The notes beneath the pieces were generated by a model. The model saw only the letters and a list, made by a program, of their open reading frames with translations, was not told where the DNA came from and did not search any database. Positions 1 to 18,609 of a stretch of DNA of 18,609 nt are shown piece by piece. Position 1 is the stretch's first letter, and each line of letters opens with the position of its first letter. The stretch lies in IMG/VR virus record IMGVR_UViG_3300045988_016379, one strand, 5' to 3'. This DNA comes from a virus. Position numbers and translations under genes: made by a program.

Positions 1-155
1 AAAAGGAGGGGAGGGGCCCCAGCAGCTAGCCTTTTTCCACAACCGCTCTGTTCTGTGTTTTGTATTCATGTTGCTTCCTGTGTTTTTGTTTCCGTCTCCT
101 GTGTGTTTATTTTTTTTCTTTGTTTTGCCGTTTTTTTTTTGAGGGTGTTTTGGGC

Positions 156-184
156 TTGTTGTTTGGTGGTGTGTGTGGTATGAT
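156..184 (+). promoter_or_regulatory. Candidate early promoter inside ITR-L (extended -10)
   Basis: -35-like TTGTTG (156-161), 17-nt spacer, then TGgTATGAT (TG 176-177, TATGAT 179-184). It lies about 35 nt upstream of the ATG at 220 and is followed by the SD-like AAGGAAGGG (200-208). The upstream region is T-rich. Confidence 0.55.
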
Positions 185-219
185 ATAAGTATCAACTTCA
201 AGGAAGGGAAAATAAAAAA

Positions 220-507
220 ATGATTATTTTGATTGATAACACTAAGGTCGTTGAGATTACTCTCAGGGAGTGGGACCGTGATAGTTTGGGCTATGGTCCT
301 GATTGGTCTAATGATTTCTTTGAGGTTGGTGCTTTGGAGCCCGTTGATGGCTCGGATGGGGCTTATTGGGTGCAGGATGTTGATTATTGTGTTGAGTATG
401 CTTGTGATATGATTGATGGTGTTGGTGATTTTGCGGAGTATGGGCTTCAGCCGTGTCAGTGTGTTGATGTGACTGTGCTTGACCGTGATGAGTTGGTTGA
501 TTTTTGA
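220..507 (+). CDS. Hypothetical very acidic early protein (95 aa), ITR-encoded copy 1
   Basis: ORF with SD AAGGAAGGG upstream. It has 16 Asp + 7 Glu against 1 Lys + 3 Arg. An identical copy sits at 18103-18390. Its T-ending codon usage differs from the structural genes. Confidence 0.8.
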   Translation: MIILIDNTKVVEITLREWDRDSLGYGPDWSNDFFEVGALEPVDGSDGAYWVQDVDYCVEYACDMIDGVGDFAEYGLQPCQCVDVTVLDRDELVDF

Positions 508-525
508 TGGGAAAGGAAAATAAAA

Positions 526-771
526 ATGTTTAAAGTTAAAGTCTATGTAACTGAGATTGAACAGGCTAATTTATATGAGGTCGATATTGACGGTTTTAAG
601 ACAGCTGTTGCGCCTTGTATGGGAGATGATGATAGTGCGGTCACGTTTAAATCAGCTCTTACTACAGTTCTTGAATATAAGTATGGTGATTGCGATTTTG
701 ATTATACGTGTTGTAGCGTAGAGGGCGTTTGCTACATGTATGATGTTGAGGTGATTGATGACGTTGAATGA
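526..771 (+). CDS. Hypothetical acidic early protein (81 aa)
   Basis: ORF preceded by GGAAAGGAAAATAAAAATG, nearly the same initiation region as gene 220. It is followed by an intrinsic terminator. Composition is acidic, about 18 D/E against 5 K. Confidence 0.7.
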   Translation: MFKVKVYVTEIEQANLYEVDIDGFKTAVAPCMGDDDSAVTFKSALTTVLEYKYGDCDFDYTCCSVEGVCYMYDVEVIDDVE

Positions 772-784
772 TAAATAATCCAAG

Positions 785-820
785 AAAAAAAGCCGGTGGG
801 GATTCCCTACCGGCTTTTTC
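785..820. terminator. Bidirectional intrinsic terminator between convergent units
   Basis: A7 tract, then a 10-bp stem GCCGGTGGGG / CCCTACCGGC (one G-U pair) with loop ATTC, then T5. It lies between the + strand stop at 771 and the - strand stop at 838. Confidence 0.85.
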
Positions 821-837
821 TTGTGTTGTGATTTGGT

Positions 838-1716
838 TTACTTTTCGGTTTTGTCTTTGGCGTTTACGGTGATTTCGAGTGCGTCAAGTTTGTTTTTGAC
901 GGCTTTTTCGACGGTGGCGGCGATGTCGGCGGGATTGGTGCCGAGTGCTTTGCTGAGTGCTTCGATGGCGGCGGCTTGTGCGGTGATGGTGGCTGTCATG
1001 TCGCGTACTCGTTTGTCGATGAAGCAGATGCGTGTGAAGATGTCGCCTTTGGTGCCGTCTTTGGTGCCGCCGTCATCTGTGCGGCTTAGGAGGGCGTAGA
1101 GGCGTGCGGTGTCTTTGTGTGCCCAGCTGAGGTGTATCCATGCTGGTTGGTTGTCTTTTCCGGGTGTTCCGCTGTCTCCGATTCCGTAGTCCCAGACTTC
1201 TTGTGGGGTTGTCATGTCTGCTCCTTTTTGTAGTATTTGGTTTGCTTTGTTGATGACGTAGTTGACGTCAAGTCCGTTGGGTGCTAGGTCGGGGCATCCG
1301 GCGTGGTCGCTGCCGGGGATTTCGCGGTGTAGCCAGATGTTGCCGTTGAGTCCGTCGTGCCATAGGTGGTTCCATCCGTATCGTTGGGCGATGTCGGCGC
1401 AGAGTGCGGCTGATGCGTCCATGCAGGCTTGTGTGCAGGGGATTCCTGGCATTCCACCCTCGTGTTCGACGCTGATGGTGCTGTTGTTGCTGGCGTAGTT
1501 GGCGTCTGACCATGCGCCGTTGACTTCGCCCACATATTGGTGGATGGTACCGTCGCCGCCTATCCCGTAGTGTGCTGATGCGCCGCCGGGTTTTTGGAAC
1601 ACGTTGTCTGTGCCGGCCAGATAGCCTACCATGATGTGCAGGGTGATGTGGTCTACGTGGTATCCGTATCGTCCGTTATTGTGGTTTGGAGAGCCTATCC
1701 ATACTATGCCGTCCAT
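838..1716 (-). CDS. Endolysin, N-acetylmuramoyl-L-alanine amidase (Amidase_2/PGRP type) with C-terminal domain of unknown type
   Basis: The N-terminal 160 aa show amidase_2 hallmarks: GSPNHNNGRYG...ITLHIM, SVEHEGG, HREIPGSDHAGCPD. SD AAGGAATAAACC precedes the ATG. It sits directly downstream of the holin. The C-terminal 120 aa are unassigned and may be a wall-binding or coiled-coil region. Confidence 0.9.
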   Translation of the reverse strand: MDGIVWIGSPNHNNGRYGYHVDHITLHIMVGYLAGTDNVFQKPGGASAHYGIGGDGTIHQYVGEVNGAWSDANYASNNSTISVEHEGGMPGIPCTQACMDASAALCADIAQRYGWNHLWHDGLNGNIWLHREIPGSDHAGCPDLAPNGLDVNYVINKANQILQKGADMTTPQEVWDYGIGDSGTPGKDNQPAWIHLSWAHKDTARLYALLSRTDDGGTKDGTKGDIFTRICFIDKRVRDMTATITAQAAAIEALSKALGTNPADIAATVEKAVKNKLDALEITVNAKDKTEK

Positions 1717-1726
1717 GGTTTATTCC

Positions 1727-2095
1727 TTAATCCTCTTTGCCATTGTTTTCCTTCTTCTTGTCGATGCTGAAAATATCGAGAATATTCGACCCGGATAGTT
1801 CGGGGTTGATTTTCACGCAGTTTTCCATGATTGATGTGATTTCAATGAGGCAAATACCCGTGCATACGGGTAGGAATACGGGTAGTTCGATGCCGAGATT
1901 GATGTAATCCGAACCGTATTCTACGATTAACGCAACGCAAATCACTGCCAGATAAGTGAACTTGTGACCAAGCCCCTGCCTCATTTTCTCGCTGGACAAT
2001 TCGCCGTGCATGATTGCGTTGACCACGCCGGTCACGTAGTCTATCAGTGCTAATAGAAACACAATGCCGATAACGATTAATTCATGGGTTGTCAT
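1727..2095 (-). CDS. Holin (Phage_holin_4_1 / TcdE-like family)
   Basis: 122 aa with several hydrophobic helices, the motifs LIDYVTG and LIEITSIMEN typical of holin_4_1, and a charged C-terminal tail. SD GAGGAATATTC precedes the ATG. It is adjacent to the endolysin. Confidence 0.85.
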   Translation of the reverse strand: MTTHELIVIGIVFLLALIDYVTGVVNAIMHGELSSEKMRQGLGHKFTYLAVICVALIVEYGSDYINLGIELPVFLPVCTGICLIEITSIMENCVKINPELSGSNILDIFSIDKKKENNGKED

Positions 2096-2104
2096 GAATA
2101 TTCC

Positions 2105-3214
2105 TCACTTTCTTATTCCTGACTGTTGTAATAGGCCGCCAAGAATCATACTGAATTCCGCTTTGATTTGCGGTGTCTCGAATCGTAATCTGCCGACGCG
2201 ATAGGCGTTTAATATTTTCTGCGTCATGTCGTCCGAGCGTTTGAGCATCATGCAATCATTGTCTACCAGTCGATAATCAAACGTAAAATCACGGGTGATT
2301 TTAGGCTGTTTTTTGGTGATTATATATAGCACTTCGTCAGCGTCGCTTAATTGCTGATATACATTAAAAATACCGTATTCGGTGGTTTTCAATGTGAATG
2401 CATAACCGGCGTTATTAAAATCGCTGATGAGAGTATTGGCGTTGTCCCTGAAATCATTATTGATTGCATAATTCGCATAGTTTTCGTCGTATTCGCGTAA
2501 AAATTGGCCGAATTTTGATGTGGCGACCTTGGCGCTGAATCCACCATAATCCGCTAATTCCACCATAATGAACCCGTTGCAATACCGTTGATATTGCGTG
2601 TGATTATCCAGTTGTGGTTTGAGATTAATGCCGAACGCGCTGAAATACGGGTTGGCGAGGGTCACGGCGTTACTGCACATGATGACTCGTACGCGGTCAT
2701 TCCATCTGTCGACTGTGTTATAGAATTCCTCCAGCGCGGTCACTTCGCCGCCCAAGTATCTCATGTTGTCGGGGAATATTTCATCGAAAATGATGGTACG
2801 CACTTTGGGGTAGGCGACTGATTTCACTTGACCCGCCTGTGATAGGGCGATGAAGTACCCCATGATATGCCATGTGGGGCGCATCTTTCCGTGCTTATCG
2901 GTGGTGGCGTCCCTATCATCCATCCAATGGCATTCGGCCTGATTCCCGGAGACACGGAATTCCAGTTCCGGGTATTGCTCCGCGATGTCCGCGAACCATG
3001 TGCCCTTGTTCTTCTGTTCCTCGGCCGTCCTGCGCAGGTAGATGAACTGCCATCGTTTTTTCACCCAGTCACCGATGACGAGCTTCTTCGCACCATAGGT
3101 CTTGCCTAATCCGCGCGCGCCGATGACGAACATCCATGGCGCGTGGTATGAGAGGACACGACCATAGTCATAATAGTCGCTTTCGTCAAGAATCCTCTCC
3201 ATAACATCAATCAT
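2105..3214 (-). CDS. DNA encapsidation (packaging) ATPase, phi29 gp16-like
   Basis: Walker A FVIGARGLGKTYG and Walker B RTIIFDEIF, with colinear similarity to phi29 gp16 (LSY...FVIGARG, CSNAVT..NPYF, LRF near the C-terminus). The start is ambiguous: ATG 3214 (MIDV) or ATG 3202 (MERIL). The track's 3289 start is a GTG that overlaps the upstream gene. Confidence 0.9.
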   Translation of the reverse strand: MIDVMERILDESDYYDYGRVLSYHAPWMFVIGARGLGKTYGAKKLVIGDWVKKRWQFIYLRRTAEEQKNKGTWFADIAEQYPELEFRVSGNQAECHWMDDRDATTDKHGKMRPTWHIMGYFIALSQAGQVKSVAYPKVRTIIFDEIFPDNMRYLGGEVTALEEFYNTVDRWNDRVRVIMCSNAVTLANPYFSAFGINLKPQLDNHTQYQRYCNGFIMVELADYGGFSAKVATSKFGQFLREYDENYANYAINNDFRDNANTLISDFNNAGYAFTLKTTEYGIFNVYQQLSDADEVLYIITKKQPKITRDFTFDYRLVDNDCMMLKRSDDMTQKILNAYRVGRLRFETPQIKAEFSMILGGLLQQSGIRK

Positions 3215-3231
3215 ACCATAAGATACGGAGA

Positions 3232-3253
3232 AACCGGTGGATATCCACCGGTT
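3232..3253 (-). terminator. Perfect 22-nt palindrome/hairpin between virion lysin and ATPase genes
   Basis: AACCGGTGGATATCCACCGGTT. On the - strand it follows the TAG stop (3259-3261) and is followed by UUUCUCCGUAUCUU. It could be a terminator, an attenuator or a processing site. Confidence 0.4.
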
Positions 3254-3258
3254 CCGCC

Positions 3259-4524
3259 CTACTTGGTGATATACCGGCGTATCTCCCACCGAGTCGCCCC
3301 GCCCATCTCGCTTGACGCCGCGAACAGGTTCGGCCCGCTACCCGGACCCCCGTGGGATAATGTTTCATCCTTGCCGTCTGCGGTGAACATTTCTACATGG
3401 TCCCACGTTTGCGTGTATGCGCCCCAGTCCAGTAACAGCAGGTCGGCGGCGTGCGCCATGGCGATGGCCGCCGATATGGACGTGTCCGAACTGCCGCACA
3501 CGCGCATGCCCTTGCCTGCCATCTGCCCCGTCCATGTGCCCACATCGATTCCGAGCACGTCCTGATACGCACGCCAGCATACCGAACTGCAATCACCGTA
3601 CCCGCTCGAATCAGGGTCAAGCCGCCCCGCGCCCTGCGAATAGGCGTATTTGTTGATGCGTGACCGCAACCATTCCACGACACGCGCCGCATCCTTGTTG
3701 CTGCTGCCGGAGCTTGACCCGCCGCCTGTCTGACCGCCGCCCGGCTTGGTGCTCTCCGACGTGCGATACACCCATGTCTGCGCCGCGCCTTTGACGAAGA
3801 GGGCCGTACTGTCCCCGCTACGATAGACAAGATTATCGCCCTGCAACCGTATCCATGCGGTACTGCCGGGCTTCCCGTCAATGCCTGGTCGGTCGCCGCC
3901 CGGCGTATTCGATGGCTTGGAGGTCTGCCCGAAGTCAGGCGGTGCGCTCGTACCGTCCCACGCTTTCAGCAGGTTATATGCGGTGGTGTACCGATTGCGA
4001 TACTGTCCCAATACCCCGTCGGCCAGTATTGTGGTGTAAATCAGTTCCAGTGTGGCCGTCGCCGAGCATGACGCCAATACACGTTGCGCCTGCGCGGGAC
4101 TCTGATGGTAGGCGCACGCCCACATGATACGCTCTTTGACGTTGTTGGCAGGAAAACCGAAGTTCGTCATGGTGTTTTGGTATCCGCCCCAATCCGCCTC
4201 CCATTGCGCCTCCTGAAACGCATGATTCTGTGAGCGTTGCGCCCATGTCTTCCAAGCATTCCCCTCCGCTGTGGACAGATAGCGTGTTGTCCAATTGATG
4301 GAGTTTGACTGCACTTGCTGGGCTAATATTGGTGCCGCCGACGCGAACGCCTTCCAGCCGTCCTGGTCGGCGGTGCGCCCGCGTTCCAAGAGATTGCGGG
4401 CTCGTGTCCCATACCATTGCATCATACCCATGGTAATGGCGTCCACGTAATTGCAGGCACCCCAATCACAATTGGATTCCACCGTGCCGATAACGTACAT
4501 CGCGTAATATGCCGTATTGTCCAT
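3259..4524 (-). CDS. Virion-associated peptidoglycan hydrolase (phi29 gp13-like): N-terminal lysozyme-like domain + C-terminal NlpC/P60-type cysteine peptidase
   Basis: The N-terminus (GTVESNCDWG...GMMQWYG) resembles the phi29 gp13 lysozyme-like domain (MQSES...GLVQWT). A G/S/P-rich linker follows. The C-terminus has GYGDCSSVCWRAY...DHVEMF (Cys/His peptidase). The position matches gp13. The likely start is ATG 4524; the track start 4542 is a GTG inside a hairpin. Confidence 0.85.
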   Translation of the reverse strand: MDNTAYYAMYVIGTVESNCDWGACNYVDAITMGMMQWYGTRARNLLERGRTADQDGWKAFASAAPILAQQVQSNSINWTTRYLSTAEGNAWKTWAQRSQNHAFQEAQWEADWGGYQNTMTNFGFPANNVKERIMWACAYHQSPAQAQRVLASCSATATLELIYTTILADGVLGQYRNRYTTAYNLLKAWDGTSAPPDFGQTSKPSNTPGGDRPGIDGKPGSTAWIRLQGDNLVYRSGDSTALFVKGAAQTWVYRTSESTKPGGGQTGGGSSSGSSNKDAARVVEWLRSRINKYAYSQGAGRLDPDSSGYGDCSSVCWRAYQDVLGIDVGTWTGQMAGKGMRVCGSSDTSISAAIAMAHAADLLLLDWGAYTQTWDHVEMFTADGKDETLSHGGPGSGPNLFAASSEMGGATRWEIRRYITK

Positions 4525-4533
4525 GATAATAGT

Positions 4534-4562
4534 ATACCCCACGGCATGGTGCCGTGGGGTAT
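4534..4562 (-). terminator. Intercistronic hairpin between fibre gene and virion lysin gene
   Basis: ATACCCCACGGC / GCCGTGGGGTAT, a 12-bp stem with a 5-nt loop. It lies 17 nt after the TGA at 4579-4581 and ends 10 nt before the ATG at 4524. The tail ACUAUUAU is only weakly U-rich. Confidence 0.4.
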
Positions 4563-4578
4563 GACAATGGGTTTTCCG

Positions 4579-6021
4579 TCACCATGGGTAGCAGACGAAA
4601 CATCCATTATTGCCTGCGGGGGTGCCATGATATGTAATACGTGGGTTCACGGATGTGTCGGACTTCAAATCGGTCAGCAACCAGCCGCTCACCGCATTGC
4701 CGGAATTAGTCAGACCCGCGCCCCATGCTCGGAACTGGTTGGGGTTAGCCCCCTGATAGGCTCTGGCCCAGCCCGGAAGCCTGACACCGTTCTTCAAGTC
4801 ATCGCTTGTGGACGAGTCATCACCCCAGAACGTTGCCATAATCATGCCGCCGGAGGCTACGACATTGCAACGAACATGGTTGTTGGATGAGTTGACCGTG
4901 GCCGCCTCATAGCGTCCGGTATAAGCGCCCCGAATGGCGGACGCCATATAGGATGCAATGACCTTGGCTCCGCTTGCGTTGGGGTGGATGTTACCGCTCG
5001 GGAAGTTGGAATCATTGCCGATGTTCCACGTCCACGCCCAATCAACGTTTTCCACGCCGTTATTGGCTGCCGCCTCGGCGACGCCCGCCGCTTTCTGCCG
5101 TCCATACATATCCATACCGGCATTATGCCAGAGCATTGGTACGGAGATGATACGCGCCTTGGGGAACTTCGTGCGCGCATTGGAGAATGTCTGGTCTGCA
5201 TACGACTTCATTTCAGCGGCGGTGCCGATGTCGTTACGCCCGCCTCCGATGATGATAATCGCCACGTTGTCGTTGCCGATGCCCGCCGCATTGTAGGCTC
5301 TGTTGATTTGGTCGGTGAACTTCTTACCCGACACGTTGAATCCGGCACCCGTGACCGAGTAATTTTTCACCTGATATTCGTTGCCGATGATGTTGCGGAG
5401 CTGTGTGGGCCACTTGGTCGCGTCCGTGCTATCCGCGTTGACGGTGTCGGCCGAATTGGCGTAACTATCACCGATGCAGAGGCAGATGGGTAGTTGGTCT
5501 TGCGGCGTCGTTTCCAATGCCTGAATACGCTGGTTCAACTGCTGTGCAGTGCCGGAATATCCGCCCTGGTTGGTAAACGTCGTGTCGGCTTGGTTCTTGG
5601 TGTACACGTCGGAGGTGTTCGCCTTGGTGTTGACCGTGCTGGACAATGAGGATACGGTACTCCTGAGCGAGGTCAGTTCGGTATTCTCCGCCTTGCCGTC
5701 GATGGTGTTCATAAGCTGCTGCGCGGTTGATTCCGACGTGACGCCCAGCTTGCCAAAATAGCTATTCAGGCCGGCAATATCGCCCTCGTTGGCCTGCGCG
5801 AGGCTTTTTGCGGCCTCAGCCGCCGTCTTAGCCTCGCCGGCCGCCGTTGTCGCGTTGTTCGCCGCCGCCGTGGCCGTGGTGATGTTGGTCGCGTTGGCGT
5901 ACATCTGATTATCGATTTTCGTCATCGCGTCGGTAAAATCGCCACGCCATGACGGACGGTCGTTCGGACTGTCGCCAAACGTCGGCAGATTATAGTGTCC
6001 GGTATGCTGTGTGGTTGACAT
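4579..6021 (-). CDS. Tail fibre/appendage with C-terminal SGNH (GDSL) hydrolase domain
   Basis: It has an N-terminal anchor motif (HYNLPTFGDSPNDRPSWRGDF..MTKID), an Ala/Thr-rich coiled-coil region, then SGNH blocks: CIGDSYANS (block I), IIGGGRNDIG (block III) and SGNIHPNASGAKVIA (block V). SD AAGAGGAA lies 5 nt upstream of the ATG. Confidence 0.8.
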   Translation of the reverse strand: MSTTQHTGHYNLPTFGDSPNDRPSWRGDFTDAMTKIDNQMYANATNITTATAAANNATTAAGEAKTAAEAAKSLAQANEGDIAGLNSYFGKLGVTSESTAQQLMNTIDGKAENTELTSLRSTVSSLSSTVNTKANTSDVYTKNQADTTFTNQGGYSGTAQQLNQRIQALETTPQDQLPICLCIGDSYANSADTVNADSTDATKWPTQLRNIIGNEYQVKNYSVTGAGFNVSGKKFTDQINRAYNAAGIGNDNVAIIIIGGGRNDIGTAAEMKSYADQTFSNARTKFPKARIISVPMLWHNAGMDMYGRQKAAGVAEAAANNGVENVDWAWTWNIGNDSNFPSGNIHPNASGAKVIASYMASAIRGAYTGRYEAATVNSSNNHVRCNVVASGGMIMATFWGDDSSTSDDLKNGVRLPGWARAYQGANPNQFRAWGAGLTNSGNAVSGWLLTDLKSDTSVNPRITYHGTPAGNNGCFVCYPW

Positions 6022-6036
6022 CGCTGTTCCTCTTTT

Positions 6037-6450
6037 CTATTTGCGGGAAGTGCCGACGCGAACAATGCCGTTCACGTCCTTGTATAGGGAATCAAGTTCG
6101 GCCGCCGTTAACCCCAACGTGTTGGGTTGTGAGGCGGTTTTATCGACCTTGCCGTTAAGCCCCGAGGTGAGGGCTGAGGTGGTGGCGAAACCGCTCACGT
6201 TCGGGATATCGGTTTTCTTGGCGACAGTGTTCGCGACTCCCAGCGGGGAGGTCGTCGTGCCGTCGCCGGTGAGGTCGGCGGTGTGCGTCACGGTCTCAAG
6301 CCCGCCCTTGGAGGCCAAGTCGTCCGCGTTCTTCTTGAGCTGGGCGTCAATCTTCGACATGTCGCCGTTGTAGTCACCGAGCCATGTGGGCCGGTCAGTG
6401 CCAGCGAACTGTGAGAGATTATAGTTGGAGGTATGGTTGGTTGCGGTCAT
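6037..6450 (-). CDS. Short tail fibre/appendage paralog (137 aa) sharing the N-terminal anchor
   Basis: The N-terminus NYNLSQFAGTDRPTWLGDYNGDMSKIDAQ parallels the N-terminus of gene 4579-6021. SD AAAGGAG is upstream. The gene sits in the structural block. Confidence 0.7.
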   Translation of the reverse strand: MTATNHTSNYNLSQFAGTDRPTWLGDYNGDMSKIDAQLKKNADDLASKGGLETVTHTADLTGDGTTTSPLGVANTVAKKTDIPNVSGFATTSALTSGLNGKVDKTASQPNTLGLTAAELDSLYKDVNGIVRVGTSRK

Positions 6451-6455
6451 GATAG

Positions 6456-7091
6456 CTACTCCTTTTTATCAAAATTGTCTGCGGTCGGGTTGCGTTCCAC
6501 GTATCGTGCATCTGCCTCGGATTGCGTGATAAACGCCATGTCGGCAGGCGGATTCTCGGACATGGACTTTCCGTACGGGAATTGGGCGCGACCAGGAAAG
6601 TCGCCGGGCACGCAATTATCCACGGCGGTGGCGCGTAAGTCGTACTCGCGTGCGCCAAGCGTAAGCCCATCGTATTCCTGAGCGGTCAACCGCATGTTAT
6701 CGTAGTCACCCCAGAACAATCCGTGGTTACGCGAATTGTCATACATGCCGCCAAGCACATCCCCGAGCGGTTGTATGGTGCCGTACACTGGGGAGGTTGC
6801 CACACCCTGCTGTTCCATTTCGTGAATCAGGTCCAGCAGTTCCGCGCGTAATGCGGCCATATTCTTGTTGAGCTGGGTTACGGTATCCGCAAGCGCCTTG
6901 TCTACGGATGCCGCGAGGTCGCTGGTGGTTTCCTCCAGTTTGCTCAAATCGCATTGGAGGATGTCGAGATTGTGGCGTAGGCATTCAATCAACTGTAACG
7001 TGGTCAATCCGTCCCGATACGTGAACGGAACGGACGTGGGCACCCCGTCGAACAAGCGTTGTTGTGGAATCAGAGCGTTAATGGCAACCAT
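6456..7091 (-). CDS. Tail-associated structural protein (211 aa), function unassigned
   Basis: ORF in the structural block between the lower collar and the fibres, with a central coiled-coil-like segment. ATG 7091 is preferred (SD GGGAG 5 nt upstream) over ATG 7103. Confidence 0.6.
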   Translation of the reverse strand: MVAINALIPQQRLFDGVPTSVPFTYRDGLTTLQLIECLRHNLDILQCDLSKLEETTSDLAASVDKALADTVTQLNKNMAALRAELLDLIHEMEQQGVATSPVYGTIQPLGDVLGGMYDNSRNHGLFWGDYDNMRLTAQEYDGLTLGAREYDLRATAVDNCVPGDFPGRAQFPYGKSMSENPPADMAFITQSEADARYVERNPTADNFDKKE

Positions 7092-7093
7092 GA

Positions 7094-7888
7094 TTACTCC
7101 CATTCTTCATAGTTATGGCAGTCACTGAAAATTGTATCATAAGACCCCCACACCTGCATGAAACACGGTTCGAGGCTCCGCACAATTTCCATGTCCACAT
7201 TGATAATCGCCTGTCGGTACTCCTGTATCAGGCTCATGGCGGACTGGGAGCGGCCCGACGTGTGGGATTTGGTGCTCCCATCTGTAGCGTCGTGTTGCCA
7301 TTCCGTGCTGGATGTACTATGGGATTGAGAAGAGGTATCTTGCGTGCTATGGCTACTGCCGTCCGTATCCGCTTGCGCCTGATTGGCATGAGTCGCGTAT
7401 CGAGCAAAATCACCTTGCACTCCGGTTGCGGGCACTTCCGAGTCGTAAGACTGGGACTTGGTGCTACTTGAACTGGTGCCGTCCGAGGAGCTTCGGGTCG
7501 CACTATCCTGAGAGGCGCTGGTTTTGCCGCTGGACTGGGCTACAGTATTGGACAGGCTTTCACTGACCATTTCCATAGTGTTCAATGGGTCATATTTCAA
7601 CGCTAGCGTCCTGTATCGCTCATTAAAATATGGCATGATTTCCGCCATCGTCATCCCCAAGTAAAAAATGAACTGCTGGGCGGTTTCCTGTCCTATCTCT
7701 CGCAGCGCGTAATGGCGAACGATTTTCTCGTTCAGCTCGGCGCGGTGGTCTTCCTTATAAATCGGGTAATAGTCGGCGCTGAGATGCAGTTCGGCGTCCG
7801 TGTCGTATCCGAACGCAATGAGATTGCCAAGGGTTTCGGTGTACTCTCCCGGCGTTTCCATCGCGTAGGCGCTAAAATCCTGTGTCAT
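7094..7888 (-). CDS. Lower collar protein (phi29 gp11-like)
   Basis: The N-terminal region (YYPIYKEDHRAELNEKIVRHYALREIGQET...MAEIMPYFNERY) matches the conserved signature of lower collar proteins in phi29-like podophages. Its position directly after the connector gene also fits. SD GGAGGTG lies 7 nt upstream of the ATG, which overlaps the upstream TGA (TGATG). Confidence 0.8.
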   Translation of the reverse strand: MTQDFSAYAMETPGEYTETLGNLIAFGYDTDAELHLSADYYPIYKEDHRAELNEKIVRHYALREIGQETAQQFIFYLGMTMAEIMPYFNERYRTLALKYDPLNTMEMVSESLSNTVAQSSGKTSASQDSATRSSSDGTSSSSTKSQSYDSEVPATGVQGDFARYATHANQAQADTDGSSHSTQDTSSQSHSTSSTEWQHDATDGSTKSHTSGRSQSAMSLIQEYRQAIINVDMEIVRSLEPCFMQVWGSYDTIFSDCHNYEEWE

Positions 7889-8844
7889 CACAATACACCT
7901 CCGATACCCGCGTCGTGCGAGGCGGGCATATCGATATCCGTCGTACCACTGGCGCTAGAATCAAGCGCGTTGGGCACGCCGCTTGATTGCGCGTCCGCAT
8001 ACTCCACCCATACGTTCAGCTGTGGCCACAATCGGTTGATTTCGGTTGCCGCCGTCTGCCGCGCCTTGAGGAAACTCAGCCGGAACACGTCCACCTTTTC
8101 GTTGGCTTGCGCCACCTCATCGGAAATGAGCCGCTCTTTTTTTTCCGTCCCGGACGATTGAATGCCGAGATATCCCAATACCTCGTTGGTCACCTGAGTT
8201 TTCTGCTGGATGAACTTGTCCAGCAGATAGGGGGTGGTGTTGGGCCACGGTTGGAACATGCTACCGGGGTCGAGTGAATCGTATCCGATGATGTAATCCT
8301 GCCCGTCCTGTCGTTGTTGTAACATGTTCTGCACGGTGAGTTTGGTTCGCGGGTCGGCGGTGATGATGGTCGGCAGTTTCAGACTCTCCAAGTTCACGTC
8401 ATATGCCTTGTCGATGTCGGCGAGGCGTCGCGCGTACTGCCATAATGTCGGCTTGAATCCGACGCGCATTCGATTGTCCCAAATCGGAATGCATTCCGAG
8501 CCGGCTTTGAGCTGCCGATAATGGTAGTTGACGCCTACCGGCTCGAACATGGTGGGATTATTGTACACATTTAGCCGGCCTTGATAACCAGCCTGCGTTA
8601 CGAGGAATCTGCCGATACGTTTGTCCTCGAAAAACAACGCGCACCCATATTCGCACAAGCATATTTCCAGCCAACGCTCATCCACAGTGGGAGGCAGTCC
8701 GCGCCAGCTGAACCGATTCAACGCGAGTTCCATCAGCAAATGAAGATACATGTCATCGAGACTGGCGGCGCGTGTTTTCGCGTAATTGCCACGCGGATGC
8801 AACGCGCCGCCCCTACGATTCTGATTTTTTCTCAACCTGGACAT
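7888..8844 (-). CDS. Head-tail connector / upper collar (portal) protein, phi29 gp10-like
   Basis: Colinear similarity to phi29 gp10: basic N-terminus, F.W..LPPT, LGI....EKKERLISDEV (phi29 LGIKNANLEKKERMVTDEV). Position in the gene order matches. Confidence 0.9.
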   Translation of the reverse strand: MSRLRKNQNRRGGALHPRGNYAKTRAASLDDMYLHLLMELALNRFSWRGLPPTVDERWLEICLCEYGCALFFEDKRIGRFLVTQAGYQGRLNVYNNPTMFEPVGVNYHYRQLKAGSECIPIWDNRMRVGFKPTLWQYARRLADIDKAYDVNLESLKLPTIITADPRTKLTVQNMLQQRQDGQDYIIGYDSLDPGSMFQPWPNTTPYLLDKFIQQKTQVTNEVLGYLGIQSSGTEKKERLISDEVAQANEKVDVFRLSFLKARQTAATEINRLWPQLNVWVEYADAQSSGVPNALDSSASGTTDIDMPASHDAGIGGVL

Positions 8845-8859
8845 GCATCTAGTATAGCA

Positions 8860-11109
8860 CTAGAATGAGATGCCCGGCAATGGGTCGTTATCCGCCCAAT
8901 CGGTCACGCCGATATCATCCGGGTTAGTCCATATAGTAGCCCCAGACTCGAACACGCCTTTAATGGTCTGCCGATACTGCTCGGGCAAATCACCTCGCAC
9001 GTAACACTCTTGCATCTGCCAGTAGGTGAATTTTGTCATACATCCCAGCGATTGCGGCGGCGTGATGAAACGCTGGATAAAATACCCGTAACGCAACATG
9101 TACTCTCCGACGCTCCGCAGAGCTGAGGGTGCGCACGTCTTAAATCGAACCAACACCCCGACAATACCGTTCGCGAGGTTAAAACCGTCTCCGCCGATGG
9201 CACCGGATGTGGTCGGGGGTGTTAATTGCATCTGCTGTACCTGTGCATTGATACCCGCAATGGTGTTTTGATAGTCTCCGAACGCGGAACGTTGCGCGTA
9301 ATCCGCGTTCATATCCGCCATATTTTGGGCCAACTGGTTTGAAAGCGCTGTAGTCTGAGAGCCGTATGTGTTGGCCTGGCTTGTTGTGGCCGCGTTGGTA
9401 CTCAGCGAGTTCGCCGTGGAAAGTTGGGCGGCGGTATTGTTGATACTGCGGTTCGCTTCAGTGTTGACACCATTCATAACCACACCGCCTAATGCCGATA
9501 CCGCGCCCCCGACATTGCCCGAAGCGGCGTTACCCGCCACCCCGACCACGCCGTTAACCACGTTATTCAGCTGTGCGAGGTCAGCTCGCTGATTGTTGAT
9601 ATACGTCGTGTTGTCCAGACTGGTGTTAAGCGAGGTTGCTTGTATCGCGTTATTGGCGTTGCGGTTGCCGATAGCGAGTTTGTTGGCTTGGGTATTGTAC
9701 TGGTTTTGCATGGCCGTTGCCGCAAGAGACTGGCTGATGCCCATCTGCGCTTTTTGGTACGCCCAGTCAGCGGACTGTTGACTGTAGGCACGAGTGTAGG
9801 CACTGTTTGCCATTGCCAACTGGGCACCATTGTTGACTATCACAAATTGAGGGAAATTGCTGATGCCAAACGCGGCGTCCAACATTTCCCCGCTATCAAT
9901 GGGCAACCCATTGTTTTTATCAAGAGGAGCAATCTCGCTTGCACCCGCCTTATTGTACCCAACCGGGTAAAAGTTCAAGCGCGCGCCATTGGGCGCGTAA
10001 TTATGCACCTCTCTAATAACCAGATTATCGCTTTGGATATTTTCGGGCTTATAGGTGATATTAGTGCCATTCAAGCAAGTGCATTCAACAGTAGAATAGG
10101 GGTAGCATTTGAGTTTTTTAAGGTTTTTATAACGTTTAGGGATATTAAAATTATCACGAAAATCATTAATGGCAATAATGTCTTCATATCTGCTGGGCGC
10201 ATTTGTGGCCGACTGGGGGAAACGGTAGATACGATTATTTAATTCCGAAGGGAGTGTTTTCCCAAACAGCTTATCTACGACATAGCCGGATTGCTTAAGA
10301 AAGTCATCATCTAAAGAGGGTATCATGTACATGTTTACAATACCCTGTGTTATCCATGAAAAAATAGAGCCCACTCCCATAAACACTTGGATAGACTGGA
10401 CATCCTTAAAGTACAGTATTTCAGCACCGTTAGCCATGTTCTCAAACAGAGAGCCGCCCGCGGTAGTGAGAGACGGTTTTTCCTGACTGCCCGCGTCCGC
10501 TGACAAATCTACCGTGCTCACGACTATTACGCCGTAATTCAGATTTTTTCCGTCCATGCTGATAAGAGACTTGTACTGTTGGTTTACCGTCACCATTTCG
10601 CTACCGGTGTCCAGCCCCTCGGGTAGTGCGAGATAACTGCGACCATAATCGGTCATCTGGTTTTCGTTGGCAATGCCGATATGGCCTCGCACCACATAGC
10701 ATGAACCAAACCTAAGTACATGCTGGAACGACTGCCAAACGTCCAACTGTACAGTGAGCTGAGTAGTGTACGCATTGATGTAATCCACGTGGTTGATGAA
10801 ATAATACCAATACCGTGGCGTCTCCAAGTCGGGGTAATCGTTATACACCACGACATAGTTGTAGTTGGACGCCTCGTTAAATGGCAGTTCGACGCGCACG
10901 GGTTGGCCGAACATGTGCATGACTCCATGCACCCTGTCAATGCCAGGCCGTCGGTCAAACCATTCCTGTTGTTTCTGCGGTGATTCGAACCGGGCTAGGT
11001 CACGGTAACTGCTATCCCACGGCACGTTACAGAGTTTCAGCGACGTGTTGGGCGTCCATTGAGCCCAGTTAAACGTCGCCTCGACGTTAGGGTTGATATC
11101 TCTCATCAT
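8860..11109 (-). CDS. Tail knob / distal tube protein, phi29 gp9-like, with expanded N/Q/A/G-rich internal region
   Basis: The N-terminus (NVPW..Y.....F.S...Q..WF, YWYYFI, QLDVWQSF, VVRGH) and the C-terminus (YGYFIQR, YVRGDL, GATIWT) align with phi29 gp9. The likely start is ATG 11109 (SD AAAGGGA). The upstream 14 codons of the track ORF are encoded by a palindromic hairpin. Confidence 0.88.
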   Translation of the reverse strand: MMRDINPNVEATFNWAQWTPNTSLKLCNVPWDSSYRDLARFESPQKQQEWFDRRPGIDRVHGVMHMFGQPVRVELPFNEASNYNYVVVYNDYPDLETPRYWYYFINHVDYINAYTTQLTVQLDVWQSFQHVLRFGSCYVVRGHIGIANENQMTDYGRSYLALPEGLDTGSEMVTVNQQYKSLISMDGKNLNYGVIVVSTVDLSADAGSQEKPSLTTAGGSLFENMANGAEILYFKDVQSIQVFMGVGSIFSWITQGIVNMYMIPSLDDDFLKQSGYVVDKLFGKTLPSELNNRIYRFPQSATNAPSRYEDIIAINDFRDNFNIPKRYKNLKKLKCYPYSTVECTCLNGTNITYKPENIQSDNLVIREVHNYAPNGARLNFYPVGYNKAGASEIAPLDKNNGLPIDSGEMLDAAFGISNFPQFVIVNNGAQLAMANSAYTRAYSQQSADWAYQKAQMGISQSLAATAMQNQYNTQANKLAIGNRNANNAIQATSLNTSLDNTTYINNQRADLAQLNNVVNGVVGVAGNAASGNVGGAVSALGGVVMNGVNTEANRSINNTAAQLSTANSLSTNAATTSQANTYGSQTTALSNQLAQNMADMNADYAQRSAFGDYQNTIAGINAQVQQMQLTPPTTSGAIGGDGFNLANGIVGVLVRFKTCAPSALRSVGEYMLRYGYFIQRFITPPQSLGCMTKFTYWQMQECYVRGDLPEQYRQTIKGVFESGATIWTNPDDIGVTDWADNDPLPGISF

Positions 11110-11125
11110 ACTATCCCTTTCACAA

Positions 11126-11159
11126 AGAAGGGAGTGTTTCACGTGAAACACTCCCTTTT
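11126..11159. terminator. Palindromic hairpin with flanking A/T tracts (bidirectional terminator-like) upstream of tail knob gene
   Basis: GGGAGTGTTTCAC/GTGAAACACTCCC is a perfect 26-nt palindrome at 11130-11155. It is extended by AAGAA/TTTTA flanks. On the - strand it is followed by UUCUUUGUG and then the SD of the knob gene. Confidence 0.6.
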
Positions 11160-11187
11160 ATTATATCGCAGATTAGACGACCGTCAC
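11160..11187 (-). promoter_or_regulatory. Candidate sigma70-type promoter reading into tail knob gene
   Basis: On the - strand: GTGACG (-35, 4/6), 16-nt spacer, TATAAT (-10, 6/6; 11165->11160). The predicted start would fall at or inside the 11130-11155 hairpin. Confidence 0.35.
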
Positions 11188-11286
11188 AGTGCCCTGACAG
11201 CTGACACCGAACAGCGCGGCCGTCAGCTTGGTGGAACCGGCGGCCACTCCAGTGACTAGGCCGGTATTGTCCACTAGAGGTTCGCG
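11173..11286 (-). pseudogene. Orphan remnant of a Big_2 (bacterial Ig-like) domain C-terminus, no start codon
   Basis: The frame is open for 37 codons between TGA (11287-11289) and TAA (11173-11175): REPLVDNTGLVTGVAAGSTKLTAALFGVSCQGTVTVV*. It parallels the capsid C-terminus SESGVVSGVKAGSSDITATLFGVSGKASMTVKA*. There is no ATG or SD, and it is out of frame with the capsid gene. Confidence 0.6.
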
Positions 11287-11320
11287 TCATCAATCATCAC
11301 CCAACCTCCGGTATGACAAA

Positions 11321-11353
11321 GCCCGGAGCGCTCACGTGGCTTGCGCTCCGGGC
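11321..11353 (-). terminator. GC-rich hairpin downstream of capsid gene (terminator-like)
   Basis: Stem GCCCGGAGCGC / GCGCTCCGGGC (11 bp) with an 11-nt loop. On the - strand it is followed by UUUGUCAU. Confidence 0.5.
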
Positions 11354-11376
11354 CTTGTCCTGTATCACACCGTGAG

Positions 11377-11404
11377 GGGAGGGTAGCCAGTCGGCTACCC
11401 TCCC
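11377..11404 (-). other. 12-bp perfect hairpin immediately after capsid stop codon
   Basis: GGGAGGGTAGCC-AGTC-GGCTACCCTCCC, 6 nt from the TGA at 11411-11413. No U-tract follows it. It is flanked by the short direct repeat TGTATCAC (11361-11368 and 11407-11414). Confidence 0.5.
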
Positions 11405-11410
11405 ATTGTA

Positions 11411-13141
11411 TCACGCTTTCACGGTCATACTGGCTTTGCCGGACACGCCGAACAGGGTCGCGGTGATATCGGACGAGCCTGCCTTGACACCGGACACCAC
11501 ACCCGACTCGGATACCGTGGCGTTCTCCGGAGTGCCGGAAGTCCATGCGGCCTGGGCGGTCACGTCGGCGGTACGCCCGTCAATCATGGTCGCCACTGCG
11601 GACGCCTGCGCCGTCTGATTCAGTTTCACCGCCGGGGCGGTCACGGCAATCGACGCGATGATGGACGGGCTGAATCCGATGACACCATCGCCGACCACCG
11701 GCACGCTCAGGGCGGCGGATACGGTGCCGGGCACTTCCGGCGTCGCCGGATTTGTATACAGGGCGGTGGCCGTCACCGGGATGCTGGTGTTCGGTTCGTC
11801 AAGGCCGACCACCAGCACGCCGGTGGGCGAAATGTACGTATAATCGCTCTTCGGCTTGACGGTATCGCCGATGGTATATTCGACCGCGTCGGAGCGGAAT
11901 GTGGCCGCACTGTCATTGGTGATGGTCGTATCGGCGGTAATCTGCACCGCGCTTCCACGCGACACGTTGGTCGGGGTTGTCGTGCCGCCGCCGTACATGG
12001 CGAGTTTGAGTTGGAAGGTCGGCGTCTTGGCTTGCGTGCCGGTGGGCGGCACCGTTTTGGCGCTGGAACCCGCGCCCGTCCAGAACATGACGGCGGGGGC
12101 GAAGCCGGACACGCTGATGATGTGCTGGACATGCAGGTAATGGTTCACCGAATTGATGTTGACCGGGTTCGTCTGCTGTGTCATCTCATTGATGGCGGGA
12201 ATATCAATGAGGAATTTATCCGTGGTGAGAATGGCCTGTACGCCATTCATGCCGAACCTGTCCTGCGGGATGACGATGATTCGGTCGATGGTCGGTTCGG
12301 CGTCGGTACGCTGGAATACGGTCGCCAATCCCTGAACATCGAGTGCCGACTTGACTTCCGGGGAACAGAACAGTACGAGCTCATCCGGGCGGGCGAACGT
12401 CGGCATGTGACGCGCGTTGTATCGGGTGGACACGAACTTCAGCGTGTCGGCCCATGCGCGAATCTGCCGCAGCATGTCTCGGGCGTCGGTTTCCGTCGAA
12501 CCCATGTCGTTCAGATCCTTGGCCATGTGGACACGCCAGTATCCGCCAAGCTTCGCGTACTCGACGAACTGATGGCACATGGCCTCGAACAAGTCGACTT
12601 CCGCCGCGTTGTAGCAGGATGTGAGGATTTGCGAGGTGAGGGACGCCAAACCGCCTTCGGAAATGAATGCACGCTGAAGCGTCTTGTCATCCGTGGTCGC
12701 CGGATACCAGTGGGCGAAATCAAGACGGTGATACAGCGAATCCACGTCGATTTTCCACTTACGGAAGTTATCCGCGCCGAGGTACTCGGCGTTCGGGTCG
12801 TACACCTGAGCGAGCGGCATGCCCACGGCAATCTCCTGCCACGTGTCGCCATACGCCTGAGATGCACGCTGGAAAACGCCGAGCGGATTGTTCCACCGCC
12901 ACGTGTTCACATAGGTGCCGCCGATGCGGTTCACCAGAGCTGCGTAAAACTCGTTTTTCAACTGACTGCTGGACATGAGCGTGGCCATCTGGCGGTCCAT
13001 GTTCATCTGGGTCGCACTTGGCATGCGCCGCTGATATTCAGGCGACGCCTCATTGCGAATCATATTGAGAATCTGAGCATTGTTGAATTCGGTGAGCGGG
13101 CGAAGCTGCTGCTTCGGCGTCACCACTGGGGCGGTCGGCAT
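11411..13141 (-). CDS. Major capsid protein with C-terminal Ig-like (Big_2) domain(s), phi29 gp8 analog
   Basis: 576 aa with a strong SD (AAGGAGA 6 nt upstream of the ATG). It sits after the scaffold gene and before the tail knob gene, as in phi29. The C-terminal ~80 aa have a Big_2 pattern (VTAPAV...ATVSESGVVSGVKAGSSDITATLFGVSGKASMTV). Assignment of the N-terminal ~370 aa rests on position and size only. Confidence 0.85.
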   Translation of the reverse strand: MPTAPVVTPKQQLRPLTEFNNAQILNMIRNEASPEYQRRMPSATQMNMDRQMATLMSSSQLKNEFYAALVNRIGGTYVNTWRWNNPLGVFQRASQAYGDTWQEIAVGMPLAQVYDPNAEYLGADNFRKWKIDVDSLYHRLDFAHWYPATTDDKTLQRAFISEGGLASLTSQILTSCYNAAEVDLFEAMCHQFVEYAKLGGYWRVHMAKDLNDMGSTETDARDMLRQIRAWADTLKFVSTRYNARHMPTFARPDELVLFCSPEVKSALDVQGLATVFQRTDAEPTIDRIIVIPQDRFGMNGVQAILTTDKFLIDIPAINEMTQQTNPVNINSVNHYLHVQHIISVSGFAPAVMFWTGAGSSAKTVPPTGTQAKTPTFQLKLAMYGGGTTTPTNVSRGSAVQITADTTITNDSAATFRSDAVEYTIGDTVKPKSDYTYISPTGVLVVGLDEPNTSIPVTATALYTNPATPEVPGTVSAALSVPVVGDGVIGFSPSIIASIAVTAPAVKLNQTAQASAVATMIDGRTADVTAQAAWTSGTPENATVSESGVVSGVKAGSSDITATLFGVSGKASMTVKA

Positions 13142-13164
13142 GATGGTTCTCCTTTTCTGTTCAC

Positions 13165-13506
13165 TTAATCTTCATACAGGTCGTTGAATGTACTGTATGT
13201 GCCGTTATAGTCATCGTCGGTCATTTCAGCCGATTCCGTTGTCGCGTCATCGTCGGAGCCATCGTTGAGCACGTGGTCTGCTGCCGCGTCGCGCATCGCC
13301 TCAATGGTCTCGGACAGTTCCGCCACGGTCGCCTCCAGGGCGCTGATACGGTTGGCCATGTCGGCGTTCTTGTCATCGCCAGCGTCTTCCGGTTCGCCGT
13401 CATCCTGCGTTTCAGGCTCCGGGTTCGGCGTATTGTCGGCGTCGGTCGCGTCCTGTTCGGTGTCGGGCGTGGTGTCCGACTTGTCGTCGGTTTCGACATC
13501 GTCCAT
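13165..13506 (-). CDS. Scaffolding protein (phi29 gp7 analog), highly acidic
   Basis: 113 aa directly upstream of the capsid gene, with a D/E/T-rich disordered N-terminus and a helical segment (NRISALEATVAELSETIEAMRDAAA). ATG 13506 with SD AAGGGG 8 nt upstream is preferred over the track's GTG at 13515. Confidence 0.7.
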   Translation of the reverse strand: MDDVETDDKSDTTPDTEQDATDADNTPNPEPETQDDGEPEDAGDDKNADMANRISALEATVAELSETIEAMRDAAADHVLNDGSDDDATTESAEMTDDDYNGTYSTFNDLYED

Positions 13507-13520
13507 AATAATCACCCCTT

Positions 13521-13557
13521 AAGATAAATGGCACGGCGGCAATCACGCTGCCGTGCC
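13521..13557 (-). terminator. Intrinsic terminator-like hairpin abutting the scaffold gene RBS
   Basis: On the - strand: GGCACGGCAGC-GUGAUU-GCCGCCGUGCC (8 bp, one mismatch, then 2 bp) followed by AUUUAUCUU. The SD AAGGGG of the scaffold gene follows immediately. Confidence 0.6.
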
Positions 13558-13696
13558 GGATTGCTAGGCTGTGCGGGTTCCCTCGCCGTCGCTGGGCGTT
13601 GGCTACGCACGTCTACATCCGACCGAATCGCCTTACCGATTTGCCTGACGGTCGGGCCATCGAATCGACTTGGGACGCACATCCCGCTACCGGTCA

Positions 13697-15157
13697 TTAT
13701 AACACAAAAGCATGTCCATCGTCGTTGAAATGCTGCGACCCCGGTAGGAACTCATCGTAGGGGATGGGTGCGGCGCGATGCACGCCGCTCAACCGCATCA
13801 CCGTCTCGCCGCCCGCCTCTATGCCACAATATTTGCGATTGCCGAGGATACGCAGCTTGTCGTAATTGTGGTCGTTTTTCCACGCTCCCAGTTTCCTGCC
13901 ATCCGGTTCGATGCCAATGGGCGCATCCAATCCCTCCAATATCATGCCATCGGTGTCGGCGTAAAGCACTCGGTCGGCGTTCGCGTTCATGGCGCGTGAT
14001 AGTATCCGTCTGCCATAGGCGTTGACGTAGGCGGCGGTCGGCAGCCATGCCATACTGTTGGCCGACCCGGGCTTGTCCACGATAAAATCCACACCACCGT
14101 CCGCAGAGGGTTTCGGATGCAGCATGGGGCGGTAGAGTGAGGCCCCGAATTTTCCCGCCAGCGAGTTCAGCAGCAATTTCGCCATTTGCCTGCGTTCTCC
14201 GGTTGCGGTTTGTTTCACGCGAAACCATTTGTCCACGTATGTGTAATATAGCCCGTGTGATTTGCGGAACTTCCATCCGCCGATATGCTCCCACACATGC
14301 ACGTCATAGTTTTCCGTGAGCGTCTCCCAATCCACATCCGTGACGGGCATGGTTACGACGCCTAGCGTGCTATCCAAACGTTCGCCCTCATACCCCCATA
14401 CGGGGAGGATATTGGTTAACGTCGCCGTTCCACCCGGTTTCAACCGCGCGTCGAACGCGATGATATCAATATGCAGCGGATAATCATTATCATGATGATA
14501 TTCGCCGTCATACCACATGGAGGCCCCCACCGGCATGGGGGCGTCGCGCATGATGCTCGGGTAAAGGCTGTTCACATCCCAGCTTCGACAATTCTTGTAT
14601 TCTCCGGGCTTGCTGTACACTATCGCCCCATAGTAGGCCGGCCGCATCCGGTGATAATCCGCCTTATCCAATGGCGGAAAATGACGTTTGAATCCGGCGT
14701 AATCCCCGTCGATATAGTCGGTCATCGCCATGGACGCTATGGTAGTGCCCCTGAGATTCAGGGCCTCGCATTCCCGTGCGATGTTCCACGTGGTTTCCAA
14801 GTCATCCATGCCGCCGAACGTTTCACGTGAAACATTCAGGCCATCGTCTCGAGTAACATTGCGGACATCCAGAAAATCCACGGTGATGCCGCCCATGCGC
14901 ACGCGAAAACTGTAGAAATGGCCACGGATATTGAACGTGCCCCACACGCCGTCCTTGACTGGGTTCGATTGCAATGGCAGTCGTTTCAGCAGCTCGGCGG
15001 CTATGGGCTTGATGTCCTGCCATCCGTGGGCGCACCATACGCGCGTGTGATGTTCGAGCATAGTGAGGCGGATGACGGCGTTCACCGTCAATGGTTCCAC
15101 ACCGTCATCCGTGCATAGCATTGCGCCGTCTGTTGCCGCCATTCGACGCTCTCGCAT
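13697..15157 (-). CDS. Family B DNA polymerase, protein-primed type (phi29 gp2-like), compact, exonuclease motifs apparently degenerate
   Basis: Motif A WDVNSLYPSIM, YPLHI (start of the TPR1 region), motif B KLLLNSLAGKFG, motif C LYADTDGM, and a KxY-like NRKY. The likely start is ATG 15157 (SD AAAAGGA 7 nt upstream, just after the upstream TAA). The track start 15199 overlaps the upstream gene. Confidence 0.92.
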   Translation of the reverse strand: MRERRMAATDGAMLCTDDGVEPLTVNAVIRLTMLEHHTRVWCAHGWQDIKPIAAELLKRLPLQSNPVKDGVWGTFNIRGHFYSFRVRMGGITVDFLDVRNVTRDDGLNVSRETFGGMDDLETTWNIARECEALNLRGTTIASMAMTDYIDGDYAGFKRHFPPLDKADYHRMRPAYYGAIVYSKPGEYKNCRSWDVNSLYPSIMRDAPMPVGASMWYDGEYHHDNDYPLHIDIIAFDARLKPGGTATLTNILPVWGYEGERLDSTLGVVTMPVTDVDWETLTENYDVHVWEHIGGWKFRKSHGLYYTYVDKWFRVKQTATGERRQMAKLLLNSLAGKFGASLYRPMLHPKPSADGGVDFIVDKPGSANSMAWLPTAAYVNAYGRRILSRAMNANADRVLYADTDGMILEGLDAPIGIEPDGRKLGAWKNDHNYDKLRILGNRKYCGIEAGGETVMRLSGVHRAAPIPYDEFLPGSQHFNDDGHAFVL

Positions 15158-15171
15158 GATTCCATCCTTTT

Positions 15172-16116
15172 TTAGTGTCGTGCCGCGTTGGTCATCCATT
15201 CATCAAGTCGTGTCTCTACATCTCCTGCATCCGCTTTTGTCTCCCATTTATGCGTTTTATCATTATACCATGCGGCCTCCCGTACCACGGCGCTAAAGTT
15301 CGTGTTGTTTATCAGCCATCGTTTTTGACGGTTCAACAAAGCGTAGAATTTTTGGGAGATGCTGGAGTCGAATGCCTCTAATTGCTGTTCGACTCTATCA
15401 AAATCCGCAACCCCCTCGTTCTTTGGAATCTGTCTAGTTCCCGCATGTAGCGGAGCTCGCCCCGTAAGCCCGGCGTACTCGAGTATCTCCCGCTCAAGTT
15501 TTTTACGCCCCCCTTCTCGTATCATCATGCGCGCGTGGCTTATGCCACGCTCTGTACCAAACACGTTCGCACGGTTGCGTGTGAGTTCGTCACGCGCCGA
15601 ACCGCCGACCGTATGAGTACCCAACACGTCGAACGGTGACTCTCCCGCGCGTTCCATTTCACGTATTTCGGCCACGGTGTAGCGGGCCATGCTCAATGCC
15701 TCGAATTGTTGGTCGCGTTTGATTTTCCGCCGCGCTTCGATACGGCGGCGCTGCTGTTGCCTCAATGTTTTCCGACGTTTTGACGGGGCGGCGCTGATTT
15801 CTGCATCGGTTATCAACGGTCGCGCCGCCAGCTCCCTATCGAGTTTCGTGACATGCACGTCGGGGACAACCTGATACGGCTCGTTATCCCGTGACCTTAA
15901 AGCCTGCTGCCGTTCCCCAAACTCCTGCCCGATGCGGCGTGCGACCTGCTCGAGTTGTTGAGCGCTGAGCTTCCCCAAAAACGTTTCGGTGATTTGCTTG
16001 GGGAGGTGTCCGGTGCTATAGTCTCTGACCGCCTGCTCTCGGCGTACCTGTGCCGACCTGGTGGCGGCATTACGTTTCAGGCTGCTAGCGCGTCGATTGT
16101 TTTTACGTTTTGCCAC
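15172..16116 (-). CDS. Candidate terminal protein (phi29 gp3 analog)
   Basis: The call rests on position: it is immediately upstream of the protein-primed polymerase, as in phi29. It is Arg/Lys-rich, especially at the N-terminus (AKRKNNRRASSLKRNAATR). GTG 16116 is preferred because of the strong SD AAGGAGAG 5-7 nt upstream. The track start 16194 would translate through a terminator hairpin. I recognised no sequence similarity to phi29 TP by eye. Confidence 0.5.
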   Translation of the reverse strand: MAKRKNNRRASSLKRNAATRSAQVRREQAVRDYSTGHLPKQITETFLGKLSAQQLEQVARRIGQEFGERQQALRSRDNEPYQVVPDVHVTKLDRELAARPLITDAEISAAPSKRRKTLRQQQRRRIEARRKIKRDQQFEALSMARYTVAEIREMERAGESPFDVLGTHTVGGSARDELTRNRANVFGTERGISHARMMIREGGRKKLEREILEYAGLTGRAPLHAGTRQIPKNEGVADFDRVEQQLEAFDSSISQKFYALLNRQKRWLINNTNFSAVVREAAWYNDKTHKWETKADAGDVETRLDEWMTNAARH

Positions 16117-16132
16117 AGCCTCTCTCCTTGTG

Positions 16133-16178
16133 AGTATGAAAACACCCCTCGCAGCAAGGATGGAAGCAGCAAGGGGTG
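16133..16178 (-). terminator. Intrinsic terminator-like hairpin upstream of candidate TP gene
   Basis: On the - strand: CACCCCUUGCUGC / GCUGCGAGGGGUG (13 positions with one U-U mismatch and one G-U pair), a 10-nt loop, then UUUUCAUACU, ending about 8 nt before the SD of the TP gene. Confidence 0.55.
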
Positions 16179-16240
16179 AATTTGGCGGCAACATCCCTAT
16201 AGGGACATTACCATGCTATCATATGGTGTGGACAAATAGT

Positions 16241-16678
16241 CTATTTGCGGCCTTTTTCCGACACCAATTCGAGGTCAAAGAATTTATAGCCACGGCGACT
16301 CTTCTTTTCCACCACCTTGAGAACGACAGGCGCGGCCCACTTATCCGGCGTACCAAAAATGGCGAAGAGATTACCGAAAGCGTGCGCCAGCGTGGGAGAG
16401 GCGGCGGCAAAGTCGCCCTCTTCTGCGTGGATAACGACTCGAGTGGATGAATTGATTTCACCAGTCTCCTGATTGGCGACCTCGATGGCCTGCGCCAGCA
16501 CGTTAGTGACATGCAACGGCTCATTAAGGTGGTCATCTACCTTATCGGAGGTTTGCATGGCGTTGTACAACGCCATCTTGCCGTCCATAGTAGTGGTGTC
16601 GAAGAAATGGGACACGGCGTTAGTGCCGTTCGCGGAAAAGTTATTGCCGTTCTTTACGGTCAGTTCGTTGTCAGCCAT
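16241..16678 (-). CDS. Early protein (145 aa), possible ssDNA-binding protein by position
   Basis: Good SD (AAGGAAGG 8 nt upstream). It sits just upstream of the TP-polymerase pair, where phi29 encodes gp5/gp6. The functional call rests on position only. Confidence 0.3.
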   Translation of the reverse strand: MADNELTVKNGNNFSANGTNAVSHFFDTTTMDGKMALYNAMQTSDKVDDHLNEPLHVTNVLAQAIEVANQETGEINSSTRVVIHAEEGDFAAASPTLAHAFGNLFAIFGTPDKWAAPVVLKVVEKKSRRGYKFFDLELVSEKGRK

Positions 16679-16709
16679 TGGTGTTGCCTTCCTTATAGTT
16701 GGTTGTTAA

Positions 16710-17027
16710 TTATTTTTCCTCGGAGATGATATCATCTTCGACCACGTTGCCGCCAACCGGCCCCGCATAATCAATAATGGTATCATCACCAAATTCGCAA
16801 TTAGCCCAATAGATTGCCTCATCCATGCGCGTTGCCTGCTGATGATATTCAGCGGACATAGGTAGCATGTCCTTGTTAATCTTACGGGCTTTCTTCATAG
16901 CCATGTCAGCCGTGCGGCACGCGCCATCCACGACCACCTCGGTGTCAACAAGTTCTCCGTTTTCGCTGCGCGTAACGCCACGCACTATACTATAATGCTT
17001 GGCTCGCTTAATGTATGCCATAATCAT
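16710..17027 (-). CDS. Hypothetical early protein (105 aa)
   Basis: ORF co-oriented with and tightly packed in the early block. AAGGCGG lies upstream. No recognisable motif. Confidence 0.6.
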   Translation of the reverse strand: MIMAYIKRAKHYSIVRGVTRSENGELVDTEVVVDGACRTADMAMKKARKINKDMLPMSAEYHQQATRMDEAIYWANCEFGDDTIIDYAGPVGGNVVEDDIISEEK

Positions 17028-17044
17028 ACCGCCTTATCTTAATG

Positions 17045-17548
17045 TTACCGTTGCTGCGACATTCTCGCAATGTCTTCATCAGTATACCGTACGTCGGTCA
17101 GATTGTCAAAACAAAGAGACGCGGCTTTGATGACAGTCTGAGCGAACTCATCACCCTCCCACGTCTTGCACATCTCATAGCAAGTCGCACCCTTGACATG
17201 ACAGACCGCACACCACGCCACCATCGCCGGACAGTAAATAAGCATGGACAGCATTTCGATGTCCTGCGTTCGTGATAATGCAGCGTACTTTGATGAGCGG
17301 GGCGTGATGCTTAGACAAATGTTCGCCGCGTGTTCGATACTGTCGGCAAACGCCACCTGGCCGCCTTGAGGTTTATAAAAATCCTTGAGTAGTGCTATAC
17401 TACGGCACAATGTCTCCCAATCTCCACCTCCTTTATTATATTCACGCAAATGCAGGTTACGCCGACGGCCCCGAATGACACGACGCACACGGTCATCGTC
17501 CAAGATACCGTCATCAAACCAATTCGTACGATTATCATTACCCTTCAT
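17045..17548 (-). CDS. Hypothetical early protein (167 aa), Cys-rich C-terminal half
   Basis: ATG 17548 is preferred (SD GAAAGGA 9 nt upstream). It contains CPAMVAWCAVCHVKGATCYEMC, a possible metal-binding cluster. Function unknown. Confidence 0.6.
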   Translation of the reverse strand: MKGNDNRTNWFDDGILDDDRVRRVIRGRRRNLHLREYNKGGGDWETLCRSIALLKDFYKPQGGQVAFADSIEHAANICLSITPRSSKYAALSRTQDIEMLSMLIYCPAMVAWCAVCHVKGATCYEMCKTWEGDEFAQTVIKAASLCFDNLTDVRYTDEDIARMSQQR

Positions 17549-17589
17549 TTTTCGACATCCTTTCACCAAACACTTTACACCACATATCA

Positions 17590-17841
17590 CTAACACCTAT
17601 CAATCAACGGAGTATCAGCCAACGCCATCGCGTCAACCAGCATATGAGCCACCTGCGCATAATCGCACGCATCAAACACCATAGTCGACCAATCCAAATG
17701 ACGACTGCCACGAGAATAAAATCGCACCGATACCGCATAACGCAACTCATACACCCTCCGGTGAGGACAATACACCAACCGCACATCACCATCCTTAAAC
17801 GAAGACGGAAAAACAGCAACAACCTTATCATTCACCATCAT
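17590..17841 (-). CDS. Hypothetical early protein (83 aa)
   Basis: ATGATG at 17841/17838 is preceded by SD GAGAGGA 6 nt upstream and overlaps the end of the upstream gene by 14 nt. The extra N-terminal residues in the track ORF are Cys/Arg/Leu-rich and unlikely to be real. Confidence 0.55.
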   Translation of the reverse strand: MMVNDKVVAVFPSSFKDGDVRLVYCPHRRVYELRYAVSVRFYSRGSRHLDWSTMVFDACDYAQVAHMLVDAMALADTPLIDRC

Positions 17842-18103
17842 CAAACATCCTCTCAAACGGCAAACGCACCTCAACAACACCATTCAAAACCCCGTTTGAA
17901 TCAAACGAAGAGTGGGCAAAACCAACATACACATCAAGACCGGAAAACGCACGACGGACAACGTCAAGCACACCATCCAACGCCTCCTTAAACGTACCAG
18001 CCGGATACGGGCCCATTACCTCCACATGCTCAGGCGTGAGCTCAAATACCGTAAAATCATCAGGCGTAACAGTAAAACACCACACGTCAAACCCCTTTCC
18101 CAT
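17828..18103 (-). CDS. Hypothetical acidic early protein (91 aa); start codon lies inside ITR-R
   Basis: ATG at 18103 overlaps the TGA of the ITR gene (TGATG). The first ~3.3 codons (ATGGGAAAGG) are ITR sequence. Composition is acidic. Confidence 0.65.
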   Translation of the reverse strand: MGKGFDVWCFTVTPDDFTVFELTPEHVEVMGPYPAGTFKEALDGVLDVVRRAFSGLDVYVGFAHSSFDSNGVLNGVVEVRLPFERMFDDGE

Positions 18104-18390
18104 CAAAAATCAACCAACTCATCACGGTCAAGCACAGTCACATCAACACACTGACACGGCTGAAGCCCATACTCCGCAAAATCACCAACACCATCAATCA
18201 TATCACAAGCATACTCAACACAATAATCAACATCCTGCACCCAATAAGCCCCATCCGAGCCATCAACGGGCTCCAAAGCACCAACCTCAAAGAAATCATT
18301 AGACCAATCAGGACCATAGCCCAAACTATCACGGTCCCACTCCCTGAGAGTAATCTCAACGACCTTAGTGTTATCAATCAAAATAATCAT
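18103..18390 (-). CDS. Hypothetical very acidic early protein (95 aa), ITR-encoded copy 2
   Basis: The translation is identical to 220-507. It lies wholly inside ITR-R with the same promoter and SD. Confidence 0.8.
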   Translation of the reverse strand: MIILIDNTKVVEITLREWDRDSLGYGPDWSNDFFEVGALEPVDGSDGAYWVQDVDYCVEYACDMIDGVGDFAEYGLQPCQCVDVTVLDRDELVDF

Positions 18391-18425
18391 TTTTTTATTT
18401 TCCCTTCCTTGAAGTTGATACTTAT

Positions 18426-18454
18426 ATCATACCACACACACCACCAAACAACAA
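18426..18454 (-). promoter_or_regulatory. Candidate early promoter inside ITR-R (mirror of 156-184)
   Basis: This is the reverse-complement copy of TTGTTG-17 nt-TGgTATGAT. It points inward into the long - strand gene array. Confidence 0.55.
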
Positions 18455-18609
18455 GCCCAAAACACCCTCAAAAAAAAAACGGCAAAACAAAGAAAAAAAA
18501 TAAACACACAGGAGACGGAAACAAAAACACAGGAAGCAACATGAATACAAAACACAGAACAGAGCGGTTGTGGAAAAAGGCTAGCTGCTGGGGCCCCTCC
18601 CCTCCTTTT

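What the first reader, a model, noticed from the sequence alone, without database searches (positions are those of the whole stretch)
220..507. Duplicated, extremely acidic 95-aa gene with its own promoter inside both ITRs: candidate DNA-mimic or anti-defence early protein
The ORF has 23 D/E against 4 K/R in 95 aa. It is present in two identical inverted copies (220-507 and 18103-18390), each behind an extended -10 promoter. It is therefore the first gene transcribed from whichever end enters the cell first, and it is present at double dosage. Small, very acidic, first-expressed phage proteins are the classic profile of DNA mimics, such as T7 Ocr against type I restriction enzymes and phi29 p56 against uracil-DNA glycosylase. 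The neighbouring genes 526-771 and 17828-18103 are also small and acidic.
Basis: inference. Interest (0 to 1): 0.7.

Follow-up and report, generated by a model that had tools for sequence, protein, structure and literature searches.

The report
Acidic accessory gene duplicated in phage ITRs
A small, very acidic protein gene with its own conserved promoter sits inside both inverted ends of a phi29-like gut (probably Bifidobacterium) phage; it belongs to a large, undescribed, fast-evolving family shared by phages, prophages and a conjugative megaplasmid, which makes it a good but unproven candidate for an early anti-defence inhibitor.

Summary
The window is a complete 18.6-kb phi29-like podovirus genome with exact 516-bp inverted terminal repeats (ITRs). 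Each ITR carries a promoter, a Shine-Dalgarno-like tract and a 95-aa ORF with 23 D/E against 4 K/R.

The ORF is a real gene. It has about 20 close homologues, and a profile search finds 328 clusters at 50% identity. Its dN/dS is 0.4, and AlphaFold2 models it with pLDDT 88.

The promoter is conserved even in cultured Bifidobacterium phages whose polymerases are only about 35% identical. Those phages place different small genes, mostly acidic, behind it. The ends are therefore variable accessory-gene slots.

The family is absent from Pfam, PHROGs, NCBIfam and PDB. It shows no sequence or fold similarity to Ocr, ArdA, p56 or Ugi.

Members also occur in three other settings:
- early operons of siphophages;
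- prophage ends;
- B. breve megaplasmid pMP7017, next to a pentapeptide-repeat protein and an LPD28 protein.

Some members are fused to DUF3849, a domain that lies two genes from ArdA in one conjugative-transposon-like region.

The gene's amino-acid sequence changes 4-5 times faster than the replication genes. An early-acting acidic inhibitor of a host DNA-binding or defence protein is the best reading (about 0.45). Function and target are untested.

The parts
1..516 (+). Left inverted terminal repeat (ITR). Positions 1-175 form a T/G-rich, poorly conserved leader.
   Evidence: The arm is 100% complementary to 18094-18609. It appears as a stand-alone 516-bp contig in other assemblies. The leader RNA shows no unusual structure (z = +1.1).
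18094..18609 (-). Right inverted terminal repeat (ITR)
156..184 (+). Left promoter: -35 TTGTTG (156-161), 17-nt spacer, extended -10 TGgTATGAT (176-184).
   Evidence: Motif match. Key positions are invariant in 10 relatives and conserved in cultured Bifidobacterium phages BD811P2 and BP1. The promoter fits the bifidobacterial consensus and its most conserved positions as given in PMC10832533.
18426..18454 (-). Right copy of the same promoter. It heads the long leftward operon.
201..208 (+). Shine-Dalgarno-like tract AGGAAGGG upstream of the ATG at 220. The mirror copy is at 18402-18409.
   Evidence: Read from the sequence. A purine-rich tract is present in all relatives.
220..507 (+). Left copy of the 95-aa acidic protein gene (called acid95 in this report)
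   Evidence: Sequence and composition. Homologues. dN/dS. Structure model.
18103..18390 (-). Right copy of acid95. It is the first cistron of the early operon.
526..771 (+). 81-aa acidic accessory gene, the second cistron of the left-end unit. Its ribosome-binding site (GGAAAGGAAAA) spans the ITR boundary.
   Evidence: It is present in only some relatives and absent from the cultured phages.
787..819 (.). Bidirectional intrinsic terminator: a 15-bp stem flanked by an A-run and a T-run. It closes both the left-end unit and the convergent late operon.
17828..18103 (-). 91-aa early gene. Its ATG overlaps the acid95 stop codon (TGATG), and its first 10 nt lie inside the ITR.
   Evidence: It has a homologue in cultured phage BP1 at 37% identity.

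Best explanation
The 95-aa ORF (called acid95 here) is a real accessory gene carried in a conserved terminal expression slot of a phi29-like, protein-primed podovirus. The host is most likely Bifidobacterium.

Each genome end holds an inward-facing promoter of the host sigma-70 type. In this lineage the ITR has expanded from promoter only, as in cultured relatives, to promoter plus the whole first gene. Both ends therefore express the same protein. The left copy is part of a two-gene unit closed by a strong terminator. The right copy is the first cistron of the long operon that continues into the replication genes.

The product is a compact alpha/beta protein with net charge -19. It has about 19 positions where the acidic residue is conserved, and its fold matches nothing in PDB.

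Most likely mechanism (inferred, not shown): the host RNA polymerase makes the protein immediately after DNA entry. It then binds stoichiometrically to the basic, nucleic-acid-binding surface of a host protein and blocks it. The target would be a restriction, other defence or DNA-repair factor. In function this would resemble a DNA-mimic anti-defence protein, although acid95 is unrelated to the known ones.
For: Shown:
- Phage type: protein-primed PolB, phi29-type SSB, connector, Gp16 ATPase and gp9 tail knob. Gene order matches Bifidobacterium phages BD811P2 and BP1.
- The gene is real. It has 21 close homologues, and a profile search finds 328 clusters at 50% identity with E<=1e-3. Median dN/dS is 0.36. 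AlphaFold2 gives pLDDT 88.2 and pTM 0.77, and the model resembles independent models of remote homologues at TM 0.67-0.74.
- Acidity is a family trait. Mean net charge is -15.4 +/- 4.2 over 266 members. In 214 aligned members, 19 of 94 positions are at least 60% D/E.
- The promoter is conserved far beyond the level of protein conservation. It fits the bifidobacterial consensus (PMC10832533).
- The terminal slot varies in content. BD811P2 places different acidic genes behind the same promoter at its two ends (61 aa with 15 D/E and 1 K/R; 105 aa with 25 D/E and 6 K/R). BP1 places an acidic 81-aa gene at one end and a non-acidic 91-aa gene (14 D/E, 12 K/R) at the other. acid95 is absent from both phages.
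- It evolves fast. dN is 0.19-0.27 and omega 0.38-0.46, against dN 0.04-0.07 and omega 0.05-0.11 for SSB, Pol and the 105-aa gene (16710-17027) in the same genome pairs.
- acid95 is the terminal gene at the early end in 7 related loci and at the late end in 8. These include lineages whose structural proteins are only 45-50% identical.
- It is horizontally mobile. It is found inside 30-68 kb siphophage contigs, in an early operon after a Cro-like HTH, at prophage ends next to integrase or lysis genes, and on B. breve and B. longum megaplasmids.
- Association with conflict-system genes. On pMP7017 it lies in an operon with an LPD28 protein, a metallophosphoesterase and a pentapeptide-repeat protein. 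Two family members are fused to DUF3849. In a Vescimonas conjugative-transposon-like region, a DUF3849 protein lies two genes from ArdA.
Against: - No experiment or expression data exist for any family member. Every source calls it a hypothetical protein.
- It has no sequence or fold similarity to any known DNA mimic or anti-defence protein.
- The surface charge geometry could not be examined.
- Many proteins in this phage are acidic, and the 116-aa protein upstream of the capsid gene is even more so. Acidity alone is therefore weak evidence.
- Several nearly invariant Asp and Gly residues (D6, D32, D53, D63, G69, D70) could equally indicate metal binding or a structural role.
- In temperate phages the gene sits in the classic moron slot, which also fits a function that benefits the lysogen.
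- The association evidence rests on a few loci.
Confidence: 0.45

Rival explanations
1. acid95 is a host-takeover inhibitor of a housekeeping DNA-transaction protein rather than of a dedicated defence system. Candidate targets are uracil-DNA glycosylase (as for phi29 p56), an AddAB/RecBCD-type nuclease, a nucleoid protein or RNA polymerase. The role would be to protect phage replication intermediates or linear DNA ends.
For: The gene sits in the early position of a protein-primed phage with exposed linear ends. Acidity is conserved at specific positions. phi29 p56 sets a precedent (established knowledge). In siphophages the gene lies directly upstream of a DnaN-like clamp gene in the replication module.
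Against: It has no similarity to p56 or Ugi. The family also occurs in prophages and in a conjugative megaplasmid with quite different replication modes. The high dN/dS fits an arms race better than a conserved housekeeping target.
Confidence: 0.2
2. acid95 is a moron-type gene that benefits the carrier cell or element. It would give superinfection exclusion or inhibit competing phages and plasmids, and would be expressed constitutively from its own promoter. Its ITR location in the podovirus would then be incidental.
For: In temperate phages it lies at prophage ends, beside the integrase or just after the holin-endolysin cassette. It has its own promoter and the lowest GC content in the genome except the 81-aa gene (44% against about 54% overall). 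It is carried on a megaplasmid.
Against: No integrase or repressor was found in this genome. The family scans left about half the ORFs unmatched, and the 61-aa and 576-aa ORFs were not scanned. The phage is therefore probably obligately lytic, so lysogen benefit would not apply to it. There the gene occupies the first position of the early operon, and the terminal position is conserved across the clade. In siphophages it lies in the early lytic operon after a Cro-like HTH.
Confidence: 0.15
3. acid95 is a small metal-binding, enzymatic or chaperone-like protein, and its conserved Asp and Gly residues form a cation or active site. The acidity would then be a by-product rather than a mimicry surface.
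For: Several residues are invariant or nearly so: D6, D28, D32, D53, D63, G69, D70 and the G-x-G-D-[FY] motif. The fold has no PDB match.
Against: There are no conserved His, Lys or Arg catalytic candidates apart from K9 and R89. The protein is small and stands alone. dN/dS is high. C-terminal fusions are diverse, which is typical of an adaptor or binding module.
Confidence: 0.1
4. acid95 is a replication or ITR-specific accessory factor, for example a functional analogue of phi29 p6, p1, p16.7 or p17. It would be tied to the termini because it acts there.
For: It is encoded in the ITR of a protein-primed genome. phi29 early proteins act at the genome ends (established knowledge; PMC4974454 was listed but not read).
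Against: The family is widespread in elements that do not use protein priming: terminase-bearing siphophages, integrase prophages and a theta- or RepB-type megaplasmid. Cultured relatives with the same replication module lack it. A net charge of -19 is incompatible with direct DNA binding.
Confidence: 0.05

Closest known systems
phi29 p56 and PBS2 Ugi (small acidic early phage inhibitors of uracil-DNA glycosylase that act as DNA mimics)
   Same: Like them, acid95 is a small, strongly acidic, cytoplasmic protein. p56 is likewise an early gene of a phi29-like, protein-primed phage.
   Different: No sequence, profile or fold similarity was found. acid95 is larger than p56, at 95 aa against 56 aa. 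Its family is also found in temperate siphophages and a megaplasmid. Its target is unknown.
T7 Ocr (gp0.3) and ArdA (anti-restriction DNA mimics)
   Same: All are first-expressed genes next to the entering DNA end, with a high density of negative charge. ArdA is also carried by conjugative elements, and a fusion partner of this family (DUF3849) lies two genes from ArdA in one conjugative-transposon-like region.
   Different: Neither Pfam nor PDB gives a match. The predicted topology has five beta-strands and three or four short helices. From established knowledge, Ocr is all-helical and ArdA is a three-domain protein. Dimerisation and DNA-like geometry were not tested.
Terminal early promoters of phi29-like phages, and the ITRs of Cp-1-type and Bifidobacterium picoviruses (BD811P2, BP1)
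   Same: acid95's phage shares the protein-primed linear genome, an inward-facing host-type promoter at the ends and the same gene order. The promoter sequence itself is shared with BD811P2 and BP1.
   Different: In this phage the ITR is 516 bp and contains a complete promoter-gene cassette. In the BD811P2 and BP1 records the repeat stops at or just after the start codon, and different genes follow at the two ends.
Poxvirus and linear-plasmid ITRs that carry duplicated accessory or host-interaction genes
   Same: In both cases an accessory gene is duplicated because it lies inside an ITR, and the two copies evolve in concert.
   Different: The replicons are unrelated and differ greatly in size. 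The comparison rests on general knowledge only.
Anti-defence genes clustered in the leading region of conjugative plasmids, and solo domains related to polyvalent proteins (Iyer et al. 2017, PMC5512222)
   Same: The logic is the same: counter-defence genes sit on the DNA that enters first. A family member on pMP7017 lies two genes downstream of an LPD28-domain gene in the same operon and directly upstream of a pentapeptide-repeat gene.
   Different: It was not established whether the pMP7017 locus lies in the leading region. The acid95 domain itself was not traced in the paper's domain catalogue. That paper's text was searched only for other terms, such as DUF3849, LPD28 and 'acidic'.

Membership tests
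phi29-like (protein-primed) podoviruses | Protein-primed family-B DNA polymerase, phi29-type SSB, connector, Gp16 packaging ATPase and gp9 tail knob on a linear genome of about 18-20 kb with ITRs | tested here: met
   Pfam matches: PF03175, PF17427, PF05352, PF05894, PF20934. ITR. Nearest cultured relatives are Bifidobacterium phages at 33-37% polymerase identity.
phi29-like (protein-primed) podoviruses | Packaging RNA (pRNA) | tested here: inconclusive
   No Rfam match at E<=1. A conserved, highly structured 259-nt intergenic element at 11152-11410(-) is an untested candidate.
Ocr (T7 gp0.3) | Sequence membership of the Ocr family, or the Ocr fold | tested here: not met
   No Pfam or PHROG hit at E<=0.1. 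The PDB phmmer and profile searches returned nothing relevant. The best Foldseek match in PDB had E=2.4 and TM<0.35, and no DNA mimic appeared among the 50 of 71 matches shown.
ArdA | ArdA domain or its three-domain elongated fold | tested here: not met
p56 / Ugi / SAUGI UDG inhibitors | Sequence or fold similarity to a known UDG inhibitor | tested here: not met
DNA-mimic proteins (a functional class, not a homology family) | High density of net negative charge | tested here: met
   Net charge is -19 over 95 aa, with pI 4.05. The family mean is -15.4.
DNA-mimic proteins (a functional class, not a homology family) | Exposed carboxylates spaced like the phosphates of B-DNA | not testable with these tools
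   The model coordinates are not exposed, so only secondary structure and pLDDT were available.
DNA-mimic proteins (a functional class, not a homology family) | Binds and inhibits a DNA-binding protein | not testable with these tools
   This needs pull-downs or biochemistry.
Any curated protein family (Pfam, PHROGs, NCBIfam) | A profile match for acid95 or diverse family members | tested here: not met
   No hits for the window protein, for 10 diverse members in PHROGs, or for 33 members in Pfam, where no family was matched by more than one member.
Early, host-RNA-polymerase-transcribed terminal gene | A sigma-70/sigma-A-type promoter directly upstream, conserved among relatives | tested here: met
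   The consensus is taken from PMC10832533. Timing of expression itself was not tested.

The most novel reading that the evidence does not exclude
acid95 founds a new structural class of DNA-mimic or anti-defence proteins. The class would circulate among podoviruses, siphoviruses, prophages and conjugative megaplasmids of gut Bifidobacterium, Collinsella and Clostridia. In this phage clade the cassette was captured into the ITR, so it is expressed at once whichever genome end enters first. This would be a phage counterpart of the plasmid leading-region strategy.
Probability: 0.3. Interest if true: 0.75.

Novelty: new variant of a known kind. Interest (0 to 1): 0.55.

Why it matters
Bifidobacteria are hard to transform and hard to infect, largely because of restriction-modification and other defence systems. 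A small, portable inhibitor from their own phages would be biologically informative and could serve as a tool to improve DNA delivery into these and other gut commensals.

The family is large (328 clusters at 50% identity), has a confident predicted fold with no PDB counterpart, and is absent from every curated library searched. Characterising one member would therefore annotate hundreds of currently unannotated genes in gut viromes.

The architecture also shows how ITRs of protein-primed phages can grow to take in expression cassettes. The promoter-only ITRs of the cultured relatives and the promoter-plus-gene ITR seen here look like stages of that process.

Tried and rejected
- Whole-genome megablast against the phage collection found nothing. 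tblastn of acid95 against the same collection also found nothing.
- Pfam, PHROGs and NCBIfam gave no hit for acid95, its neighbours or diverse family members.
- The PDB sequence and profile searches and Foldseek against PDB gave no meaningful match. Membership of Ocr, ArdA, p56 and Ugi was therefore rejected.
- The canonical two-hexamer promoter scan found no promoter in the ITR. The promoter was recovered only through the extended -10 pattern and conservation among relatives.
- A literature search for DUF3849 and PF12960 returned nothing. The polyvalent-protein paper does not mention DUF3849.
- The last homologue search, using the DUF3849 half of P0131 to list co-occurring domains, returned only the query itself, so that search was wasted.
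- The metagenome scan with the single protein added only two loci.
- The supplement of the pMP7017 transcriptome paper does not list the homologue's coordinates.
- 'Not a gene' was rejected on conservation, dN/dS below 1 and a confident fold.
- 'ITR is an assembly artefact' was rejected because independent assemblies contain stand-alone 516-bp contigs.
- 'Replication-specific factor' was rejected because of the family's distribution.
- The idea that the ITR leader encodes a structured RNA or pRNA was rejected (z = +1.1; no Rfam hit).

Full report
**What the window is**

The 18,609-bp window is a complete linear genome of a phi29-like podovirus. On the minus strand, read from the right end, it encodes:
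- small early genes;
- a phi29-type SSB (16241-16678);
- a basic 340-aa protein in the terminal-protein position (15172-16194);
- a protein-primed family-B DNA polymerase (13697-15199);
- the major capsid gene, whose homologues in relatives carry the Phi29_MCP domain;
- a gp9-like tail knob, a connector, a Gp16 packaging ATPase, a holin and an amidase.

The nearest cultured phages are the Bifidobacterium podoviruses BD811P1-3, BP1 and BadAargau2. Polymerase identity to them is 33-37%, and gene order matches BD811P2 and BP1. The exact 95-aa protein occurs in human-gut metagenome assemblies. Bifidobacterium is therefore the most likely host. That assignment is an inference from relatives, the shared promoter and the family's distribution.

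**Checking the observation**

- The two arms 1-516 and 18094-18609 are perfectly complementary, and the first mismatch is at position 517.
- The ORF 220-507 is identical to 18103-18390 and encodes 95 aa with 23 D/E, 4 K/R and pI 4.05.
- The ITR is not an assembly artefact. Three independent assemblies contain it as a separate contig of 516, 517 and 549 bp, each ending exactly at window position 516. This is what a de Bruijn graph produces for a true inverted terminal repeat.
- A 97%-identical IMG/VR genome has the gene at both ends, with the same inner boundary. Both of its copies carry the same five coding substitutions relative to the window. The copies therefore evolve in concert.
- The outermost ~20 nt differ between assemblies. 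One relative starts with a Nextera adapter fused at about window position 21. The exact termini are therefore uncertain.

**The promoter**

- The strict two-hexamer scan reports no promoter in the ITR.
- TGgTATGAT at 176-184 is an exact extended -10. The pattern occurs 13 times in the genome against 2.3 expected. TTGTTG lies 17 nt upstream.
- In an alignment of ten related ends, T157 and G158 of the -35 and T179, A180, T181, A183 and T184 of the -10 are invariant, while the rest of the leader is scrambled.
- The same block (GGCGTGTTGT...TGTGGTATGAT...TCAACTTCAAGGAAGG...ATG) is present at the ends of cultured phages BD811P2 and BP1. Their proteins are only 33-56% identical to those of this phage.
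- The conserved positions and the 17-nt spacer are those reported as most conserved in active bifidobacterial promoters (PMC10832533).
- I take this as strong comparative evidence for a functional host-type promoter. It is not direct evidence of expression.

**Transcription units**

- Left end: promoter, acid95, an 81-aa acidic gene (526-771), then a 15-bp-stem bidirectional terminator at 787-819. The terminator also closes the convergent late operon.
- Right end: the same promoter and acid95 head the long leftward operon. The next gene's ATG overlaps the acid95 stop codon (TGATG), and its first 10 nt lie inside the ITR. On the left, those same bases form the ribosome-binding site of the 81-aa gene.

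**The gene is real and belongs to a large undescribed family**

- Twenty-one homologues at 45-87% identity were found. The longest of their contigs cluster at about 18 kb.
- A profile search of 1.84 billion cluster representatives found 328 clusters at E<=1e-3 and 104 at E<=1e-10. The domain is at the N-terminus in almost every case, and protein lengths run from 44 to 347 aa.
- Median pairwise dN/dS is 0.36.
- AlphaFold2 gives pLDDT 88.2 and pTM 0.77, with five strands and three or four helices.
- Foldseek against PDB finds nothing. The best hit has E=2.4 and TM below 0.35.
- Foldseek against BFVD finds three uncharacterised gut-virome proteins at 26-32% identity and TM 0.67-0.74.
- Pfam, PHROGs, NCBIfam and the PDB sequence and profile searches give no hit for the protein or for diverse members.
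- Every source calls it a hypothetical protein.

**Acidity is a conserved trait**

Mean net charge of the first 95 residues is -15.4 +/- 4.2 over 266 members. In 214 aligned members, 19 of 94 positions are at least 60% D/E, and about nine are at least 90%.

**Where the gene sits**

- In the podovirus clade it is the terminal gene at the early end in 7 loci and at the late end in 8. These include lineages whose structural proteins are only 45-50% identical to the window's. A more distant 16.4-kb podovirus also has it at a terminus.
- BD811P2 and BP1 lack the family altogether. BD811P2 places different acidic genes behind the same ITR promoter at its two ends: 61 aa with 15 D/E and 1 K/R, and 105 aa with 25 D/E and 6 K/R. 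BP1 places an acidic 81-aa gene at one end and a non-acidic 91-aa gene at the other. Their ITRs stop at the start codon.
- The ends are therefore variable accessory slots driven by a fixed promoter. In the window's lineage the ITR has expanded to include the first gene.
- In the same genome pairs, acid95 has dN 0.19-0.27 and omega 0.38-0.46. SSB, polymerase and the 105-aa gene (16710-17027) have dN 0.04-0.07 and omega 0.05-0.11.
- At 44% GC, acid95 has the second-lowest GC in the genome, after the 81-aa gene at 38%.

**Outside podoviruses, family members occur in:**
- 30-68 kb viral contigs, either stand-alone or as the N-terminal half of a ~190-aa protein;
- a siphophage early operon, after a Cro-like HTH and upstream of a DnaN-like clamp;
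- a B. adolescentis prophage, between the integrases and the lysis module;
- Collinsella, B. olomucense, Oscillospiraceae and Ruminococcus genomes, next to an integrase or just after holin-endolysin;
- the conjugative B. breve megaplasmid pMP7017 and related B. longum plasmids. There it lies in an operon with an LPD28-domain protein, a metallophosphoesterase and a pentapeptide-repeat protein.

Two members are fused to DUF3849. In a Vescimonas conjugative-transposon-like region, a DUF3849 protein lies two genes from ArdA.

**Interpretation**

The distribution rules out a role specific to protein-primed replication or to ITRs. Five features point to a protein that acts soon after DNA entry against a variable host factor:
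- a conserved host-type promoter at the DNA ends;
- a slot whose gene content varies between phages;
- fast amino-acid evolution;
- horizontal spread across element types;
- neighbours and fusion partners drawn from conflict systems.

The position-specific acidity suggests that it works by occupying a basic, nucleic-acid-binding surface. I give this about 0.45.

It is not a member of the Ocr, ArdA, p56 or Ugi families. Whether it works like them is untested.

Rivals are:
- an inhibitor of a housekeeping DNA-transaction protein (0.2);
- a moron that benefits the carrier cell or element (0.15);
- a metal-binding or enzymatic role for the invariant Asp and Gly residues (0.1);
- a replication accessory factor (0.05).

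The two copies sit in different transcription units, so both ends do deliver the cassette.

**Novelty and score**

Small acidic early phage proteins are a known kind. Three things are new here:
- a large uncatalogued family whose confident predicted fold has no match in PDB;
- a phi29-like ITR that contains a complete promoter-gene cassette;
- a promoter conserved across distantly related Bifidobacterium phages that drives interchangeable cargo.

I rate it a new variant of a known kind, with interest 0.55.

Noticed in passing
window 11152-11410 (- strand): The 259-nt gap between the capsid and tail-knob genes folds at -134 kcal/mol (z = -7.5). It contains perfect hairpins of 12 and 17 bp and ends in a TATAAT promoter-like site. 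Both sequence and structure are conserved in relatives (L001, L059, L060), but the cultured phages BD811P2 and BP1 have only ~70 nt at this position. No Rfam family matches. It could be a terminator or attenuator followed by a late promoter, or a pRNA-like packaging RNA.
   Followed up: partly
L067 (BD811P2) 1-55 and 17773-17827; L068 (BP1) 380-527 and 19316-19463: Cultured Bifidobacterium phages carry the same terminal promoter inside their ITRs. Their repeats stop at the start codon, and different small genes, mostly acidic, follow at each end. The BD811P2 record begins inside the promoter, so its ends are probably truncated. The BP1 record has 379 extra nt outside its left arm.
   Followed up: partly
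window 13165-13515 (-): A 116-aa protein with 39 D/E and 4 K/R lies directly upstream of the major capsid gene. It is the most acidic protein in the genome and is probably the scaffolding protein. Acidity alone is therefore not diagnostic in this phage.
   Followed up: no
window 505-525 and 18085-18105: The inner ITR boundary (516) falls 10 nt into the right-hand gene 17828-18103 (ATGGGAAAGG). On the left, the same bases act as the ribosome-binding site of gene 526-771 and open an 8-codon mini-ORF.
   Followed up: yes
window 1-22; L004 1-22; L062, L063: The outermost ~20 nt (AAAAGGAGGGGAGGGGCCCC) differ between assemblies. The IMG/VR relative starts with a Nextera adapter fused at about position 21, and L062 has 33 extra nt. 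The true termini, and hence the 5'-AAAA end, are not secure.
   Followed up: partly
L039 116-401; L065 207-266: In one relative the acid95 copy is frameshifted, either a pseudogene or a sequencing error. Another contig carries an inverted fragment of the gene upstream of the full copy, probably a hairpin-type mis-assembly at the ITR.
   Followed up: no
L071 (pMP7017) 3436-7300: The megaplasmid operon reads LPD28 protein, hypothetical protein, metallophosphoesterase, acid95-family protein (137 aa), then a pentapeptide-repeat + DUF5758 protein. A metallophosphoesterase gene also lies about 1.3 kb downstream of the family member, on the opposite strand, in the ~50-kb phage L053-L055.
   Followed up: partly
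L009 10665-12440; L069 8668-10710: The siphophages carrying the 190-aa form encode an unusually long (591-680 aa) DnaN-like sliding-clamp homologue directly downstream. It has a Pro/Glu-rich linker and an extra C-terminal domain.
   Followed up: no
window 1-1000: The left kilobase shows strong strand asymmetry (GC skew +0.39, AT skew -0.31). The ITR leader is almost purely T and G on the outward-to-inward strand.
   Followed up: no

Follow-up and report, generated by a model that had tools for sequence, protein, structure and literature searches.

Introduction

The prohead RNA (pRNA) of phi29 is, to our knowledge, the only RNA essential to a viral DNA-packaging motor, and it is widely used in RNA nanotechnology. 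Reviews up to 2024–2025 treat pRNA as exclusive to phi29 and its relatives among the Bacillus phages (PMC11476376, PMC5066667); likewise, a structure-based search published in 2025 recovered it from Bacillus phages only (PMC12670572). Sequence similarity among known pRNAs is only ~12% (PMC5066667). In silico, the field recognizes a pRNA by the presence of gp10 and gp16 in the same genome and by co-mutating loops (PMC12670572). Many other phi29-like phages carry short gp16-type ATPases, which belong to the same packaging-protein family as the pRNA-dependent ATPase of phi29.

Here, we analyze the interval between the polymerase and scaffold genes on the minus strand of a small phi29-like gut phage (a Bifidobacterium phage). 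The window is the whole stretch of DNA analyzed, 18,609 nucleotides of IMG/VR record IMGVR_UViG_3300045988_016379. A first-pass annotation had read this gap either as an early/late switch or as a discrete RNA of about 170 nt, possibly the missing pRNA.

Results

The polymerase–scaffold gap and its conservation

The genome encodes a phi29-type capsid protein (Phi29_MCP), gp9, a gp10 connector, a gp16 ATPase, and a protein-primed type-B polymerase. The connector (PF05352 Phage_connector, 2.5e-42) and the packaging ATPase (PF05894 Podovirus_Gp16, 1.2e-43) are encoded in the same genome as the RNA gene. A phi29-type pRNA sits as a ring on the prohead connector, is needed to package DNA, and is missing from mature virions. 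In this direction, the strongly basic N-terminus of the connector (MSRLRKNQNRRGG...) is a weak hint only; the N-terminus of phi29 gp10 is basic and binds pRNA. No DNA similarity to deposited phages was found. Directly 3′ of the RNA lies the first late gene, the scaffold gene (13504–13520, minus strand), with its Shine–Dalgarno (SD) sequence AAGGGG at 13520–13515 and its ATG at 13506–13504. In relatives and isolates the polymerase–scaffold gap measures ~170–235 nt (169–234) and is unannotated in each.

Column identity is 0.94–0.99 in the gap versus 0.80–0.92 in the flanking coding sequences. When 60-nt segments were slid over ~9 kb (window positions 18605–9540), the two best of 293 lay in the gap (0.963 and 0.951; median 0.888), which is the most conserved stretch within the span compared. 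No competing structured or conserved non-coding region was found elsewhere in the genome, and neither tRNA nor tmRNA was detected in it. The genome ends, considered as a pRNA site, are poorly conserved, and positions 1–219 fold no better than shuffles. The earlier statement that no pRNA is recognizable elsewhere also held up in the Rfam scan of the window and in these conservation and folding checks.

Coding potential

The first-pass annotation had reported no open reading frame on the minus strand of the gap. In fact, an ATG-initiated frame of 61 aa (13697–13512, minus strand) fills it, overlapping both the polymerase TAA with its ATG and the RNA gene. This frame could encode a genuine small protein whose translation is coupled to that of the polymerase via TAATG: it is intact in the window and in the closest relative, L001, its stop–start overlap is typical of coupling, and a few of its database counterparts (only seven proteins, 35–62 aa long) are labelled hypothetical protein. 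However, most of the 80 relatives have ATA instead of ATG, and in most of them indels and stops cut the frame at 10, 20, 27, 44, 48, or 50 codons. The 61-aa product matches no Pfam or PHROG family. Moreover, all three codon positions are equally conserved in the gap, and substitutions track base-pairing rather than codons. Neither the reading frame nor the start codon is conserved in the relatives, the point on which a small protein was judged. We regard a protein product as extremely improbable and the frame as spurious. Collectively, the comparison of relatives indicates that the gap is non-coding, a conclusion that had been correct although it was drawn from a wrong observation.

Promoter and predicted transcript ends

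The gap had also been described as lacking a recognizable promoter, which did not survive inspection. The sequence TGTTATAAT at 13704–13696 (minus strand) is a perfect extended −10 element, conserved in all lineages and one of only two perfect TGNTATAAT sites in the genome. This predicted promoter sits inside the last codons of a polymerase gene and overlaps its TAA stop. Every lineage retains the pattern TGnTAnnnT over the polymerase stop, even where polymerase identity falls to ~35%. Across 159 relatives, the last polymerase codon is xTA in 159/159 (versus 15% of Leu codons genome-wide), the codon before it has TG as its final two bases with a single exception and alternates between GTG and ATG, and a T follows the stop. 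This conservation shows that the motif is selected beyond protein-coding needs.

The 5′ end of the RNA is predicted at 13687–13690 (minus strand), 6–9 nt past the −10 element, at a conserved GUAG before the first helix; the placement follows from this spacing and from the motif GUAG(C/A)GGG, which is conserved across lineages. At the other end, the terminal hairpin described earlier is present (13557–13530, minus strand, 12 bp), followed by AUUUAUCUU (13529–13521) and then by the SD and ATG of the scaffold gene. A terminator scan flagged the same hairpin, which would be both the equivalent of domain II and the stem of an intrinsic terminator. It covaries strongly (pair 153–172, UA:48/CG:31; 155–170, GC:43/AU:30; 157–168, GC:43/AU:32), and the motif in its loop region, GUGAUUGC in the window, is conserved across lineages with differing stems. 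The U-rich tail ends just upstream of the scaffold SD; it is a weak U-tract and the predicted RNA 3′ end, with probable partial read-through.

Two further candidates in this region were discarded. A −35/−10 match at 13534–13505, returned by a promoter scan, was rejected because its TATTAT lies right against the start codon of the scaffold gene and nearly all relatives lack 3 nt of the stretch. Pairing of GAUUG in the 3′ hairpin loop with CAAUC in the linker would form a pseudoknot, but, as judged by eye on the alignment, most relatives have lost it, with CAAAC in the linker. Collectively, the gap is best explained as a discrete RNA gene of ~168 nt, running from the promoter to the hairpin terminator. 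At the sequence level, it has the parts of an independent transcription unit, namely its own promoter and terminator, a length of ~170 nt, and a linker with a domain II hairpin.

Predicted secondary structure

The RNAalifold consensus, pair counts on 80 sequences, and the minimum free energy (MFE) fold all define a domain I of 125 nt (13563–13687, minus strand), and the single-sequence MFE of the window RNA is the same fold as the consensus. Its closing helix P1 pairs 13687–13672 with 13582–13563 and carries a 3-nt ACC bulge at 13578–13576. P2 (13669–13657 with 13595–13585) continues P1 and ends at a three-way junction. The C/E arm (13619–13655, from the consensus fold and pair counts) corresponds to the composite hairpin of the first-pass annotation, which is present at 13655–13619 as stated there. 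It consists of the C helix (CCGACCG, 13655–13649, with CGGUCGG, 13625–13619), a 7-nt 5′ bulge UCAGGCA (13648–13642), the E stem (AAUCG, 13641–13637, with CGAUU, 13630–13626), and the 6-nt E loop GUAAGG (13636–13631). The D hairpin (13596–13608) has a short stem of 4 bp (13608–13605 with 13599–13596) and a 5-nt loop AGCCA (13604–13600). Between domain I and the 3′ hairpin, a single-stranded linker (13558–13562) is unpaired in both the consensus and the MFE fold and varies in length and sequence among relatives. The direct repeats noted before, CGAUUCG (13667–13661 and 13630–13624) and GA(U/C)GUGCGU..CCA, were confirmed.

In the window sequence taken singly, the dense structure claimed for this region exceeds chance only modestly (z = −2.25 over the complete gap and −2.73 for 13689–13521); the comparison of relatives supports it strongly. 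Comparative folding with related phages, a check suggested by the first-pass annotation, bore the structure out: in the window clade (n = 80 relatives), 97.5% of cells pair versus 28–43% with slid partners, and the covariation score was reached by 0/500 shuffles. The closing pair of the D hairpin, 98–104, covaries (UA:44, CG:19, UG:17). One relative, L086, retains every helix via paired substitutions and scores 90 bits in a covariance model from alignment A5, which itself includes L086. In a second clade (clade 2, BP1/BD811P-like), 96.5% of cells pair versus 34–44% with slid partners, with 28 double-change pairs versus 6–10 after sliding, and again 0/500 shuffles reached the score. Similarly, 12/51 pairs are compensatory among four Arthrobacter phages (Mendel, Swim, Tillums, and Anjali; Anjalivirus). 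Collectively, the predicted secondary structure is backed by covariation in three phage groups: the window clade, clade 2, and the Arthrobacter phages.

Complementarity between the bulge and the D loop

In the window RNA, GGC of the 5′ bulge (13645–13643) is complementary to GCC of the D loop (13603–13601). Both triplets are invariant in 80/80 sequences, while bulge positions 13648 and 13647 (alignment columns 52–53) vary freely. The match is only 3 bp, all G–C, and chance alone would give a match of this size in ~15–19% of such loop pairs (P ~0.15–0.19). Because GGC:GCC never varies within the window clade, it cannot covary there.

Other lineages carry other cognate pairs. Clade 2 has GCCA:UGGC with ACCA:UGGU variants, and G–C to A–U double changes occurred in three lineages; its pair 65–111 is GC in 66, GU in 8, and AU in 3 sequences and unpaired in none. 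Further lineages have GACUA:UAGUC and GACUG:UGGUC, and in the Arthrobacter phages a bulge AGCU is complementary to a palindromic loop AGCU. The lineages fall into three compatibility groups, with cognate runs of 3–5 bp and mostly 2 bp between groups. The loops were compared by script, since MAFFT misaligned the divergent lineages (it is off by one column at the L086 D hairpin and wrong throughout for L083 and L084), so that no single cross-lineage alignment served for formal counting of the kissing pairs. A predicted bulge–loop pairing that changes sequence between lineages is the ring-forming signature of pRNAs, although the sequences fit pairing within one molecule as well as pairing between molecules.

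Related elements and covariance searches

Unannotated polymerase–scaffold gaps with the same synteny and architecture as in the window occur in the Bifidobacterium phages BP1 (PQ571273.1: 12970–13199), BD811P1 (OP172658.1: 12776–13003), and BadAztec1 (NC_048858.1: 12680–12857). All three share the TGnTAnnnT promoter over the polymerase stop and differ from the window in primary sequence and helix lengths. The 3′-hairpin loop motif GUGAUUG is common to the window, BP1, and BD811P1, whereas the BadAztec1 loop differs. Their kissing motifs are GCCA:UGGC (BP1 and BD811P1) and ACC:GGU (BadAztec1) in contrast to GGC:GCC in the window. BP1 and BD811P1 also have an extra ~45 nt with a separate late promoter, unlike the window: the clade 2 RNA ends at a strong terminator with the tail CAUUUUAUUUUC, followed by the near-invariant promoter CATGATATAAT before the scaffold gene. 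For BadAztec, the pRNA-like fold lies 6 kcal/mol above its own MFE.

The Arthrobacter element lies upstream of the scaffold gene, placed with respect to the scaffold and capsid genes as in the window; unlike in the window, a ribbon-helix-helix gene parts it from the polymerase. It shows, in order, a long closing helix, a C helix, a 6-nt 5′ bulge, an E hairpin, a D hairpin, and a strong 3′ hairpin. In one of the four phages the kissing motif is down to 3 bp, and the single-sequence MFE favors a nested helix by 3 kcal/mol. Two lineages, L087 and L088, could not be parsed into a pRNA-like scheme, and the polymerase–scaffold region of Curtobacterium phage Reje gave no fold signal (z = +1.06).

A scan with the Rfam pRNA model RF00044 (Phage_pRNA), also proposed earlier, yielded no pRNA match at three sensitivities: none at the gathering threshold or E ≤ 10 over the whole window, and none on 13500–13710 alone (211 bases) with the laxest filters. 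BP1 and BadAztec1 likewise gave none, and the positive control, phi29, scores 145.4 bits. The low similarity among known pRNAs means that this failed match lowers formal membership more than functional analogy. A tpke11 match in Rfam (E = 0.14), far below the gathering threshold, covered only the terminator hairpin and the SD and was treated as chance. Among our own models, R1 (clade 2) misses the window element and every other lineage with filters on or off. Model R2, built from the window clade with L081 and L086, gives only marginal matches in L083, L088, L177, and L084 (E = 0.048 to 3.9), each of them at the expected location, and finds nothing in clade 2, L087, or BadAztec. No covariance model ties the window element to BP1, BD811P1, or BadAztec1. 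As these models do not bridge the clades, homology among the groups rests on synteny and architecture.

Discussion

Taken together, the promoter, the terminator, the conservation, the phi29-like topology, the covarying loops, and the position favor the discrete RNA that the first-pass annotation had offered as its second reading, and this RNA is probably, though far from certainly, the divergent pRNA of this phage. It would be transcribed on the minus strand from the extended −10 element over the polymerase stop and end at the 13557–13530 hairpin. Copies of the RNA would then link head to tail by bulge–loop pairing, here GGC:GCC, into a ring on the gp10-type prohead connector, and, in the manner of phi29, the gp16-type ATPase would dock on the long 5′/3′ helix. 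The 3′ hairpin may double as the terminator, and in the window clade its partial read-through may also feed late-gene transcription. The candidate shows what the field looks for in silico, with gp10 and gp16 in the same genome and co-mutating loops.

A structured sRNA or cis element with a non-packaging role, such as a trans-acting sRNA, a stabilizing 3′ UTR of the polymerase mRNA, or a protein decoy, is possible but rather unlikely. It would have in common with pRNA only the generic stem-plus-two-hairpins shape, and the bulge–loop pairing could be an intramolecular pseudoknot instead of a ring-forming contact. Consistent with such a role, no covariance model links the element to the pRNA family or one clade to another, the loop match of the window is only 3 bp, a stem closing two hairpins is common among RNAs, and a regulator, too, could well sit between the replication and structural modules. 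Against it stands the element-by-element match with phi29 pRNA in loop sizes, bulge side, order, and overall length, with complementarity exactly where pRNA has its own and a sequence that changes between lineages. In addition, the E loop of several lineages resembles the conserved phi29 E loop, and the genome holds no other pRNA candidate. The element is also confined to genomes with a gp10/gp16 motor, and since that motor needs such an RNA in phi29, this restriction counts against a role outside packaging.

The other reading of the first-pass annotation, in which antitermination at the terminal hairpin would act as an early/late switch, found no specific support. Here the RNA would be a leader of the late operon, and read-through of the terminator would be set by alternative folds, an antiterminator, or a put-like RNA rendering RNA polymerase termination-resistant. 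In the window clade, only 9 nt separate the hairpin from the scaffold SD, too few to hold a late promoter, and the U-tract is weak; that late genes are transcribed by read-through of the hairpin is thus a reasonable inference in this clade, as had been proposed. However, the clade 2 RNA has a strong terminator and then its own near-invariant late promoter, so there the conserved RNA cannot be a late-operon leader; an obligatory leader role holds for the window clade only, not for all relatives. In the Arthrobacter phages, too, a strong 3′ hairpin closes the element ahead of the SD. Of the mutually exclusive folds suggested before, the CGAUU:AAUCG alternative is compatible with the sequences of the window clade (99.7%), but its helix (33–37 with 59–63) shows no double changes, 398/500 shuffles reach the observed score, and the sequences are absent from clade 2. 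A switch would also leave unexplained the 125 nt of conserved three-way-junction structure and the loop–loop complementarity. We therefore consider it improbable.

Should the window RNA and its counterparts be pRNAs, pRNA would not be confined to Bacillus phages. Phi29-like phages of Actinobacteria would carry very divergent, GC-rich pRNAs in a conserved place between the replication module and the scaffold gene, with several orthogonal ring-forming loop pairs, and the RNA would be ancestral to the phi29-type motor; we hold the chances of this wider reading to be evenly balanced. The phages it covers include abundant Bifidobacterium phages of the human gut, Bifidobacterium phages of the honeybee gut, and soil Arthrobacter phages. 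The candidate RNA occurs in cultured phages (BP1, BD811P1-3, BadAztec, and Mendel) as well as in common human-gut phages. If the reading is true, the RNA component of the motor would date from the root of the group, these phages would offer new orthogonal kissing-loop pairs as well as three-way junctions rich in G+C, and annotation would be corrected in those of their genomes where the region is blank or labelled hypothetical protein.

Among known systems, intrinsic terminators and put RNAs resemble the element in having a GC-rich hairpin followed by a U-rich tail, in lying between early and late genes of the same direction, and in their location downstream of a promoter. The put RNAs of HK022, which act in processive antitermination, are two simple stem-loops of ~70 nt. 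In contrast, the window RNA has a conserved three-way junction of 125 nt with loop–loop complementarity, and the sister clade adds a late promoter.

For the comparison with pRNA, phi29 pRNA and the window RNA were folded with the same tool, with element definitions from PMC5066667; pRNAs of this family (RF00044) come from the Bacillus phages phi29, M2/Nf, B103, SF5, GA-1, and newer Bacillus isolates. The two RNAs differ in several respects, and neither sequence nor covariance-model similarity between them is detectable. The predicted window RNA belongs to a phage of an actinobacterium, unlike the Bacillus phages, and has 62% G+C versus 41% in phi29 pRNA. It lies between the polymerase and the late genes, whereas phi29 pRNA lies near the genome end behind small early genes, and its promoter overlaps the polymerase stop codon, unlike in phi29. 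In the long helix, the 3-nt bulge belongs to the 3′ strand in the window RNA and to the 5′ strand in phi29, the 5′ bulge has 7 nt versus 9 nt in phi29, the spacer before the D hairpin has 10 nt versus 3 nt, and the kissing motif has three G–C pairs versus 4 bp, AACC:GGUU. The E loop of the window, GUAAGG, is identical at 2/6 positions to the conserved UUGAGU of phi29 and the Rfam consensus; L084, L087, and the Arthrobacter phages have UUGAAU and BadAztec has UUAAGU.

The dot-bracket topology, in contrast, is identical. In both RNAs, a long 5′/3′ helix interrupted by a 3-nt bulge leads to a three-way junction; the C helix and the 5′ bulge come next, then the E hairpin (6-nt loop) and the D hairpin (5-nt loop), and a linker and a 3′ (domain II) hairpin end the transcript. 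The length is 174 nt in phi29 and a predicted ~168 nt in the window. Both phages are podoviruses of the phi29 type, and both genomes encode the gp10 connector and gp16 ATPase and place the RNA downstream of the polymerase, on the same strand and with its own promoter: promoter A1 and a hairpin with UUUU in phi29, the extended −10 element and a hairpin with a U-rich tail in the window. The domain I order of helix A, three-way junction, C/E arm, and D hairpin is found in the window RNA, clade 2, and the Arthrobacter phages, and in the candidate RNAs as in phi29-type pRNAs, the bulge and D loop are complementary, with a pairing that changes between lineages.

Genome organization and host

The window (18,609 nt) holds the complete genome of a phi29-like podovirus, whose minus strand carries almost all genes. 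Small early genes, a phi29-type SSB (assigned from relatives) and a putative terminal protein come first, followed by a type-B DNA polymerase (15199-13697), a gap (~13507-13696) and the scaffold gene (13506-13165). The phi29-type major capsid protein, gp9 tail knob and gp10 connector come after the scaffold, and tail and lysis genes and the gp16 packaging ATPase are last in order. The nearest cultured relatives are the Bifidobacterium phages BadAztec, BP1 and BD811P (capsid identity 37-44%), a Bifidobacterium breve MAG holds one near-identical polymerase, and human gut metagenomes supplied most of the related contigs, all of which points to gut Bifidobacterium as the very probable host.

The termini are perfect inverted repeats of 516 nt (1-516 and 18094-18609), very long for a phi29-like phage given the 6 nt of phi29 itself; they may be real, like those of other protein-primed genomes, or may have arisen during assembly. 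Each copy holds one 95-aa ORF (220-507, plus strand; 18103-18390, minus strand) with TGGTATGAT upstream (176-184, plus; 18426-18434, minus), and relatives show little conservation of the genome ends. At 787-819, where the minus-strand late operon meets the plus-strand left-end ORFs, lies a perfect bidirectional intrinsic terminator (AAAAAGCCGGUGGGGA/UCCCUACCGGCUUUUU). The capsid/tail-knob interval at 11152-11410 (259 nt; 124 nt in the related genome L081) contains a 17-bp hairpin at 11315-11359, and TGATACAAT at 11405-11413 overlaps the capsid stop codon; this interval is possibly a terminator plus internal promoter after the capsid gene.

Conservation and coding potential of the gap

The gap is present in all 80 contigs retrieved through their polymerases (85-97% identical). 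The hairpins and repeats listed there by the first-pass annotation were all found in place. It had also described the minus strand as free of ORFs; a 61-aa ATG ORF (13697-13512) is in fact present. Its ATG and the polymerase TAA overlap in TAATG, and its stop falls just short of the scaffold start. In most of the 80 relatives, ATG is replaced by ATA, and indels and stop codons truncate the frame at 10, 20, 27, 44, 48 or 50 codons. Column identity is 0.94-0.99 in the gap versus 0.80-0.92 in the flanking polymerase and scaffold coding sequences. Of 293 sliding windows of 60 nt along a 9-kb multiple alignment, the two with the highest conservation (0.963 and 0.951; median 0.888) fall in the gap. 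The broken ORF and the identity above that of flanking coding sequence mark the gap as a non-coding element under constraint. Entries of 48-62 aa labeled 'hypothetical protein' in nr/UniRef (P0001-P0005) are translations of this RNA gene and probable mis-annotations, and we regard a protein gene here as extremely improbable.

Promoter and transcription unit

The first-pass annotation recognized no promoter, yet the genome has two perfect extended -10 elements, one of them TGTTATAAT at 13704-13696. All lineages examined, down to ~35% polymerase identity, have this element overlapping the final polymerase codons, in the variants TGCTATAAT, TGTTATAAT, TGCTATGAT and TGCTATAGT. The final polymerase codon is xTA in 159/159 sequences (xTA makes up 15% of Leu codons in the window genome), GTG/ATG interchange at the penultimate codon changes the residue and retains TG, and the base after the stop is T in all 159 sequences. 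Protein coding does not account for this pattern. The last two polymerase sense codons and the stop form a dual-use sequence with the extended -10 of the RNA gene. The second perfect extended -10, TGGTATAAT at 15262-15270 (minus strand), lies within the putative terminal-protein gene, ~60 nt before the polymerase start, and may drive the polymerase gene as an internal promoter. Both terminal repeats also contain near-consensus copies of the motif ~36 nt before the terminal ORFs, the placement to be expected of early promoters.

Helix 1 begins 9 nt past the -10. The 3' end has a strongly covarying hairpin of 12 bp (e.g., UA:48/CG:31 and GC:43/AU:30) and then a U-rich tail, and the predicted RNA is ~168 nt long, roughly 13689-13521 on the minus strand. 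We hold with very high confidence that the gap encodes a conserved, structured non-coding element, and its production as a discrete transcript is likely. The 3' hairpin loop GUGAUUGC (13540-13547) is conserved across most human-gut Bifidobacterium-phage lineages (L083, L084, L087-L090, L092, L093), and the stem sequences of lineages sharing it are completely different. This conservation, unexpected for a mere terminator, suggests that the loop is recognized by something.

Secondary structure and covariation

Based on RNAalifold and explicit pair counts on 80 sequences, a 25-bp closing helix (P1 + P2, with a 3-nt bulge) opens into a three-way junction. One arm consists of a 7-bp helix, a 7-nt 5'-side bulge (UCAGGCA) and a hairpin (5-bp stem, 6-nt loop). 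After a spacer of 10 nt comes a short hairpin, whose loop in the consensus fold is the 5-nt AGCCA, and a 5-nt linker leads to the 3' hairpin. Across the 80 window-clade sequences, 97.5% of cells are paired versus 28-43% with slid partners. Most helices are invariant owing to the high conservation of this clade, and compensatory changes center on the 3' hairpin, P2 pair 39-112 and the closing pair of the short hairpin. More distant genomes lend independent support. L086 (polymerase ~55% identical) aligns in register, with nearly every helix replaced through paired substitutions and with the GUAAGG loop and GGC/GCC motifs kept.

Similarly, the 79 BP1- and BD811P-like sequences (clade 2) adopt the same architecture when folded alone. 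Here 96.5% of cells are paired versus 34-44% when slid, double changes occur at 28 pairs versus 6-10, and none of 500 shuffles attains any observed measure. Four Arthrobacter phages also carry an element of the same design immediately upstream of the scaffold (single-sequence z = -6.85), with compensatory changes in 12/51 predicted pairs. The element of Mendel (L339; 4932-5075), unannotated and very stable, also occurs in L340-L342; gene 11 of Tillums, annotated as a 'hypothetical protein', begins inside the 3' hairpin region. The pRNA-like folds of BadAztec and Mendel lie 6 and 3 kcal/mol, respectively, above their MFE, and the related genomes L087 and L088 could not be parsed into this scheme.

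Late transcription

A switch of late-gene expression had been proposed for the gap, through mutually exclusive folds and read-through of the terminator. The alternative CGAUU:AAUCG pairing fits the sequences without covariation and is absent in clade 2. Read-through fared differently in the two clades. In the window clade, the U-tract is weaker, the CATGATATAAT promoter is absent and there is no space for a late promoter; thus, transcription of the late genes probably runs through the hairpin. The clade 2 RNA stops at a strong terminator (hairpin plus CAUUUUAUUUUC), beyond which the late genes have a near-invariant promoter of their own, CATGATATAAT, and therefore the conserved RNA is not a leader there. 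This extended -10 of BP1 (L092) lies at ~12990-13010 (minus strand; columns 207-219 of alignment A3), between the RNA terminator and the scaffold. Collectively, the two clades appear to arrange late transcription differently; read-through is a clade-specific arrangement, not the cause of RNA conservation, and a late-gene switch is a quite unlikely explanation of the element.

Bulge-loop complementarity

The ring-forming contact of pRNA joins the CE bulge of one molecule to the D loop of its neighbor, and two G-C pairs suffice (PMC5066667). The window bulge GGC (13645-13643) and loop GCC (13603-13601) are invariant in 80/80 sequences, and adjacent loop positions vary. Other lineages retain complementary bulge:loop pairs through altered sequences, GACUA:UAGUC in L084/L177, GACUG:UGGUC in L083, GCCA:UGGC in clade 2, ACC:GGU in the BadAztec group and AGCU:AGCU in the Arthrobacter phages. 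The first pair is formed by GC in 66 clade 2 sequences, by GU in 8 and by AU in 3, with no unpaired case. In a matrix of the longest Watson-Crick runs, three compatibility groups separate: cognate partners match over 3-5 bp, and partners from different groups mostly over 2 bp. The complementarity signal is real, though of moderate strength; taking the window alone, 3 bp would match by chance with a probability of ~0.15-0.19. Sequence does not tell pairing between molecules from a pseudoknot within one.

Comparison with phi29 pRNA

The first pass had also raised a pRNA, and the Rfam pRNA model gave no match in the window, even with the laxest filters on 211 bases, or in BP1 or BadAztec1; the gap RNA is outside family RF00044 as defined. 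A covariance model from clade 2 did not detect the window element. The window-clade model gave no match in clade 2, L087 or BadAztec, and only marginal matches in L083 (E = 0.048), L088 (0.29), L177 (1.8) and L084 (3.9), each placed precisely at the syntenic gap and on the correct strand. Because these models fail or only marginally link the groups, homology among them rests on position, promoter, terminator and architecture, together with the GUGAUUG hairpin loop common to most human-gut Bifidobacterium-phage lineages. No pRNA prediction outside Bacillus phages was found in the searchable literature. A 2024 review describes pRNA as unique to phi29 and related Bacillus phages (PMC11476376), and a 2025 Infernal-based search added 12 pRNAs, all from Bacillus phages, validated by criteria also used here (PMC12670572).

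A structured RNA of another function is conceivable but rather doubtful. As the first pass had noted, no pRNA is recognizable elsewhere in this genome: no other conserved or structured non-coding region was found, positions 1-219 fold no better than shuffled sequence, and the window has no tRNA or tmRNA genes. The best functional reading, which we favor with some reserve, is a divergent pRNA of the packaging motor; architecture and context suggest that the RNA works like pRNA. The gp10-type connector (7888-8844, minus strand) has a strongly basic start (MSRLRKNQNRRGGALHPRGNYAKTRAA), recalling the basic N-terminus of phi29 gp10, which contacts pRNA.

Folded by the same tool, the phi29 pRNA gene (174 nt) and the window RNA (169 nt) share the same dot-bracket topology, element by element. 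Phi29 pRNA has a 117 + 13 + 44-nt organization, and its element names are used here (PMC5066667). Both have a long 5'/3' helix with a 3-nt bulge, a three-way junction, a C helix, a 5' bulge (9 nt in phi29 versus 7 nt in the window), an E hairpin loop of 6 nt and a D hairpin loop of 5 nt, then a single-stranded linker and a 3' hairpin ending the transcript. Phi29 has the E loop UUGAGU, which is conserved in the Rfam consensus; L084, L087 and the Arthrobacter phages have UUGAAU, the BadAztec group has UUAAGU and the window has GUAAGG. The conserved loop of the 3' hairpin parallels domain II of phi29 pRNA, whose conservation is unexplained. In phi29, too, the pRNA gene is found on the polymerase strand, downstream of that gene, and has its own promoter, A1.

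Follow-up and report, generated by a model that had tools for sequence, protein, structure and literature searches.

A phi29-like phage DNA polymerase with a degenerate exonuclease domain and a replaced motif B tyrosine

The window (the whole stretch of viral DNA analysed here, 18,609 nt, IMG/VR record IMGVR_UViG_3300045988_016379) encodes a replicative phi29-like DNA polymerase in which, at a probability that we put at roughly 0.7, the exonuclease domain is catalytically decayed and the motif B Tyr is lost, with a lower predicted fidelity. We establish here the homology and fold of this protein, the mapping of its residues, and the patterns of conservation and selection that it displays. The best reading of the sequence is that proofreading has been lost or severely reduced. 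The N-terminal domain (N-domain) probably persists as a scaffold, and the replicase is probably unusually error-prone, with a fidelity markedly below that of the phi29 polymerase; low fidelity is predicted because the Exo elements have decayed and a Tyr of the nascent-base-pair pocket has been lost.

The polymerase gene and its genome

The genome is linear and complete, and carries ITRs of 516 bp. The features that bear on replication are:

1–516: left ITR, pairs with 18094–18609; the terminus begins AAAA
18094–18609: right ITR, 516 nt, 100 % complementary to the left ITR
13697–15157, minus strand: polymerase gene, 486 aa, from the ORF list and translation
15172–16194, minus strand: putative terminal protein (TP) gene, 340 aa, directly upstream of the polymerase gene, as in phi29
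16241–16678, minus strand: phi29-type SSB gene (PF17427, E 3.5e-15; phrog_6243)

The 340 aa ORF, which is conserved, has no family match and shares 32 % identity with its positional counterpart, gp17 of BadAargau2; it is its position that makes it the putative TP gene. An Rfam scan returned nothing, phi29 pRNA or other, at E <= 1. No near-identical DNA was found among GenBank phages, and no relatives were found among the GTDB representative genomes. The host is probably a Bifidobacterium and the virus a small gut phage, a phi29-like podophage.

The polymerase gene is genuine. The minus-strand ORF extends from 13697 to 15199, and its first ATG gives a product of 500 aa. The start at 15157 is the likely one, because the homologues are 486 aa long and a Shine-Dalgarno-like AAGGA lies 8 nt upstream of this ATG, and the in-frame ATG at 15199 was discarded on these grounds. 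The product matches PF03175 (DNA_pol_B_2) with a score of 116 bits (cut-off 25.8) and phrog_1907 (E 3.6e-52), and the full-length AF2 model retrieved 1xhx/2pyj in Foldseek (E 1e-38, TMq 0.82–0.85). In phmmer, residues 155–443 (486 aa numbering) align with residues 206–500 of phi29 DNAP (E 1e-38), and the N-terminal ~154 aa are left unaligned. Since this near-gapless alignment spans phi29 206–500, the protein has both TPR1 and TPR2. A preliminary description, made from the sequence alone, had already called the product a compact protein-primed polymerase of about 486 aa, compared with 575 aa for phi29, with inserts of TPR1 and TPR2 length, and the Pfam match, the phmmer alignment and the lengths of the homologues agree with it. 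The difference in size from the phi29 enzyme (486 versus 572/575 aa) is due to internal deletions and not to truncation.

The three polymerase motifs are located as follows:

14555–14578, minus strand: motif A, DVNSLYPS, with catalytic D194 and steric-gate Y199; intact
14144–14179, minus strand: motif B, KLLLNSLAGKFG, with Ala334 (codon 14156–14158) at the Tyr position (phi29 Y390 / RB69 Y567)
13946–13963, minus strand: motif C, YADTDG, with catalytic D401 and D403; intact

All four of the residues named for motifs A and C are invariant in a set of 77 close relatives. The preliminary description had listed the polymerase motifs as intact, which is correct for A and C, but it overlooked the loss in motif B. 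There, KLLLNSLAGKFG includes the Lys, Asn and Gly of Kx3NSxYG (K327, N331 and G335), and Ala334 replaces the Tyr. The close relatives have Val (74) or Ala (three) at position 334, and Val, Ile, Thr or Ala occupies it in 111/113 proteins of the short-polymerase clade. The motif B Tyr is invariant in family B, and in the phi29 enzyme Y390S reduces insertion fidelity and leads to loss of 8-oxoG discrimination (PMC1976434).

Fold and residue mapping of the N-terminal domain

The N-domain and the segments within it that correspond to exonuclease motifs are:

14753–15157, minus strand: exonuclease-like N-domain, aa 1–135, with the phi29 exonuclease-domain fold, ~50 aa shorter
15122–15136, minus strand: ExoI remnant A8-T-D10-G-A12, Asp retained, catalytic Glu replaced by Ala
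15011–15031, minus strand: ExoII remnant A-H44-G-W-Q-D48-I, corresponding to phi29 HNLKFDG, with N62 replaced by His and D66 = D48
14849–14869, minus strand: clade-specific motif D97-V-R-N100-V-T-R103, in place of the phi29 D121-S122-L123-K-K-L-P loop
14783–14818, minus strand: ExoIII remnant F-G115-G-M-D-D119-L-E-T-T-W-N, with Gly at the Tyr165 position and D169 = D119; the deletion of phi29 138–164 lies directly before it

The N-domain, which was modelled with an AF2 pLDDT of 86–95 and has the secondary-structure order b1-b2-b3-aA-b4-aB, adopts the DnaQ-like exonuclease fold. This is seen both in hhalign comparison with canonical pPolB exonuclease domains (99.1 % probability, E 6e-18) and in a Foldseek search with a model of the domain only, for which the N-terminal region of phi29 DNAP was the sole match (E 6e-4, TMq 0.62–0.67, 8–10 % identity). 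Residues were mapped to phi29 from the profile-profile alignment (hhalign), MAFFT and two AlphaFold2 models. A canonical exonuclease-domain HMM scores the N-termini of the short clade weakly (7–31 bits), and local-mode hmmalign does not align the N-domain of the window's polymerase, so single-sequence HMM mapping was not used to assign residues.

The catalytic set of the phi29 exonuclease comprises D12, E14, D66, D169, Y165 and K143 (PMC4974454). Three Asp are retained here, D12, D66 and D169 corresponding to D10, D48 and D119, though the preliminary description had all four carboxylates substituted. E14 and Y165 are lost, their places being taken by A12 and G115, and N62 corresponds to H44. 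Phi29 residues 138–164, K143 included, are deleted, as is the phi29 beta2-beta3 hairpin, and the gap between ExoII and ExoIII relative to phi29 comes to ~32 aa and not the ~55 aa first estimated. Neither the Lys of Kx2hxA nor the (S/T)Lx2h ssDNA-binding motif is found, the former lying in the deleted K143 segment and S122-L123 of the latter having become V98-R99. Phi29 D121 and T189 are retained as D97 and T139.

At ExoI, the DxE of canonical enzymes reads D10-G-A12, in a register of low alignment confidence: MAFFT, a global hhalign of the subclade and the strand order of the model (D10 follows strand E4-9) place D10 on phi29 D12, and one alternative hhalign run laid the first strand on phi29 strand 2 and placed no ExoI. 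At ExoII, for which hhalign and MAFFT give the register and the AF2 model has D48 opening helix 46–59, the segment H44-G-W-Q-D48 keeps the Asp but not the Asn or the aromatic residue, both of which are substituted. At ExoIII, the Yx3D motif has D119 in place and Gly115 at the Tyr position; this mapping comes from hhalign and MAFFT, runs ungapped from T139, and coincides with model helix 119–132.

The manual alignment of the Exo motifs in the preliminary description was discarded, as its three motifs are out of register with hhalign, MAFFT and the secondary structure of the model. RVW (39–41), assigned to ExoI, sits ahead of ExoII; FNIRGH (75–80), assigned to ExoII, is in a beta strand past ExoII; and the ExoIII helix was misplaced by 6 residues. 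The string DLETTW, thought to resemble ExoI, begins the ExoIII helix. What survives of the claim that the domain lacks its catalytic residues is that it is degenerate, with the equivalents of E14, Y165 and K143 gone. The profile alignment and structural model that had been proposed as checks revealed a shrunken, strongly diverged exonuclease fold, but with Asp at three ligand positions.

Conservation, selection and alternative explanations

In our preferred reading, the polymerase would be a TP-primed, strand-displacing family B replicase with an intact core (motifs A and C, TPR1, TPR2 and thumb), and the N-domain a slimmed descendant of a 3'-5' proofreading exonuclease domain in which catalysis has decayed. 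The domain would have been kept as a scaffold that serves the downstream-template tunnel, and hence strand displacement, and the TP and inter-domain interface. In phi29, the exonuclease domain and its metal ligands act in strand displacement, and the D121–K125 loop and T189 make contacts (PMC6351526).

Bifidobacterium phages with polymerases of 454–496 aa form a clade in which none of the four carboxylates is conserved. At the catalytic positions, taken in turn, 12/26 clade members have Asp, 1/26 Glu, 8/26 Asp and 8/26 Asp or Glu; N100 and T139 are the only N-domain positions invariant across these 26, and R103 is kept in 85 % of the clade. Among canonical-length relatives, D-E-D-Y-D is kept by 113/124, and K143 is present in 119/125 sequences of the corresponding alignment (phi29 among them). 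At 35–45 % identity in the polymerase domain, clade N-domains share 18–20 % identity versus 37–39 % for canonical exonuclease domains, and they diverge at ~2x the rate.

Among the 77 close relatives, the N-domain is under strong purifying selection (dN/dS 0.088, versus 0.075 for the polymerase part). A ratio this close to the polymerase value would also be expected if the N-domain were a working 3'-5' exonuclease, weaker or altered, in which D10, D48 and D119 act with, for example, E121 or H44 as a substitute. We consider this unlikely. It is consistent with the invariance of D10, G11, H44, D48 and D119 in the 77 relatives (E121 in 75/77) despite a dS of ~0.75, with the presence of D10 and D48 throughout the nearest subclade (7/7), where identity goes down to ~47 %, and with an acidic residue at position 121 in 54 % of clade members. 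However, the close relatives do not vary at 44 % of all sites, so that three invariant positions carry little weight. Position 12 is acidic in no member of the subclade (Ala in 72, Val in four and Thr in one of the close relatives), the equivalents of Tyr165 and Lys143 are absent, P0121 (46 % identity) has Thr at 48 and Val at 119, P0094 has Pro at 119, and polymerases of the BD811P and BadAztec types are without these residues entirely. Retention of the Asp could also follow from a role outside proofreading, because the metal-ligand Asp of phi29 have a part in strand displacement too (PMC6351526). Because none of the 77 relatives differs at D10, D48 or D119, residual or altered metal binding may persist.

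It is considerably less probable that the host, through an exonuclease, or the phage, through a protein not recognised as such, supplies proofreading in trans and that overall fidelity is normal. Such an arrangement is known elsewhere, for example in the epsilon subunit of Pol III, and ~10 small ORFs in the window have no family match or assigned function. However, a search of every ORF with PHROGs and Pfam found no other exonuclease, DnaQ-like included, and no helicase, and phi29-type replication requires just polymerase, TP, SSB and DBP (PMC4974454). The loss of the base-selection Tyr as well favours relaxed rather than outsourced fidelity.

That the feature is an artefact, whether a truncated or mis-started gene, a pseudogene or an assembly error, can be dismissed despite the second ATG upstream and the mis-called starts of some database relatives, since the same 486 aa gene occurs in >80 independent contigs, is under strong purifying selection over its full length, yields a confident AF2 model and is shortened internally.

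Related polymerases and implications

The window's polymerase resembles that of phi29 (gp2; 1XHX, 2PYJ, 2PY5) in being protein-primed, in its order of exonuclease-fold domain, palm, TPR1, fingers, TPR2 and thumb, and in keeping motifs A and C, the KxY motif and the counterparts of D121 and T189. Unlike the phi29 enzyme, it is 86–89 aa shorter, is without the ExoI Glu, the ExoIII Tyr, the Kx2hxA Lys, (S/T)Lx2h and N62, has Ala at the Tyr390 position, and has an N-domain only 8–10 % identical. The genomes share linear DNA with ITRs, an upstream TP gene (putative in the window) and a phi29-type SSB, but the ITRs of phi29 are 6 bp long and those of the window 516 bp.

The Bifidobacterium podophages (Badaztecvirus BadAztec1/BadAargau2; BD811P1-3; BP1) belong to the same short-polymerase clade, with 33–37 % identity, share the N-domain architecture and Dx2Nx2R, have Val/Ile where the motif B Tyr would be, and match the window in genome size and gene order. 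Their Exo positions are more decayed than those of the window's polymerase, the BD811P type having no Asp at ExoII and ExoIII, and the cultured phages that carry such motifs (BD811P1-3, BadAztec/BadAargau) are viable. Their polymerases are annotated merely as 'DNA polymerase' or 'hypothetical protein', and no comment on their Exo motifs was found in the searchable literature.

In the eukaryotic family B polymerases Pol alpha and Pol zeta the exonuclease fold has been kept structurally after the catalytic carboxylates were lost, and the likeness to the window's polymerase lies in this retention of the fold. These are RNA/DNA-primed cellular enzymes of unrelated lineages that work with accessory factors and keep the motif B Tyr. 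For Pol zeta, the exonuclease domain is described as inactivated (PMC7544198). Among protein-primed family B polymerases, the exonuclease domain has been largely or wholly lost from the pPolB of mavirus-like virophages and from pPolB-S1H of polinton-like viruses, and a lower fidelity has been suggested for these enzymes (PMC11161782). These belong to eukaryotic viruses that have gained a helicase and in which the domain is mostly deleted; the window's polymerase keeps the fold, no helicase was found with it, and it presumably performs its own strand displacement. In a search of the literature outside subscription journals, no natural exonuclease-degenerate phage pPolB was found, the only cases being the eukaryotic mavirus and PLV ones. 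An inactivated exonuclease has been found in divergent phage PolA.

Engineered phi29 enzymes mimic both defects of the window's polymerase, D12A/D66A (exo-) the one and Y390S the other. Exo- mutants of phi29 still polymerise, with impaired strand displacement (PMC6351526). They are, however, laboratory point mutants of an otherwise canonical enzyme, whereas the protein described here has behind it a long co-evolution, marked by deletions and new conserved motifs, and may have compensated.

Degenerate Exo motifs together with loss of the motif B Tyr were also found in other phi29-like lineages. A broader interpretation, which we regard as tentative at best, is that the abundant gut lineage of phi29-like Bifidobacterium phages and several other lineages independently dropped proofreading and the base-selection Tyr, have error rates far above those expected of DNA microbes, and retain the former exonuclease domain as a structural module only, serving strand displacement and TP binding. 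High error might then be an adaptation of mutator type, or it might follow from selection being relaxed where genomes are small or hosts anaerobic.

The self-sufficient replicase of high accuracy is illustrated in textbooks by phi29-type polymerases, which are also widely relied on to amplify and sequence DNA. Specialists would be surprised by a widespread natural clade in which the proofreading site has decayed and the 'invariant' motif B Tyr is gone, while the domain is still under selection. Such enzymes would allow what the exonuclease domain contributes structurally, to strand displacement and TP binding, to be parted from catalysis, and are predicted to be a source of compact, natural exo-minus strand-displacing polymerases. 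With cultured relatives at hand (BD811P1-3, BP1 and BadAztec), the mutation rate that a small dsDNA phage can tolerate becomes testable.

The polymerase gene and its N-terminal domain

The minus-strand open reading frame encoding the phi29-type polymerase was called from 15199 to 13697. As nearly all homologues are 486 aa long and AAGGA lies 8 nt upstream of the ATG at 15157, the coordinates in the preliminary description (13697-15157) are correct. The match of the protein to PF03175 is far over threshold in a profile search, and phi29 polymerase residues 206-500, which include motifs A-C, TPR1 and TPR2, were aligned with an E value of 1e-38. The first ~154 residues gave no sequence-level alignment to phi29 polymerase.

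A full-length AlphaFold2 model made from 41 sequences was confident (pLDDT 90.6, pTM 0.88; N-terminal domain blocks 86-95), and Foldseek matched it over its whole length to phi29 polymerase (E 1e-38, TMq 0.82-0.85). When residues 1-150 were modelled alone (pLDDT 90.7), phi29 polymerase was the sole match in the PDB (E 6e-4, TMq 0.62-0.67, 8-10 % identity). These matches identify the N-terminal domain as a smaller, strongly diverged form of the phi29 exonuclease domain.

Exonuclease motifs and the motif B tyrosine

The catalytic set of the phi29 exonuclease is D12, E14, D66, D169, Y165 and K143 (PMC4974454). An alignment of 26 sequences from the clade of short polymerases was compared, profile to profile, with 113 canonical relatives carrying D-E-D-Y-D (hhalign, 99.1 % probability, E 6e-18). 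Hhalign, subclade-only runs and MAFFT all place VWCAHGWQD48I opposite phi29 LYFHNLKFD66G (ExoII) and D119 at phi29 D169 (ExoIII), and from D119 the register continues without gaps to the invariant T139 (phi29 T189). The phi29 segment 138-164, including Lys143, is deleted, and Gly115 occupies the Tyr165 position. For ExoI, MAFFT and a global hhalign of the subclade set A-T-D10-G-A12 opposite C-D12-F-E14, which fits the strand order of the model (three strands-helix-strand-helix, a DnaQ-like fold), where D10 ends the first strand; one hhalign run, without confidence values, put the ExoI strand on phi29 strand 2 instead. Under either alignment of this strand, the ExoI glutamate is absent. From the hhalign, MAFFT and model mapping, the motif alignment in the preliminary description was therefore out of register for all three Exo motifs. 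Nor does this protein lack all four carboxylates, as claimed there: three Asp (D10, D48 and D119) remain. Compared with phi29, it has lost the ExoI Glu, the ExoIII Tyr, Lys143, Asn62 and the (S/T)Lx2h motif.

Motif B is KLLLNSLAGKFG, with Ala334 at the position of the family B invariant Tyr (phi29 Y390), so the polymerase motifs, earlier considered intact, are only partly so. This position is Val in 74 of 77 close relatives and V/I/T/A in 111/113 short-clade proteins. Y390 lies in the nascent-base-pair pocket (PMC4974454); the Tyr is described as invariant in PMC1976434, which reports that Y390S lowers insertion fidelity and abolishes discrimination at 8-oxoG. The decayed proofreading site and the missing Tyr both suggest lower fidelity.

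Among 139 representatives, in statistics that ignore kinship, those with an intact DEDD set have Tyr/Phe at motif B in 87 cases and another residue in 9, and those with a non-intact set have another residue in 27 and Tyr/Phe in 16. Fifteen separate groups in a neighbour-joining tree were scored Exo-degenerate, but three or four consist of N-terminally truncated or fragmentary proteins and are not genuine losses, leaving ~11 real lineages. In an informal comparison on this rough tree, the motif B Tyr is also gone in 8 of the ~11, and absent in 9/103 tips with intact ExoII/III motifs. The deletion before the ExoIII helix described above recurs in many Exo-degenerate lineages. The motifs of the actinobacterial phi29-like Curtobacterium phage Prophecy are canonical.

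Exo-degenerate polymerase proteins outside the short clade:
P0143, P0153, P0158, P0160, P0168, P0204, P0228
P0231, P0189, P0226, P0236, P0259, P0265, P0267

The annotated polymerase starts of BadAargau2 and BD811P2 appear too far downstream. In BadAargau2 (NC_048859, 4231-4258), a GTG start gives MIVYVGDTDMTCDG upstream of the annotated start, and in BD811P2 (NC_073478) the in-frame sequence upstream of 2456 is ...VTVLDGRVGLWCVDETIRF; in both, it encodes the first strands of the N-terminal domain.

Genome, termini and probable host

The window is a complete linear phage genome (18,609 bp) with the following features:
1-516 and 18094-18609, inverted terminal repeats, 516 bp, perfect match
220-507 (+) and 18103-18390 (-), 95-aa ORF of unknown function, one copy per repeat
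11411-13141 (-), major head protein, with an Ig-like domain at its C-terminus (matched by PHROGs, residues 492-574)
13165-13515 (-), 116-aa ORF
13512-13697 (-), 61-aa ORF

The repeats are far longer than those of phi29 (6 bp). Each terminus begins with AAAA, and both ends begin AAAAGGAGG, compatible with sliding-back initiation. GC skew is strong and opposite at the ends (+0.39 at 1-1500, -0.46 at 17000-18609), reaching past the repeats. The gene set is that of a phi29-like podophage (endolysin, holin, packaging ATPase, tail, collar, connector and major head protein), with a phi29-type SSB (PF17427). Immediately upstream of the polymerase gene, where phi29 has its terminal-protein gene, is a conserved 340-aa ORF (32 % identity to BadAargau2 gp17). 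The 116-aa and 61-aa ORFs between the head and polymerase genes had zero family hits; the former is very acidic, D/E- and T-rich, and from its position may encode a scaffolding protein. Rfam gave zero matches at E <= 1 on both strands of the whole window, hence no recognisable phi29-type packaging RNA (pRNA), despite the phi29-like packaging ATPase. An imperfect palindrome (31 nt, 74 % complementary, 3213-3272) lies where the packaging ATPase gene meets the upstream 427-aa gene.

GenBank phages include no near-identical match. The closest cultured phages by polymerase are the Bifidobacterium podophages Badaztecvirus, BD811P1-3 and BP1 (33-37 % identity), and a Bifidobacterium breve MAG is the labelled source of one database protein at 87 % identity. 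These matches make Bifidobacterium the probable host.

Retention of the domain and decay of its catalytic positions

Among 2,344 relatives (1.84 billion representatives searched), ~17 clusters at 50 % identity are of the short type (454-496 aa), and these form one clade on the rough neighbour-joining tree, where two proteins of 526 aa branch basally to the others. At the positions of D12, E14, D66 and D169, the short clade has D in 12/26, E in 1/26, D in 8/26 and D/E in 8/26. The sole invariant N-terminal domain residues among the 26 are N100 and T139; R103 is 85 % conserved, and a new motif, D-x-x-N-x-x-R, was defined where phi29 has the D121-K125 loop. At 35-45 % polymerase-domain identity, this domain shares 18-20 % identity within the clade, compared with 37-39 % for canonical exonuclease domains. 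In 77 close relatives from IMG/VR, dN/dS is 0.088 for the domain and 0.075 for the remainder of the protein, and D10, H44, D48, D97, N100, R103 and D119 are invariant. Judged from these sequences, the domain is clearly still needed, and long-term conservation does not act on its catalytic constellation.

The 77 relatives (85-97 % protein identity) are among contigs L005-L084, most of which derive from one IMG dataset, 3300045988. Their mean dS in the polymerase gene is very high (~0.75), which is consistent with fast evolution but not evidence for it.

Less probably, the domain may be a residual three-carboxylate nuclease, with three Asp in place and the Glu, Tyr and Lys gone, or the host may supply proofreading in trans; no further exonuclease or helicase was found in the genome using PHROGs and Pfam. 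The gene occurs on many independent contigs and under the selection described above, which rules out an artefact.

Pol alpha is a family B polymerase with an inactivated exonuclease domain. Pol zeta is another (PMC7544198), and the protein-primed polymerases of mavirus and polinton-like viruses lost the domain, with a helicase gained (PMC11161782). For phi29-like phages, no description of a degenerate exonuclease was found in the open-access literature, and a 2024 review covering Badaztecvirus does not mention it. There is good evidence from sequence that here the proofreading site has decayed and the motif B tyrosine has been lost, changes whose functional consequences we infer. In phi29, the exonuclease domain and TPR2 form the downstream-template tunnel, metal-ligand mutants are impaired in strand displacement, and the D121-K125 loop and T189 make inter-domain and DNA contacts (PMC6351526). 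By analogy, these roles are a plausible reason for keeping the fold, D97 and T139, and perhaps the three Asp.
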